The notes below the pieces were generated by a model. The model was not told the DNA's origin. It searched no databases and saw only the letters and a program-made list of their open reading frames with translations. A DNA stretch of 64,000 nucleotides. Origin: Thermoplasmatota archaeon. GTDB lineage: Archaea > Thermoplasmatota > Thermoplasmata > Thermoplasmatales > Thermoplasmataceae. Made by a program: the position numbers and the translations under genes. Shown here in pieces: positions 1-64,000 of the stretch (the first letter of the stretch is position 1; every line of letters starts with the position of its first letter). Location of the stretch: the NCBI GenBank assembly GCA_023484805.1, contig JAMDAM010000009.1:3561-67560 (forward strand), read 5' to 3'.

Positions 1-1904
1 CAGCTATCGAAGCTACAGCCGGCAACAGGCTGAACTCCGTGGTGGTTGAAAGTGATGAAACCTCGCAGAAATGCATAGAACTCCTCAAGAGAGAGAAAGC
101 CGGAAGGATCACGTTTCTGCCAGTAAATAAGATGACCCTTGGAAGGCCACGTGGGAAGGCAATAATAGTGCACAACTCGCAGGACTCTCTTGGATATGTC
201 ATGGAGAGAATCCGTTATGACCCGCGTTACGAAGGATGCGTATGGCATGGTTTCCAGGATACCGTAATTGTGGAAAATGTGGAGATAGCAAGGAAATACA
301 TGGTCGGGGTTAAGCTCGTTACACTTGACGGTGACATTTTTGATCCAAGCGGAGCAATCACCGGAGGTTTCATTGAAAAGAGACATGAGAACGTGGTGTC
401 CGAAAAGAAAGCTGCAGATATCTCCTCAGAGATATCAGTAACAAACTCAAGAATCGATGAACTTTCATCAATAATAAAGGTAAAAAATTCCGAGCTTGAC
501 AGGCTTACTGAGGAACTGAGCGCCAGGTCAAGGGAAGAGGGGCAGAAAAGGGCAAGATCAGACAGCATTGATGGTGATATAACAAAGACAAGGGCGGAAC
601 TTGAGCAGATAAAAGGCAGGATAACAATATGCACACAGGAGCTGGGTTCGGTAACTGAGGAATACGAGAAAAAGAATGGGCAGATTCAGCAAGTCAAAAC
701 GGAAATGCGATTAAAGCAACGCGAAAAGACAGCAATAATGGAGGAGATGAAGACACAGAACCCGGAAGAAGCAGAGTTGCAGGAATCAATAGAAAGGAAG
801 CTTTCCCAGCTTCGTGAACAACAGACACAGATATCATCTGAAATTTCAGCAACTTCTGTGGAAATCAGGCACACGGCAGACAGGTGCAACGCACTTCTGA
901 AAGAATCTAAGGACCTGGAAACTGAGATTAAGATGCTCGAGGAGGAAGAGAAATCTATAAATGCTGGTCAGAGGGCCCTTGAATCCGATCTTTCCAAGAC
1001 TCAGCTGGTTGAGGCGGAACTCGACAAAAACACCAGGGAATACACAGAAGCCATATCAAAACTTGATTCCGAGATTTCCAAGTTGAACCTGTCAATTGAA
1101 ACAAACAGGTCAATGTGCGTCACCAAGAAGGATGTGATGATAACCCTGAATTCGAAGGTATCAAACATCAGGGAAAAGGCTCAGCAGCTTTCTGAAGAAT
1201 TGACAAATTCTGGCGGGAAACCCATCGAAGGCAACAGCTCTGACCAGGAAATAAGAAAGTCCATTCTTGTGCTACAGGGAGAGGGAGAGACACTTGGCCC
1301 TATAAATTACAAAGCCATTGAGGAATTCTCCTCAGCTTCATCAGTTCTGGATACTCTGCGGGGTGAATTGCAGAGGTTCACGGATGAGCGTAAGGAGCTG
1401 GAAGGCTTAATGGAGAAGCTCAACAAACAGAAGGAGACAATTTTCGTGAAGACTTTCAGCAGCATAAATGAGGGGATGAACTTAATTTACGGAAAGCTTT
1501 CCGGTGGAGGAGAAGCCCAGCTTTTACTCAGCGATCCGGAAAAGCCTCTTGAGTCCGAGGTTCACATAAAAGCGCGACCTAAGGGGAAAACCTTTGCCAA
1601 GCTGCAATCACTGAGCGGAGGGGAGAAAAGCCTTACCGCGCTTGCATTTATAATGTCTGTTCAGCGCATAACCCCTTCACCTGTGTACTATCTGGATGAG
1701 GTTGACATGTTTCTTGATGGTTCAAACGTTGAAAGAATGGGGCAGATGTTCAGGGCAAATTCCGAAACTTCCCAGATACTGATGGTGTCCTTGAAGAAGG
1801 CAATGCTGAAGTATGCAAATAACATAATCGGCGTAACGAGCTTCGACCAGGAAAACACAGAGGTCTATGGCAAAACCATATCACCCGACACGGAGGAGTT
1901 CTGA
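1..1904 (+). CDS. smc: Chromosome segregation protein SMC (5'-truncated by window edge)
   Basis: Hinge motifs (AIEATAGNRL, GRITFLP, VTLDGD..G.ITGG), long coiled coil, signature LSGGEKSL, Walker B YYLDEVD; frame open to the window start. Confidence 0.97.
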   Translation, partial: AIEATAGNRLNSVVVESDETSQKCIELLKREKAGRITFLPVNKMTLGRPRGKAIIVHNSQDSLGYVMERIRYDPRYEGCVWHGFQDTVIVENVEIARKYMVGVKLVTLDGDIFDPSGAITGGFIEKRHENVVSEKKAADISSEISVTNSRIDELSSIIKVKNSELDRLTEELSARSREEGQKRARSDSIDGDITKTRAELEQIKGRITICTQELGSVTEEYEKKNGQIQQVKTEMRLKQREKTAIMEEMKTQNPEEAELQESIERKLSQLREQQTQISSEISATSVEIRHTADRCNALLKESKDLETEIKMLEEEEKSINAGQRALESDLSKTQLVEAELDKNTREYTEAISKLDSEISKLNLSIETNRSMCVTKKDVMITLNSKVSNIREKAQQLSEELTNSGGKPIEGNSSDQEIRKSILVLQGEGETLGPINYKAIEEFSSASSVLDTLRGELQRFTDERKELEGLMEKLNKQKETIFVKTFSSINEGMNLIYGKLSGGGEAQLLLSDPEKPLESEVHIKARPKGKTFAKLQSLSGGEKSLTALAFIMSVQRITPSPVYYLDEVDMFLDGSNVERMGQMFRANSETSQILMVSLKKAMLKYANNIIGVTSFDQENTEVYGKTISPDTEEF

Positions 1905-2683
1905 TGGAATTCCAGGAGATAATGAACAGCCTCATAGTGCAGGGGGAGTTGATGGAGATCAACACCGCAGAATATGAAAAAGTTCTGCGCAATTTTGAGA
2001 ACACCAAGGCGATATCTGATCCGGTCTCGAAGGCAAGTTCAATGGTTTTCAAGATGTGCCAGGACGGGGCACTTGATCCATGGAATGTCGATCTGCTTGC
2101 CTTTGCAAAATACTTCAGGATGATCATAACAGAAGAATTCACCGACCTGGGATTTGCAGGATACATCATCGCAGAGGCATGGAGAATTCTATACCTCAAG
2201 ACACTGTCCACTGTGGAAACGGATGAGGTAGAAGACTCAGGAGAGCCTTTTGAACTTTCTGCTGAGCTCACCGTCCCAACTCGGGCAGAGAGTGAGCTGG
2301 AACTCAAGGTTCCGGTATCAGGCCATACCAGAAGGCCCATCAGGATGATCGAGCTCCTTGACGCTATGAGATCAGCTTACATACATGGACCAAAAGCAAG
2401 GTCCAGCAGGAAGGGTGATCTACCAGAACTCACCTCACTCGACGACATTGTCAGCAACCTCAACCTGGACGAGCCGGAGAGGGAGATTGCCAGGACTTTC
2501 CAGATTATAGCAGGAGCTTACCATGACACATTTTACATGGAGGATTACTGGGGAAGTACGGCAGAGGAGAGATCTTCCTTCTTCGTGTATTCACTCTTCC
2601 TGATGAGGGAGAGGAGGATACAGCTTCACCAGGAAAGGCCTTACGCCGAGATTGTTATAAATCGTATTGATATGGGATTATGA
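1904..2683 (+). CDS. scpA: Segregation and condensation protein A (kleisin)
   Basis: LDPWNVDL motif, AWRILYLKT, C-terminal winged-helix (F..SLFL....I.L.Q..PY.EI); start overlaps smc stop. Confidence 0.85.
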   Translation: MEFQEIMNSLIVQGELMEINTAEYEKVLRNFENTKAISDPVSKASSMVFKMCQDGALDPWNVDLLAFAKYFRMIITEEFTDLGFAGYIIAEAWRILYLKTLSTVETDEVEDSGEPFELSAELTVPTRAESELELKVPVSGHTRRPIRMIELLDAMRSAYIHGPKARSSRKGDLPELTSLDDIVSNLNLDEPEREIARTFQIIAGAYHDTFYMEDYWGSTAEERSSFFVYSLFLMRERRIQLHQERPYAEIVINRIDMGL

Positions 2684-2946
2684 GTTTTACGGGCCTGGAA
2701 CCCAGCTCTTCGCAACCAAGATATGTGAGCGCTTCCGAGATATCGCAGTATGAATTCTGCAATGTAGCATGGTACTACCAGAAAGAAAAATATCCAAGAA
2801 GCAAGTTTTCCTCAAAGCGCATGGCAACCGGCAGGGACAGGCACCGGAAACTTGAGAAATCGTATATTTCCCTTACCATCTTGGTCAGGATAATGGTTGC
2901 TGCACTCGTCATCGTCGTTTCCGCCATATTGTTTCTGACGGTCTGA
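2680..2946 (+). CDS. Cas4-like nuclease N-terminal fragment with C-terminal TM helix
   Basis: VSASEISQYEFC..AWYY...G...H resembles the Cas4/PD-(D/E)XK N-terminus; hydrophobic C-terminus. Confidence 0.75.
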   Translation: MSFTGLEPSSSQPRYVSASEISQYEFCNVAWYYQKEKYPRSKFSSKRMATGRDRHRKLEKSYISLTILVRIMVAALVIVVSAILFLTV

Positions 2947-2947
2947 A

Positions 2948-3475
2948 ATGGAAGCCATCCTTCTCCTCATTTTCGTGGTTGTTCTTATTCTTGTTCTCAT
3001 ACTGGCTGCAAGTGGAAAGAGAAAATCATTCAGTGTGCCCAGGGGAAAGAAGATATACGGCGATATGCTGACGAAGGGTAAAGTTCTTAAGTCTGAAAGG
3101 TACCTCATCACTGGAAAACCTGACCTGATAACGAGAAAGGGAAAACTCATAGTGCCGTATGAGTACAAGTCGGGCAATGCAAGCGAGCCAAGAACTGGAC
3201 ATCTTCTGCAGATGGGGGCGTACTTCATCATTCTAGGAGATATGTATCCTAATAGTATCATAAAATACGGCATACTGAAATACGGAAACTCGACTTTCAG
3301 AGTGGAAAATACACACGGCCTCAGAAACAGAGTCCTTGCCATTGCGGATGAAATCCGTGCAAATTCAGGAATACCTTCCAGGAATCATGACAATAGGGGA
3401 AGATGCTTTCGATGCCCTTACAAGGACGTGTGTTCGCAAAATTTAATTCATTATCGCGCTTCAGAAGATGCCTGA
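2948..3475 (+). CDS. Cas4-like PD-(D/E)XK nuclease, C-terminal part with N-terminal TM helix
   Basis: GKPD, EYKSG, QMGAY (QxxxY) and CFRCPYKDVC motifs; hydrophobic N-terminus. Confidence 0.85.
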   Translation: MEAILLLIFVVVLILVLILAASGKRKSFSVPRGKKIYGDMLTKGKVLKSERYLITGKPDLITRKGKLIVPYEYKSGNASEPRTGHLLQMGAYFIILGDMYPNSIIKYGILKYGNSTFRVENTHGLRNRVLAIADEIRANSGIPSRNHDNRGRCFRCPYKDVCSQNLIHYRASEDA

Positions 3476-4508
3476 CATGGATAACATTGACTTGATAACA
3501 AGAAACATGGAAGAAATCGTTACCAGAGAAGAACTCAGCTCACTGGATATATCGCATTCGCGGTCTTACATCGGATTTGAGCCTTCGGGAGTGCCGCACA
3601 TAGGAACCGCTGTTCTGTGGCCTATGAAACTGATTGAAGCTGCGTCCACTGGAATGAGTGTCACTGTACTGCTTGCGGACTGGCATGCATTGATAAATGA
3701 CAAGCTTGGTGGAGATATGGAGATGATCCGCCGGAGTGGCCAGATGCTTGAACAGAGCATGAAGGCAATGGGGCTCGTAAACAATGTAAAATTTGTATGG
3801 GCGGCTGACATAGTGGATGACAGCGATTACTGGATGCAGTTCATTCATGTGGCAAAACATTCCAACCTTGCAAGGCTGAAACGTGCCCTTCCAATCATGG
3901 GTCGCACCGAGGATGATGCAGATCAGGACTTCAGCAAATACCTCTATCCACTCATGCAGGTCAACGATATCTTTTACAATGATTTTGACGTCGCATTCGG
4001 AGGTATGGACCAGCGCCATGCACACATGCTGGCAAGGGACATTGCCGAGAAAATGCACAGGAAAAAGGTAGTTTCAATTCACGGACCCTTGCTGGGAAGC
4101 CTGGCTGGGAATGGCCGGATGGGACCTTTTGCAAAAATGTCCAAGAGTTCGCCAGATTCCGCAATATTTGTATCAGATACTCTTGAAGCGATAGTTTCAA
4201 AGCTTAAGCACGCATACTGCCCGGCCGGAGAGATAAACGGCAACCCTGTCACGGATATACTTCGCCACATTATTTTCCCCTATTACAAAGGGAAAGTTAT
4301 TATAGAGAGGGCAGAGAAATTTGGAGGGGATCTATCCCTCGGGAGCTTCGAGGAATTCAGCGCACTCTATACACAGGGAAAAATCCATCCAGTGGACCTT
4401 AAATCAGCAGTTGCACGTTACGTTGACATCATGATCAGCCCTGCAAGGGCCGTATACAACGCCGACGCTATCAGGGAAATGTTTGATGCTGTCAACGGCA
4501 AAAAATGA
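3468..4508 (+). CDS. tyrS: Tyrosine--tRNA ligase
   Basis: YIGFEPSG..HIG, YPLMQVND, GGMDQR, KMSKS. Confidence 0.97.
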   Translation: MPDMDNIDLITRNMEEIVTREELSSLDISHSRSYIGFEPSGVPHIGTAVLWPMKLIEAASTGMSVTVLLADWHALINDKLGGDMEMIRRSGQMLEQSMKAMGLVNNVKFVWAADIVDDSDYWMQFIHVAKHSNLARLKRALPIMGRTEDDADQDFSKYLYPLMQVNDIFYNDFDVAFGGMDQRHAHMLARDIAEKMHRKKVVSIHGPLLGSLAGNGRMGPFAKMSKSSPDSAIFVSDTLEAIVSKLKHAYCPAGEINGNPVTDILRHIIFPYYKGKVIIERAEKFGGDLSLGSFEEFSALYTQGKIHPVDLKSAVARYVDIMISPARAVYNADAIREMFDAVNGKK

Positions 4509-4510
4509 AG

Positions 4511-4675
4511 TCAGACCATCTTTTCTATTGAAACGTTGCTGTCCTCGGAATAAAAACCCACAATATCGCCAGGCGAAATCTTCAGGATTTCAGCGACGCG
4601 CTTAGGAAGCGTGACCCTGAACGATGCTCCTCTTTTGGAAACATGCGTGACCTCAATGAGTACCCTATTTCCCAT
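4511..4675 (-). CDS. Small AbrB/MazE/SpoVT-family DNA-binding protein (54 aa, absent from the ORF track)
   Basis: Manual translation MGNRVLIEVTHVSKRGASFRVTLPKRVAEILKISPGDIVGFYSEDSNVSIEKMV; G.S..VTLPK.....L.I..GD.V pattern; TATA-like sequence upstream. Confidence 0.85.
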   Translation of the reverse strand: MGNRVLIEVTHVSKRGASFRVTLPKRVAEILKISPGDIVGFYSEDSNVSIEKMV

Positions 4676-4782
4676 ATGGATATGTACGCAATACCACTAT
4701 ATAAATGAATTCAACTTTGTGAACTTCCTCAAACATTAGCATTTTTTCAATGAGATGCCAAAAATCTCCTCCACTGGCATGA

Positions 4783-5802
4783 TCAGAAGAAGGTGTCCAG
4801 ACTTGACTGCTTCTCCCTGCTGAAGAACGTTTCGAGTTTCTCAAGGTAAGGCTCAATCCTCTGCCTGGAGAAGTCATGCTCATCGCAAAGGAACTGGAAA
4901 AGCCTATCGGGTTGCGGACGTGCGAAGATAATCCTAACTTCACTGTTCACTGGGGGTGACCGGAAGAATTCCCTTATCTCGTCAAGGTTCTCTATCTTTT
5001 GTCCCTTCTCCTTGAGCACGGCATACACTGTTCCGTATTTTCTTATCAGGTTGAGTGCAGTCTTTGCCCCAACGCGTTCAAGCCCCCTGTTGAAGTCTGT
5101 CCCAACGAGAATCCCAAGGTCGATGAGTTGTTCGTGGGTAATGTGGTTTGTCTCCAGGACCTCGTTCAGATCGATATATTCAGGTGTCACGTTAACATAA
5201 AGGTTCCTTCCCGGTACCTTTCTCCTGCCATACATGGTGAAATTCCTGAACACCCTTCTGGCACCGAAGAGGAGACAGTCATAATCCTGCGAAACGACAC
5301 CGGAAACAAGCCCGTTACGCGACATAACGGAAGCCTGTGCCTCTCCCTCGGAAGGAGCATCAACATATGGCAGGCCCATATAGCTGAGGATCTTCCTGGC
5401 ATCGTCAGCCACCTCCCGGGTAACATAGTTTATCCTTGATGACAGGGACCTTACCCTCTCCTCATCTCCAGCCTCCACTGCAGCCTGGAGCTCGAGTACG
5501 TTTTTTTCCTTTATCAGCCTCCGCTCCTCAAGCGTCCTGTTTTTCAGGTAGGAGGGTTTGCCGTCGAAAACGTAAACGGGCTTTATGCCCTGTTCCATCA
5601 GCGTTATTGTTCTGTAGAAAATGCCAGAAATGTGCGATGTTATGTGTCCCCTGGCATCCTTCAAAGGGCTTCCGTCATATTCCCTGATGCTGCTGAGGAA
5701 CTGGTACAGGATATTATAAGCATCTACTGAAACGACTGATCCTGACTGATCCTTCAGGCTTGTTCCGTGCTTCTGTACAATATCGGAAATATTCACGCCC
5801 AT
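4783..5802 (-). CDS. fen: Flap endonuclease 1
   Basis: DAYNILYQFL, VFDG, EGEAQA, SQDYD, GTDFN; C-terminal PIP box QSSLDTFF. Confidence 0.97.
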   Translation of the reverse strand: MGVNISDIVQKHGTSLKDQSGSVVSVDAYNILYQFLSSIREYDGSPLKDARGHITSHISGIFYRTITLMEQGIKPVYVFDGKPSYLKNRTLEERRLIKEKNVLELQAAVEAGDEERVRSLSSRINYVTREVADDARKILSYMGLPYVDAPSEGEAQASVMSRNGLVSGVVSQDYDCLLFGARRVFRNFTMYGRRKVPGRNLYVNVTPEYIDLNEVLETNHITHEQLIDLGILVGTDFNRGLERVGAKTALNLIRKYGTVYAVLKEKGQKIENLDEIREFFRSPPVNSEVRIIFARPQPDRLFQFLCDEHDFSRQRIEPYLEKLETFFSREKQSSLDTFF

Positions 5803-5804
5803 AA

Positions 5805-6503
5805 CTATACCTCGCAGGATATCCCGTAGCTGACTATCCTGAAGTCAGTATACTGCCCCTCTGCTATTGAACGGTGCTTCATCACCACGAGTCTCCTCTT
5901 GCCATTATCGATTTTCCTGACCTCGAGTATGGACTTCATAGCATGGTTGATTACATAGCCCCCAAATGGCTGAAGAACCCCGCTATCAACATCCTGGTAA
6001 ACCTGGTTTATGATTAGTGCGGGAATATTGAACTTCAAGATGATTCTGGTGAGGTGGGAAAGCTGTTTCTGGAACCCTGCGATTCTGGCAGCGGCATCTG
6101 AGGTCTTTTCTAGCCTGAAATATTCGGTAAATGAGTCAATCGCTATTAGCCCAACATTCCCGTAGCGTTCCATGAGCCTTTCGCACCGCATTATGGCCAT
6201 TTCCTGGTCCTCAAGGCTGTTTACCCTGTATAATATCAGGTTTTCTGAAAGCTTTTCAGTTCCGGCGGATATCTGTGCCAAACGCTCCGATGAAACTCCC
6301 TCTGTATCAATGTATATGACCCTTTTTCCCTGCCTGATGCAGGAAATGGAGAACAACAGGGCCAGGTTTGTTTTCCCTGAACCACCTTCTCCATAAATCT
6401 CAGTGATTATTCCGCTCTCCAGTCCGCCCATAAGGAGGCCATCAATACAGCTCACCTCCATGGAAAGCTTTTTTTGAGGACTGCCGATTTCAACTTTCTC
6501 CAT
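5805..6503 (-). CDS. radB: DNA repair protein RadB
   Basis: GEGGSGKT Walker A, YIDTEG, INQV, C-terminal KHR motif; lacks the RadA N-terminal domain. Confidence 0.93.
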   Translation of the reverse strand: MEKVEIGSPQKKLSMEVSCIDGLLMGGLESGIITEIYGEGGSGKTNLALLFSISCIRQGKRVIYIDTEGVSSERLAQISAGTEKLSENLILYRVNSLEDQEMAIMRCERLMERYGNVGLIAIDSFTEYFRLEKTSDAAARIAGFQKQLSHLTRIILKFNIPALIINQVYQDVDSGVLQPFGGYVINHAMKSILEVRKIDNGKRRLVVMKHRSIAEGQYTDFRIVSYGISCEV

Positions 6504-6549
6504 TTATTTGATATATAGAATTAATATAAAAAGTAGATTGAAGGGCATA

Positions 6550-7206
6550 TCACAATTTATCCACAAGCCTGACTATGTCCATTAGGTCGCCGGTCAGTAT
6601 CTCTGCGTCTGAAAACTTGGTCAGGTCTGCGTGCCGGGGACTGAACGCTATTGAGTAGCCCGCTTCCTGAAACATGGACCTGTCGTCGAACGAATCGCCG
6701 ATGCATACAGTGTTTTCCTTGTCTACTGCAAATTTTTCCTGGATATCCCTGACGTTCCTGTCCTTATGCTGGAAGTCGACCTCAACCTTTCCGTCGGGAA
6801 TGAGATAACCGGAACTGTCAGTTAGAAGGTGGTTGGACTGTACGCAGTCGAACCTGGCCGAAGCCTCTATCCGATCGGCAAGCCACGAAATACCGCCAGA
6901 AACTATGGCCACCTTCTTTCCCCTTGACCTCAGGAGATTTATGGTGTCTGCAAGCCCTATTCTCAGCGGGATCTCGTTCAGGATTGAGATTATCTCGCTC
7001 CGGGAGACCTTTCCCCGCTTGTCAATCCAGAGTTTAACGTCTCCCCTGAGGAATTCCTCGTAGCTTATCTTGCCCATCTCGAATTTCTGTCGGAGTTCGC
7101 GATTATCCACCTGGAAACGCTTATGAACATAGTTCCAGCTGCTGGAGTCCCCGGTAAGCACGCCGTCCATATCAAAAACAAAAAGCTTGAAGTCAGTTGA
7201 AGACAT
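6550..7206 (-). CDS. HAD-IB phosphatase (phosphoserine phosphatase-like)
   Basis: FDMDGVLT, VSGG, GDS..D motifs; start placed at MSSTD after a GGTGA RBS. Confidence 0.85.
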   Translation of the reverse strand: MSSTDFKLFVFDMDGVLTGDSSSWNYVHKRFQVDNRELRQKFEMGKISYEEFLRGDVKLWIDKRGKVSRSEIISILNEIPLRIGLADTINLLRSRGKKVAIVSGGISWLADRIEASARFDCVQSNHLLTDSSGYLIPDGKVEVDFQHKDRNVRDIQEKFAVDKENTVCIGDSFDDRSMFQEAGYSIAFSPRHADLTKFSDAEILTGDLMDIVRLVDKL

Positions 7207-7217
7207 TTTTTCACCGA

Positions 7218-8615
7218 TCAGTAAGTCCTCGAAAAGCTTGCGATTTTTCCAGGCTTTCCACAGACTATACACTTTGCATCTCCAGGGCTGCTGATATTAA
7301 TTCCGAGAACAACCTTTTCCGTCTCCTTCTCTATTGTGTCGGAGCATTCCCTGTTCCCACACCATCCAGAGAGACTTATCCCTTCGTATGATCTCATATC
7401 CTCCACGGACTTGTCTCTCCTGGAAAGTTCCAGAAACTGTTTAGCTGCGCGTGCGGTAATTTCCTCCCTTACCTCATGGAGCAGCCGTGAAATACCGGGA
7501 ACAAGTTCCTTGAATTCTATTTTCTGTCTACCCCTGGAAGTACGCTTTGCCACTGTAACTGATTTTTCACCGACCTCCCTGCCACCTATCTCTATTCTGA
7601 GCGGAACACCACGCATTTCCCAGTCATTGAATTTATAGCCTGGTGTATATGCATCCCTGTTATCGAGCTTCACCCTGAAACCATGGTCCGTCAGGACTGT
7701 GCAAACTGAACTGACAAAACCTTCCTGTTCGCGGTTGTCTGAAGGTATCGGTATCACTACAACCTGGAATGGTGCCACGTCCGGCGGGAACACGAGGCCG
7801 GTATCGTCGCCGTGTATGCCTATTATGGCTGCAAGGAGTCGTTCACTCAGTCCGAAGGTCGTCTGGTACGCATAAACTGCCTGGCCAGACTCGTCTGAAT
7901 ACTTTATGTCGTAATTCCTTGCAAAATTGTCATCATACTGGTGAATGGTCCCGATCTGCAGGGACCTGCCGCTTGGCAGGGCTGTATCGAAGGCGAGCGA
8001 ATACACGGCGCCAGGAAATTTATCCCATTCTGGCCTCCTGTCGACGTGAAACGGCAGGCAGAGTGCAGAACTGATCTTCTTCCATATTTCCATATATTCG
8101 GCCATCTGCTCTTCAGATTCCTTGTGGTCCCGGTGAGCAGTGTGAGCCTCGAAAAAGTGGATTTCCCTGATGCGGATGAAAGAGCGGGTATGTTTGGTCT
8201 CGTATCTATATACATTGACAATCTGGTAAATTTTCAGCGGCAGGTCAGCATGTGTCCTCACCCAGAGAGAGAACATCGGGTACATTGCTGCCTCACTGGT
8301 GGGGCGAAGCGCCATTTCAATATCCAGCTTCTCCTTTCCGCCCTTGGTAACCCAGTATAGCTCATTTTCAAATCCCTTAATGTGCTCAAATTCAACCATG
8401 AGCATATCCCTTGTTATCAAAACCGGGAAGCTGACTTCCTGAAACTCCTTGATGTCCACGTTTGCCCTGACCACGCTATCGATGTTCTTCATTGCTTTCC
8501 ATCCATAGGGAAGCCACACATTCATCCCCTTTATTGGATAACGTTTGTCGCTAAGCTGGCTGATATCTATGATCTCATTGTACCATTCGCTGAAATCTTT
8601 CTTCTTATTCTCCAT
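7218..8615 (-). CDS. proS: Proline--tRNA ligase (archaeal/eukaryotic type)
   Basis: FSEWY, LRPTSE, YRYETK..R.REI, TFGLSER, C-terminal Zn cysteines and terminal Y; start placed at MENKK. Confidence 0.97.
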   Translation of the reverse strand: MENKKKDFSEWYNEIIDISQLSDKRYPIKGMNVWLPYGWKAMKNIDSVVRANVDIKEFQEVSFPVLITRDMLMVEFEHIKGFENELYWVTKGGKEKLDIEMALRPTSEAAMYPMFSLWVRTHADLPLKIYQIVNVYRYETKHTRSFIRIREIHFFEAHTAHRDHKESEEQMAEYMEIWKKISSALCLPFHVDRRPEWDKFPGAVYSLAFDTALPSGRSLQIGTIHQYDDNFARNYDIKYSDESGQAVYAYQTTFGLSERLLAAIIGIHGDDTGLVFPPDVAPFQVVVIPIPSDNREQEGFVSSVCTVLTDHGFRVKLDNRDAYTPGYKFNDWEMRGVPLRIEIGGREVGEKSVTVAKRTSRGRQKIEFKELVPGISRLLHEVREEITARAAKQFLELSRRDKSVEDMRSYEGISLSGWCGNRECSDTIEKETEKVVLGINISSPGDAKCIVCGKPGKIASFSRTY

Positions 8616-8700
8616 CTTCAGATACTGATGTAAGATCTTCTTATAAATATTTGAGAGCGATGAATCTGAAAGAAAATATACGAGTGTTATATATGCAGAT

Positions 8701-9900
8701 ATGGCGGGAAAAAATTCAGCGATGAATGACAGGGACTTCATTGTGGATGTGGCAAGAAGGATCATTCCGGTAGAGGCAATTTCTCCTGAATCAGGCGGGA
8801 AGGGAGAATCCCTCCGTGCTGACCTTATTTCCAAGATGCTTTCGGAGATGGGGTACGACAGTTTCAAGAGATACGATGTCAAGGATGATCATGGTGTTGT
8901 AAGGTCAAACATTGTGCTGAAGATCGGAAACCTGCCAAAGACATTCTGGATTATTTCACACATTGACACAGTGCCGGTTGGAGACCCAGCACTCTGGACG
9001 CGGAAACCATTTGAAGTGACCGTGGAGGGAGACAGGATGTATGGAAGGGGGACTTCGGACGACGGTCAGGCTGTATTTCTATCCCTGCTGCTCCTGAAGG
9101 ATCTGAAGAAGTCAGACCTCAAATACAATCTTGGGCTCGCATTTGTGGCCGACGAAGAGGTCGGAAGCAAATACGGGATTCAATATTTGCTGGAAAAGGA
9201 CATTTTCTCGAAGAATGATCTTCTTCTCGTACCTGATGCCGGAGCAAAGGACGGGATGTACATCGAGATCGCTGAAAAGAGCATTATGTGGATAAGATTC
9301 AAGATCAACGGAAAGCAGTACCACGCCAGCATGCCTTCTGAGGCAATAAACGCGAACCGGGAGGGAATGAGATTCATGCTTGAGCTTGACGAGTTTCTGC
9401 ACAAGAAATACAATGCAGTCAACAAGCTGTTCTCACCGGATGTGTCGACATTTGAGCCAACCAAGCGTGAAAAGAACGTGGACAACATAAACACGATCCC
9501 GGGAACCGAGGTGGTCTACCTTGATTGCCGGATCCTCCCATCCTATGATCTTGACCACGTTATAGACGACATAGACTCCATTATCAAGGAATTTGAAAAG
9601 AAAAGCAAGGCGAGAATAACATACACCTTTGTCCAGAAGGAACAGGCCCCTCTGCCCACCAGTGAAACTTCTGAGATAGTCCAGAAGTTGAAATCGGCCA
9701 TAGCTGCAAGCAGGGGAAAAGAACCGAAGACAGTCGGAATCGGCGGCGGCACCTGCGCAGCATTCTTCCGACGAAAAGGTTACCAGGCTGCCGTATGGTC
9801 CACTACAATAGACGAGGTTGCACATCAGGCCGATGAATACTGTCTCATCAGCAACATTGAGAAAGACAGGGACACGCTGAACAGGCTGCTGTATCAATAA
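8701..9900 (+). CDS. M20 family metallohydrolase (DapE/ArgE-like)
   Basis: SHIDTVP, GRGTSDD, DEEVGS, H..DEY. Confidence 0.9.
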   Translation: MAGKNSAMNDRDFIVDVARRIIPVEAISPESGGKGESLRADLISKMLSEMGYDSFKRYDVKDDHGVVRSNIVLKIGNLPKTFWIISHIDTVPVGDPALWTRKPFEVTVEGDRMYGRGTSDDGQAVFLSLLLLKDLKKSDLKYNLGLAFVADEEVGSKYGIQYLLEKDIFSKNDLLLVPDAGAKDGMYIEIAEKSIMWIRFKINGKQYHASMPSEAINANREGMRFMLELDEFLHKKYNAVNKLFSPDVSTFEPTKREKNVDNINTIPGTEVVYLDCRILPSYDLDHVIDDIDSIIKEFEKKSKARITYTFVQKEQAPLPTSETSEIVQKLKSAIAASRGKEPKTVGIGGGTCAAFFRRKGYQAAVWSTTIDEVAHQADEYCLISNIEKDRDTLNRLLYQ

Positions 9901-9929
9901 CGGATACGCGAATGAGACCGTTACTGGGT

Positions 9930-10442
9930 TCATTCCTCATCGGTTTTAGAGAGGTCCCTGATCCTCCTCACGCCGTCAATTTCCTCGATTATGTCCCTGA
10001 CGGCATCAGGGACGTCACCTTTCCATGAATCGTCCCTTAGCATTTTTTCCCTGATTCTTGTACCTGACCAGTTGCTCCTGTTGATAAGTTCCAGTGAATT
10101 AACCTCATAACCCTTCTCGGTGAATAATCTCTTCACGAGCGGATTGTTGCTGTATACCCTGTTGAATTTTGGGGTAAGTGACTCAACGTGAGCGACCCAG
10201 AGAGGGTTGGAGTTGACATCCTCGATGGGAACAAGATAGAAGTCAAAAATCTTCTCCCTTTCCAGGGAGGTTGAAATCATCAGGTGCCTCTCCCCTGCGG
10301 TGAAGGGGTCTTTAAGGGTGTGTGAATACTGAGCACTTCCTATCCCTATGATCAGCGACCTGTTTGTCTTCAGTATCTCTTTTATGACTTCGAGATGCCC
10401 CTTATGAAAAGGCTGGAACCTGCCAACGATGAATGCTCGCAT
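9930..10442 (-). CDS. nadM: Nicotinamide-nucleotide adenylyltransferase
   Basis: GRFQPFHKGH, GSAQ, PFTAGER, SGTRIR. Confidence 0.93.
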   Translation of the reverse strand: MRAFIVGRFQPFHKGHLEVIKEILKTNRSLIIGIGSAQYSHTLKDPFTAGERHLMISTSLEREKIFDFYLVPIEDVNSNPLWVAHVESLTPKFNRVYSNNPLVKRLFTEKGYEVNSLELINRSNWSGTRIREKMLRDDSWKGDVPDAVRDIIEEIDGVRRIRDLSKTDEE

Positions 10443-10525
10443 TTTACACATATATGTCTTGTATAGATAAAAGTTTCAAGGAATGAAAGCAAAAATATAA
10501 ATCGGTTTATTCGTATATTATAACG

Positions 10526-10966
10526 ATGAAGGCAATCATAGCGTTCGACGATTCAGATGCAGCGAAAGAGGCGCTGAAATTTTCCATGAAATTTAAAGAT
10601 GTCATAGATGAGTTCATTATTGTCTATGTCAGTCCTTCCCTGATTGGCGTTACACCTACCTTTGACACATATATTCCCGCAAGCGTATATCAGAGGCAGG
10701 AAGAGACCTCGGACAGCATAATAGAATCAGCGAAGAGATTAGCTGGTGATACAAGCTCCAACCTGACCTTTGTGAACGTCGACTCGAAGGGTGAGACTGT
10801 TCCTAAGGCGATCATGAGAACAGCGAAGGAGCGTGGAGCTGACCTTATTATCACAGGTACCAGAAAACTCTCCGGGTTGAGCAAAGCAATACTTGGATCA
10901 GTAAGTTCTGAGATAGTTAAGTTGAGCACCATACCGGTGCTGATTACTCCTCCCGTTGAACGTTGA
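10526..10966 (+). CDS. Universal stress protein
   Basis: IIAFDDS N-terminus, ADLIITG..LGSVS...PVL. Confidence 0.92.
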   Translation: MKAIIAFDDSDAAKEALKFSMKFKDVIDEFIIVYVSPSLIGVTPTFDTYIPASVYQRQEETSDSIIESAKRLAGDTSSNLTFVNVDSKGETVPKAIMRTAKERGADLIITGTRKLSGLSKAILGSVSSEIVKLSTIPVLITPPVER

Positions 10967-11005
10967 TATCTTTTTATAGCCAATAGAAATAGGGTTGGGC
11001 TTAAT

Positions 11006-11236
11006 ATGGGAAGTATCAGATCTTCAAATGTCAAACGCGTTGCAAAGGAAATCGTAGAGAACAATAAGGATGTCTTTACAGAGGATTTTACCAGGAACAA
11101 GCAAATACTCAAAACCGCACTTACCAGTGTGTCAAAGAATAACCTTAATGAGATTGCAGGATATGCCACACGAACCGTGGTAAAAAATAGAATGAAGCTT
11201 CAGCGCGAGATTGATGAAGGTACAGTTACAGTATAA
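11006..11236 (+). CDS. rps17e: 30S ribosomal protein S17e
   Basis: MGSIR...VKR, FT.DF..NK, N.IAGY.TR. Confidence 0.93.
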   Translation: MGSIRSSNVKRVAKEIVENNKDVFTEDFTRNKQILKTALTSVSKNNLNEIAGYATRTVVKNRMKLQREIDEGTVTV

Positions 11237-11257
11237 TTTACTTCAGTTTATGATATT

Positions 11258-12346
11258 TCAGTGTCCCCAGAATCTTTTTTTGTCTGACTCATCAATCAAC
11301 TGAGTTATCAGTTCCCTCTGTTTTGAATTCAGGTGTTTTGGTACTACTACTTTTACCTGTACATAGAGATCGCCAGACCCCTTGTTGCTCATATGCGGCA
11401 TCCCCGCGTTCCTGATCCGCAGTATTTCGCCTGGCTGTGTTCCCGGTGGTATCTGAAGGGTGTGCTTATCACCATATATGTCTATACCAATCTCTGTTCC
11501 CAATGCTGCCTCTGGAAAGCTTATATCCCGGGAAACGTAAAGATCGTCCTCCTTCCTTGTTATGCCATTTTCAGGACGCACAGAAAGCACTATGTAAAGG
11601 TCGCCGACATAGCCATTCTGAGACTGCCCCTTGCCCTTGAATCTTATCCGGAGCCCATCCCTGGCTCCAGCCGGAACATTCACAGTCAGGTTTTCATTTA
11701 CCACGACAGTTCCTGATCCCTTGCATACCGGGCATGGTTCCTCAGGCACCTTTCCCCTTCCGTTACATGTTCTGCAGGTGGTGACAGAAACCATCTTGAA
11801 AAATCCCTGCCCCTGAACTACCCTCTGCTGTCCGGAACCCCCACAGGTCGGGCAGGTGACCAGCCGTCCATTCTTTGCTCCTGTCCCGTTGCAAGCTTCA
11901 CACGGAGCATTTCTCTTGTATTTTACTTCTTTCTTGGCTCCGTGGTAAGCTTCCTCCATGCTTACCGTCATCCGGAGGGCAAGGTCAAGTTCCGGTTCCT
12001 GTCTTCCGAAACCGCCAAACCCCTGGCTCGATCCAAAATTCCCCCCGAATATCCTGCTGAATATGTCCTCAAAATCATTGAAATGGCTGAAATTGTCCCA
12101 AGTAAAATTGGAAGACCCCTGACCGAAATCCGCGCTTCCGGTCTGGTCGTACATCCTCTTCTTGTTCTCATCTGAGAGGACCTCGTAGGCCTCCCCTATC
12201 TCCTTGAACTTCTCCTCGGCTTCTTTCTTGTTGTCAGGATTCATATCAGGGTGGTATTTCCTGGCCAGTGTCCTGAAAGCCTTTTTTATGTCCTCCTGGC
12301 TGGCGTTCTTATCCACACCGAGAATCTGATAATAATCCTTAGCCAT
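11258..12346 (-). CDS. dnaJ: Chaperone DnaJ
   Basis: J domain with HPD, G/F region, four CxxCxGxG repeats. Confidence 0.98.
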
Positions 12347-12363
12347 CTATGCTCACTGAAAGC

Positions 12364-14226
12364 CTACTGCTTTTTCTCGTCCTCGTCGTAGATGTTTTCC
12401 TGCTTTGGCTCTTCCTCAGATGCCTGCTGCCCCGCGTCCTGCTGTGACGTCCCTTCCTGAGACTGGTTCTCCTGCGATGCCTGTTGCTGGTATAGCTTTG
12501 ATCCAACTTCCTGAATCTTCTTTGTAAGTTTTTCAGATGTATCCTTTATTTTTTCCATATCTTTGTCGGAAATAGCTTTCTTTGTTTCGGATAGCAGTTC
12601 CTGGACCTCCTTAACCTCATTGCTGTCCAGTTTTTCCTTGTTATCGTTTATTGTCTTTTCCACTGTATAGACAAGGGTTTCGGCAGCATTTATTGCTTCT
12701 ATTTCCTCCCTCTTCTTTTTGTCCTGTTCCGCAAATTCCTCCGCCTGCTTCTTCATCTTTTCTATCTCTTCCTTCGAGAGCTTGTTTGTAGCAGAAATGG
12801 AGATGCTCTGCCTTTTCCCGGAGCCCTTATCGTGTGCGGCCACGTTAATTATCCCATTGGCATCTATGTCAAACGTGACCTCAATCTGCGGGATTCCTCT
12901 CGGAGCTGGTGGAATTCCCGTGAGATTAAACATACCGAGAGATACGTTGTCAGCCGCCATGGGCCTCTCACCCTGAACCACGTGTATGGTTACCGCTGTC
13001 TGCATGTCAGCAGCAGTCGTGAATACCTGTGACTTCTTTGCAGGAATTGTGGTATTGGCCGGTATAAGTGGCGTCACCACACCGCCAAGCGTCTCTATCC
13101 CAAGGGTCAGGGGGGTAACGTCCAGAAGCACGATATCCTTGATATCACCTGACAGCACTGCTCCCTGTAGGGCTGCACCTATTGCAACACATTCCATGGG
13201 ATCAACGCCACCCTCTTCCTTTCTTCCGAAATAATCTTCTATGAATTTTCTTACATAGGGTATTCGAGTTGGCCCGCCGACAAGTATGATCTTTGTTAGA
13301 TCGTTCTTGGTAAGTTTTGCAGATGAGATTGCGTTTTCCAGCGGTTTTTCAGCTCTCTTGACAATTGGTGCGATCAGTTCCTCAAACTTGGATCGTGAAA
13401 GTGTGTACTGGAGGTGTTTAGGGCCGGTCTGGTTGGCAGTTATGTATGGAAGGTTGATTTCTGTGGTCAGAGTGTTAGAGAGTTCAATTTTTGCCTTCTC
13501 TGCTGCATCTTTCAACCTGATGTAAGCAGACCTGTCAGTGCGCAGATCAATTCCCTCCTTCGACTTGAAGTCGTCTGCAAGGAAATTGATTATGGCTTCA
13601 TCCATGTCTGTTCCTCCCAGTTTTGTGTCTCCCGATGTTGACACTACCTCAAAAACTCCGTCCCCGAAATCCATTATAGTAACGTCAAGCGTACCGCCGC
13701 CCAGATCGAAAACCAGAATTTTTTCTGACTTGCCCTGCTTGTCAATCCCATATGCCAGTGAAGCTGCCGTGGGCTCATTTATAATTCTCTTGACATTCAG
13801 TCCGGCAATTGATCCGGCATCCTTTGTTGCCTGTCTCTGGTTATCGTCAAAGTAAGCAGGCACGGTGATAACCGCTTCACTCACTGTCTCTCCCAGGAAT
13901 GCCTCTGCATCTCGCTTTATCTTCTGCAGGATGAATGCCGAGATTTGTTGCGGCGTGTACTCCTTGCCGTATACCTTGAACTTGAAATCCGACCCCATTT
14001 TCCTCTTTGCTGCATAGACAGTTCCTTCCGGATTGAGAAGTGCCTGCCTCTTTGCGGGTTCCCCAACAAGAAGATCCCCCTCTTTCGTGAATGCAACATA
14101 GCTTGGAAATGACTTCCCTCCTATTGACACACCTTCAGCACTGGGTATGATGGTAGATTTCCCAGAAATAACCACTGCTGCGGCTGAATTGCTAGTTCCC
14201 AGATCAATACCTATTATTTTTGACAT
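12364..14226 (-). CDS. dnaK: Chaperone DnaK (Hsp70)
   Basis: [33 protein letters not shown]. Confidence 0.99.
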
Positions 14227-14230
14227 TTTA

Positions 14231-14812
14231 TTACCTCTTTGATACTATCACTTTTGCGTAGCGAAGGACATCGCCATTTAATTTATAGCCTTTCTGTACT
14301 TCCACAACAACCTTGCCTTCTTCTCCATCGGTGGTCGTTGCGATCACCTCATGCAAGTAAGGGTTAAAAGTTTCACCCACGGCTTTTATGGGTTCGAGCC
14401 CCGACGTAGCAAGAATGCTGAGTGCCTGGTCCCTTATTGGAATGATCCCGCGATTTCCGTCCGAGGACTGGATAGCAGAATCCATAGAGTCAAGAACCTG
14501 AAGAAAGTTCTTCATCAGCGAGCTGTTTGCGCTCTTTCTAATGGAAGCTATCTCGCGATCCTTCGCCTTCACGAGATTTTCTGCATCTGCACGCTCCCTG
14601 ATGAACAAGTCCCTGTATTTCTTTGATTCATTTTTTGCTTTTTCTAATTCTTCCTTCATCTTCCTCAACCTGGAGTCGGCAGATTTTTGCCTGATCTGCC
14701 TGCTAGATTCGATATCACTTTCCAAGGGCTGCGACAGGGATAATTCACTGGTATCCGAGACCTGCATGGGCAGGTATATTTGTTCTTCTACATAAACATA
14801 ACTATTTTCCAT
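14231..14812 (-). CDS. grpE: Nucleotide exchange factor GrpE (start uncertain)
   Basis: [28 protein letters not shown]; directly upstream of dnaK. Confidence 0.93.
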
Positions 14813-14885
14813 GCACTTCAGGAAAGTACGCAGAGAACTTCCCTTGACCGAAAATTGTTTAATATTGGTGAGTTTTTCTGATCAT

Positions 14886-15530
14886 ATGGATTCCCCTGAT
14901 TCAATTTCATTCCTGAAACGTGTTTTTCATTCGCTTGAAACCCCTAAGGTCATTTCTCTTGATCTGGAAACGCTGATAGAGAATAAGAACGACTTCCTGA
15001 ACGATGAGAGAATCATCGCTGTTTCCATGAGTTACGGGTCCGACCCGATAAAGACAAAAGTTTTAGTTGCAGATGACGACTCTAAATTGTCAGAGCTGAA
15101 GATCCTCAGGAATATGGACAAATTCCTGGGGGAATACCAGCCAAATGTCATAATAGGCTACAACCACAGCGGTTATGACATACCGCTCATTCAGTCAAAG
15201 CTGCGGAAGCTATCTTATTCTGATCAGCTCTGGAACTTTAAGTATTACTCCGGAACCGCGATAGTTACTGATATGATGTATGTTATTGCAGAAGACCTGG
15301 AGGCGGTGGAAGATTACAGGATCAGGAAGCTACGGGATGTGGTTGCCCACCCAAGATATTCTGGCCTGGAACTCAGGAGGAAGAAGGAGAACGTGATCCT
15401 CGATGGAATGTCTGTAGGCCAGGCAATAAAGCATCTTTGGCTGCGGGACAGAACAAGGTTCATGGAATATTGCGAAGGGGACACGGAAGACGTCCTCAAG
15501 ATTTTTTATCACATCTTTTTTAATCTCTGA
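14886..15530 (+). CDS. Stand-alone DEDDy 3'-5' exonuclease (RNase H-like / PolB exonuclease-like)
   Basis: ExoI DLET, ExoII YN..GYDIP, ExoIII YCEGD. Confidence 0.8.
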   Translation: MDSPDSISFLKRVFHSLETPKVISLDLETLIENKNDFLNDERIIAVSMSYGSDPIKTKVLVADDDSKLSELKILRNMDKFLGEYQPNVIIGYNHSGYDIPLIQSKLRKLSYSDQLWNFKYYSGTAIVTDMMYVIAEDLEAVEDYRIRKLRDVVAHPRYSGLELRRKKENVILDGMSVGQAIKHLWLRDRTRFMEYCEGDTEDVLKIFYHIFFNL

Positions 15531-15559
15531 ACGGGCATGTTTCATTGCTGTTTGACACA

Positions 15560-16873
15560 TTATTCCAGATGATCCCCCTTTGATGTTCCTTTAATGAGGA
15601 AATCCGTACTGATGTCTCTGGTCTCAGTGCCACGGGCAAACCAGATAATTGCGGCCACAAGGCCCAGCCCCCAAAGTCCAAGATTGTAAGCCAATGTGTA
15701 CTCAAGACCAAATCCACCCGTCAGGAAAATTGAGAAAATATAAGCAACCATTGGAAATACCCGAATTAGCCCAATCATGGTGGATCGGTGTTGCGTCGCG
15801 AATAATTCCGGTTCAAGATTTGTCCTGGACGCCCATGCGAATTCGCTGAAGAACATATTTACAAACAACAGAGGCATGAATATGAGGAAGTTTTCGAGCG
15901 CCCCCGAAAGCAACAGGATGGACAGCATTGTCAAGAAACCTCCTCCGTATGCGAATAGGGTGTAATTTTTCCTGCCCTTAGCGATCAGTGGAACTGCAAC
16001 GAATCCAGCTATTGTCGCCCCGATGAGAGCTACCAGACTGATGGGGAGATAGTCGACATTGCCAAATTCAAGTGGTTCGATGATGAAAGCCATAAGGCCG
16101 AAGGTGAGGTATTGAGATATCCCCATGGCAACCAGGATGGCAAAACTGAATTTTTTGTTTGGTTCCCTGATGTGTACCTCCTGCCCCTGTATCCCCAGAT
16201 CGGCGGATATGATCCTTGCTTCTTCCCTTCTCCCCTTGATGTTTAGCCACCTGAAGGATTCTGGCATTCTGAATCTTGCGTAGACAAGGTACAATATCAC
16301 TGCAAAGGCAGAAATAAGCAGGAAAATTCTATCCTCGAAGATGCCTATTAGTGGAGAAACCATGAGAAGAGCGGCAGTGAATGCGCTGCCTGCGTTGTTA
16401 AAATTAGGAGCAAGTGTCAGGTTTCTTGACCTCTCCTTGACTGGTGTATCCTCTGCTATGAGAGAGAGTGAGGGCGCCTCCTCGCCTCCAACGCCCAAAC
16501 CTGCAAGAACGAGGCCGGCGATAAAAAGGAAATAATTGATTGAGATAGAGACTGCGATTATTCCAGCAGCATATGACATCATTGTTATAATGAAGGTCTT
16601 TTTTCGCCCTATGTGATCTGCCAGAACCCCTATGAAAACGTTTCCAAGCAGCGTTCCCAGTGGAGCAGAGACGAGAAGTATGAGTTCCTGCTGAAAGGAG
16701 ATATTTGCCAGAAAGGGCCACGAAAGCGAAGATGGTCCAAGATCTGCCACGATTCCCCATATGAAAAAACCAAACGACGTTGAAATGAAAAGGGATTGTC
16801 CAGTCACTCTATGGTAGGTTCCAGATTTACCAGGATTCAGTCTTCCTTGCCCTGGAAATTGTTCATCATTCAT
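15560..16873 (-). CDS. MFS transporter
   Basis: Motif A GVLADHIGRK, AED.P...R, PESFRWL, about 12 TM segments. Confidence 0.93.
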   Translation of the reverse strand: MNDEQFPGQGRLNPGKSGTYHRVTGQSLFISTSFGFFIWGIVADLGPSSLSWPFLANISFQQELILLVSAPLGTLLGNVFIGVLADHIGRKKTFIITMMSYAAGIIAVSISINYFLFIAGLVLAGLGVGGEEAPSLSLIAEDTPVKERSRNLTLAPNFNNAGSAFTAALLMVSPLIGIFEDRIFLLISAFAVILYLVYARFRMPESFRWLNIKGRREEARIISADLGIQGQEVHIREPNKKFSFAILVAMGISQYLTFGLMAFIIEPLEFGNVDYLPISLVALIGATIAGFVAVPLIAKGRKNYTLFAYGGGFLTMLSILLLSGALENFLIFMPLLFVNMFFSEFAWASRTNLEPELFATQHRSTMIGLIRVFPMVAYIFSIFLTGGFGLEYTLAYNLGLWGLGLVAAIIWFARGTETRDISTDFLIKGTSKGDHLE

Positions 16874-17146
16874 GTTCAGGTTCCTCCGCCGGCATTACCC
16901 GGATCAGGTTCAATGGGTCGGTTTTCCATACCCTCTCAGCCCTTTTCGAGCTCCCCAATGTGTACTGCTTTATTTCTATTTGATATAAAATGTCATTGAT
17001 ACAGCCTCATCACAATATGAGGAGATTCTGCAAAGACCTATCGTCAAAATTAGACCGGGATGTTAGGTTCTTTGAAGCGTAAGCGTATTAGAAAATATTT
17101 AATAGGATTGTTAAATCAACTCTCGTTCTTTTCTGGACGTGAAAAA

Positions 17147-17782
17147 ATGGATCAAACTTTACAAACTGGAACGACTACGGTCGGTATAACCCTGAAAGAC
17201 ACCGTTATAATGGGTACTGAGAGAAGAGTGACAATGGATCATTTCATCATGCACAAGGATGGAAAGAAACTCCATCAGATTGACACCTATGCGGGAATGA
17301 CAATTGCCGGTCTGGTTGGAGACGCCCAGGTGCTCGTAAGATACATGAAGGCAGAGCTTGAAATCTACAGGCTTCAGAGGAAATTCAACATGCCCATTGA
17401 AGCTGTTGCAACACTGCTTTCCAACATTCTTAACCAGTCAAAATACTATCCATATATGGTTCAGATACTGATTGGCGGCATAGATAAGTCACCACACATA
17501 TTCTCCGTAGATGCTGCAGGCGGGTCTGTTGAAGACGTATATGCCAGCACTGGTTCAGGTTCGCCATTTGTGTATGGTGTCCTTGAGACTGGTTACAGCA
17601 AGGACCTCAAGGTTGATGACGGAATCGATCTAGTAATAAGGGCGATATCCGCAGCAAAGCAGAGAGACTCTGCGTCCGGTGGCAAAATTGATATAGCGGT
17701 AATCGATAGCAAGAATGGTTACGTCGACCTAACAGAAGAAGAAGTAGCCGAAAGAATTAAAAAACTTAAAATCCCTCAATAA
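17147..17782 (+). CDS. psmB: Proteasome subunit beta
   Basis: Short propeptide MDQTLQTG followed by TTTVG, GSGS, RDSASGG. Confidence 0.98.
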
Positions 17783-17844
17783 TCATTTATTTTATCCTAC
17801 AATTCAAATTCGATTTATACTAGTTTAATGGAGAGTTAGTAGTA

Positions 17845-19767
17845 ATGTCTTTTAGAGATTACCTGTCAGAAGCGAGACAGATATTTGACAAGCTGTACCC
17901 AAACAATCAGATTACAGAGGTCGATTACGAAGGGCCAACCATAGTTGTATACACAAAGGATGAAAACCTCTTTTCAAAAAGGGAGGACCTCGCAAAACAG
18001 ATCGCCCAGGAGATGAGGAGGAGAATCGCCATCAGACCAGACCCCTCAATAATGATGCCTGAGAAGGAAGCTGAGGATCAGATAAAGAGTATCGTTCCGG
18101 AGAAAGCTGGGCTTCAGGATGTGTACTTTGAACCAGATACCGGCGAGGTGGTTCTTGAAGCAGACGAACCGTCGATAATCACGTCCAGAAATTCTGACCT
18201 TATTGTTCAGATCAAATCCGCAACTAAATGGTCACCAAGGGTCGTCAGGGCACCACCCATAAATTCCCGAACTGTAAAGGAGATGCGTGAATTCCTGCGC
18301 GATGTGAAGCAGGAAAGGAAGGAATTCCTGCACAAGCTTGGGGAGAAGCTGAATATTCCGCCAATGCCCGGTGAAACCTGGATCAGGATCACTGCCCTGG
18401 GCGGGCACAGAGAGGTTGGACGTAGCTCAACACTGGTAAGCACTAACAACTCAAAGGTGCTGGTTGACGTCGGAATGCTCAATTCCAATGACATAGACGA
18501 ACAGCCATGGGAAGGCGCCCCGTATCTCTATCTCCCTGAAGTGCAGCCATTTTCATCCATAGACGCGGTTGTGCTTACGCACGCACACCTTGATCACTCC
18601 GGACTGCTTCCCATACTCTTCAAGTATGGATATGACGGGCCGGTTTACATGACGCAACCAACCAGGGACCTTTCTGCACTCCTACAGAATGATTACATTA
18701 AGGTTGCCCATGCTGAGGGCCACAAGGCCCCATACGAATCAAAACATATAAGGGAGATGCTCAAGAGAACCGTTGTTTTGAGATACAACGAAACCACCGA
18801 CATAACACGGGACATGAGGCTCACCCTTTATAATGCGGGCCATATCCTAGGGTCATCTTCCGTTCACCTGCATATTGGAGACGGACTTTACAACATAGTT
18901 CTGAGCGGTGACGTAAAGTTCGAAAAGTCGTGGCTTTTCAACCCCGCAAACAACAAGTTTCCCAGGGTTGAGACCTTTATGACAGAATCAACCTATGCCG
19001 GGAGGGATGATTACTTTTATACCAGAACGGATGCTTCAAACACGCTGATAGATATAGTGAACCGAACCTTTGAAAGAGGGGGATCGGTAGTGATACCCGT
19101 TTTTGCTGTCGGAAGGAGCCAGGAGGTCATGCTGGTCCTTGAACAGGCAATGCGGGAGGGTATGATAAAAAATGTTCCTGTATATGTGGATGGAATGATT
19201 ATGGAGGCGACGGCAATCCATGCAGCCTATCCAGAATTCCTGAACAAGGGCCTGAGGGAGAGTATCATGATAAAGGGGGAGAACCCTTTCCTTAGCCCCA
19301 TATTCAAGAAAGTCGAGACCAGGGAGCAGAGGCAGAACATATGCGACTCCGTGGATAACCAGATAGTTCTAGCCACCTCCGGAATGATGAATGGCGGGCC
19401 TGTAATGGAGTACTTCAAGTCATGGTGCGAAAGCCCAAAACATACACTCGTATTTGTCGGGTACCAGGCTGATGGGACCCTTGGCAGAAGAATTCAAAGA
19501 GGAGCGAAGGAACTCACCCTGTCCGATGGTGGAAAGCTCTCGAAGTTCCAGATAAAGATGTCAATAGAAGTAGCAGAAGGGTTTTCAGGGCATTCGGACA
19601 AGAAACAGCTGCTGGCATACATAGCAACCATGCAGCCAAAGCCCCATAGAATCCTTGTAAATCATGGTGATGGGGAAAAATGCTACGAGTTCGCTAAACT
19701 TATTCGCAACAAGTACGGAATAGAGGGCATAGCACTGAAAAATCTCGAAACGGTAAGGGTCTACTGA
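17845..19767 (+). CDS. fttA: KH-domain beta-CASP ribonuclease aCPSF1 (transcription termination factor FttA)
   Basis: N-terminal KH domains, HAHLDH, AGHILG, FSGHSD, NHG; downstream of psmB. Confidence 0.95.
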   Translation: MSFRDYLSEARQIFDKLYPNNQITEVDYEGPTIVVYTKDENLFSKREDLAKQIAQEMRRRIAIRPDPSIMMPEKEAEDQIKSIVPEKAGLQDVYFEPDTGEVVLEADEPSIITSRNSDLIVQIKSATKWSPRVVRAPPINSRTVKEMREFLRDVKQERKEFLHKLGEKLNIPPMPGETWIRITALGGHREVGRSSTLVSTNNSKVLVDVGMLNSNDIDEQPWEGAPYLYLPEVQPFSSIDAVVLTHAHLDHSGLLPILFKYGYDGPVYMTQPTRDLSALLQNDYIKVAHAEGHKAPYESKHIREMLKRTVVLRYNETTDITRDMRLTLYNAGHILGSSSVHLHIGDGLYNIVLSGDVKFEKSWLFNPANNKFPRVETFMTESTYAGRDDYFYTRTDASNTLIDIVNRTFERGGSVVIPVFAVGRSQEVMLVLEQAMREGMIKNVPVYVDGMIMEATAIHAAYPEFLNKGLRESIMIKGENPFLSPIFKKVETREQRQNICDSVDNQIVLATSGMMNGGPVMEYFKSWCESPKHTLVFVGYQADGTLGRRIQRGAKELTLSDGGKLSKFQIKMSIEVAEGFSGHSDKKQLLAYIATMQPKPHRILVNHGDGEKCYEFAKLIRNKYGIEGIALKNLETVRVY

Positions 19768-19776
19768 CCGGTGTAC

Positions 19777-19794
19777 TGGTACAATATTGTACCA
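19777..19794. promoter_or_regulatory. Perfect 18-bp palindrome TGGTACAATATTGTACCA, candidate operator
   Basis: Exact inverted repeat about 35 nt upstream of the ATG at 19829. Confidence 0.55.
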
Positions 19795-19828
19795 ATAACC
19801 AAATATCTTGCAGCCTCGATAAACCATC

Positions 19829-21595
19829 ATGCTAAAACAGCTAACAATAGGCATAGTGATTTCCATGCTTATGCTGGGAACCGCATCCATTGCACTTGCC
19901 GATTCTAATGGAAGTGACAATGTATCCGGGAACATTTTTACATTTTCCCCGCAGTCGAATGGAAATCTGACGAATGTGGCATATGGAAATACAGTACTCG
20001 CTCTGGACGTAAACGCGACTGGATATCCTGTCTCATCATCCAGCACCGGTACAGTATCTACCAAGACGATGACTATTTTCAATGGGACGGAGTCGAAGTC
20101 GTTCCTGCTGGCAACTGCCCACAGCAATCAGCTTGCGGTTCCAAGGAACAACGTAACTATTTCGTTCAATCTTGCTGTCAATGCATCATTGACGGGAAAA
20201 AGTGTTGAAAACCTTGATCTGGGAGACAACCCGTATGGTGTCACAACAAGCAACTGGGTGGTGTACCTGCTTGACACACCGACTCTCACTGGGTACCTGA
20301 TCTCCAACGGTAATCCGATCAAAACATCAGCCACACAGCTTACATTCTTCAGCAATGACAGCAATGTTATGACTGGAGTCAATCCGCTCGTCGCCGGATT
20401 CATCTCAAGGGGAAATGCAGAGTCGTTGCTTGAGAAATATTCCCTGGAGCACCATGAGGATAAATTCACCTATAACGCAACCAGCGGCAGTGTAACAGGT
20501 AGCTTTTTGAGCTTCGTGTTCAACAGCACAAACGGAAACATTACTGATTTCACCTCTATGGTTGCGAACCAGGAAGTATTCAGCAACATAAATGTCAGTG
20601 GAAACGGAACCCTGCTGGCACAGAGCGACCTCCCGGTCTTCCACTCCTCAGTGATGACAGTCGGGGGAATGTTTGTCTATAGCAACGGATCAAAGCTGTA
20701 TTCAATTCACAATAACCCAACCCTTCAGTCAAGCTTCATGGTCTACAACGGAACTATGAACTTCATGCTTGGAAAGGGCCTCAATGCAACAAACTTCACT
20801 ACCCCGGGTAAAGATACCAATTACAACTTATCAATGATGGGTTCAAACCTCAGCTACGACGCGAACACAACCTTTGAATTTGACCATGAATTTGGAGCCG
20901 GCCACAACACGATTGCAATATCGGGAAGTGGTTTTCTGGGATTCCTGCTGGTTAACAACGCCAATGTAACAATAGACAATGGCTTGCTGACTATTTCATC
21001 TCCGCACAATTCCACTGCAAAGGTTTCATTCCTTGCTCCACCTGGACTTCAGGATCTTAACAGCACGATACAGAACCGCCTACAGTACGCCATGTCCCAC
21101 GGAAGGCTGGCGGGGCAGATATCAATAAACTTCGTTAACTCGACAATATCCAATCTGACAATGAATCTCAATGCCTCGGTCAACTTCTCCATTTCATCAG
21201 TCAATGCAGGCAAGGTCTCTTTCAACCTAGCTTCACACGATCACCAGGGAACCAACGTTGCAGTCTTCATATCGAACAGCGTACTTAAAAGCACTGGAAA
21301 TGCAACAGTATATGTCTATCTCGATGGCGCCAGGGTGAGCCTGTCCTCATACAATGGAGTCGTGAACTCCACCAGTGATGTCAGCGCTTCCTATGCAGTG
21401 ATCCAGGAGACCTCGGGTGTGCTGGTAATTGTACATATACCGCACTTCTCCAACCACACACTTGTCATCAGTTCGACAGCCATTCAGCCTTCTGGTACCT
21501 TGACATCCACTGACTATGACTACATTGCCATAGGCGGAATCGCAGCAGTAATAGCCGCAATCGGAGCAGTCGCAATCCTGAGGAGAAAAAGGTAA
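19829..21595 (+). CDS. Secreted, C-terminally anchored cell-surface (glyco)protein
   Basis: Signal peptide, N/S/T-rich with many N-x-S/T sequons, IPHFS motif, C-terminal TM helix + RRKR. Confidence 0.8.
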   Translation: MLKQLTIGIVISMLMLGTASIALADSNGSDNVSGNIFTFSPQSNGNLTNVAYGNTVLALDVNATGYPVSSSSTGTVSTKTMTIFNGTESKSFLLATAHSNQLAVPRNNVTISFNLAVNASLTGKSVENLDLGDNPYGVTTSNWVVYLLDTPTLTGYLISNGNPIKTSATQLTFFSNDSNVMTGVNPLVAGFISRGNAESLLEKYSLEHHEDKFTYNATSGSVTGSFLSFVFNSTNGNITDFTSMVANQEVFSNINVSGNGTLLAQSDLPVFHSSVMTVGGMFVYSNGSKLYSIHNNPTLQSSFMVYNGTMNFMLGKGLNATNFTTPGKDTNYNLSMMGSNLSYDANTTFEFDHEFGAGHNTIAISGSGFLGFLLVNNANVTIDNGLLTISSPHNSTAKVSFLAPPGLQDLNSTIQNRLQYAMSHGRLAGQISINFVNSTISNLTMNLNASVNFSISSVNAGKVSFNLASHDHQGTNVAVFISNSVLKSTGNATVYVYLDGARVSLSSYNGVVNSTSDVSASYAVIQETSGVLVIVHIPHFSNHTLVISSTAIQPSGTLTSTDYDYIAIGGIAAVIAAIGAVAILRRKR

Positions 21596-21626
21596 TAAAA
21601 ATAATTTAAACCATTTTCATTTTTTT

Positions 21627-22298
21627 TTAAAGTGGAAATTCCCCGTCAGGGGATACTTTTTTCCAATCGTCAAGAAATCTTTTCAGTCCCTCGTCCGTCT
21701 TTGGATGCGAAGGGAGTTTTTGGAGAACGTCCATTGGAAGAGTCACCACATCCGCGCCAAGAACAGCGGAACGCAAAACATGGACCGGGTTTCTTATGGA
21801 TGCGACCAGGATCTTTGTTGAAATATCATAGTTCACAAAAATTGTCTTTATCTGCTGTATTATTGCCATCCCATCTTCGCCGATGTCATCCAGCCTTCCG
21901 ACAAACGGTGAGACATATTCTGCGCCACTCTTTGCGGCCAGGAGTGCCTGAATCGGGTTGAAGATCAGAGTACAGTTAACCTTTATCTGCTTTTCACTGA
22001 GAGTCTTAATCGCCCGGAGTCCATCCAGAGTCATTGGAATTTTCACGACCGCGTTGTCTCCAAGAGCAGCAATTTTTAGGCCCTGTTTTACCATATTCTC
22101 GTAATCCGTAGCAACAACCTCGATGCTGACTGGGCCGGGAGTGATCCTGAGTATCTCCTTCACTATGTCCACGAATCCCCTTTCCTTCGTTGCACTTTTT
22201 GCCACGAGAGATGGGTTCGTCGTAACGCCGTCCAGAAGACCGTAGCCTATTGCCTGTTTTATCTCTTCTACATTTGCAGTATCAAGGAATATTTTCAT
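21627..22298 (-). CDS. tal: Transaldolase (FSA/TalC type)
   Basis: [32 protein letters not shown]; adjacent to transketolase. Confidence 0.93.
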
Positions 22299-23235
22299 AC
22301 TTCTCCACCCTGAAGCATTCTTCAGAAGCTTTCGCTATATCGTCTGCTGTCATATGAAAGTAATCGAACAACTCCCATGCCTTTCCTGATTTCCCGAAAT
22401 TGTCCTTCATGCCCACGCGCCTCAGCGGAACCGGATAACTTTCGGATATGATCTCGGCCACCCTGCTTCCAAGCCCGTTGTATATGGAGTGCTCCTCCGC
22501 TGTCACCACCCTACCGGTCTCCCTGGCTGCCTTGATTACCAAATCCCTATCTATGGGCTTTATTGAGGACATATTTATCACACGTGCATCTATGCCCTTT
22601 GCCTTGAGTATGTCGGCGGCCTTCAAGGAAAAGTTTATCATCGCGCCATAAGCAAGAATGGTTATGTCGCTCCCATCCTTCAAGGTAACCCCCTTTCCGA
22701 GCCTGAATTCATAACCCCGATCATTGACAACCTCGAATTTCTCCCTTGATAGCCGAACATAAAACGGAGTCTTTGTCTTCTCAAACAGGTAATGTATCAC
22801 GCTTGCAGTTTCTATGGAATCTCCAGGCACAACAACGTGCATGTTTGGGAGGCCCGACATGATACCCACGTCCTCCACTATCTGGTGAGTAGCGCCATCT
22901 TCTCCAACAGTCAGCCCAGCGTGGGTAACAACGAACTTGACGTCCAGGTTGTTATAGCATACTGACTGCCTCAGCTGTTCATAGGTACGAGTGAGGAACA
23001 CAGCAAAGGTCGATGCAAATACCTTTTTACCTGATAGGGCGAGGCCAGCTGCCGTCGTAACCATTGACTGCTCCGAAATTCCCATGTTGAAGAATCTGTC
23101 AGGAAATGCCTTTCCAAATACAGATGTCCTAGTGGAAGACGATAGATCGGCATCCAGAACTACCAGATCATCGTGGGCTTTCCCCAGTTCCACAAGAGTA
23201 TTACCGTACGCATCCCTCAGGCTTTCGGCTGTCAT
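22282..23235 (-). CDS. Transketolase, C-terminal subunit
   Basis: [27 protein letters not shown]. Confidence 0.93.
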
Positions 23236-24062
23236 TGAATCAACTCCATATCAAGTTCAGAAATAGCCTTCTCATATTCTTCCCTGGAAGCGGGCGGGGA
23301 ACCATGGTATTTCGCAGTGTTCTCCATGTAGCTGACTCCCTTTCCCTTCACAGTATTGGCAATGATGAATGTTGGACCCCCGGTAGACGATTTTGCCCTT
23401 TCGATTGCCGAAACTATCTCATCATAATTATGACCGTTAATCTCTATCACGTTCCATCCAAAGCTTTCAGCCTTTGCCCTTATGTTCCCCATGGGCATGA
23501 TGTCGTCAGTGAACCCGTCCAGTTGAACCCGGTTCCTGTCCAGTATAGCTATGAGATGGCTGAGTTTGTACTTTGATCCTGCCATCATGGATTCCCATAC
23601 ATTTCCCTCTTCTATTTCGCCATCCCCAAGAATGACATATACATGATAATCTCTGCGATCCAGCTTGCCTGCGAGAGCCATTCCGACACCGATGCCGAGA
23701 CCCTGCCCCAGGGACCCGGTTGAGGTTTCAACACCGGGAACGCCCCGATGTACGTGCCCTTCCAGTTTGGAACTGAGCTTTCGGAATCCGGAAAGAAGCG
23801 AGGTCGGGAAAAATCCACGCTCCGCAAGCGTTGCGTAAAGTCCGGGGGAAGCGTGTCCCTTGCTCATGACCAGCCTGTCTCTTCCCGGATCATCCGGTTC
23901 TTCTGGGTCAATGTTCATCTCCTTGAAATACAGTACAGTCAGGATATCAGTTATGCTCAGCGATCCTCCTGGATGGCCGCTGTTCGCGCCATAAACCATT
24001 TCAATGATATCGTGCCTTATCTTGTTCGCGATTTTCTTGAGATCCACATTACTATAATCCAT
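23232..24062 (-). CDS. Transketolase, N-terminal (TPP-binding) subunit
   Basis: SGHPGGSLS, SKGHA, TGSLGQG, GDGE..EG..WE. Confidence 0.95.
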   Translation of the reverse strand: MDYSNVDLKKIANKIRHDIIEMVYGANSGHPGGSLSITDILTVLYFKEMNIDPEEPDDPGRDRLVMSKGHASPGLYATLAERGFFPTSLLSGFRKLSSKLEGHVHRGVPGVETSTGSLGQGLGIGVGMALAGKLDRRDYHVYVILGDGEIEEGNVWESMMAGSKYKLSHLIAILDRNRVQLDGFTDDIMPMGNIRAKAESFGWNVIEINGHNYDEIVSAIERAKSSTGGPTFIIANTVKGKGVSYMENTAKYHGSPPASREEYEKAISELDMELIQ

Positions 24063-24198
24063 AACTTCTGCCCCTTTTGTATAATAGTAGAATTGAAAAA
24101 TTATACATCTGCATACTCGTATTCAAAGCTCGGTTAAAAAAGTTTTTTCAATGAAGCCATAACAAACAATTGCTTGAATGGTTTTTCTTGCTACGAGG

Positions 24199-25290
24199 CT
24201 ACCTGACTATATCTATGCCGCTGTCCCCTTCTTTTCCGCTTCCGCCAAGTAATTCGTTTATAACTTCAGAGGACACTCCGGTAACAACAAGCATGACCTG
24301 CACCTTTGATTCAAGCGAAGGGTCTATATTTATGCCCAGAATGATCTTTGTCGACTTATTAGAAACAGCCTTGATCATCTCGGATGCTATGCTTGCCTCC
24401 TGTATCTGCAGGTCCTTTCCGCCGGTTATGTTTATTATCACCCCAGAAGCTGTGGAAAGGTCCGCCTTTATGAAGGGAAAATCAAGTGCGTTCTGGATGG
24501 CACTCCTCACTCTCGCACCGGGATCGCCGTTTCCAATCCCTATGCCGATCATCGCCATTCCAGAATTCTTCAGTATTGATTTCAGGTCATTGAAATCCAG
24601 GTTGATGAGACCGGGTTTAGTGATCAATTCCGCTATGCCTTTTATGGCACGCACAATTATTTCATCTGCGTACCTGAATGCTTTCTGAAGGGAGAGCTTA
24701 GGTACAAGCTCGAGAAGTTTGTCATTGGGAATAACTATGGTGGTGTCCGAATAATTGATGACCTTTCTGAGACCCCACCTGGCATTTTGCATTCTGCCGC
24801 TCCCCTCTGACCTGAAGGGAAGCGTCACTATGGATATTGATACCGCTCCGAGGCTCTTGGCAATCTTTGCTATGTGAGGCGCAGAACCGGTTCCTGTTCC
24901 CCCTCCCAAGCCGGCGGTTATAAACACGAGGTCGGAACCCTTGAGGCGACGGATAATCTCCCCCTCCGATTCCTTGGAGGCTTCCTCTCCTACAAGGGGG
25001 TTAGCTCCGCTCCCAAGTCCCCGCGTAAGGTTTTCCCCAAGAAGAACTTTACCATTCGCCTTGGTCCGCAGCAGGTGCTGTGCGTCGGTATTGCACGCAA
25101 TGAGTTCAACGCCTGGAATTCTCTCGCGGGCAAGTCTGGTGATTGTGTTTGAACCCGCTCCACCGGTCCCGAATATCTTGATTTTAGGGCTCCTCTTTTC
25201 AATGATCTGCATTAGCTCTTCGTCCGATGTAAGCGACGTATCGGATTCATCAGTGTTGATTTCGGAGTATGTATCCTGAGAATGAACCAC
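24199..25290 (-). CDS. ftsZ: Cell division protein FtsZ
   Basis: GGAGSN, NTDAQHL, GGGTGTG, T7 loop NLDFND. Confidence 0.97.
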   Translation of the reverse strand: MVHSQDTYSEINTDESDTSLTSDEELMQIIEKRSPKIKIFGTGGAGSNTITRLARERIPGVELIACNTDAQHLLRTKANGKVLLGENLTRGLGSGANPLVGEEASKESEGEIIRRLKGSDLVFITAGLGGGTGTGSAPHIAKIAKSLGAVSISIVTLPFRSEGSGRMQNARWGLRKVINYSDTTIVIPNDKLLELVPKLSLQKAFRYADEIIVRAIKGIAELITKPGLINLDFNDLKSILKNSGMAMIGIGIGNGDPGARVRSAIQNALDFPFIKADLSTASGVIINITGGKDLQIQEASIASEMIKAVSNKSTKIILGINIDPSLESKVQVMLVVTGVSSEVINELLGGSGKEGDSGIDIVR

Positions 25291-25385
25291 GGATCAAGTT
25301 AAGCTTTCTTACTCTATTAATTTTTCATTTTCATGTTGAGGAGACAAAAGTTTATCGACCCTGTGCATTTGCATAATCACGTAAC

Positions 25386-26363
25386 ATGAAGCGATTCACC
25401 GGTATAATGCGAAATACGAGAGAAGACAGGGCAGTGGCAGAAATAATTGGCACCATACTTGTTTTTGCCATCGTTGTCAGTGTTTTTACTGCTTTTGTCG
25501 CCTGGTATGTTCCCACCACCGGAACCGCAAATGAACAAGCTTACCAGAATTCAGCTTTAACGGCCTTTTCTGAACTCGCATCAAAGCTATCCGGCGACAC
25601 GGTACAGAATGGAAGCACCATAGTCCAGGATATTCCCCTGGGAATTGCTGGAGTTCCACCGTTCCAGCCCTCGACATCAACCCAGGTCTCTTCCGATCCA
25701 ACTTCCTCGGTTTTCAACTTCAGCTTGAGTTTCAACCTGACTCTTGGTTACACAATAACTGGAAATATTGCCAGGAGCACCAACGCAAGTGTTAACCTTA
25801 CCGGGAAGGGATATCTCATGGAATTTGGGCTGACAAACTTTGTTTCTCCGGAGTCCTTCATGATCCAGGATGGTGACCTGGTTACAAGCTACGGGCTGCC
25901 GGGACAATCTGCCTCATATGGACCGATGCCTGTCTTCATCAGCAACAACTCAAGCAAGCCTGCGCTAAAAACCTCTGCAATATCTGTTTCCGGTTATCCC
26001 GTTACGCTATCACAGGTCGGGTCGGTGGTAGTTACAATGGCTGTATCGAATTACAGTGCGTTTTCCTACAGTGTTGGCCATCAGTACCTCATAGGTGGAA
26101 ACCTTTCAGTTGTGGACAGCATAAACGTATTTGATTACCATTACTATGTCCGAACGCCATATTCTTCCCAGTGGAATTATTCTCTGTATAGCTCACTTAA
26201 CAGCAGCGTTTCCGCCTTCAACCCCCATCCCGCTGGAACAGCGTGGAAGGACGGAAATTTCACAGTGACTGTTGGAAGCGGTTCGATCAGCATCTTTGAA
26301 AAGAAGGCATCTGTCTCATCAATCCAGTTTCAGTCTTACGTAGTAAGGATTATTGGTACCTGA
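25386..26363 (+). CDS. Archaeal type IV pilin-like protein (class III signal peptide)
   Basis: EDRA/VAEIIGTILVFAIVV N-terminus followed by an S/N/T-rich domain. Confidence 0.8.
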   Translation: MKRFTGIMRNTREDRAVAEIIGTILVFAIVVSVFTAFVAWYVPTTGTANEQAYQNSALTAFSELASKLSGDTVQNGSTIVQDIPLGIAGVPPFQPSTSTQVSSDPTSSVFNFSLSFNLTLGYTITGNIARSTNASVNLTGKGYLMEFGLTNFVSPESFMIQDGDLVTSYGLPGQSASYGPMPVFISNNSSKPALKTSAISVSGYPVTLSQVGSVVVTMAVSNYSAFSYSVGHQYLIGGNLSVVDSINVFDYHYYVRTPYSSQWNYSLYSSLNSSVSAFNPHPAGTAWKDGNFTVTVGSGSISIFEKKASVSSIQFQSYVVRIIGT

Positions 26364-26416
26364 TCCCACAGATAGGAAAAGTATTTCAATTTCCGACCGT
26401 TATAATTTTGGTTTTA

Positions 26417-28024
26417 ATGGATGGGAATGAATTTAGCCTAACAATTGGTAATCTGCTGGAGACTGCTGCTGACAATAGCCCGAATCAGATAATATCGTAC
26501 AAGGGCAAGGAGAATTATACATATAGAAAATTCTATGAGAGGGTAAACTCACTGGCAAGGGCACTCGTGGAACTTGGTGTGAGGAAAGGTGACCGGATCG
26601 GGTTCATAGACTGGGATACAAACAGGTTCATGGAGGCCTATTACGCCGTTCCAATGTCCGGGGCAACATTGCATACTGTGAACATAAGATATACACCTGA
26701 ACTCATATTCTATACAATGCAGCATGCAGAGGACAAGGTGGTTTTTGTCCGAGACGAATTCCTGCCGATACTGGAAAGAGCTGCCGAAGCCTTCGATTTT
26801 GTCGAAAAATGGGTCATTTATTCCGAATCTGGGAAATTCAAGACAATCCTGCCTAATTCGTACAATTATGATGACCTTATCAATGGGAAGCATAATGCAC
26901 AGCTCCCGCCTGCAGACGAAAATGACGTGGCCACCACTTTCTATACATCTGGCACGACCGGGCTTCCCAAGGGCGTATCTTTCACGCAAAGGCAGTTGAT
27001 TCTTCATACGCTCGGTGCTGCTGCTTCACTGTCAAACCAGCCAGTCAACCTAGGAAGCACCGATGTTATGATGCCCCTGGTTCCCATGTTTCATGTCCAC
27101 TCGTGGGGGGTACCCTATATAGCACTCATGAAGGGCATGAAATACGTTCTTCCTGGAAAATACGACGTGCTGGAAATACTGAAGACAATAAAGTCACAGG
27201 GAGTCACAGTTTCCTTGATGGTGCCAACCATTCTCTACATGCTTGTATCACATCCGGAAGCCAGGAACTACCTGGAGGGAGCGAACCTTAGGGTCGTGAT
27301 AGGGGGCTCCGCACTTCCAAGAGGGTTGGCTGAGAAAGCCCGGCAACTCGGCATACAGACCACCACAGGCTATGGAATGTCCGAGACCTGCCCCATACTT
27401 ACCATATCTACCTTCACCTCTGAGGTCCAGAAGCTGCCGGAAGCTGAACAATTTGATTACAGGCTTAAGGCTGGAGTTCCCATCGGCATGGTTAACCTGA
27501 AAGTAGTCGATAAGACTGGAAAGAGCGTTCCCAAAGATGGAAAGACCATCGGGGAGATTATCGCCAAGGCACCATGGCTTACCAATGGATACGTGAAGGA
27601 TGAGGAGAACACAAAAAAACTCTGGAAGGACGGATGGATGCATACGGGAGATCTTGGAACCCTTGACCAGAGAGGATATCTCAGTGTTGTGGACAGGGAA
27701 AAGGATGCCGTGAAATCTGGAGGGGAATTCATACCTACCCTGATCATAGAGGATGCCATTAGCACATGCAAGGGTGTCAGGGAAGTGGCGGTAATTGGAA
27801 AGGCACATCCCAAGTGGGGAGAAAGGCCGGTTGCATACGTTTCCTCCGAACCCGATCTTAAGGGAAGCGATATCAACAAACACCTCGAGATGCTTGTTGA
27901 GTCCGGCAAGATAGCCAAGTTCTGGATCCCTGATGAATACATCTTTGTAAAGGAATTTGCCAAAACCAGCACAGGGAAGATTGACAAGAAAGTCCTGAGG
28001 GAAATGCTCTCCTCGTCTCAGTGA
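26417..28024 (+). CDS. Long/medium-chain fatty-acid--CoA ligase
   Basis: YTSGTTGLPKG, GYGMSET, HTGD, DR.KD..KSGGE, GKIDK. Confidence 0.93.
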   Translation: MDGNEFSLTIGNLLETAADNSPNQIISYKGKENYTYRKFYERVNSLARALVELGVRKGDRIGFIDWDTNRFMEAYYAVPMSGATLHTVNIRYTPELIFYTMQHAEDKVVFVRDEFLPILERAAEAFDFVEKWVIYSESGKFKTILPNSYNYDDLINGKHNAQLPPADENDVATTFYTSGTTGLPKGVSFTQRQLILHTLGAAASLSNQPVNLGSTDVMMPLVPMFHVHSWGVPYIALMKGMKYVLPGKYDVLEILKTIKSQGVTVSLMVPTILYMLVSHPEARNYLEGANLRVVIGGSALPRGLAEKARQLGIQTTTGYGMSETCPILTISTFTSEVQKLPEAEQFDYRLKAGVPIGMVNLKVVDKTGKSVPKDGKTIGEIIAKAPWLTNGYVKDEENTKKLWKDGWMHTGDLGTLDQRGYLSVVDREKDAVKSGGEFIPTLIIEDAISTCKGVREVAVIGKAHPKWGERPVAYVSSEPDLKGSDINKHLEMLVESGKIAKFWIPDEYIFVKEFAKTSTGKIDKKVLREMLSSSQ

Positions 28025-28084
28025 GAGTATTATACAATCCCCACACTTTTTTGCTATAAAAATATTTATAACCTAAGGTGATGA

Positions 28085-29317
28085 TTGGCTGTGATCCTTT
28101 TCTATGTCAATATGGCATTTATCGGCCTTGCCGTGATTTCCATTATATATTATCTTGTTAATAGTTATCATTCGATAAATTACAGGCAGCCTACGGGGAC
28201 AAATCCTGTCAACCCCGATAGCGTTACTGCCCTCATACCCGTGTACAATGAGGATCCAGAGATCTTTGCCAGAGTCATATCAGCGGTGAAGAAACAGGGG
28301 ATAAAATTTGTGGTAGTCGGAGACTCCTCATTTGACCCTTACAGAAAGATCACTGATGAAAATGGCGGGACCTTTATCTACCTCCCGAAACATGGTGGAA
28401 AGAGGAAAGCTGTTTCGGAAGGCATAAGAGAAATAACAACCGATTTTGTATTGCTAGTAGATAGTGATACAATTATACCTGCAAATACCGTAAGCAGCAT
28501 GCTGTCTAAATTTGACCCGGATGTCGGTGGAATTGGTGCTAACCTGTCGGTCAGCAGGGACGGTAACTGGATTTCATACAGTGCTGAATTCGTGGAACGA
28601 TCAAGAGAGGTACTGTTCAGGTCCCTTTCCTCCCACGGCAGTGTAATGCTTCTGGATGGAGCCTGCGCCATGTACAGGACTTCCCTGGTCAAACCCTTCA
28701 TCCTCTCCCGAGAATATACCGATCATCGCGTTTTCGGCAAAAAAAGCCAGTTGGGGGACGACAGGCAGCTTACCGGATTCATAATAAGATCGGACTACAG
28801 GGCCATCAAGGATTTTGACGTTGCAGTAGAGGTAACGGCACCAAAAACAGTAGGAAAGCTTGTAAGGCAGAACATAAGATGGGCCAGGTCAAACTGGGTC
28901 AATTTCTTCAGGGAACTGTTCAACGGGACCGCGAAGAAAGCCGGGAAGTTCTATACCTTCGACCTTTTGTACACATACATGCTTCCAATAATATTCCTTG
29001 GAATAGGTTCTGCTCAGGTATACCTGTTCTTTCATATAGATTACCACTTCCTCGTCCACCATCTCACGTATGTACCATCTCTTACTGCGCTCCTGTCCAG
29101 AATGACCGATGTTCGGGCCGTCTATTTCCTCCGGCTACTCCTGACGGCTGTTAACTACGTTTCTACCGCCGTATTTACACTTGCTATTGCGTTCCGGATC
29201 AACAGGGAGAGGCTTAAGACCCTTGCATACGGATCTATAGCGATGGCAGTAATGCTCACCACGACTATCTATGGCCTGCTTACAATATGGAAACAAAATG
29301 GTTGGATGACAAGATAA
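28085..29317 (+). CDS. Processive GT2 glycosyltransferase, hyaluronan/chitin synthase-like
   Basis: PVYNE, GKR, VDSD, GAC..YR, GDDRQLT, QNIRW; N- and C-terminal TM helices. Confidence 0.85.
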   Translation: MAVILFYVNMAFIGLAVISIIYYLVNSYHSINYRQPTGTNPVNPDSVTALIPVYNEDPEIFARVISAVKKQGIKFVVVGDSSFDPYRKITDENGGTFIYLPKHGGKRKAVSEGIREITTDFVLLVDSDTIIPANTVSSMLSKFDPDVGGIGANLSVSRDGNWISYSAEFVERSREVLFRSLSSHGSVMLLDGACAMYRTSLVKPFILSREYTDHRVFGKKSQLGDDRQLTGFIIRSDYRAIKDFDVAVEVTAPKTVGKLVRQNIRWARSNWVNFFRELFNGTAKKAGKFYTFDLLYTYMLPIIFLGIGSAQVYLFFHIDYHFLVHHLTYVPSLTALLSRMTDVRAVYFLRLLLTAVNYVSTAVFTLAIAFRINRERLKTLAYGSIAMAVMLTTTIYGLLTIWKQNGWMTR

Positions 29318-29328
29318 GCCAACCCGAT

Positions 29329-30315
29329 TTATGATGGGTTGTAAACCATTTTTACCTCTTTGACTGCGAAATCGATGTTCGGGAATTTCTCCTTCACCTC
29401 ACGCATTATTTTTGTCATGCGCATCACGAAGAGTTCTCCCGCGAAGAAATGTATGTTCAGTATTCCAGCCGACCATTCAGACCATCTTCTCAGGTAGAAC
29501 AGGTGCTCGTCTATCATAAGCTGGCTGATGTAACTGGACAGCTTGTCACCGAAGAATGCACGGTAAATCTTGTAATTTTTCATTGTGGTTATATACTTGC
29601 TTTCCGCAGTGCCTATGAAGGTTGTATCGGTGATGATTTCAGGGGTTTTGCTCCCGCTGTAAATTGCATAAACATAATCCTCCAGGTTGTTAACATGAGG
29701 AAGCTTGGACTCGCGTTTCCAGTTGGTTGAATGATCGCTGTAAGCAAGTATTCCTCCCATGGATTCTGCATGCTGGACTTCTATCACGATCTCATATACG
29801 CTCTGCCTCAGGTGAAGTACGCGGAGCATTGAGAGAAAACCATTGGACTTGCCAAGGTATTCCGCATAAAGATCTATATTTGACTGGCCCGAATCTGCCT
29901 TAGACAGCAGGATGTCAGAAATCATTTTCCTCTGTGAGCTTATAAATCTGAATGGCTGTACGTATACGCCATTTTCGATCAAACCTGGGTCGAAAACAAT
30001 GCTCTCCACCTCCTTCAGAAGTGATGTGTACTGGGAAAGCAGGTCAAGATTCTTGATATCAGATATCTCCCACGTTTCATTATTCAATTCTGCTCCATTG
30101 GCCTTCAGAGCAGCGATTACCTGATTCTGGTTTTCCTTGGGGATCCTCTGCTCAGGCATAAAGACCTTTATAGTTATCTTGTTGTCCGGAGTGGCAAATG
30201 GAACAACCACAAGGCTGAGGCCGTATTTTCTGCTGAGCTCGCTTGCACTGTCATTGAAAACCCCCTTCATGTATAGCTGTGAATCAAACACTTCGTCAAC
30301 ATCTTCAATTTCCAT
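29329..30315 (-). CDS. Hypothetical protein
   Basis: 328-aa ORF filling the interval; no recognised motif. Confidence 0.7.
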   Translation of the reverse strand: MEIEDVDEVFDSQLYMKGVFNDSASELSRKYGLSLVVVPFATPDNKITIKVFMPEQRIPKENQNQVIAALKANGAELNNETWEISDIKNLDLLSQYTSLLKEVESIVFDPGLIENGVYVQPFRFISSQRKMISDILLSKADSGQSNIDLYAEYLGKSNGFLSMLRVLHLRQSVYEIVIEVQHAESMGGILAYSDHSTNWKRESKLPHVNNLEDYVYAIYSGSKTPEIITDTTFIGTAESKYITTMKNYKIYRAFFGDKLSSYISQLMIDEHLFYLRRWSEWSAGILNIHFFAGELFVMRMTKIMREVKEKFPNIDFAVKEVKMVYNPS

Positions 30316-30504
30316 TTTTATCAGCTAAATGATGTTCTGACATGATTATAATGTTTTGCTTGTCGGCATGACTGCAACTCTTTACAGTGGCCCATCTGGT
30401 TGAACGCCAAAATCAGGTTTTGCGTGACCGCTATTTTCTGACACATGTTATCCTGTGGAGATGGATTCAAAATTAGGCGATGTGCTGCAACCAGGTGTTT
30501 AAAA

Positions 30505-30660
30505 GTGACCTACTCTCACAGCTTTCCCTGGAAACTTCCCACTTCAAAGATTGCCGTAGGAATATTCATGGGCTTGAATTCCCCTCGGCCCGAAGGTTCT
30601 CTGTCCCTCATGCCAAGCCACCTGACTTTACGGCTGCAGGCACGCATGAATCAATGCATG
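30505..30660 (-). mobile_element. Degraded IS200/IS605 tnpB 3' end / right end
   Basis: Minus strand reads WLGMRDREPSGRGEFKPMN...EVGS (TnpB tail-like) and ends TGAAGTGGGAAG...GAGTAGGTCAC, resembling IS605 right ends. Confidence 0.5.
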
Positions 30661-30903
30661 ATCCAACCCGTTTCACTTCTGTCTGCTGGCAGACAGTGAA
30701 CTAAGTTGAGAGAAATAATAGAGTTCTGCTTGCTTTCATCTCCTATCTTGCAAAATGGGGATCCGCTCCCGCAACCTTTAAAAGTCCTATGCCAGATTCC
30801 ATTTGGAATTAGGGTTTGCAGAACCAGCGTTCCCTCTTTCTATCCAGACGCATTTTTTTCTGCCCAATGAAAAATATTTAAGCTGACACAGCAATAATCA
30901 TTC

Positions 30904-32268
30904 ATGCCTGTCTCTCCAATAGAATACCGTTACGGAAGGAACGAAATAAAGTCCATATTCACAGATGAGTCTAGATTACGCTATATGCTCCGTGTTGAAA
31001 GCGCACTTGCCTACGGTGAGTGGAAAAACGGACTTATTCCAGAAAAGGCGTACAGGGATATCTCTGACGCTGTTTCCAGCGGCAGGGTGAAGATCAGCAG
31101 GGTCAATGAAATTGAGAAAGAAACAAAACACGATGTGATGGCTATGATACGTGCGCTGACTGAGCAGTGCGACACAGGGGGAGCTTACGTTCACTATGGC
31201 GTAACGTCCAATGACATACTGGATACTGCAACGGCGTTGCAGCTGAAGGATTTCTATTCCTATCTGCTTTCTGATCTAACTGCCCTTCAGTCTGCCTTAA
31301 TGGAACTTGTTGTCAGGCACCGGGACACGGTCATGGTGGGGAGAACCCACGGTCAGCAGGCAAGCCCCATAACTTTTGGTTTGAAGATGTCTGTGTACCT
31401 GAACGAGGTTGGTCGCCACATAGAAAGAGCAATTGAGACCAGGAAGCGAGTCCTCGTGGGCAAGATTCTTGGACCGGTCGGAACCGGAGCTGCGCTTGGA
31501 GAAAAAGCGCTTCAGGTGCAGGAATCCGTGATGAAATTCCTCGAGATTGGTGCAGAGGATGGAGCAACGCAGGTTGTAGACCGGGACAGATATATAGAGT
31601 ATCTGCAGCTGATCTCTAACATTGCCACTTCACTTGAAAAGTTCACAACGGAGATCAGGAACCTACAGAGAAGTGAAATAGACGAGGTTTCTGAATATTT
31701 CGACAGCAAGAGCCAGGTTGGATCGAGTTCAATGCCCAGCAAGAGAAATCCCATAGAATCCGAAAACGTTTGCAGCCTGGCAAGGTTCATAAGATCGCTG
31801 GTGTACCCAGAATACGAAGCTGCAGTTACCTGGCATGAAAGGGACCTTACCAACAGCGCGCTTGAGAGGTTTACAATCCCTTATTCCAGCGTGCTAATTG
31901 ATTATATACTTGTAAAGACCACCAACATCTTCTCAAAGTTATCGGTAAATTCAGAAAGAATGCGATCTACTGCATTGTCCAATGAGCTGGCAATGTCGGA
32001 GAACATCGTGAAATTGCTTGTAACCAAAGGAATGCCCCGGCAGGAGGCACACGAGCTGGTCAGGTTATCCGCCATGGAGTCAATGGCATCCGGAAAAAGA
32101 TTATCGGAGACCATCTTGGGAAAGACAGAAATCCTGACACCAGATGAATTGCGTAACGCCATTAAGCCAGAAATGTTCATAGGCGTGGCAGGTGCTATCT
32201 GCGACAGGTCGGTCAGGTCAGCCAAGGAGATAATAAAATCACTGGAGGATGAAGTTTTTGCCCGGTGA
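30904..32268 (+). CDS. purB: Adenylosuccinate lyase
   Basis: HDVMA, GRTHGQ, GSSSMPSKRNP, ERDL. Confidence 0.96.
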   Translation: MPVSPIEYRYGRNEIKSIFTDESRLRYMLRVESALAYGEWKNGLIPEKAYRDISDAVSSGRVKISRVNEIEKETKHDVMAMIRALTEQCDTGGAYVHYGVTSNDILDTATALQLKDFYSYLLSDLTALQSALMELVVRHRDTVMVGRTHGQQASPITFGLKMSVYLNEVGRHIERAIETRKRVLVGKILGPVGTGAALGEKALQVQESVMKFLEIGAEDGATQVVDRDRYIEYLQLISNIATSLEKFTTEIRNLQRSEIDEVSEYFDSKSQVGSSSMPSKRNPIESENVCSLARFIRSLVYPEYEAAVTWHERDLTNSALERFTIPYSSVLIDYILVKTTNIFSKLSVNSERMRSTALSNELAMSENIVKLLVTKGMPRQEAHELVRLSAMESMASGKRLSETILGKTEILTPDELRNAIKPEMFIGVAGAICDRSVRSAKEIIKSLEDEVFAR

Positions 32269-32857
32269 TGATACAGATTCAGAAATATGGGACAGAATCA
32301 TAAGCCTTCTTTCCAATGAGAGCATGTCCATCTCCGCCATAGCAAAAAAACTCATGGAAACCGGTACAAAGCGAAACAGGCTTTTCCTTACGGGATACCT
32401 TGAGGCGATGGTAAGGACCGGAATACTGAGCGTGAGGGAAATCAGGCCTTCCAGAGTGTATTCCATAAACAGGGAAAAGGAGTTCGATATATATGATCAG
32501 GTTGGATCTGTCTGCAAGGAAATGGATCAGGAAAATGCGGCCGATCGTGTCCTGGAGACTCTGTACCTGCTCTTCAACAGGCCAATTTTCCTAAGGGAGA
32601 TAGAGAGATGCAATGTTGATATCCCCAACCAGTACAAGAAGACAAATTCCGTGAAGAGACCCGAATACATTGAACGGCTCGGCAAAATCGGCCTGAAAAT
32701 CCCGGAAAACAATGCTCTTCTGGAGCCAACCAGCCGGGACAGGAACTTCGCCATATCCATACTTATACAGTTACTGAAGAGCAGGGTAGATCTCGACGCG
32801 TATTCACCGGAAATAAATGAAGGCATCCAGAAACGGCTTGATGAATCCCCAGATTAA
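32249..32857 (+). CDS. Winged-helix domain protein
   Basis: MSISAIAKKL...LTGYLEAM...G HTH-like N-terminus; overlaps the purB end. Confidence 0.7.
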   Translation: MKFLPGDDTDSEIWDRIISLLSNESMSISAIAKKLMETGTKRNRLFLTGYLEAMVRTGILSVREIRPSRVYSINREKEFDIYDQVGSVCKEMDQENAADRVLETLYLLFNRPIFLREIERCNVDIPNQYKKTNSVKRPEYIERLGKIGLKIPENNALLEPTSRDRNFAISILIQLLKSRVDLDAYSPEINEGIQKRLDESPD

Positions 32858-34032
32858 TGCACACCTGCGTTTGGCCTTGTTGATCCGGCATCGGGGGCAT
32901 CACCTGGCGATTGGAATTCGTAGTCTCCTGCCGACCTGTTAAACAGATTCCTTGCTTCCCCTGCCAGTCCCCGTATCTGGCGCGGGTACATGTTGTATGT
33001 ATACGAATAACCCCTGACGCATGTTCTAACACATCTATTGCAGGATTCCGACTTAAGCGCATAATCCCTGAAGGACTTGCTGGTGAAAAAATCCTTGAAT
33101 GACCCTTTCTTGAGATCGTATGCATAGGTATAATCGCAATTGTACACCTGCTTATCCGGGGTGACGTAGACAAACATTTTAGGAAAGTGACATGTCCAGG
33201 GCTTCCTGTCAACGTAATCCTGCAGCACCTGTTCTGTCTCCATAAGCGGTAAGCCTTCATGTTTCAGGTCAAGTAGGGTTACGTAAAACTCCTTCAGCTG
33301 ATCGCTGCTCAGCCCAATTTGAAAGTTGGGGGTGGTGCTCTCATCTGTCTGCCCAAAGTCCAGGGACTGTTCTATGGAGTTGAATGATATTCCTATCCCC
33401 AAAGATTTTGCAAGCTCGGCCATCTTGCGCATAGACCCCCAGTTAAGGGTGCTTATGGTGGTGACCAGTGAAACCTTTGTCCTTCCTATTCGCTTCAGTG
33501 CGCTTATACCCTTCATAACTTCCTTGAAAGTCCCTGGCCTACCCCGAATTATGTCATCAAAATCGTTGTAATAGTCCAGGGACACGAATGCAAAGTCAAG
33601 ATTCCTCAATTCTTCAGCCTTTTTCTCCATGAATGAACCGTTGGTGTTCATCACGGTTATGAATCCTTTCTCCTTGGCGTAATCAGTTATCTTACCTATA
33701 TCCCTCCTTATGAGTGGTTCACCGCCGAACATGTAGTACCCACGCATTCCTGCGGAATACGCATCATCGAGGAGCTGGAAAACGCCATCCGTTGAAAGAT
33801 CTTCCTTCATTCGCGGAGTATTTTTCCAGTAAGTGCAACTTTTACACCTGGAATTGCAACCAAATGTCATGGCATGGGCGAGGAAGAAAGGTGAATGGGT
33901 GAACAGCCTTGACTTAAGCATTGATCCAAGCGCACCCATATATCTCCCAAGGTTCTCATGCAAGTCTCCCTTAAACCCTGCGAATGGTTGGTTTAAATTA
34001 AGGACCGGAGTTTCCATAAAGAAATAATACAT
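32854..34032 (-). CDS. Radical SAM protein with C-terminal SPASM/twitch-like cysteines
   Basis: CNSRCKSC, GGEPL, TNG, C...VTPD..VYNC, CNRCVRTC. Confidence 0.9.
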   Translation of the reverse strand: MYYFFMETPVLNLNQPFAGFKGDLHENLGRYMGALGSMLKSRLFTHSPFFLAHAMTFGCNSRCKSCTYWKNTPRMKEDLSTDGVFQLLDDAYSAGMRGYYMFGGEPLIRRDIGKITDYAKEKGFITVMNTNGSFMEKKAEELRNLDFAFVSLDYYNDFDDIIRGRPGTFKEVMKGISALKRIGRTKVSLVTTISTLNWGSMRKMAELAKSLGIGISFNSIEQSLDFGQTDESTTPNFQIGLSSDQLKEFYVTLLDLKHEGLPLMETEQVLQDYVDRKPWTCHFPKMFVYVTPDKQVYNCDYTYAYDLKKGSFKDFFTSKSFRDYALKSESCNRCVRTCVRGYSYTYNMYPRQIRGLAGEARNLFNRSAGDYEFQSPGDAPDAGSTRPNAGVH

Positions 34033-34181
34033 ATTAGAATATAATCAATATACCTTACATATCAGTGCAAATAGCATATTTTACTCGTTATATAGGTAAT
34101 TTATATTGAAAATTTGCCTTCCCATTGGATAGTGGGTGTTTCAGCTTCTGATCGCACACGAATGTTATATACAGGTATAAA

Positions 34182-35252
34182 ATGACGAAACGTATGAGAA
34201 GGATGAGCGGAGGTTCTGCCTATTCTGGCAAGCTCCCACTTGGGTGTCAGCTCTGCGCAAAGGGCGGCAAGATGGTTCTGTTTGTTTCAGGGATCTGTGA
34301 CGCAAAGTGCTTTTACTGCCCCCTATCGGAACCCAAGAAAATGAAGGATGTCATGTATGCTGATGAGATGCCGCTCAAGAATATGAAAGATGCAATCTAT
34401 GAAGCGAGAATGATAAGCGCCACTGGCACTGGAATTACTGGTGGAGACCCACTGAAATACTATCAGCGAACTTCTGAATACATTAAAATTCTCAAAGAGG
34501 AATTTGGCAGCGAACACCATATCCACCTATACACCATCAGCGGGACGCAGAAGGCCATTGAGACCGTGGCAAAAGCTGGACTGGACGAAATCAGATTCCA
34601 CCCTCCAGAAGAGATATGGTCGATGATGGACAGGTCAGTGTTCAAGGATCGGATCAAGTGGTCGAGGGACAATGGAATGAGCGTTGGTATCGAAGTGCCG
34701 AGCCTCCCGGGAAGAACAAAGGATACACAGGATCTCATAGAATTTGCGAGGAAAATGGATCTTGATTTCATAAACCTTAATGAGCTAGAATTCTCGGAAA
34801 CCAACTACGGCAACCTGCTCGGACGGGGGTACCAGATAAAGAGCGACTACGAATCCGGCGCAACGGGAAGCCAATCCCTTGCAATAAACATGGTAAGGCA
34901 GTTCCCTGACTTCACTGTACATTACTGTTCCGCCGCTTTCAAGGATGGCGTTCAATTGAAGAACAGGCTAAAAAGGAGGGCAAAGAATGTTGCTCGCGAC
35001 ATAGATGTCATCACCAAGGACGGCACCATAATCAGAGGAATAGTAGAGGGGGGAGACGTCATAGAAATGCGCGACCGGCTGATATCCATCGGAATGGACC
35101 CTGCCAGCATACATGTGAATCCGGTAAAGAAGAGGCTTGAAGTACCTCCATGGATGCTTGAAGATATCAAGAATAGCGTTGATTATGAAATGTACGAAGT
35201 GGAAGAGTACCCGACGTGGGATGCCCTGGAAGTGGAGAGAGTAAAAATTTAG
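34182..35252 (+). CDS. Radical SAM protein (conserved archaeal type)
   Basis: GC.LC..G.K, CDAKCFYC, TGGDP, DEIRFHP, NLNELE. Confidence 0.9.
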   Translation: MTKRMRRMSGGSAYSGKLPLGCQLCAKGGKMVLFVSGICDAKCFYCPLSEPKKMKDVMYADEMPLKNMKDAIYEARMISATGTGITGGDPLKYYQRTSEYIKILKEEFGSEHHIHLYTISGTQKAIETVAKAGLDEIRFHPPEEIWSMMDRSVFKDRIKWSRDNGMSVGIEVPSLPGRTKDTQDLIEFARKMDLDFINLNELEFSETNYGNLLGRGYQIKSDYESGATGSQSLAINMVRQFPDFTVHYCSAAFKDGVQLKNRLKRRAKNVARDIDVITKDGTIIRGIVEGGDVIEMRDRLISIGMDPASIHVNPVKKRLEVPPWMLEDIKNSVDYEMYEVEEYPTWDALEVERVKI

Positions 35253-35287
35253 CGCGTTATTAACGATTTTCTATGTAATGGACTATT

Positions 35288-35926
35288 TTATTCCACTGCG
35301 CCTATGATAAGGTACCCGTGAGAACCTTCCCAGATGATTCTAGTTTTTCCTAAATCAATTGCCTGCTTTCCAGGTATGGCATAGACAAAAGTCTCGTATT
35401 CTCCGCCTTCTCCTGCAATGTTAATTCTCCTTTTCCGTGATATCTGCTTAAGATGCAGGATATATTCCTCATCGATTGTTCTGCCAAGATCCTTTTCATC
35501 CAGACCTTCGGCAGAAACCGATACCAGCATTGCACGGATTCCCCTGTTTATAAGTTCATCGAGGACAAGTTCCTGATCCTTGCGCCAGAGCGGAGTAACA
35601 GAAATCAGCCCAAGTTGTGTGCACATTTTCTCTATCCTGGTTTTCTGGTAATCGGATGCTATTGCTCCGGAAATCATGGCCTTCACCCCGTTTGCGGCGT
35701 ATACCTGTACAATGCTCTCCAACTCATCCTCTCTGCAAAATTTTACGTCCAGGCCAAGAAGGCTGGCAGGAAGAGGTGATTTTTCAACGTTTGGGTAATG
35801 GTACATTGGTGAAAATTCCTCAGGCTTGACTGTCAGGGCGCATACTATTTCATATCCTGACTCCAAAGCAACCTCCATTGCGAGAAAAGAATCCTTTCCA
35901 CCCGAAAATAAAGCAATCGCCTTAAT
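35288..35926 (-). CDS. Diphthine--ammonia ligase (Dph6-family ATP pyrophosphatase)
   Basis: FSGGKDS PP-loop, GAIASDYQ, PLW, GEGGEYET; probable ATT start. Confidence 0.88.
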   Translation of the reverse strand: MKAIALFSGGKDSFLAMEVALESGYEIVCALTVKPEEFSPMYHYPNVEKSPLPASLLGLDVKFCREDELESIVQVYAANGVKAMISGAIASDYQKTRIEKMCTQLGLISVTPLWRKDQELVLDELINRGIRAMLVSVSAEGLDEKDLGRTIDEEYILHLKQISRKRRINIAGEGGEYETFVYAIPGKQAIDLGKTRIIWEGSHGYLIIGAVE

Positions 35927-36044
35927 TACACTGCACCCCGATAGTGAGGAATAATGCTCCCTAGTACTAAATTTGTTGGGAATTGTACAATCTTGCGATA
36001 AAGCAAGATTAAATATCAAACAATAATGGTGACCCGGTGTTGTT

Positions 36045-36518
36045 ATGACATTAAAAGTTGGAGACAAGGCTCCTGAGTTTACATTGCCGGATTCCAAGCT
36101 GAAAATGAGAACTCTGTCAGAGTACCATGGTGAGAAAGTTGTTCTGGCGTTTTTCCCCGGAGCATTTACAGGGGTATGCACAAAGGAGATGTGTACATTC
36201 AGGGACTCTATGGCAAACCTGAAGAAGTTGAATGCAAAGGTTGTAGGGATAAGTGTTGACTCTCCCTTTTCTCTGGCTGAATTCGATAAGAGAAACAACC
36301 TCAATTTTGACCTGCTGAGCGATTCCAACAGGGTGGTATCAAAGATGTACGGCGGAATCCACGAGGATTTTGTCGGCGTAAAGGGACTCACCGCCTCAAA
36401 GAGAAGTATCTTTGTTCTTGACAAGGATGGAAAGGTTAGATATGAATGGATCAGCGAGGATCCAGGAAAGGAGCCTGACTACAAGAAGATACAGGAAGAA
36501 CTTTCCAGCATCAGGTGA
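36045..36518 (+). CDS. Peroxiredoxin (BCP/PrxQ-like)
   Basis: [28 protein letters not shown]. Confidence 0.93.
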
Positions 36519-36523
36519 ATTTC

Positions 36524-37378
36524 TTAACTGCTGCTTATTATTGAATAAATTTCAAAATTTTTCTTTGCTATTACCTTTATTTTCATTATCGCGTTCTTTT
36601 CCTGACTGCAAACTGAAACAAGGTTGCTGCTCATGGGGTGAGGGTGTACCATATTGCCTCCTTTCTCGAATGTTGCAAGTTCCATCCACCCAGAATTCAC
36701 CACCGCAAACGCCTCAAACCCTGTGAATTCAAATATCAGCTCATCGCCATCTGCTGTTGCCATTATCGATTCAGCGCTCTGCAACCAGCTTCCACTGACT
36801 GATATGCTGCCTTTCATATTGGCTTTATTCCCTTCCCCAAAACCTGTCGGGTCAACAAACTCTTCTATTTTCCTCCCTCTGAGACTACCGAGATATGTCT
36901 GGGATCTTTTCACTTGGCCGACCTCGCTCTCCTGAAAATTAACACCTGCATCGGCAGCAAAGTTCATGGCGTATTCAAAAAGGTCGTCATTGGAGCTCAT
37001 CTCTGAGATCAGGGCGCCAGATGGATCAAAGAGAAAATAAGCGGGCAAACCGGTCGCATTAAGCAAGCCCCATATTTCATTGGTGTTGTCCTGATACACA
37101 GGAAAACTGATCCTCAGCGTTTCAATTTCCTTAATCACGTTCCTCCTGTACATCTGGAAATCATATTCAGCAATATGGACCCCTACCACTGAGAGTTTGT
37201 TGCCACTCCCGATTTCTGCAAGGAAATTAAGAGGAGAAATAGCTTCAATACTTTCAACGTTAGCGTAGCTCCAGAGAGCAACAAGGATACTTTGCCCCTC
37301 AGGATTACCTATGCTTCCGTTGATAGTCGATCCAAGCATCCTTTCCAGCAAAATGCCAAGCATGAGTGAAAGGATCAA
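36524..37378 (-). CDS. DipZ-like thioredoxin-fold protein lacking CxxC (start uncertain)
   Basis: LWSYANVES, VVGVH..EY.F, PVYQD, P.YFLFD..G and TYLG align with the DipZ soluble region. Confidence 0.6.
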   Translation of the reverse strand: MILSLMLGILLERMLGSTINGSIGNPEGQSILVALWSYANVESIEAISPLNFLAEIGSGNKLSVVGVHIAEYDFQMYRRNVIKEIETLRISFPVYQDNTNEIWGLLNATGLPAYFLFDPSGALISEMSSNDDLFEYAMNFAADAGVNFQESEVGQVKRSQTYLGSLRGRKIEEFVDPTGFGEGNKANMKGSISVSGSWLQSAESIMATADGDELIFEFTGFEAFAVVNSGWMELATFEKGGNMVHPHPMSSNLVSVCSQEKNAIMKIKVIAKKNFEIYSIISSS

Positions 37379-37442
37379 CCAGGCCGCTATTAAACCTTAA
37401 GGGGTATGAAAAACATTTAGGACATTAGTACATACTCCAGGC

Positions 37443-37928
37443 ATGGATAAGGATACATCAAGAAAGCTCATAGCAATTACATTTTCTAACCGTAAAGGGT
37501 CAGATCGCTGTACCAGACAGGATTTTGTCACTTTCCTGTCTTTCAAGAGAACGCTTCTCGATCCTGAATCCGTGGAAAAATTTCTCTCTGAATCGATAAA
37601 AGAAGGGCTTCTCTCAGAAAAAGACGGTTATTACACTCCAACTTTCAGCACAGCCGGCATCATTGTGCCTCTTGACTTTTCAGTAAATGTGGAAGAATTG
37701 TTCAGCTCTTCGAAAGACAAACCACTGGTGGACAGGTTGCTGGATGCGATATCCGCATCCGGAAAGATGACAAAAAAGGAGGCAATTGCAAGAAGCAGGG
37801 AGGTAACCGCAAATCTAAAGCTCATCAATTTTGACCTTGCACTCATGGCGGTTATGTCAGATGAGGGGATTGATTTGAAACCATTTCTTGGAGAGATCGA
37901 GGAAGTTTACTTGAAAAATAAAGCCTGA
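37443..37928 (+). CDS. DUF2240-like archaeal protein
   Basis: F...LSFKR..L.P......A..EGLL....PTF pattern. Confidence 0.6.
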   Translation: MDKDTSRKLIAITFSNRKGSDRCTRQDFVTFLSFKRTLLDPESVEKFLSESIKEGLLSEKDGYYTPTFSTAGIIVPLDFSVNVEELFSSSKDKPLVDRLLDAISASGKMTKKEAIARSREVTANLKLINFDLALMAVMSDEGIDLKPFLGEIEEVYLKNKA

Positions 37929-38672
37929 TTAATCCTTCTCGGATAGCCGTTGGGCAATTTTAATCGCTTCATCCACATTCTCCATTTCCATGGCGATATC
38001 GGAAGCCATGTCATACATATATGAAAGTGATGCACGGAATTCCTTTTTCTCCTTCTTGTTCTTGATGTTGCTGGATATCTCGTCTATCTCATCAAGAGCC
38101 TTAAGTGCACTCATGAGGGCATCATCCAGGTCTCCATGGGTCCTTACGTTTTCTATCAGCCCTCTCCTGGCCTCGAAATAGCTTTCCCAGTCGCCTTCTT
38201 TCCCGGATGTTTCCAGTACATCGCGATATATCCTCAACAGTTCTTCCTCGGTGCTCTTGCGACCACTCAAAAATTCTGCCCTGGCAAGAAGGACCATGTT
38301 TATCAGGCTGTTATCACCGGTCTCCTTTGCAGTGGACAGTGCCCTATCCAGTTCAACCTCAGACTCCTTGGACTTTCCTGCATCATGAAGGATGTAAAAA
38401 ATGTTCAACCTGTCTACGATCTGAAGGTCTTTATCCTGATTCTCAGTGTGAATCTCAAGGGACATCTGGGCATATTTCATCGAGTTCTCTATGTTTTTCG
38501 GCTCTATTGCCGAATATGCCTGTGAAATCTTGTAGTAAATCTCTGCCAAAAGTTCCTTGTCGCTATCCTTTACCAGGTCCGCTGCCTTAAGATATTCCCG
38601 TATTGCATCGATATACTTCTCTTTGTTAAGGAACCCGTCTGCGCTTTTAAGCAATGTAGAGATTTCGTCCAT
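37929..38672 (-). CDS. TPR-like helical repeat protein
   Basis: Repeating A..Y.A helical pattern; no catalytic motif. Confidence 0.65.
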   Translation of the reverse strand: MDEISTLLKSADGFLNKEKYIDAIREYLKAADLVKDSDKELLAEIYYKISQAYSAIEPKNIENSMKYAQMSLEIHTENQDKDLQIVDRLNIFYILHDAGKSKESEVELDRALSTAKETGDNSLINMVLLARAEFLSGRKSTEEELLRIYRDVLETSGKEGDWESYFEARRGLIENVRTHGDLDDALMSALKALDEIDEISSNIKNKKEKKEFRASLSYMYDMASDIAMEMENVDEAIKIAQRLSEKD

Positions 38673-38702
38673 TTCGTTCTCCTTCGCATTGTTAAGCTGT
38701 AT

Positions 38703-39971
38703 TTATGAATTTTTACGCAAACGATCCAGAATGGATCTGGCGCTTGACGGAGATATGTCCCTGGATCTCAGCATTTCATCAACTACCCTTTCCATTTCAC
38801 TGGCGGTTGCGCCCGACGATATTGCAATATTCCTCGCGTGCAGTTTCATGTGACCAGACTGTATCCCTTCGGCGCTCAATGCACGCACGGCTGCAAAATT
38901 CTGCGCCAGGCCCACAGACGCCAGAACTGAAGCGAATTCCCTGGCATCCATTACATTCAGGATTTTCCTGGTTATCCTTGCCTTGGGTACAGTATTTGTC
39001 GATCCTCCAACCGTTCCTACTGCCATGGGAATCGCAATGCTCACGCTTAAATCCCCATTCGGAAGTTTACTGTAACTGGTTAATGGCTTGTACCCTCCGA
39101 AAGAGGCAAATGCATGCGCACCGGCTTCAATTGCTCTCCAGTCATTCATGGTTGCTACCAGCACTGCATCTATCCCGTTCATTATGCCTTTATTGTGTGT
39201 TGCGGCACGATATGGATCAATCAGTGCCAGATTATATGAACTGATGATGTTCTCAACGATCTCTTCTCCCCCAACCAGGTCTTTCCTGAAAACCGCCGAA
39301 GCATAAGCCATTCTCCTATCTGTAAGGTTCGAGAGTATCCTTAGGTTAACCCTGCCGCCTGTTATTTCCTCCAAGAATGGTGCAACATGTTCGCACATAC
39401 TGTTCACGATGTTTGCGCCCATTGCATCTGATACGTCAACAATCAGGTGGACGACAAGCATCTTCTCTGGTATGTCGAATGGATAAACCTCAATGGTCCT
39501 GGCTCCAGCACCCTTTTCCTTAAGAGTCCTGCTTTTAGTGTTGGCCATTTCCACTATCTTGCTTTCCGCTTGCAACACTCTGATCCTGGCGTCATCCAGT
39601 GAGTCCAGTCCGAGTATTTGTATCTGCCCGACCATTATGGATTCAGACGCATAGGCAGTAAATCCACCCGTAGGTCTGCTCATCTTGGCGGCGTTTGAAC
39701 AGGCAGCAATCACTGAGGCCTCCTCTATGGCCATCGGGATAAGATACTCCTTACCATTGATAAGAAAATTGGTAGCTACTCCCAGAGGGATTTCCATGAC
39801 GGAGATCACGTTTTCTATCATGCCGTCTGCGACATTTTCTGGCATTGATCCAAAGCCACCCAGGCTTGATATTTCTGATTCTGTAAGGTCAGAGAATTTT
39901 GCGACCGACCGCAGTCTATCCGCTATTGGCAATTTATGCAGCCCGGGGATGACCGAACTTCTTCCTTCCAT
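38703..39971 (-). CDS. mvaA: HMG-CoA reductase, class II
   Basis: ENVIS...IP, EEASV, DAMGAN, THNKG, GHMKLH. Confidence 0.93.
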   Translation of the reverse strand: MEGRSSVIPGLHKLPIADRLRSVAKFSDLTESEISSLGGFGSMPENVADGMIENVISVMEIPLGVATNFLINGKEYLIPMAIEEASVIAACSNAAKMSRPTGGFTAYASESIMVGQIQILGLDSLDDARIRVLQAESKIVEMANTKSRTLKEKGAGARTIEVYPFDIPEKMLVVHLIVDVSDAMGANIVNSMCEHVAPFLEEITGGRVNLRILSNLTDRRMAYASAVFRKDLVGGEEIVENIISSYNLALIDPYRAATHNKGIMNGIDAVLVATMNDWRAIEAGAHAFASFGGYKPLTSYSKLPNGDLSVSIAIPMAVGTVGGSTNTVPKARITRKILNVMDAREFASVLASVGLAQNFAAVRALSAEGIQSGHMKLHARNIAISSGATASEMERVVDEMLRSRDISPSSARSILDRLRKNS

Positions 39972-40315
39972 ATATGCCTATAATATTGTTAATTAAATTA
40001 TTATCCATAATCTGAATCTAACTAACAATAGCCCATTGAGTCTTTACCTTCCAGGTTCAGCTGCAAAGAAGATGCATCGCTGAACCGTTATCTGGAAAAC
40101 GCGAAATATTACAAGACACCTGGCAAATTGAAACTAGCTAGGTTCTTGCGACTGCAAAGTGTCTTTGCCTCCTTGATGGTATATCAGTACGATATTTGCG
40201 CTGGTTATCGGGTATATGGCACTGAATGGTCACCCTGCCAGTCCTCAGTGAACTTTTTTTACCAAATTTTTTTAGACCTAAACTTTTTTAATTGCTCTCT
40301 GGATTCTCCATCCTG

Positions 40316-41233
40316 ATGTTGAAGAATAAAAGCATAGTCTCAATTGACGATGTGTCCGAATCCGATATATCCGAGATTTTTTCTGTATCAGACAGGATGC
40401 TGAACGCACTGGAAGCTGGAAAAAAACTTGAAATGCTGGACGGAAAGATCATGGCCACTCTGTTCTATGAACCAAGCACCAGGACTAGGCTTTCATTCGA
40501 ATCCTCTATGCACAGGCTTGGAGGGTCCGTGGTCAGTGTCTCAGACGTCAAATCCTCATCTGTTGCCAAGGGTGAAACTCTTGCAGACACCATCAGAATG
40601 GCGGAGTCTTATTCTGACGTTATAGTGATTAGGCATCCTCTTGAAGGTGCGGCCAGGCTCGCCTCCAAATTTTCAACCAAGCCGGTGATAAACGCTGGAG
40701 ACGGTTCAGGCCAGCATCCTACACAAACACTGCTTGATCTTTACACCATGAGAAAATATTTCGGGAAAATAGACGGGTTAAGAATAGCAATGGTTGGTGA
40801 CTTGCGTTATGGGAGAACTGTTCATTCGCTCCTTCTGGCTCTTTCGAACTTCGATGTTGAAGTGACCCTCATATCCCCCCAAATTCTCAAGATGCCGGAA
40901 CACATCAGGGAACGATTGGGGAAGAACATCAAGGTGAAATCCAGGGAAAATCTCGACGAAAAAATGGATGAGTTTGATGTATTTTACGTGACAAGGATAC
41001 AGAAAGAAAGATTCACTGATCAGAACGAGTATAACAGTGTTATAGGCCTTTATTCGATTGATGTGAGTACCGTGGGAAAAATGAAGAAGAATGCCATAAT
41101 TATGCATCCTTTGCCGAGAGTGGACGAAATAAAGCCAGAGGTCGATTACCTGCCAAACGCAGCATATTTCAAGCAGGCATATTACGGGGTACCTGTACGA
41201 ATGGCACTTCTCTCAATGATTTTGGGGGCGTGA
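40316..41233 (+). CDS. pyrB: Aspartate carbamoyltransferase catalytic subunit
   Basis: FYEPSTRT, HPTQ, RIQKER, HPLPR. Confidence 0.98.
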   Translation: MLKNKSIVSIDDVSESDISEIFSVSDRMLNALEAGKKLEMLDGKIMATLFYEPSTRTRLSFESSMHRLGGSVVSVSDVKSSSVAKGETLADTIRMAESYSDVIVIRHPLEGAARLASKFSTKPVINAGDGSGQHPTQTLLDLYTMRKYFGKIDGLRIAMVGDLRYGRTVHSLLLALSNFDVEVTLISPQILKMPEHIRERLGKNIKVKSRENLDEKMDEFDVFYVTRIQKERFTDQNEYNSVIGLYSIDVSTVGKMKKNAIIMHPLPRVDEIKPEVDYLPNAAYFKQAYYGVPVRMALLSMILGA

Positions 41234-41697
41234 ATATGGAAACGACACTGAAGGTCTCTAAGATTAAGGACGGCACGGTGATCGATCATGTGCCGGCTGG
41301 GAAGGCTCTGAGAGTAGTATCAATACTCAAGATTGAAAATAACCCAGATGTCTCGACAACAATAGCAATGCGTGTACAGAGCGAGAAACTTGGACGGAAG
41401 GACGTAATCAAAATTGAAAACAAATATCTGAACAGAGACGATCTGGACAGGATTTCACTGGTCGCACCGGATGCCACAATAAGTATCGTAAGCAATTACC
41501 AGATAAAGGAGAAGTTCACAGTAAAACTCACGAAAACAATTGTAGGGATACTGAAATGCCCAAACCAGGGTTGCATCACAAATGTGAAAGAGCCTGTAAA
41601 TAGTGAATTCTCTGTCGTATCTGAAAAGCCGCTGATTCTCAGGTGCTTTTACTGCGAACGAAACATGACAGAAAAGGAAGTCTTATCACAGCTGTGA
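41230..41697 (+). CDS. pyrI: Aspartate carbamoyltransferase regulatory subunit
   Basis: GTVIDH, KDVIKIE, CPN..C, C.YCE. Confidence 0.97.
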   Translation: MNMETTLKVSKIKDGTVIDHVPAGKALRVVSILKIENNPDVSTTIAMRVQSEKLGRKDVIKIENKYLNRDDLDRISLVAPDATISIVSNYQIKEKFTVKLTKTIVGILKCPNQGCITNVKEPVNSEFSVVSEKPLILRCFYCERNMTEKEVLSQL

Positions 41698-41744
41698 TTT
41701 CCCTTTCAAATCTAAAATTTTTATTTATTTATAGAAACTAATGT

Positions 41745-42536
41745 TCAACTTGCAACTATTTTCCTAGCGTCCGCAGAAGCCGCTGAAAGCCGCATCAGGT
41801 ATATTTCAAGTTCCCTTGCGATCTTGGTATTGATGGATGGCCACTGGCTTTCTGAACTGTATCTTGTAAAATTCCCGGTGACGTTCAGTTCGTATTCATC
41901 GTTATCTATTTCTTTGACCCTTGCTCCAAGACCTTTCAGTTTTTTTATTCCGATCTCTGCAGCAGCCCTTTCGCGTGGGTACAACCTCGAAGGTTTTATC
42001 ACAACGTTCAGGACAGCCAAGCCTCTCTTGATCATGACTCGGGCAAGCAGGGTGTGCATCTCCTGCGAATACTTTCCACCGAATGCGCTTAGTAGTATGT
42101 ATGAATCGGATCTAAGTAGGCTAGTGTATATCCGTAATGCTGTTTTTTCCATATCAGCCTGTGAATCCGAAAAATCAGCGGAGGTTGTTTCAAACTGTGC
42201 TCCGGAATATCTTTCAGCCTGGAAATTAAAGTCACCAAAGGCATCGTCTCCGATGTTTACAACTTTAACCTCCATTGGCCTCTGTGAATAAATTTCCATG
42301 TATGCGACATCATTTCCAGAGCCCGATGCAGTGTTAACATTGCTCCTGTTGTGGTTCACGGCGTGATAGAATACCCTTGCCTCTTCTATTGGTATGACTT
42401 TCTTTAAGACCCTTTCACCGGCATTGCCTATGGCTATCAATGCACTGTCATACCTGTCAGATCCATACTCTTTCGCTATTTTGCAGATTCTTTCCCTTAT
42501 GTAATTACCTTCTGTCTCCATATTCTTCCTAAACAT
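41745..42536 (-). CDS. Divergent, truncated FtsZ/tubulin-like protein
   Basis: IAIGNAG (T1-like), LSAFGGKYS (degenerate T4), VVIKP...R..A..G...L, IDND; no C-terminal domain. Confidence 0.6.
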   Translation of the reverse strand: MFRKNMETEGNYIRERICKIAKEYGSDRYDSALIAIGNAGERVLKKVIPIEEARVFYHAVNHNRSNVNTASGSGNDVAYMEIYSQRPMEVKVVNIGDDAFGDFNFQAERYSGAQFETTSADFSDSQADMEKTALRIYTSLLRSDSYILLSAFGGKYSQEMHTLLARVMIKRGLAVLNVVIKPSRLYPRERAAAEIGIKKLKGLGARVKEIDNDEYELNVTGNFTRYSSESQWPSINTKIARELEIYLMRLSAASADARKIVAS

Positions 42537-42558
42537 TCGGTCACACCTTCCAAATATC

Positions 42559-42999
42559 CTACTTCTGGTCCTGGTTGCTTCTGGTTTTAAGCCCAGATGT
42601 GTTGCTTTCTGGCTGAAATTCTCGAGACCTGTCCATTACGGCCTTCAGTTCACTGTTCTTGGCGTCGATGATCTTTGATATTAGGCCACTTGACCGCGCC
42701 TCATTCAAGATTTCCATTATGGCGTCGTTCCTGTCGTTGAAGAAGCCTTCTCTTATCGCAAAGGCCAGTGTCTGTTCCATGATTTTATCGAGTTTGAGGG
42801 AAACTTCGTTGGGCCCTAGTATCTTTATCCTATTCTGGGCAACGTAATCGAGTGCTGCAAACCTGATAAATTCGGAACGGCTTGAGAATCTTGGATTGCC
42901 TTTCAGAAAGCTGTCGATTTCCTCGACTTCGCTCTCCGTGATTCTGATTGTCAGCTTTGTGTCTTTGTTTTCCAACCTGGTTTGCCTCTTACAGTTCAT
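42559..42999 (-). CDS. Ribbon-helix-helix (CopG/CdrS-like) transcription regulator
   Basis: KLTIRI......ID......FSSRSEFIR.A; a second RHH-like unit G.F.DRNDAI; start 42999 (ATG) or 42975 (TTG). Confidence 0.8.
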   Translation of the reverse strand: MNCKRQTRLENKDTKLTIRITESEVEEIDSFLKGNPRFSSRSEFIRFAALDYVAQNRIKILGPNEVSLKLDKIMEQTLAFAIREGFFNDRNDAIMEILNEARSSGLISKIIDAKNSELKAVMDRSREFQPESNTSGLKTRSNQDQK

Positions 43000-43412
43000 A
43001 TATTTTACAATATATAAATGTTTTGTTTGTATGTACATTTTGGAAAATTTAGCAGGAAATAAGGAAGACATAATGTATACACTTCGCGACACGTGCTTTA
43101 CGTGTTTCTTAAGAGTTTTTATAAATACACTAACCTATTACAATGTCATTCTAGAAAATACTAGTACATTTATATAATTTATTATAAATGTTAATATGAT
43201 ACACTCAATATTCTTCTTTCTTGGTTTGAGTTATTCCAGTAAGTATCCTATAAATGACAAAACTCCAAACAATTGGCTTTCTGTAACAAATACCACGATG
43301 AACAACCCTTTTTAATAAACAGCTTCTCTGCGGGCCTTGTTCTTTTGCCAAGGAAGCGTTAAATTGGTTGTTTGGCATAGGTTATATAAACAGTTACCAT
43401 ATGGAATCATTT

Positions 43413-44030
43413 ATGTCAGATAATTATGAAGATTTACTCAAAAAGGCCTCGGGCATGCTTGCAAAATCAAACACAAGTGATAGCAGGCTTAAAATTCCTG
43501 AGCCTGACGTCATTTTTGAGGGGAAGTCGACAATAATAAGGAATTTTCTCGATATCACGGATCTTATAAACAGGGAGCCCCAGGTCATAGCTAAATACCT
43601 GATGAAGGAGTTTGGGATCGGGGTAACAATAAATGGAAGAAGACTCATAATAAACCGTAAATTATCTGCCTCGCAGATATCAAAGAAATTCAGCCAGTAC
43701 ATGGATTCCTACGTGAAGTGTTACGAATGCGGGTCACCGGACACTGTGATCCAGAGGGTCGGAAGAATAGATCTCCTTACCTGCAAGGCATGCGGCGCGC
43801 AACATCCGATCAAACTTACGAGAGACTCGAAGTCCAATGAAGCCGACCTTGAAGAGGGGAAGCAGTACAACATAACAATTAACGAAGTAGGGAAGTCTGG
43901 TGAAGGTAGAACAAGCTACAAGGGATATTCAATAATTGTTGCAGGTGGGAAGAAAGGGGAAAACCTGCGCGTAGTAATAAAGAAAATAAGGAACGGCACC
44001 GCCATAGCGGAAATAGTGTCAAAATCCTGA
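43413..44030 (+). CDS. eif2b: Translation initiation factor 2 subunit beta with C-terminal TRAM domain
   Basis: YEDLL, T.I.NF, CYECGSPDT, CKACGA, TRAM-like tail. Confidence 0.93.
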   Translation: MSDNYEDLLKKASGMLAKSNTSDSRLKIPEPDVIFEGKSTIIRNFLDITDLINREPQVIAKYLMKEFGIGVTINGRRLIINRKLSASQISKKFSQYMDSYVKCYECGSPDTVIQRVGRIDLLTCKACGAQHPIKLTRDSKSNEADLEEGKQYNITINEVGKSGEGRTSYKGYSIIVAGGKKGENLRVVIKKIRNGTAIAEIVSKS

Positions 44031-44031
44031 T

Positions 44032-44391
44032 ATGACCACGGACACAATCGTTGTTGATTCCAACGTCCTGATATATTCTGTCAGATACAAAACTGACATT
44101 GGGAAGCAGCTTTCTGCGATTGGCTTTAGTAGGATTATTGTACCTGATTGTGTGATTAATGAACTTCATGGTCTTTCCACTCGCATAAACGAGGCAAGGG
44201 CTGCTGTGACAATTGCCGCCAGGTTTGAGAAGGCCGCAGTGTCCGGAGCCTGCGATTCCGCAGTAATTGACCTTGCTCAGAGGTTGAAATGTGCCCTTCT
44301 GACAAATGACAGGGAGATGATCTTGACCGCAAAGGAGAAACTTCTGAACGTATACAGCCTGAAAAGAAAAAGCATAATTGGTGCCGTATGA
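44032..44391 (+). CDS. PIN-domain protein (Fcf1/VapC-like)
   Basis: VVDSN, V..EL, D..V, TND. Confidence 0.85.
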   Translation: MTTDTIVVDSNVLIYSVRYKTDIGKQLSAIGFSRIIVPDCVINELHGLSTRINEARAAVTIAARFEKAAVSGACDSAVIDLAQRLKCALLTNDREMILTAKEKLLNVYSLKRKSIIGAV

Positions 44392-44440
44392 TCTTGGCAT
44401 CAAATATCTCGCCCAAGGCGACCAATGGGAGGAAAAATCT

Positions 44441-45127
44441 ATGAGAGAAACTAGACAGCATGATCACCAGCTTTACTTCGGGCTGAAATACATAAAGGAA
44501 CTCATAGGGAATGACGTCAGGCGCAATATATCTTCGGGAGACCTTGCTGAAAAAATTGGAATAAGCCAGCAATCAGCATCCAGGCTAATGATAAGGCTCA
44601 ATTCAGAGAAATATATAGACAGGACTCTGGAAAACCGTAAGCAAAGCGTATCAGTTACAGAAAAAGGTCTGGATTTGCTTTTTACGGAACTTGATTCACT
44701 AACAAGGATACTCAATATGTCAGATACGATAGAAATTGAGGGAGAAGTGAGCAGCGGGCTTGGCGAGGGTAGATATTACATTTCGAGAAAATCCTATATC
44801 ATCCAGTTCCAGGAGAAACTTGGCTTTATCCCATTCCTTGGAACCCTGAACATCAGAGTGAGCCAGGAATTTCAAAACGAGTTGCGAAGGCTGAGAAATA
44901 GCTCCGGAATACATATAGATGGCTTTCAGACGGAGGACAGGACATTCGGAGCGGTCAAGGCGTTCAATGCAGACATAATGGGAATCCCGTGCGCTGCAAT
45001 AATGCCTGAAAGGACCGTATATAGCGATGTTCTCGAACTCATATCCAGTGATTATCTCAGGGAGAAACTCAAACTAAGTGACAATTCAAGAGTTCGCGTC
45101 AGGGTAGAACTGGGAGTTCGACAATAA
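44441..45127 (+). CDS. ribK: CTP-dependent riboflavin kinase with N-terminal HTH
   Basis: ISQQSASR HTH, SGLGEG.YY, PFLGTLN, LR..L.L.D. Confidence 0.93.
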   Translation: MRETRQHDHQLYFGLKYIKELIGNDVRRNISSGDLAEKIGISQQSASRLMIRLNSEKYIDRTLENRKQSVSVTEKGLDLLFTELDSLTRILNMSDTIEIEGEVSSGLGEGRYYISRKSYIIQFQEKLGFIPFLGTLNIRVSQEFQNELRRLRNSSGIHIDGFQTEDRTFGAVKAFNADIMGIPCAAIMPERTVYSDVLELISSDYLREKLKLSDNSRVRVRVELGVRQ

Positions 45128-45129
45128 AT

Positions 45130-45393
45130 TTAAGATCCAACGTCTATTTTTCCTGATTTAACTTCCTCAACAACCTTATTGAACCTTTCCGTGGCCTCTT
45201 CTTCTGAAAGCCCACACTCATAAAGTTCCATGTATATTTCATATGGCTCCTCGCTATCATAATTCTCCTGCCTGTCCTGGAAAATCTTAGTGTATCCGCA
45301 AGTCCTGTCACCATCAAAATTGAGCTTGTAATAAAGCTCAACGGTGACATTTTTCTCCAATATGTTCTCATTTTTTCTGACGAGTTCATTCAT
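45130..45393 (-). CDS. Small acidic hypothetical protein
   Basis: 87-aa ORF with GAGG RBS downstream of purL. Confidence 0.65.
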   Translation of the reverse strand: MNELVRKNENILEKNVTVELYYKLNFDGDRTCGYTKIFQDRQENYDSEEPYEIYMELYECGLSEEEATERFNKVVEEVKSGKIDVGS

Positions 45394-45413
45394 GTTAGAT
45401 CCTCAGTATGTGG

Positions 45414-47726
45414 TCATATATAATTGTCCAGTCCGTGATCCCATGCTTCCCTGAGTTCCTCTACCCCGAGATTCACGTAGTTCAGGCTCACGTCGTCTAT
45501 AATAACTCTGTCTCCACCAGTTCTGCCCAGCTTCACCAGGTTGACATCAGTAAAGCACTTTGAAAACTCCTCATAGTCTTTTTCCTTAACCTCGGCAATT
45601 ATCCTGTTTCCAGCTTCAGAGAATAATTTCTGCGTTATCCGGCCATGTGATACATCACTGAGGTCTATTGAAAAACCTATCCCTCTCCCGAATGACATCT
45701 CGAATGCAGTCATTGCAATGCCCCCTCCTGATACATCGTGGGCCGATACCACCAATCCGCGGCGGAAGGCTGCTATGAATCCAGAATAAATCCTGGATAG
45801 CTCGTCGACATCGACACTTGGCGCATCGTATGAAGTGACACCGCTATAAATGCTGTAGAGGCTTCCAGATAGATCTGGAGGGCTGTTACCGATGAGCACC
45901 ACAATGTTTCCGGCACCCTTGAATTCTGAACTCAGTGCCGCTGTAACATTCTCACATATCCCAGTGAAGAGGATTGTGGGAGTCGGGATGATGCTGGAGC
46001 TGCTCGATCCATTATACAGACTAACGTTCCCTGCGACAACCGGCAGCTTGAATTTCCTGCAAAAATCGCCAATGGCACGTACCGATTCGACGAACTCTCC
46101 CATCGAATCCGGTTTTTCTGGGTCCCCAAAGTTCAGGGAATCTACGATCGAATGCGGGATCGATCCGGAAACCACTATATTCCTGAAGCCTTCAGAGAGA
46201 GCCGCAAGAGTGCCGTTATAAGGGTTCAGCGAGACCATCCTCGGTGCGGTTCCTATGGACAGGGCAAGCCCCTTCATGCTCTCTTCAAGCGGCTTTATTA
46301 TGGCGCAGTCGGAATGAGTCTCATGGTTTGGAAACCCTGTTAGTGGTTTAGATATTGTATTACCCCTGACGGTGAAATCGTACTGTCTAATAACCCTGAA
46401 CCTGGAACAGACATTTGGATCTGATGCGAACTTCAACATCAGTTCGTTAAAATTCTGCGGTTCCCTTGGCAAGGCGGTTTCCTTCCTGTCGACTACTTTT
46501 GTTCGGTAAGGCCTGCAGTACATGGGACCAGAAGTCAGGAAGGGCAGGCTGAGGTCCATCTCTTTTCGTTCCCCGTTGTAAATAACCAAGTTGTTTCCGT
46601 CTTTAACCGTCCCTATTACCGAAAACTCAATATCCCACTTCTTGAAAATCTGCGCAATCCTGTCAAGATTTTCCATTGATACTGCAAGAAGCATCCTTTC
46701 CTGGCTTTCGCTGATCCAGATTTCCCATGAATCCATGTCGGACTCCTTGAGCAGAACGTTCTCAAGGTGTATTTCTGCGGATGTACCACCGGCATAGCAC
46801 ATCTCACCGACCGAGCTCGACATTCCGCCGCCGCCAAGATCCTTCATCCCATCGATAAGCCCCTGATCAACAGCCTCCAGTATGGAGTGAATGAGCGGTT
46901 CCTTAATTATAGGATTTCCAAGCTGCACAGCCCTTTTGTTTGACTCCTTTTCGCTTATCCTCACGGACGCAAAATTGACACCATGAATACCATCCCTGCC
47001 GGTTCTTCCTCCGGCGAGGATCAGCAGATCTCCTACTTTCTCGATCTTGCTTCTGATTATGTTATCTTTCCGGGCGATTCCTATGCATCCGGCGTTTACC
47101 AGCGGATTGTTGTCATATGAATTGTGGAAATCCACTGATCCTGCGACATTGGGTATTCCTACCCGATTTCCATAATCTCTGATTCCACCGACTATACCAT
47201 TGAAGGTGAATCGCTGGGTTAACCCATGATCGTTTGTCGTGTTTTCCTTGATGTCGCCCAAGTAAATCGAATCCAGGAGTGCGACAGGCTGAGCACCCAT
47301 GCAAAGAATATCACGTATAATTCCCCCGATCCCAGTAGCTGCGCCACCATACGGCTCTATTGCGCTGGGGTGATTGTGGCTCTCCATCTTGACAACATAG
47401 GCATGATCGTTATCAAATTCCACGACCCCCGCGTCGTCCTCCATTGCCAATATGGTATAATCTGTCTTTAAACCTGAAAGAAATTTCTTGAGATAGAGCT
47501 TGGATGACTTGTAGCAGCAGTGTTCACTCCACGCCTGTGCCATGGCTTGAATCTCGAGCATGGTTGGGTTTCTTCCCAGATCCCTGAAGTAATGTGCCAG
47601 CATTATCATCTCATCCCTGTTCAGGGACAGAGACAGATCTTCACTTAGTTTCTCAAGACCTTTGACAGGCGCACCTATGAGGTCCACCTCTTCAGTCTGG
47701 ACTGTTTTTCTGGGCCTTCCGGGCAT
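45414..47726 (-). CDS. purL: Phosphoribosylformylglycinamidine synthase subunit PurL
   Basis: WSEHCCYK, ESHNHPS, TGRDGIHG, SESQERM, HDVSGGG. Confidence 0.98.
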   Translation of the reverse strand: MPGRPRKTVQTEEVDLIGAPVKGLEKLSEDLSLSLNRDEMIMLAHYFRDLGRNPTMLEIQAMAQAWSEHCCYKSSKLYLKKFLSGLKTDYTILAMEDDAGVVEFDNDHAYVVKMESHNHPSAIEPYGGAATGIGGIIRDILCMGAQPVALLDSIYLGDIKENTTNDHGLTQRFTFNGIVGGIRDYGNRVGIPNVAGSVDFHNSYDNNPLVNAGCIGIARKDNIIRSKIEKVGDLLILAGGRTGRDGIHGVNFASVRISEKESNKRAVQLGNPIIKEPLIHSILEAVDQGLIDGMKDLGGGGMSSSVGEMCYAGGTSAEIHLENVLLKESDMDSWEIWISESQERMLLAVSMENLDRIAQIFKKWDIEFSVIGTVKDGNNLVIYNGERKEMDLSLPFLTSGPMYCRPYRTKVVDRKETALPREPQNFNELMLKFASDPNVCSRFRVIRQYDFTVRGNTISKPLTGFPNHETHSDCAIIKPLEESMKGLALSIGTAPRMVSLNPYNGTLAALSEGFRNIVVSGSIPHSIVDSLNFGDPEKPDSMGEFVESVRAIGDFCRKFKLPVVAGNVSLYNGSSSSSIIPTPTILFTGICENVTAALSSEFKGAGNIVVLIGNSPPDLSGSLYSIYSGVTSYDAPSVDVDELSRIYSGFIAAFRRGLVVSAHDVSGGGIAMTAFEMSFGRGIGFSIDLSDVSHGRITQKLFSEAGNRIIAEVKEKDYEEFSKCFTDVNLVKLGRTGGDRVIIDDVSLNYVNLGVEELREAWDHGLDNYI

Positions 47727-47727
47727 G

Positions 47728-47973
47728 TTAATCACTTATCTTCTGGATTGTAAATTTCTGTATGACTGGATTATATAGCAGCTTGTCTGAAATTTCCCTT
47801 ACAGATTTCATTGCTTCCTTCTCGCTTCCGGTCAATGAGAACTCAAAAGACCTTGAGATCTTTACGGAATCCACATTGTCAAACCCTATGCTCTTGAGAT
47901 TTTTAATAACGGTTTCCGATTCGGGATCTTCCACTCCATCAAGATATTCTATCCTGACAAGTATCTTAGGCAT
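47728..47973 (-). CDS. purS: FGAM synthase subunit PurS
   Basis: V.DPE..T, LL.NPVI; upstream of purL. Confidence 0.92.
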   Translation of the reverse strand: MPKILVRIEYLDGVEDPESETVIKNLKSIGFDNVDSVKISRSFEFSLTGSEKEAMKSVREISDKLLYNPVIQKFTIQKISD

Positions 47974-48015
47974 GGATGGAAAATGCAAAGGATGCATTAA
48001 ACCTGTCTGTTCATA

Positions 48016-48753
48016 TCAGGACTTAATAGCCTCAATAATGGGCTTAAGGGTACCATAGACATCATCGGATTTCTCCGCAATAGTACCTGTAACTATTATA
48101 TCTGCTCCTGATGATGCAATCTCCCTTGCGCTTTCTGCGTTTCTTATGCCTCCTCCCACCAGGAGTGGTATGTCGATATTTGGCCTGACGGCAGATACTA
48201 GGGCTGGAGATACATAACTGGATGCACCACTTCCAGCTTCGAAGTAGATGAGCTTCATGCCGAAAAACTGGGCTGCAAGTGCATAGGAAAGCGCCTGATC
48301 ACTATCTTCCCTCCCTATGAGATCGACTTTTCCCACCTTTCCGACTGTCATTCCTGGTTCGAAGACGAGATATCCCATAGGAATGATTTCTAAATTGAAT
48401 TTCCTGAGAAACTGCGAAGCCTTCATCTGGTGCCTGACGATGAATTCCGGATCCGTTGAATTTAGCAGAGACATGAAATAAATTGCGTCAGCATACTTCG
48501 AGATCATGCTTGAAGACCCAGGGAAAATTATAACCTTGGTATCTGTACGCTTCTTTATCTCGATGATGCATTCATCCATCACGCTCTGAGTGATGCCTGT
48601 AGATCCCCCAATCATGAAATAATCTGTTCCTGCCTTTTCTGCATCTGCCGCTATCGAAGAGGATTTTTTAAGGCTTTGAGATGCGGGATCGATCAGTGTC
48701 ATGTGAATCTTTTCCTTCCCGGATTTTATCATTATCTCTTCCAATACATTCAT
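48016..48753 (-). CDS. Geranylgeranylglyceryl phosphate synthase
   Basis: HMTLIDP, GGST, FPG, YFEAGSGA, VGGGIR, VTGT. Confidence 0.93.
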   Translation of the reverse strand: MNVLEEIMIKSGKEKIHMTLIDPASQSLKKSSSIAADAEKAGTDYFMIGGSTGITQSVMDECIIEIKKRTDTKVIIFPGSSSMISKYADAIYFMSLLNSTDPEFIVRHQMKASQFLRKFNLEIIPMGYLVFEPGMTVGKVGKVDLIGREDSDQALSYALAAQFFGMKLIYFEAGSGASSYVSPALVSAVRPNIDIPLLVGGGIRNAESAREIASSGADIIVTGTIAEKSDDVYGTLKPIIEAIKS

Positions 48754-48768
48754 TTCTTCACCATTCCG

Positions 48769-49632
48769 CTATATTATAGTCGTTGGAACCACTATATTTG
48801 CCGTGATACCACCTATGACAAAAGCTGCAAGGGCAAGTATCATTGCAATTTTGCTCAGCTTCTCGTTCCTTTCCGGATCATTTACAATGTTATGTATGGA
48901 CATAACGAATATAATGTCTGCAATAGAGACCGCAACAAGATAGGGATATGAAAATATTCCAATCAGGAACGGCAAAGGGGAGATGACTATGGCTAGTATC
49001 ATGCTTCCTGAGGCAACTTTTGAAGCAGCATGAGCCCCATGAACCTTCGGGAACGTTGTTCTCCCGATGTCTCCCTTGATGTCTTCCACATCCTTGATAA
49101 TCTCACGCGAGAAATTTGACAGGGACGCTAGTATGAAAAGTAAAATCATCGGTGACACTGCACCAACTGCCATGCCACCATATATGAATATCAATCCTAC
49201 AAGTACGCTTACAGTTGCATTTCCGGACAGACCAAGATTCTTTGTTCTCGTTTCATACGATATCAGAAGAAGTTCCGCCGCTATCACTATGACCAGAATG
49301 AATGGGGAATAGACCCCAATTAATGTGTAAGGTATTACTAGTGCAATTGGCAGTATAAACACGAAATAGGCGTATATCCTAGCTGACCTTTTGGCAATCT
49401 GCCCTGATGGTATGGGGCGGTTTGGGTGGTTAATCATGTCTGTCTCGCTATCCAGAATATCATTCAGGATGTTGCCTGCTGATGTAACAAGGAACACTGA
49501 AACTGAAGCGATCAATACTGGAAGAACGTGCTGGGGCAACGCATATCCTACGCCTATGAGTGCGGATATCCATGTCGCAAGTAGTCCCATCAGACCATTC
49601 ACTGGTCTCAGTATGCGAATCCAGGGATTCAT
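48769..49632 (-). CDS. Digeranylgeranylglyceryl phosphate synthase (UbiA family)
   Basis: RP.N, ND..D...D.INHPNRPIPSG, REIIKD.ED..GD; adjacent to GGGP synthase. Confidence 0.9.
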   Translation of the reverse strand: MNPWIRILRPVNGLMGLLATWISALIGVGYALPQHVLPVLIASVSVFLVTSAGNILNDILDSETDMINHPNRPIPSGQIAKRSARIYAYFVFILPIALVIPYTLIGVYSPFILVIVIAAELLLISYETRTKNLGLSGNATVSVLVGLIFIYGGMAVGAVSPMILLFILASLSNFSREIIKDVEDIKGDIGRTTFPKVHGAHAASKVASGSMILAIVISPLPFLIGIFSYPYLVAVSIADIIFVMSIHNIVNDPERNEKLSKIAMILALAAFVIGGITANIVVPTTII

Positions 49633-49774
49633 ATATTGCTTGGGTAAGGCTACTGCTTATAAATTATTTTGATCTGTCTGCACTCCTTACGAAATTTTGA
49701 GCAGGAAAGCCACTTAGCCTGCGATGTAGATGAAATCGCTGAGGGTTTATTAGAAAATAAAGAATTAATAAAAA

Positions 49775-49927
49775 TAGGGGAGGGCATTCTCGAATTAATG
49801 CCCGTGGAAATCGATACCTCCGTAACCGACCTGCCCAGGGGCAGGGGGCAACTCCTGGGGTGGAATTGGGATCGAGTATGGCCTGAGAATCAGTAACCTC
49901 CGATCGCTTGCGATGGAGAGGATGTCA
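49775..49927 (+). mobile_element. IS200/IS605 tnpB 3'-end / omegaRNA-like relic
   Basis: Encodes IGEGILELMPVE (TnpB tail-like); several hairpins; subterminal hairpin followed by GAGGATGTCA. Confidence 0.55.
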
Positions 49928-49935
49928 GCAAAGGC

Positions 49936-50979
49936 TTACTTCAGTACAGATATCACATCTTCGACACTGCAGTTGCTCTTTATCCCGGTGTTGGAGAACT
50001 CAGTCCTTCCTGCTGTCCAGCCGGCATCCCGCAGTCTGGATATGACTGCATTTATTCTGGGCGTCTCGATGTGAATATACTGTGAAATTCCAGTGAGATC
50101 CTTGAACAGGAGAGAAACATCCTCGAACGGCATCATGCCCAGATACTTGCCCACTTCCTTGCTGGCAATTGAATCAGAGAGTTCCGCAATTCTTTCCGTG
50201 GTTTCCTGATCGTTTATCCTGCCAGTCCAGACAGGACCATCATCAAGGTTCGGGTAAATCCCCCAGAGGGTATGCCTCTTGTTTACGTACCCGATCTGAT
50301 CAATAAGCCCATCCGCCTTTTTCACCCCCTTTTCAACCCTGAAGAAAAGCCTGTAAAAATGAGAATTCCAGAACGAGATCATTGGGGACGCTGCACGGTC
50401 AAAGACAGCTGCACGATGTACTATGTACGAGATCAGGAGCCTTATCCCCATTTCATGCCTGAAGGTGTCGTTTGTAATATTTGCACCGTACCGACGCCTG
50501 GTCTTAGCCGGAACAGACCCTGTGAGAGAGCTGAGATCGGTTGCAGTAAAACCAACATATCCACCCGGCTTTACTGACGTAACTGCCCTGTCGACATAGG
50601 GAACGACCGAACCGTATGGATCAATGTCTATGTAATCGAAAACGTCTTCATCACAAGCCTGATAAAACCCCGTATTATAGGACTTTATTTCCAGATTGTT
50701 CATTGCAATATTGCGTAAAATATACTCATATGCCTTTGGGCTCTGTTCCGAAATTACGACGTTCGCACCAGTCTCCCCAGCCAGTCTGATTCCTCTTACT
50801 CCAGTTCCACCGAATGCGTCAAGCGCCATTTTCGGCCTGACGGCCTTTACAAAAAGGATGGAGAAATCCCTGTTCAGCTTCTGTGAAAGGTTGTAAAAGC
50901 CCGGCATCCTCTTTCCGGGTCCGCGGATGACGTAATCGTCCGGGACCTCCAGTTTTGCAGACTCTTCCTGAATTAGCAA
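49936..50979 (-). CDS. trm1: tRNA (guanine-26,N2)-dimethyltransferase
   Basis: FYN....NRD, GTGVRGIR, DIDPYGS, TATD, E.GIR.L. Confidence 0.92.
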   Translation of the reverse strand: MLIQEESAKLEVPDDYVIRGPGKRMPGFYNLSQKLNRDFSILFVKAVRPKMALDAFGGTGVRGIRLAGETGANVVISEQSPKAYEYILRNIAMNNLEIKSYNTGFYQACDEDVFDYIDIDPYGSVVPYVDRAVTSVKPGGYVGFTATDLSSLTGSVPAKTRRRYGANITNDTFRHEMGIRLLISYIVHRAAVFDRAASPMISFWNSHFYRLFFRVEKGVKKADGLIDQIGYVNKRHTLWGIYPNLDDGPVWTGRINDQETTERIAELSDSIASKEVGKYLGMMPFEDVSLLFKDLTGISQYIHIETPRINAVISRLRDAGWTAGRTEFSNTGIKSNCSVEDVISVLK

Positions 50980-51522
50980 TTATGGCCCTTCTTCTCCCTT
51001 CAATACCCGCATGACTTTAAATGGGAGAATGTTCCTGTTGATCGGCGTGATATCAAAAACCCTGATCCCCTCAAGACTCCTTATTTCCTGCAGCACGGGA
51101 TTCCTGGATTTCTTGTGGAGTGTAACTATGAGGGGTTTTGGTGACTTGAGCGTCTCCTCGATCTCTTTCTGAACGTTCTTTGTCGCATTCTCTAGCTTTC
51201 CAATTTCATCTATAACTATTATGTCGGCGTTTTCTCTTGCCTTCTGCAGGCTGGGAATGAGAATTTCTTCGAGTATCCTGGTGTCAACCCCAAGTTTATC
51301 AATCTTTACACGCGAGGTGATCACAGTGTCTGCAAACACGGCTTTCTTCTTGGTGAAGATATCGAATAACGAATATCCGGTCAGCTTGGAATTATTGACA
51401 ATCTCTGTCACCAGCAGACCCTGAACCTCAAGCCCGTCCTTCTGCAACATATCAATAATCTTCCTGAGTGCTTCAGCCTTTATGGAGCCTACAGGACCCG
51501 TTATACCTACTTTGACTGCCAT
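50980..51522 (-). CDS. NTPase (THEP1/NTPase_1 family)
   Basis: ITGPVGSIK P-loop variant, IVIDEIGKLE, TLH, NR. Confidence 0.85.
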   Translation of the reverse strand: MAVKVGITGPVGSIKAEALRKIIDMLQKDGLEVQGLLVTEIVNNSKLTGYSLFDIFTKKKAVFADTVITSRVKIDKLGVDTRILEEILIPSLQKARENADIIVIDEIGKLENATKNVQKEIEETLKSPKPLIVTLHKKSRNPVLQEIRSLEGIRVFDITPINRNILPFKVMRVLKGEEGP

Positions 51523-51530
51523 TTTATCCT

Positions 51531-51893
51531 TCAACCATCCAGATGCATGAGCGGGTAATCCATCTCCGGTATGTATTCAAGTCTCGCCACAACCTCTTCT
51601 CTTCCATATTTTATGCTGAGCTTAACCTTGAGCATCTCACCAGACAGTGTAATGTACTTGTAGATTCCCTGTCTCTTCTTTACCATCTCTGGGTCAATGC
51701 TAACCTCTGCACTTTGTACAAACGGTTGAACCATGACACTCTCCCTTATTGCATTCTCCAGCGAGTTCAGGTTGCTCAGGTTTATCGGTACCCCAACGTA
51801 TTGATGGTATACTGTTCCCAATTTGATTCCCGCCTCAAAAATAGCCCGTTCCCTCTCAGTGCAGTTGAAATAATTTGCGGCAGGATCGTGCAT
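51531..51893 (-). CDS. mptD: Archaeal dihydroneopterin aldolase
   Basis: RERAIFEAGIKLG..YHQ..G.P, QP.V, YPLM. Confidence 0.85.
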   Translation of the reverse strand: MHDPAANYFNCTERERAIFEAGIKLGTVYHQYVGVPINLSNLNSLENAIRESVMVQPFVQSAEVSIDPEMVKKRQGIYKYITLSGEMLKVKLSIKYGREEVVARLEYIPEMDYPLMHLDG

Positions 51894-51991
51894 AGATGAC
51901 GTGATCCCTGAACAATAGTTAAATATATTGGTAATCGTAGATTAATGGTATCGAGCCAGATCGGTGCATAGAAACATATATTTAGCGAATT

Positions 51992-52264
51992 GTGTTTCAG
52001 CGTCTGGTAACTGTTTTGCCTGATGATAATAAAATCTCGAAAACCCTGAGGAGCGTTCCAGGATATGTTACTGTTCAAAATATACTCAGATTCATAGGCC
52101 TGGCACTGATAGTTATAGCTGCAGGCTTCTATATCGGGTGGTCCATAATATATAATACCTGGACGGATATCGGACTTTACTCGTTTGTTGCTCCAGTCTT
52201 TGTATTCGGGATATTAACTCTTATGTACGTCCAGGAAAAATACCACGGAAGCACAGAGAACTAG
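51992..52264 (+). CDS. Small membrane protein (2 TM; start uncertain)
   Basis: Two hydrophobic helices flanking WTDIGLYS. Confidence 0.65.
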   Translation: MFQRLVTVLPDDNKISKTLRSVPGYVTVQNILRFIGLALIVIAAGFYIGWSIIYNTWTDIGLYSFVAPVFVFGILTLMYVQEKYHGSTEN

Positions 52265-53880
52265 GCATTCCTGGCATCGATTATTGCCTTCTCCCTTTCT
52301 GTGCATAATATCCTGACTTTCCTAAGATGATTTTCATATGAAAAGAAACACTCTGAGTAAGGATCTGATCTCCCTCCAAGTAAGGTGGCAAAATTTACAC
52401 CTATAAACCCATTAAATCCGGGAATTGCAAAATCTCCCGAATTGGAGGATCTGGTACGAAAGCCGAAAATCCTTGCACTGTTTAGCAGAAGAGATTGGGA
52501 CCTGGGATTCATGAAAAAATCCTCTGGATTCTGGGTCATGCTGATAATGGAAGTGTTATAATGACGCGAATGGCGGGTAAGCGTGTCAAGGAGCTTTGAA
52601 CACTCAGCACAGTCTATCAGATTATGTGCCTCGTCCACCAGGACCATCTTCTTACTGTGAGTCGAAGTTATCATGGAAAGTATTGATAGCAATATGGAAA
52701 TCGTTGAGGGTTCATTGCTAGAACTTACGACATGCCCTGGCCTGAATACGATCACCTGGCTCTCCTGGATGACAATTTCATGCATGAAAACAGACGACAA
52801 TAGTTCTGATATCAACTTTACTGAGTCTGGAATGACCTTTTCATTTGATAGTAGACGAAGGAAGCCATGCATGCTCTTCATACCCTCAGTGTGAAGGTAT
52901 TCAGACAGATAATGCCTTAGAACCCGGATATCATCTGCAATTCCCCTGTCAAAATGAATGAGCATTGAGATGAAAGCATCTATGGTTTCGGGATTATTAC
53001 TGGAAACTCTCAATGGATCTATGTATTCCCCACTCCCGACGTTAACAACCGTGCCACCCCCTGGAAAAATAGCAGCATCATACTCGCCCAGTGGATCGAT
53101 TATGTATACATTATCTACGGCGGAAGTCAGTATCGCCCTTCTTACCATGAGTTTAGTAAAGAAAGATTTGCCAGAACCCGTTTCACCGAAAGACAGCACG
53201 TTGAATGAATTCCCACCGAATATGTTAATGAACACTGGCTTTTCTGTCAAGTCGTCCACACCAATGGCAATACCACCACCCTCAGGGACTGGTTCAAAAT
53301 GAATCGGAAGTATGCTGGCTACTGACAGTGAATCCATCAGGTAGCGTCCATTCGTATCATTGAACGGGCCCAATGAGGATATAATTTCTTTTCGTGTGAT
53401 TCTCTGTCTGATTTTCATTATTAGCCCAAGATATTCCAGTGACCCAATGACCCTTCTTGCGCTTCTGGATAATTCTATCGGATGGTCGCTTTCTAGGACA
53501 AGCTGAAAATCTGTTCCATACACCCTTCGTCCATTTTCAGAAATGCTCCTTAGAAGAGATTCCAGGGTTTCCACATGCCTCTTGAGGCGAAGTGCCCGGG
53601 TCCTGTCCTTCCTGTCCTCGTATTTCATTTCAGACTTCCGTGAAGCATGCAGCCTTTTTATGGTTCTTTCCGAAGCCTTTTCAGGCAAGGATGAAAGCGA
53701 TATTCTCTGCCTCATCCGAAGATTCGTTGATTCCAGAAGTGAGCAGTACATACCTGCAGAGTCATAGTCTCCATCGACAAGTGAAAGGAAAGCGCGATAT
53801 TGCGATAGTTTTACCTGTGGCCCGGATATCAAAAAACGTTGATCAACTAAAAACTTCTGTTTATCTCCCACTCTTTTCAC
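52261..53880 (-). CDS. VirB4-like (HerA/FtsK superfamily) ATPase
   Basis: GETGSGKS, IIDPLGEY, VLVDEAH, R..RHY, TQN; operon context. Confidence 0.85.
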   Translation of the reverse strand: MKRVGDKQKFLVDQRFLISGPQVKLSQYRAFLSLVDGDYDSAGMYCSLLESTNLRMRQRISLSSLPEKASERTIKRLHASRKSEMKYEDRKDRTRALRLKRHVETLESLLRSISENGRRVYGTDFQLVLESDHPIELSRSARRVIGSLEYLGLIMKIRQRITRKEIISSLGPFNDTNGRYLMDSLSVASILPIHFEPVPEGGGIAIGVDDLTEKPVFINIFGGNSFNVLSFGETGSGKSFFTKLMVRRAILTSAVDNVYIIDPLGEYDAAIFPGGGTVVNVGSGEYIDPLRVSSNNPETIDAFISMLIHFDRGIADDIRVLRHYLSEYLHTEGMKSMHGFLRLLSNEKVIPDSVKLISELLSSVFMHEIVIQESQVIVFRPGHVVSSSNEPSTISILLSILSMITSTHSKKMVLVDEAHNLIDCAECSKLLDTLTRHSRHYNTSIISMTQNPEDFFMNPRSQSLLLNSARIFGFRTRSSNSGDFAIPGFNGFIGVNFATLLGGRSDPYSECFFSYENHLRKVRILCTEREKAIIDARNA

Positions 53881-54629
53881 TCAATCCCGATAAAAGTATC
53901 CTGTGATAATTGTTTCAAAATCCCCCTGCCAACTTCGTCTTCACTTATTATGTCCACAACGAGACCAGACCTCTGCAGGTTTTCTTTGAATTCCTCTGTT
54001 TCTTTCCTCATGGTGTCGATCTGCGGGGGCTTACCCTGCTTGACCCTGAAACTGAGGAAAAAGTATGGTTTATAAAAGATTGAATCACTTGCAAGAAAGG
54101 AGACCAGTCCATCATAATCCATGGAGTCTTCATCTTGCAATCCTGTTATATAACTGGACAGATCTGCTTTGATGGGCAGAGCCATTACTGTCAGTTCTGC
54201 CGTCAATTGATCTATTGATTTGGATATCGCTGAAGCTTCGGCGATTATCTCACCTGATTTCATCATTTGATAGGGCAAGCCACCTGCACAGATGACTGAG
54301 AATATCCTGTTTTTATCCCTGAAGATGCAGATTCCACTGCTGCAGTCCATGGTTATCTCGTACCTCAGCATGCCCGCTTTTCGATGAAACAGTGATAAAA
54401 ACCTATGCATTACGGTTGAGGGCAGGAATCCTTTGTCAGTTGGAAAAAGAGTAAAAATGGATCCCCCGGAAGCAACTACAATGGAGACCAGCATATTGAA
54501 ATGAAAAATAATTGCAGAAATGATGAAGAGAAGTGCAATCGCTGAAATCTTCCTTGCGTCCATTCCTCCGATCCTGGGGGTGTAATTCCTGACGTTAGCG
54601 GGAATCCTCACTCCTTGCCCTTCTCCCAA
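53877..54629 (-). CDS. PrgI/VirB3-like membrane protein with cytoplasmic extension
   Basis: V.IPANV.NY.P.IGGMD.R N-terminus + 2 TM; AGGTGA RBS; coupled to the ATPase by a GTGA overlap. Confidence 0.65.
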   Translation of the reverse strand: MGEGQGVRIPANVRNYTPRIGGMDARKISAIALLFIISAIIFHFNMLVSIVVASGGSIFTLFPTDKGFLPSTVMHRFLSLFHRKAGMLRYEITMDCSSGICIFRDKNRIFSVICAGGLPYQMMKSGEIIAEASAISKSIDQLTAELTVMALPIKADLSSYITGLQDEDSMDYDGLVSFLASDSIFYKPYFFLSFRVKQGKPPQIDTMRKETEEFKENLQRSGLVVDIISEDEVGRGILKQLSQDTFIGIE

Positions 54630-54633
54630 CTGA

Positions 54634-55695
54634 TCACCTTACCCTCCTGTATTTTAATTTCTCATTCTCGACTGATTTCCAATCGATGCCATTATGCGGC
54701 TGCATTCCCGTTCTAAGTGGACCAGAGTTTCCCTTCTCTTTGTTCCATACGGGATATGAAAGCATGTTTCCAAGATTGGACAGGCTTGTATTCCCGGCTA
54801 GCACGGATCCGGCATATCCAACCTGGGATGCGGCTCCAGATATTACTGATGCAGCGGAAATTTCACCATACGCAGATTGAAACGAGGCAAACCTGTAAAT
54901 CATGGAGTTCGACATTATAAGGGTTGGAATAAGAGAGGCAAGGGTCAGAAAACCTATTTGCAGAATGAAATCGCCATAAAAAATGTGAACAAGAACGAGT
55001 AAAATAACCACAAACAACGGGAGAATTGCGGATTCCGCGAAGAGCATCCATAATTTTATTGCAATCTTGGAAGATTCACGTGTTATAAGGAAAATGCTGA
55101 ATACTGGCAGCATCAGTGTAAGGAAAATGATAATCGCCTGCCTCACTATTAGCATGCCAAGCATGGCAAAGGTTGCAACGAAAAGCCAGCTAAGAAGGAA
55201 AAACTCAATAAGCGCATTGGAAGATCCAACCTGAGCTAGAGGGATTGAAATGTTGGAGGAGATGTTTGTAACAGAAAGAAGGCTAAACCAGTTTATGCTG
55301 TCGTATTCCCAGAGAATGCTGTATGCATAATACGAGACCTGGACAATGAACTGGCTTATTCCCACACTGCCAATGAATATGACAACTGAAGCAGAAAAGC
55401 GCAGGCCGAACTCACCCAGACCCACATTCCCTCCGATTGAAGATGAGAACAGGATGAATATGGAGACAGCAACCATTGCAAAGGCCGCAACCTCAAAATA
55501 TAGGTTGTTAAGAATGTAATAGTAAAACCCCATAAAAGAAGAGTTCTGGCCAAGCAGAGGAAAGGCATAAGACGGTTGTAACCCGTACTTGACAAGGAAA
55601 TACCAAAACCCTCCGATAAGCCCGACATACGCTTCATCCGCAAGGTAAATGATTATGGAAATCAGCTTTGGGATATCGGATAAGATGGACAGCAT
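54634..55695 (-). CDS. VirB6/TrbL-like polytopic membrane protein
   Basis: About 7 TM helices, R...I......P pattern, G/A/S-rich cytoplasmic tail. Confidence 0.65.
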   Translation of the reverse strand: MLSILSDIPKLISIIIYLADEAYVGLIGGFWYFLVKYGLQPSYAFPLLGQNSSFMGFYYYILNNLYFEVAAFAMVAVSIFILFSSSIGGNVGLGEFGLRFSASVVIFIGSVGISQFIVQVSYYAYSILWEYDSINWFSLLSVTNISSNISIPLAQVGSSNALIEFFLLSWLFVATFAMLGMLIVRQAIIIFLTLMLPVFSIFLITRESSKIAIKLWMLFAESAILPLFVVILLVLVHIFYGDFILQIGFLTLASLIPTLIMSNSMIYRFASFQSAYGEISAASVISGAASQVGYAGSVLAGNTSLSNLGNMLSYPVWNKEKGNSGPLRTGMQPHNGIDWKSVENEKLKYRRVR

Positions 55696-55702
55696 GAGGC
55701 CA

Positions 55703-55990
55703 TTACCCTATTGCCACATAATTGAAAACTGCGTAGATTACCCCGCTTATTGCCAGTACGTAAATCAATGTACCAATCAGTGCGTTTTTTAGCCTGCCCC
55801 TTGCCTCAAATCTCTTGTTTTCATCTGTACTGAAGAAACTCAGTGCAATGGGTATCCATAGCAATGCAACTACCACGGCAGAAATTGACACAACAACCTC
55901 AAGCAACCTACTCAGAGCCCCTGACAGCTGGGAAGTGGATGAAACATAACTCAAGACCTCAATTATACCTATTTGTGATAATGATGCCAT
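55703..55990 (-). CDS. VirB2/TrbC-like pilin
   Basis: 95 aa; two hydrophobic helices separated by DENKRFEARGRLKNALIG. Confidence 0.7.
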   Translation of the reverse strand: MASLSQIGIIEVLSYVSSTSQLSGALSRLLEVVVSISAVVVALLWIPIALSFFSTDENKRFEARGRLKNALIGTLIYVLAISGVIYAVFNYVAIG

Positions 55991-56013
55991 TATTTCACTA
56001 TATTAATGAGTTG

Positions 56014-56019
56014 TATAAA
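56014..56019 (-). promoter_or_regulatory. TATA box of the pilin operon (probably a leaderless transcript)
   Basis: TTTATA on the minus strand 24-29 nt upstream of the ATG at 55990. Confidence 0.5.
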
Positions 56020-56356
56020 TTGCTATTTATGCCAATCTTGCATCAACTATTTTGCCTGATTATTTCCGGGCAGGTGTTCCGCATCACAATGGTACTGCAT
56101 GATAACTCCCAATCGTCTTAAACAGGCATGGATTGACAGAATGATAGCCGGAGAGGGCTGTTAAGGCGAACCCATCTGACTTTTCTCCACCGTTCAAAGG
56201 CAGGATGCTTTCCGGCTTAAAGCTTACATTCCCTTATCTGCGTGAAACATAGAACATTTGTGCAGCTGGCGTAAACCGTTGTGCAATTCTACACATAGAT
56301 GTAAAGCACAAGAAGAATTGCACAGTGACTCTTACAGGATACTAAATTTGAGCGGA

Positions 56357-56860
56357 TCAGGAATCTGTCCTCGCCAGGCTCATTTCCCGCTTTATCTTGG
56401 CGAGTCCATCTAGGCGGATCTTGCTTCTGGCTTCTCCTTCAGTGAATCTCCTTTTTTCATCATCAGTTTCCACGGACAGTGAAGGAATGGCAGTAGGTCT
56501 TCCGTCCTGGTCAACCGCTACATATGTAAGATAGGCCTTTGTCGTGAACCTTTCAGTTCCAGTAAGCCCTTCCTGTGAATTGACGTCGACCTCGATTTCC
56601 ATTGTGGTTCTGGTCACGTAATTTACCCTGCCCTCCATTTTGACTATGTCAGCGATATGGATTGGTGAAAGGAAATAAAGGCTGTCAATGCTGCCTGTGA
56701 CTGCCCGCCTGCGGGCATGCTTGATTGCAACTATGGAAGCGACATTGTCAATCCACTCCACGAGCCTTCCGCCGTAAAGTGCGTTAAATATGTTTGTATC
56801 AGCCGGAAGCACCAGTCTTTCAATTTTTGTATACGAATCCTCCCACTTTTTTGTCTCCAT
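56357..56860 (-). CDS. Acyl-CoA thioesterase (hotdog fold)
   Basis: P.DTN....L.GG, F.SPI..D, YVAVD..G.P. Confidence 0.9.
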   Translation of the reverse strand: METKKWEDSYTKIERLVLPADTNIFNALYGGRLVEWIDNVASIVAIKHARRRAVTGSIDSLYFLSPIHIADIVKMEGRVNYVTRTTMEIEVDVNSQEGLTGTERFTTKAYLTYVAVDQDGRPTAIPSLSVETDDEKRRFTEGEARSKIRLDGLAKIKREMSLARTDS

Positions 56861-56942
56861 GTATACTCAATAAATTCTTAGTTCTATATGGTTTTGGTAT
56901 GATGTGGCGATAATTAGTTATCCGGTACAGGCATCAGGATTC

Positions 56943-57608
56943 ATGGAACCTCCGACAGACATTGAAAAACGCTCTGCTGCAACCGGTGCGCTCAAGTTCG
57001 TGAAAGATAACTCCACAATAGGGCTTGGGACCGGAACCACTACCCACTATTTCATTCTCGGCCTTGCGGAACTTGTAAAGCAGGGAATTAACGTGAAATG
57101 CATGGCTAGCTCCATAGATACCGCAATGAAGGCAGAGTCCCTCGGTATCACAGTGATAGATACGTACCCGGATACACTCGATGCCTATTTCGATGGAGCA
57201 GACGAGGTTGAACCTAGAGGCAGCCTTATCAAGGGAGGTGGCGGAGCTCTTACACGTGAGAAAATCCTGGCTTATAACAGCCGTGAATTCAATGTCATGG
57301 TGGACAGTTCGAAGGTCAAGGAGAAGCTGGGAAATTTCGGTGTTCCCGTAGAGGTTCTCAATTTCGGAATTAGCTTTACCATATCAAATATAGAGCGCCT
57401 TGGAGGAAAGTGCAACGTAAGGAGCGACTTTGAGAGTGATAACGGAAACCCGCTGATTGATTGCTACTTTGGCGAAATAGACAATCCCACCATGCTTGAG
57501 AGCATGATTAAAAGGATTCCCGGCGTAGTGGAGGTCGGCATCTTTAACGGCATGACAAAGCGAATATTCCAGGGAAAAGGAAAAGAATATGTTTTGAAGG
57601 AAGTATGA
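56943..57608 (+). CDS. rpiA: Ribose-5-phosphate isomerase A
   Basis: GLGTG.T, DGADEV, KGGGGAL.REK, DNGN, GVVE.G.F. Confidence 0.97.
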   Translation: MEPPTDIEKRSAATGALKFVKDNSTIGLGTGTTTHYFILGLAELVKQGINVKCMASSIDTAMKAESLGITVIDTYPDTLDAYFDGADEVEPRGSLIKGGGGALTREKILAYNSREFNVMVDSSKVKEKLGNFGVPVEVLNFGISFTISNIERLGGKCNVRSDFESDNGNPLIDCYFGEIDNPTMLESMIKRIPGVVEVGIFNGMTKRIFQGKGKEYVLKEV

Positions 57609-57616
57609 TGAATTAA

Positions 57617-57973
57617 TCACTTCTGGAATGATTTAAGGCTCTCTATATTGTTGTTGATTTCAGCGATCTTGTTTGAAAGTTCCTGTATTATCTCATCCAG
57701 TATCTCATTGAAACTCTTTGAGAGCTTATATCCATGTATGGGCCTTCCTTTACCTTCCTTTTTCATATTGCGTTTATTTATCCAGCCTTTCCTGCGTAAC
57801 CATTGCATTGCTATTGAGACCTCCGGCTGCCGGAGACTGGTTTCCCTCTCTATCTCAACACTGGTTATTTCACCCTTGTTCCTGATATAAACCAGAGTAT
57901 AGGCTACGCTGCGCGGAATGTCTGAAATTATGAGAAATCTGGCAAGTTTTTCACTTTCTTCTGAGAGCGGCAC
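57617..57973 (-). CDS. Winged-helix transcriptional regulator
   Basis: S.EIE....LRQPEVSIAM..L...GW, GKGRP...Y. Confidence 0.85.
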   Translation of the reverse strand: MPLSEESEKLARFLIISDIPRSVAYTLVYIRNKGEITSVEIERETSLRQPEVSIAMQWLRRKGWINKRNMKKEGKGRPIHGYKLSKSFNEILDEIIQELSNKIAEINNNIESLKSFQK

Positions 57974-58057
57974 GACTATCGGCTCATAATATTATAATTG
58001 TATATATATTTAACTACATAAAATAATTTATCAGTCATTATGCATGCCCTCCATATT

Positions 58058-58315
58058 TCATGATTTTGCAAGTGCTTCAAGTTTGCTGATTATTGTGTAA
58101 AGAGCAGCTCTGCCGTGTGATGGAACGTTCGGGTCGTTCGATATTTCATCAAGAATTGAAACAGCAGTCGCGCACCTGAGGTCCAGGCTGTTTTTCTGAA
58201 CACCCATTTTATCCTTGGCATCCGTTGCACTCTTCCTGACATTTTTAGGAACTGACGTATCCTGCGAAAGGTCGTCCAACAGGAATATTACCTCTTCATA
58301 CAGATTTTTGTCCAA
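58058..58315 (-). CDS. UPF0147 family protein
   Basis: D.SVPKNVR, S.LDEISNDPN.P.H.R. Confidence 0.88.
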   Translation of the reverse strand: MDKNLYEEVIFLLDDLSQDTSVPKNVRKSATDAKDKMGVQKNSLDLRCATAVSILDEISNDPNVPSHGRAALYTIISKLEALAKS

Positions 58316-58320
58316 TTATA

Positions 58321-58638
58321 TCACTCCATTATTTTTTTTCCGGATTCCTTTACCACGGAAAGCGCCATCATCGTCTTCGTTCTCTTTATTCCAGCAATCT
58401 TTCCCAGATCGTCCACGAGGAATTTCTGGAGCCCGGAATAGTCCGGGAATCTCACCTTGAGTATGATATCGTACTCCCCTGTTACAACGTATTCATCATC
58501 CACATTGGTATATCCTGCAATCTCCTTGATTATCCTGTCGACTGAATTAATGTCGGCTTCTACTCCAACTATTGCGGTAACTATCTTCTGTCTGTAATAC
58601 TCTCCAAGAGTTCCAGTTATGTTGTCTCCCGTGGTCAT
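58321..58638 (-). CDS. Lrp/AsnC ligand-binding domain protein (no HTH)
   Basis: VTGEYDII, I.GI..T.T. Confidence 0.85.
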   Translation of the reverse strand: MTTGDNITGTLGEYYRQKIVTAIVGVEADINSVDRIIKEIAGYTNVDDEYVVTGEYDIILKVRFPDYSGLQKFLVDDLGKIAGIKRTKTMMALSVVKESGKKIME

Positions 58639-58822
58639 TTTTTCACCTTGATCGAATGGCTCTGAATTGCATAAGTCTGACGATATGCACTGTTGTATGT
58701 TTGCCTTTTCGGTTTAGCCTTATAATAAAAATGAAGATAAGGATTTCGACCACATCTGAAACCTTCTTGGAAGCCGCCTACTAAAGAAATATTTATACGC
58801 TCTGGATAATCTCCTGATATTA

Positions 58823-58924
58823 CCCGGCTTAGCTCAGTTGGTAGAGCGGCGGACTGTAGAGGGAAAGACTGGCAAGAAAACCGCCGTTATCCGCAGGTCT
58901 CTGGTTCAAATCCGGAAGCCGGGA
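58823..58924 (+). tRNA. tRNA-Tyr(GTA) with a 29-nt intron at 37/38 (58860-58888)
   Basis: CCCGGCT/AGCCGGG acceptor stem, D arm AGCTCAGTTGGTAGAGC, anticodon GTA at 58856-58858, GGTTCAAATCC T arm, TTTATA upstream; CCA not encoded. Confidence 0.95.
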
Positions 58925-59224
58925 TTTGTTATCTGGTGTAATCCCTTTAATACACCAGTATGATTATCAGCAAGGCAATCAGTTATAATTCATATGGCAG
59001 TCTATTACCTGCTGAATCTCAGGCTTTTAGCCACACATATTATTTTCCTGGTTTCTTGTCTTCAGTGCAAATACCCATTATGCGGCTGTTATCATACTTA
59101 CAAACGCATTGTGACATCATAAAAACAATCTGCATATGCCACCGGATTCACGCCTTCATTTTTCAAAAACTGTTACCAAAAAAAGAGGGATGTTTGAGGC
59201 ATCTTCTGTCGTGAAATATACGAC

Positions 59225-60757
59225 TCAGAGCTGCCATACGGCCTTTCCCCCCACCCACGTTCCAACAACATTGATGTGCTGGAGTTCGTCATCCGGTGCT
59301 GCCAGTGGATCTCTATCGATCACTATGAAATCGGCCATATTGCCCTCCAATAGAGAACCTATCTCAGGATTTCTCAATGCCAGCGCAGATCCCTGTGTAT
59401 ATGCCTCGAGGGCCTGTTCAGTGCTTATTCGCTCTTCGCCAGAAAGAAGACCCAGGGGTATACCTTCATGCGACCCCCTTGTAACTGCTGCATATACTGT
59501 TTCCCACGGGTTTATATTTTCTACGGGGCAGTCTGTCGACAACGCTATCGGTATCTTATTTTTCAGCATTGTATTGAAAGGATAGGCCATTCCAACCTTC
59601 CCTTCCCCTATGCGGTTAAGAGTCCAGAAATCCGTGATGGTGAAGTGGGGCTGGACAACAAGAACTGCCTTGCAATTTTTTATTCTTTCGAACTGGTCAC
59701 TACGAACCAGGGAAGCATGCTCTATTCTGTGCTCCTTCCCTAGTTTTTCATACACCGAAAGGACATTATCCAGCGCCTTATCACCGATTGCATGAGTACC
59801 GATATCCATCCTCTTGCCTTCCGCTAATTTACCGCTGCCATATATGCTGTCGTTGCTTTCCCTGGCTTCTCCAAAGTTCTCTGGATTGTCCATGTAAGGG
59901 AATGATAAAAGAGCGGTTCTGGAACCCAGCGATCCATCACTGAATGCCTTGACACCGGAAATTCTTAGAAATTCATCTCCACTGGAATACTCAAGGCTGG
60001 GAAACTCATCGGAGGAGATATATGCATGGATTCTCAAAGAAAGCCCTCTTTTAAGCTTAAGATGTGAGAGAATGGCATACTGCCTAATACTGCAGCTCAT
60101 AAATCCCACCGATGTCACTCCGGCTTTATTTGCTTCTCTCTCAGCTTTTTGAAGCATTTCTTCCCACTGTTCGTCAGGCATGTGGATTTTTATCCAGTCG
60201 TCAGCATAGCCGAACACTCTCTCCTTCACGACTCCTGTAACACTTCCGGTAGAATCCCTGACCAGGTCCTCGTCACCAGCAAATTCCTCTTCAAGCCCCA
60301 TTTCTTTAATAGCGGCACTGTTCATGACTGCGGAATGAAGATCCACCCTGCTCATGAATACCGGCCTGATGTTCTGCACCATGTCCAAATCATCCCTGGT
60401 AGGCCATCTGCTTTCCGAGAAGAGGTCCTGATCCCAGCCATGGCCGAGGATCCACCCACCATCCTTAGCGATACATGAGATCTTCGCCTTCATCTCCTCT
60501 ATGGATGTCATACCCCTTAGATCAATTATCGAAATGTATTTGCCGAAATCGTCAAGATGCATGTGTGCATCGATGAATCCTGGCATTATCACCTGGTCTT
60601 GGTATGTTTTCACCTCAACTTCACTTCCCATATTCCTGACAACATCTTCAAAGCTTCCCGTGGCACGGACAACACCCCCATCAATGCCTATTGCTCCGCA
60701 TGTCTTCTTTGGATTGAAGGACAGGTAAATGATCTTTGCAGTTACGATGTATTTCAT
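59225..60757 (-). CDS. Amidohydrolase 3 (YtcJ-like)
   Basis: PGFIDAHMH, DGSLGSRTA, HAIGD, RIEHA, STDCP. Confidence 0.92.
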   Translation of the reverse strand: MKYIVTAKIIYLSFNPKKTCGAIGIDGGVVRATGSFEDVVRNMGSEVEVKTYQDQVIMPGFIDAHMHLDDFGKYISIIDLRGMTSIEEMKAKISCIAKDGGWILGHGWDQDLFSESRWPTRDDLDMVQNIRPVFMSRVDLHSAVMNSAAIKEMGLEEEFAGDEDLVRDSTGSVTGVVKERVFGYADDWIKIHMPDEQWEEMLQKAEREANKAGVTSVGFMSCSIRQYAILSHLKLKRGLSLRIHAYISSDEFPSLEYSSGDEFLRISGVKAFSDGSLGSRTALLSFPYMDNPENFGEARESNDSIYGSGKLAEGKRMDIGTHAIGDKALDNVLSVYEKLGKEHRIEHASLVRSDQFERIKNCKAVLVVQPHFTITDFWTLNRIGEGKVGMAYPFNTMLKNKIPIALSTDCPVENINPWETVYAAVTRGSHEGIPLGLLSGEERISTEQALEAYTQGSALALRNPEIGSLLEGNMADFIVIDRDPLAAPDDELQHINVVGTWVGGKAVWQL

Positions 60758-60890
60758 ATGCCGCGTATCATTTACGCCCTGATTAAATTCTGTTATGTTT
60801 GAGACCGTTTTTACCATGGTCGCGGGTTACAGTTCCGCCCTGTAGCGGCAACTAACGAAAGATTTTTCATGATGTGGATGATATCAAGTT

Positions 60891-61451
60891 ATGATGCCCA
60901 ATTATGAGAAACTCGTAAAGAAGGAGGGAAGCGCCCTGATCATCTGGGATGTCCAGGAGACTCTGGTTTCAAGGATATTTAACAGGGATGAATTTCTTGG
61001 AAACGTGAAGAAGCTTTTATCGGAAGCAAGGAAGCACAACATTCCTGTGTTTTATACCAAAATCACGCCCCTGCCAGAGAGATTTGAGTCTCCGGTCAGA
61101 AAGGCAGCAGGGTTTGGCAGATTTCAGCCAGGGGAAATAAATGAATCGATCAGCCCTTCCAGCGACGATATCGTGATTAACAAGAACACGGCGAGTATCT
61201 TTATAGGGACAAACTTCGAACTCATGGTGAGGAATGCAGACATCAGGACGCTTATTTTCACTGGGATAGCAACCGAAATCGGAATAGAAACATCAGCCAG
61301 GCATGCCCAGAATCTGGGGTTCCTGCCAGTTATTGCTGAGGATGGCGTTTCCTCCGGAGATAAAGAAGCACATGAGAGGAGCTTGAAGAATATGGCCAAA
61401 CTGATGCCAGTGATGAAGACTGATAGCCTCATAAAGGTATTGAGAGCGTAA
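60891..61451 (+). CDS. Isochorismatase-family hydrolase (YecD-like)
   Basis: ALIIWDVQ, K...S.F.GT, GIATEIGIETSAR. Confidence 0.88.
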   Translation: MMPNYEKLVKKEGSALIIWDVQETLVSRIFNRDEFLGNVKKLLSEARKHNIPVFYTKITPLPERFESPVRKAAGFGRFQPGEINESISPSSDDIVINKNTASIFIGTNFELMVRNADIRTLIFTGIATEIGIETSARHAQNLGFLPVIAEDGVSSGDKEAHERSLKNMAKLMPVMKTDSLIKVLRA

Positions 61452-61541
61452 TCTTCCATTTTATTAACAAATGCTTCCTACCGCATACCTCTTTTTCCTT
61501 ATTTAAGCACTTAAGCATTCGTCCATTTTTGTTTATGAGAT

Positions 61542-62300
61542 TCACTGCACAATCTCAGTCACCGAGTTTCCCTTATTGATCCCGACTGTAATGAAGCCCG
61601 TATGGATGAGGCCACTGCTGTCGGGTCTTGTTGATCCCGGTCTTACTATAATCTTTCTCAATTCCAGCTCCACGGTCTCCAGGATCATGAATCCAGCATT
61701 CCCTGCATCAGTTACGAATCTCTCTGACTGGTTGAAGTTTGGGCAATATGCCACCAGGATTCCACCACTTCGCAAATATTTTCTGGCAACTGACAGAGAA
61801 TCCCACGGGTTTGGAACGTCCAGAATACATGCATCGTAACCTCTGATTCCATGATCATCCTCCATCCTGCCGTTTACCGGATGCCAGTTTGCCAGGTCAA
61901 AAAACCTGCTTAGCCCATCACCTGCCACTTTCAGCCTTTCAGCGTCAGTGTCGATGGACGTGAGATTTCCGGTGTTCCCAATTGCCCATAGAAGGTGCGC
62001 GGTCAGGGCTCCGCTTCCAACGCCAGATTCCACAACATTGCTTCCAGTATGTATGCCTGATTTTGCCAGAATATATGCAGCATCGTGAGTCTGTATAATC
62101 TGTGCTTTCCTGTCGGAAACTGCAGGGAATAGCGACGGGTTGAAATCCAGGACCTGCCACATTTCCCTGTTTATTCTTAAAGTGTCTCCACTGTCTATTA
62201 CTGAATTCCTGGCAAGGTGGAATGTTTTCCCGTGTATACTCACCGTAAAGTTGTCGCTATCAAGTGTGCCAAATCTGTCTCCACACTGAATTACCTTCAC
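61542..62300 (-). CDS. trmI: tRNA (adenine-N1)-methyltransferase
   Basis: AQII...D, ESGVGSGALT, LDVPNPW, RP.....HTGF. Confidence 0.9.
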   Translation of the reverse strand: MKVIQCGDRFGTLDSDNFTVSIHGKTFHLARNSVIDSGDTLRINREMWQVLDFNPSLFPAVSDRKAQIIQTHDAAYILAKSGIHTGSNVVESGVGSGALTAHLLWAIGNTGNLTSIDTDAERLKVAGDGLSRFFDLANWHPVNGRMEDDHGIRGYDACILDVPNPWDSLSVARKYLRSGGILVAYCPNFNQSERFVTDAGNAGFMILETVELELRKIIVRPGSTRPDSSGLIHTGFITVGINKGNSVTEIVQ

Positions 62301-62340
62301 ACCATAGTATTGACACCCAATATAAAAATATAGGACTGGA

Positions 62341-63639
62341 CTAGTCCCGATCGTAACGGATGGCACATATATCTGACACATTGGTTCCGGTGAATCCGGT
62401 GATCAGTGCCGATCCGCCCTTTGACAACAGTGTATATGAATCGTTATCCCTGAGATATTCCTCTACACCAATCTTTTTGAGTGTGGACATGGAGCTGTCA
62501 TCTATGATCGCCCCCATTGCAGGACTCTTTCCGTCAATGCCATCGGTCCCGATGGCCAGAACAGTGTAATGTTCCCCTGGTTCCATCTCAAGGGCAAAAC
62601 GAACCGCAAGTTCCTGATTTCTTCCACCCTTGCCACTGCCAGTAACCCGGACTGTTGTCTCGCCTCCAAACACCAACCAGAATCCATGCCCCTTAAGATC
62701 ATATATTGACCTGCAGGTTCCGGCAATATACGCGGAAACTGTGGTAACATCACCTCTGATATCGCTGCCGAGCACGGCAACATCACCGCATCGCTCTTCT
62801 ATGAGTTTTGACAACCCAGCCACAAAGTCGTGATTCCTGAGAACGATTGTATTAGACACCCTGTTGAAGTATTTCCTGTCGGTAATCGCATTTGACGCAC
62901 TGATCAGGTCATCGGCTCTGTAGCCGCACAGTCCTGAGTATTTTGTGATAGTGTCGTTGATGAACATCCTGTCAGCGGATGGAGCATTAAGGGGACCGGA
63001 GGCTATGACGGAAATGTCATCGCCTATGACATCCGATATTATGTATGCTTTCACTGTTGCAGGGTAAAGCACCCTGGCTAATTTTCCAGACTTGACAGCA
63101 GACATTGCCCCTCGCACCACATTCATCTCCCTTATGTCTGCCCCATTGAGCATCATGCATTTGCCTATGCGGGAAATCTCGTCTATGGTGAAGCCTGGCT
63201 CAGGCTCCTCAAATAGGGCAGACCCGCCGCCTGAGATCAGCACAAAAACAATGTCGGTGTCGTTCAGGGTTCCCAGGTCTCTAAGCATGGTTTCAGTTGC
63301 TTCTACACTCCTGGAGCTGGTCTCCGGATGCGTGCCTCTCAGTATCCTGAGTTCGTCAAATGTATTCTCTGTCTCCATTTGATCAGGCACTATTATGTCA
63401 GCAACTACGGGCATTTTTTGCAGGAATTTCCTCATGCCGGCATACATACTGTATGCCGCCTTGCCAAATCCGACAATGAATATACGGCTATGGGAGACGC
63501 TAAGGCTTGAGATCTCCCCACGATATTTTCCCATGGAGTTTTCTGGGCTCAGTGCATCAAATAATCCGGGAAGTGCTTCAATGAGGGATTTTCCATTCTT
63601 TCCAATCTTAATTTCACTGGCATTTTTCACAGATAACAT
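62341..63639 (-). CDS. gck: Glycerate 2-kinase (MOFRL family)
   Basis: GFGKA, LISGGGSAL, SDVIGD, GGETTV, GGRNQE, GTDGIDG, TGTNV.D. Confidence 0.93.
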   Translation of the reverse strand: MLSVKNASEIKIGKNGKSLIEALPGLFDALSPENSMGKYRGEISSLSVSHSRIFIVGFGKAAYSMYAGMRKFLQKMPVVADIIVPDQMETENTFDELRILRGTHPETSSRSVEATETMLRDLGTLNDTDIVFVLISGGGSALFEEPEPGFTIDEISRIGKCMMLNGADIREMNVVRGAMSAVKSGKLARVLYPATVKAYIISDVIGDDISVIASGPLNAPSADRMFINDTITKYSGLCGYRADDLISASNAITDRKYFNRVSNTIVLRNHDFVAGLSKLIEERCGDVAVLGSDIRGDVTTVSAYIAGTCRSIYDLKGHGFWLVFGGETTVRVTGSGKGGRNQELAVRFALEMEPGEHYTVLAIGTDGIDGKSPAMGAIIDDSSMSTLKKIGVEEYLRDNDSYTLLSKGGSALITGFTGTNVSDICAIRYDRD

Positions 63640-63767
63640 ACAAACTCCTCCACCTATGCCTGCAACTTCCCTTCAGTAACGATAAAGATAATAAAAACAA
63701 GCACCCAATTTATCCAAAAAAAAATAGTTCTGGTTTGGGTTGCTAAAATTCAAATGTGTTTCAATGT

Positions 63768-64000
63768 TCACTCATATTCAACGTCGAGCCCTGACATAAG
63801 CCACTTCATGATTCCGCCATCCGCGTTGTAAACGTTATCCAGTCCATTATCCATGAGGTATTTTGCAGCATAGTAGCTGCGCTCTCCACTGTTGCATATG
63901 AGAATTATCTTTTTGCCGCTGTGAGCCTTTATTGATTCCATCCTGTCAGGTATCTCCCCCATGGGAATGTGAATTGAGTTCTTCACGTGCCCCGTGTCAC
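63768..64000 (-). CDS. Rhodanese-domain protein (5'-truncated by window edge)
   Basis: GH..NSIHIP, ICNSGERS, GGI..W. Confidence 0.88.
   Translation of the reverse strand, partial: DTGHVKNSIHIPMGEIPDRMESIKAHSGKKIILICNSGERSYYAAKYLMDNGLDNVYNADGGIMKWLMSGLDVEYE

Follow-up and report, generated by a model that had tools for sequence, protein, structure and literature searches.

A predicted domesticated type IV secretion core in Thermoplasmatales and its possible role in DNA exchange

Organization of the operon and its predicted products

The window, which is the whole 64-kb stretch of Thermoplasmatota archaeon DNA that was analysed, contains four closely packed genes on the minus strand, with coordinates and intergenic distances (7, 4 and -4 nt) that agree with the original prediction. 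The first gene (55990-55703) starts with ATG and encodes a predicted pilin of 95 aa; it is followed by a gene for a VirB6-like polytopic membrane protein of 353 aa with ~7 TM segments (55695-54634), by a gene with a TTG start for a 250 aa protein that would combine a PrgI-like hairpin with a TrsD-like domain (54629-53877), and by a gene with a GTG start for a putative VirB4-family ATPase of 539 aa (53880-52261). An archaeal TATA box, TTTATACA, precedes the operon, as had been noted. Located at 56012..56019 on the minus strand, it begins 29 nt upstream of the pilin start codon, and a similar A/T box lies 5' of the pilin gene in most relatives, with positions -29 to -21 being 78-95% A/T in 61 relative loci. 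It is likely to be the promoter of a leaderless operon. The flanks consist of housekeeping genes, for which Pfam matches DHNA/mptD, NTPase_1 and 4HBT, and two further neighbors we take to be trm1 and rpiA. Thioesterase, rpiA, mptD and NTPase genes flank the operon in the window and at most other family loci, and elsewhere the window consists of core chromosome, including SMC, tyrS, fen1, radB, dnaK and ftsZ (52 ORFs, E<=1e-25). A convergent gene for a 90 aa protein with two TM segments (51992-52264) was considered as a fifth component, or as an anchor for the second ATPase described below, and was rejected: 40 of 41 genomes carry it, and the genomes that have no operon are among them.

The gene 1 product has two hydrophobic helices, at residues 32-50 and 71-89, on either side of a charged loop, which is the two-helix, pilin-like architecture that had been described. 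The T4SS_pilin family of Pfam (PF18895) is matched by 24 of 27 family pilins at E<=0.01 (best 1.7e-8); the window protein itself matches it with E 6.3e-5 and 23.4 bits, under the 26.6 cut-off, and matches the NCBIfam ICE pilin-like family NF045849 with E 1.2e-4. When the pilin profile was searched against the PDB, TedC and CedA1 were absent at E<=1, a weak test for such small proteins, and profile-profile comparison of the pilin with gene 2 found no relation (0.6%). On these sequence matches gene 1 is classed as a putative VirB2-type pilin.

In the case of gene 2, hydropathy gives seven hydrophobic segments, in line with the ~7-TM protein of the original prediction, and there was no match to the Pfam T4SS families. 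A Foldseek search with the AlphaFold model (pLDDT 72) has R388 stalk (TrwJ-TrwI) chains, each of VirB6 length, in its first four places (best E 0.019, prob 0.97), and the best VIA-align match is the Dot/Icm DotA-IcmX chain (Z 9.9, rmsd 5.5, 223 aligned), with the R388 stalk chain at Z 7.4, rmsd 6.3 and 208 aligned; because the protein is helical, these Z scores are weak on their own. T4SS stalk/channel chains rank first in both programs, with modest scores, and the model places gene 2 as a probable VirB6-like channel.

Gene 3 had been described as a PrgI-like 2-TM protein, which fits its N-terminus, where the model (pLDDT 79) has a two-helix membrane hairpin at residues ~25-61 (one strong segment by hydropathy), but most of the protein is a TrsD-like domain. 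This soluble part, residues ~88-250 (about 160 of 250), resembles the N-terminal domain of VirB4: its best VIA-align match is TrwK/VirB4 residues 17-224 (Z 9.3, rmsd 3.6, 154 aligned), followed by an EccE-containing ESX-5 chain (Z 7.8), and in Foldseek TrwK is found with prob 0.99-1.0 and E 0.008-0.016, slightly behind ESX-3 chains. The TrsD label is taken from PMC12102498, the fold match being to TrwK. At 28 of 52 loci an ATPase ORF of at least 560 aa starts right after gene 2, which we read as a fusion of gene 3 with VirB4, and the hairpin, the gene position and the fusion all fit a VirB3/PrgI role, with Pfam PrgI matched by one of 20 gene 3 members (E 0.0012). Profile-profile comparison found no relation between gene 3 and the N-terminus of VirB4 itself (prob 1.2%). 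As modeled, gene 3 joins a PrgI-like anchor to a VirB4-N-terminal-like (TrsD-like) domain.

The gene 4 product is predicted to be soluble and contains the predicted ATPase motifs intact (GETGSGKS, DPLGEY, DEAH, RHSRHY and MTQ, with Walker A encoded at about 53187-53164), and G232, G235, G237, K238, D262, P263, E417, R436, R439 and Q450 do not vary among the 28 aligned homologues. In several VirB4s, most of the middle helical domain is missing through loss. A HerA identity, which the original prediction had named as an outcome that would count against it, was rejected: the family profile places VirB4 (4ag5) first in the PDB with E 7.8e-24, HerA-type entries following at 1.3e-14, and the conjugative NCBIfam profiles conju_CD1110, VirB4_plasma and TraC-F are matched by 28 of 28 members. 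The CedB profile is matched by 17 of 28 (best 1.7e-13). Scores of the window protein are under the equivalog cut-offs of named families (98 of 590 and 74 of 325 bits), and its sequence relationships point to a VirB4-class ATPase.

Chromosomal inheritance and a mobile cousin

The VirB4 gene is found in 23 of 24 family genomes, with the 24th having the pilin gene at a contig end, and in 16 of 16 genomes of a second, partly overlapping draw; Thermoplasma, Ferroplasma, Acidiplasma and Cuniculiplasma records carry the operon. It is single copy in the genome of the window, and all 52 assessable loci are intact. In three congeneric pairs dN/dS is 0.06-0.26 for the operon genes (0.06-0.09 for the pilin), and dS is like that of the housekeeping flanks. 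The operon tree, built with G060 and G028 left out (the operon is split in G028), recovers 11 of 13 RpoB splits with SH>=95 and has no starred conflict; the two trees have 13 splits in common, compared with 0.2 in shuffles, and the operon has evolved ~4.4 times faster than RpoB. Two of the checks that had been proposed, synteny and tree congruence, support vertical inheritance.

As had been predicted, profile searches place no relaxase and no integrase in the window. Across the 25 family genomes, including that of the window, relaxase families PF03432 and PF13814 were each matched in 0 of 25, archaeal relaxases being poorly covered by profiles, and the small HUH protein of the mobile cousin described below was likewise found in 0 of 25. 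A whole-genome search gave a single integrase match, on contig C35, and none in the window or on its contig; no tRNA gene was found within the window and no direct repeat flanking the operon. The best matches of a plasmid search have 22-30% identity, and none covers more than 62% of the query.

A homologous operon does occur in an ICE-like island of ~69 kb in genome G029, from another family of the order, and probably in such an island in G027. This mobile cousin, which in G029 is accompanied by a TM VirD4 and a relaxase-like gene, could suggest that the window operon is itself what is left of an integrated conjugative element, either decaying or mobile to this day, and the four genes have a slightly lower GC3 (0.42-0.48) than the flanks (0.50-0.54), with fragmented copies in G012, G026 and L200 (in G012 the housekeeping neighbors are broken up too). 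The near-universal, single-locus and tree-congruent distribution, the purifying selection, and the searches for integration marks described above largely refute this explanation, which we regard as highly improbable. The operon belongs to the chromosome, is inherited vertically, evolves under purifying selection and has no linked mobility genes, and therefore neither of the outcomes held to speak against the original prediction, a HerA-type system lacking T4SS folds or a patchy, relaxed and mobility-linked element, describes this locus: it is a host-owned (domesticated) conjugation core, and not a decayed ICE.

The origin of the VirB4 lineage was approached with trees that left out CedB, TedB and named Patescibacteria sequences. 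Family VirB4s form a long-branch clade of open placement in the FastTree tree (143 rows), and in a second tree they join a clade holding two Ca. Sysuiplasma-cluster proteins (support 96). The AU test did not reject monophyly of the family VirB4s with the other copies from Thermoplasmata (p-AU 0.34), this group having been chosen after the FastTree result.

An unlinked second ATPase and the predicted function

The original prediction had reported no VirD4 coupling protein, and while this holds for the window, a coupling-protein-like ATPase is encoded elsewhere in the genome; together with the mobile cousin, it adds to the earlier reading. This VirD4/HerA-like ATPase, unlinked to the operon and ending in a conserved nuclease-like tail, is present in 21 of 24 family relatives, and in the genome of the window it is the only TrwB-domain match, on contig C3. 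It scores 49 bits against the coupling-protein DNA-binding domain, over the cut-off, has no TM segment, and in a PDB search ranks HerA above TrwB. The tail retains H...D...ExE in 14 of 14 orthologues and has an Atlas lead to PD-(D/E)xK clusters (score 0.81); no Pfam family covers it, and an identity as a MOBC relaxase was rejected (PF13814 in 0 of 41). The gene is unlinked to the operon in family f1, and a paralogue lies directly 3' of VirB4 in two family f3 genomes. It was not found in three of the 24 family genomes, which form one clade, and the same holds for one Acidiplasma and two Ferroplasma records; a Cuniculiplasma record carries both operon and ATPase. Complex prediction for VirB4 (195-539) with the second ATPase (1-430) gave a score of 0.00, which is no evidence for or against an interaction.

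The operon is very probably a functional domesticated T4SS core, a minimal MPF-FATA-like secretion apparatus that likely builds a VirB2-type pilus. The gene 3 hairpin would anchor the soluble VirB4 to the membrane, and its soluble domain would pair with the N-terminal domain of VirB4 itself; at about half of the loci the two genes are apparently joined into one. Extraction of pilin from the membrane onto the VirB6-like base would be powered by VirB4, and the resulting hollow pilus or pseudopilus would contact another cell. By analogy with Ced and Ted, we somewhat favor an import-type exchange of DNA between neighboring cells, in which the core likely moves chromosomal DNA, probably inward, to feed recombination and repair, and the unlinked ATPase may serve as a DNA pump or processor in most lineages, comparable to CedD of Sulfolobales, which is unlinked as well. 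The same three-part core is used for DNA import in Sulfolobales and for pili in Aeropyrum and Pyrobaculum (PMC9905601, PMC11823120). A ComEC search that was positive in 10 of 14 controls gave no match in the genomes examined (0 of 41), and Ferroplasma populations, whose records carry the operon, recombine extensively according to a review (PMC2704941). Further indirect arguments for a DNA role are the match of the second ATPase to the coupling-protein domain, its conserved tail motif and the paralogue next to VirB4 in family f3. CedD is essential for import in Sulfolobus, and so the loss of the second ATPase fits a DNA role poorly in the clade concerned. Also counted against this reading are the lack of recognized HerA, Rad50 and ParA genes beside the operon, the unlinked position of the second ATPase, its lack of a TM segment and its closer PDB match to HerA, the fast evolution of the operon, the lost middle domain of several VirB4s, and the split operons of G012 and G026.

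PMC12857230 describes T4SS cores without VirD4 that serve adhesion or protein export, and its Bartonella Trw system is a precedent for a pilus used purely for adhesion or contact (in biofilms, between cells or with a symbiont) that transports nothing. The intact operon in a clade without any coupling-type ATPase would suit such a pilus, as would the pilin being the most conserved operon gene at family depth (48-63% outside the genus versus 22-38% for genes 2 and 4) and the pilin-domain proteins with large extracellular N-terminal parts in G029 and G027. Trw-type adhesins, however, diversify and multiply their pilins, whereas here there is one pilin under strong constraint; most of the family genomes retain the coupling-like ATPase, and Cuniculiplasma already has genes for type IV pili (PMC5155288). 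We consider this explanation unlikely.

If the second ATPase acts with the core, the direction of transport could be reversed, the ATPase-nuclease cutting chromosomal DNA and pumping it outward in place of a relaxase and coupling protein. The conjugative VirB4s nearest to these parts (CD1110 in particular) are of the export type, the ATPase joins a coupling-protein domain to a conserved nuclease-like motif, and the mobile cousin has a TM VirD4 and a relaxase-like gene. We consider such a donor machine quite unlikely, as the ATPase gene lies apart from the operon and is lacking in one clade whose operon is intact, pure export without direct benefit to the donor would hardly explain near-universal retention, and the studied archaeal analogue is an importer. 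Translocation of protein or small molecules into neighbors, in antagonism or symbiosis, has been proposed for the relaxase-free T4SS of Patescibacteria, and the gene set here (VirB2, VirB6, PrgI-like and TrsD-like parts, VirB4, a distant T4CP and no relaxase) parallels theirs. The cultured genera are free-living, which counts against this role, and the flanks of the operon are fixed housekeeping genes, among which no recurring set of variable genes for cargo, effectors or immunity was found; it is decidedly improbable.

Returning to DNA exchange, a bolder proposal, possible but doubtful, is that Thermoplasmatales tamed a FATA-type element independently of Ced/Ted, that its mobile form persists in the order (with integrase, small HUH relaxase, TM VirD4 and pilin array), that the core is the main route of homologous DNA exchange in the family, and that the unlinked coupling ATPase with its PD-(D/E)xK-like nuclease replaces the relaxase. 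If true, this would supply the machinery so far missing for the high recombination seen in acid-mine Ferroplasma-type populations, and would give a first way into DNA processing by relaxase-free archaeal systems.

Comparison with known systems

The original prediction knew of no characterized example in this lineage. Our literature search, which covered the main texts of openly available papers, found no functional or comparative study of the operon, only a listing from 2016 (PMC5155288) and a one-line mention of VirB4 (PMC10354927). A passage of PMC5155288 lists Cuniculiplasma divulgatum CSP5_1185-1189 / CPM_1190-93 as type IV secretion components, comprising a membrane protein (arCOG05340), VirB4 (arCOG04034), a multipass protein (arCOG05369) and a Thermoplasmatales-only membrane protein, with an unlinked VirD4-family ATPase, CSP5_0791. 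Matched by description rather than by the sequences of the locus tags, this is very likely the same operon; the passage contains no pilin, VirB6 or TrsD assignment, inheritance analysis or function. Novelty is tempered by this listing, by similar domestication in Patescibacteria, and by the DNA-transfer function being a prediction. The operon is nonetheless among the smallest natural T4SS cores, useful for structural work, and in cultivable acidophiles it is a knockout target for recombination in cells lacking ComEC.

The Ted system of Thermoproteales (TedC, TedA, TedB, TedD), from a different phylum (PMC9905601, PMC11823120), is similar in having chromosomal, relaxase-free VirB2 and VirB6 with a single VirB4, a pilin gene followed directly by a 7-TM gene, and a second VirD4-like ATPase. 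Unlike Ted, the operon has a PrgI+TrsD-like gene between channel and ATPase, or fused to the ATPase, and VirB3 homologues are absent from Ced/Ted-type archaeal systems (PMC11868833). No HerA, Rad50 or ParA was recognized beside the operon, neighbors outside the window being unlabeled, and the second ATPase is nuclease-tailed and unlinked, while in family f3 the operon includes a second ATPase. The Ced system of Sulfolobales/Desulfurococcales (CedA, A1, A2, B, D, E) shares a domesticated T4SS core, acidic habitats, a pilin without an obvious signal peptide and, in CedD, an unlinked VirD4-like partner. The operon is not a Ced orthologue as judged from profile scores, which are 33.7 of 700 bits for VirB4 against CedB and 51.4 of 600 for the second ATPase against CedD; both ATPases are predicted to be soluble, there is one pilin where Ced has two, and UV induction and import have been shown for Ced only.

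Among bacterial systems, MPF-FATA machines (pGO1 TrsC/TrsD/TrsE, pCF10 PrgH/PrgI/PrgJ and CTn2 CD1110; PMC4027160) share the VirB4 class, the order VirB6, VirB3-like, VirB4 and a separate, TrsD-like VirB4-N-terminal domain, whereas the operon is fixed in the chromosome, includes a VirB2 pilin, and is not linked to a relaxase, T4CP, VirB8 or wall hydrolase. The chromosomal T4SS of Patescibacteria, essential for epibiotic growth (PMC12102498), is likewise vertical and widespread within its lineage and has VirB2, VirB6, PrgI, TrsD and VirB4, a mostly distant T4CP and no relaxase, but it belongs to bacterial epibionts and includes pilin arrays and hydrolases, and VirB3-VirB4 fusions of the kind apparent here are not reported for it. 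According to Beltran et al. 2023, a conjugation apparatus domesticated for DNA transfer was unreported beyond Ced/Ted organisms; the role has so far been demonstrated only in a different archaeal phylum. If the DNA role is true, the Thermoplasmatales operon would add a second case among archaea, one that is built differently and whose mobile cousin survives.

The four operon proteins

The original prediction placed four closely spaced ORFs (gaps of 7, 4 and -4 nt) on the minus strand at 52261..55990, with a TATA box ahead of them and ATPase motifs in gene 4, and reading of the sequence bears out all three points. Judged by their sequences, gene 4 is a VirB4 and gene 1 a VirB2-type pilin. The best PDB match of gene 4 is VirB4 4ag5 (E 8e-24), and all 28 of its members match the conjugative CD1110 model, which upholds the proposed Walker A/B VirB4-like ATPase; the CedB model matches 17 of the 28, far more weakly than CD1110. 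Invariant among the aligned homologues are Walker A, the Walker B Glu, two arginines and Gln450. In several VirB4 lineages (e.g., loci L038, L044, L046, L058 and L049) the helical domain that separates Walker A from Walker B (columns 670-790 of the VirB4 alignment) is largely deleted, with all catalytic motifs kept. For gene 1, Pfam T4SS_pilin matches 24 of 27 aligned homologues, and the window copy falls under the cut-off at E 6e-5.

Gene 2 has no match among the Pfam T4SS families, and its description as a VirB6-like protein of about 7 TM segments is supported by 7 hydrophobic segments and by structure searches with its predicted model. Foldseek places R388 stalk chains (TrwJ-TrwI) at ranks 1-4 (best E 0.019), and a wide structure search places a DotA-IcmX chain first (Z 9.9, rmsd 5.5, 223 aligned) and gives the R388 chain Z 7.4. 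These scores are modest for a helical protein, and they gain weight because T4SS channel chains ranked first in both programs. At its C-terminal end, at about window 54640-54690, gene 2 carries a majority-conserved W...LxYR motif behind a low-confidence variable tail in the alignment, and this motif is possibly a docking site.

Gene 3 had been called PrgI-like, and in that the two-helix hairpin of its model and its position agree; the protein is larger than that name implies, with a further soluble domain of 160 residues. In structure this domain best matches the N-terminal part of TrwK/VirB4 (Z 9.3, rmsd 3.6, 154 aligned), and Foldseek gives TrwK/VirB4 a probability of 0.99-1.0, with ESX-3 chains narrowly ahead. 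PMC12102498 applies the name TrsD to a stand-alone protein that resembles the N-terminus of VirB4, so we read gene 3 as PrgI-like plus TrsD-like. The PrgI-like half is suggested by shape and position, and Pfam PrgI matches 1 of 20 members.

Setting and inheritance of the operon

The operon is a real, intact, host-owned minimal T4SS core. The contig that carries it is 73 kb long and comes from a genome that is 71% complete; core genes surround the operon (52 other window ORFs scanned), whose own genes have a GC content of 0.42-0.44 versus 0.467 for the genome, with GC3 a little under that of the flanks. We found no tRNA in the window, no direct repeat flanking the operon and no relaxase in searches of the family genomes, and the sole integrase match in the source genome is on another contig. 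Across the order, 34 of 41 genomes have VirB4, as do 23 of 24 family relatives; the exception has its pilin less than 1 kb from a contig end. In a phylum-wide draw of 251 genomes (E<=1e-20; 8 Thermoplasmataceae genomes common to both surveys) VirB4 was found in 16/16 Thermoplasmataceae, 2/2 f5, 5/5 f9 and 1/3 f6 genomes, and in no other family.

Close relatives of the pilin were collected from 63 loci, in records of Thermoplasmataceae, Thermoplasma, Ferroplasma, Acidiplasma, Cuniculiplasma and E-plasma; as these were chosen by a pilin pattern, the sample is biased towards intact pilins. After 11 were set aside for a contig end within 3.7 kb (among them L200, with VirB4 in three pieces), the operon is intact in all 52 assessed, gene 3 being apparently fused to VirB4 in 28, and a thioesterase neighbours it in 42 of the 55 loci with room upstream. 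Broken frames occur at the operon in G026 and in the 50%-complete G012, where housekeeping neighbours are likewise frame-broken. For three congeneric pairs dN/dS is 0.06-0.09 for the pilin, 0.07-0.09 for gene 2, 0.21-0.26 for gene 3 and 0.15-0.19 for VirB4, with operon dS resembling that of the flanking genes, and saturation affected two pairs of greater divergence. Of the 13 RpoB splits that reach SH-aLRT>=95, the tree of pilin, gene 2 and VirB4 from 28 genomes recovers 11, and it shows no starred conflict, which answers the proposed congruence check. With near-universality in the family and the lack of linked mobility genes, these results sustain the prediction of a chromosomally domesticated locus.

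Several variants were seen. Among loci L052, L054, L055 and L249, three f5 genomes have gene 3 and VirB4 beside purL and no pilin or gene 2, and G028 has a split operon, its pilin being on a separate contig. In f9, from another order of the class, four loci (among L160-L166) keep the same four-gene order, and one f9 genome, G204, has at least 3 VirB4 copies, two of them placed elsewhere in the tree. Locus L182, with 95% pilin identity and archaeal flanks, comes from a record labelled 'bacterium', probably an unspecific or wrong label. Outside the operon, the plus strand at window 51992-52264 encodes a protein of 90 aa that has no annotation; it has two TM segments and invariant Y-W-W-D-G residues, and 40 of the 41 genomes from the order contain it.

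A second ATPase and a probably mobile relative

Besides VirB4, the source genome encodes one FtsK/HerA-type ATPase, of 656 aa (G000:C3:17529-19496; L069:9530-11500), starting in the source genus 40 nt beyond the end of an archaellum-like cluster, whose genes we take to be fla genes. Its best Pfam match, above cut-off at 49 bits and found in 16/16 members, is the coupling-protein DNA-binding domain; the best NCBIfam match is CedD (51 of 600 bits), a PDB search ranks HerA above TrwB, and no TM segment was found in it. A C-terminal H441...D471...E484xE486 motif, present in 14/14 orthologues and absent from two aligned f3 paralogues, is read from sequence as a putative PD-(D/E)xK-like nuclease site, on what we take to be the pattern of that family; Atlas neighbours with an assigned family are PD-(D/E)xK types (score 0.81, a lead only). 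The second ATPase occurs, with varying neighbours, in 21 of 24 family genomes; the other three form a single clade and gave no match in a TrwB-domain search. It is present in one Thermoplasma and one Cuniculiplasma record and was not found in two Ferroplasma records and one Acidiplasma record. Among 16 genomes outside the family, 8 have VirB4 and the second ATPase, 5 neither, 2 VirB4 only and 1 the second ATPase only. In f3, the operon itself holds a 677-679-aa paralogue that overlaps the VirB4 end (L060:2068-4107, L061:10332-12365); this paralogue has an extended N-terminus and lacks the nuclease motif. A partnership of operon and second ATPase is plausible.

In the two genomes with VirB4 only there is a VirD4 of another kind, with TM segments (132 bits in G029), and the gene ahead of it encodes a small protein that has an HUH motif and matches relaxases weakly (E 0.003-0.016); an unbiased PF03432 search matched exactly these two genomes of 41, under cut-off. 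Archaeal relaxases are, to our knowledge, a class that reviews term unidentified, and the HUH protein, of about 190 aa, is a candidate for one. In the complete genome G029 these genes lie on a ~69-kb island (G029:C1:958821-1028237; L255-L258, L053) near tRNA-Arg, and a 17-bp direct repeat (E 0.003) occurs on both sides of them, its two copies separated by about 69 kb. The integrase of the island lies at 958.9 kb and the VirD4 and relaxase-like genes at 974-976 kb; at 1,014.7-1,023.7 kb come five pilin-domain genes and then homologues of gene 2, gene 3 and VirB4, and the cargo is presumably CRISPR-like. Neither pilin nor VirB4 was found in G033, the complete congener of G029. The island looks like an ICE with the same T4SS module and so supports a conjugative-element origin of the operon; that the operon, intact in all assessed loci, is itself an ICE remnant is very improbable. 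Across L053:12826-17685 and L051:13092-14885, four genes of the five-member pilin-domain array have N-terminal extensions of 250-340 residues, and G027 has one pilin-domain protein of 597 aa. Such extended pilins likely carry extracellular adhesion domains.

Proposed function and known systems

By what is known of T4SSs, gene 3 would anchor VirB4, which would drive pilins onto the VirB6-like base, and the resulting hollow pilus could reach a neighbouring cell. We lean, at somewhat better than even confidence and by analogy, towards DNA exchange, probably import, because archaeal systems sharing this core do so (PMC9905601 and PMC11823120), ComEC was not found in any of 41 genomes searched, and Ferroplasma populations are described as recombining extensively (PMC2704941). 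Counting against DNA exchange are the lack of recognised repair genes in the operon locus, the Ferroplasma records in which no coupling-like ATPase was found, and the range of roles of T4SSs without VirD4, which may import DNA but may also export proteins or serve in adhesion (PMC12857230). An adhesion pilus is the leading, though unlikely, alternative; export of DNA from a donor is less likely, and protein translocation slightly less likely again.

For Cuniculiplasma, Golyshina et al. 2016 (PMC5155288) give as type IV secretion components a cluster of four genes that matches this one, together with an ATPase of the VirD4 family that is not linked to it; a VirB4 in E-plasma is mentioned in PMC10354927, and ICEs that carry VirB2/B4/B6/D4 are known from archaea (PMC5797428). 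We found no functional or family-wide study of the operon in the literature covered; supplements and subscription journals, outside that scope, could contain one. DNA exchange through the operon would work much as in the crenarchaeal Ced/Ted systems. The operon is not orthologous to Ced, and in composition it resembles FATA-type and Patescibacteria systems more closely; it has a VirB3-like anchor, whereas the crenarchaeal systems are without a VirB3 homologue according to PMC11868833.
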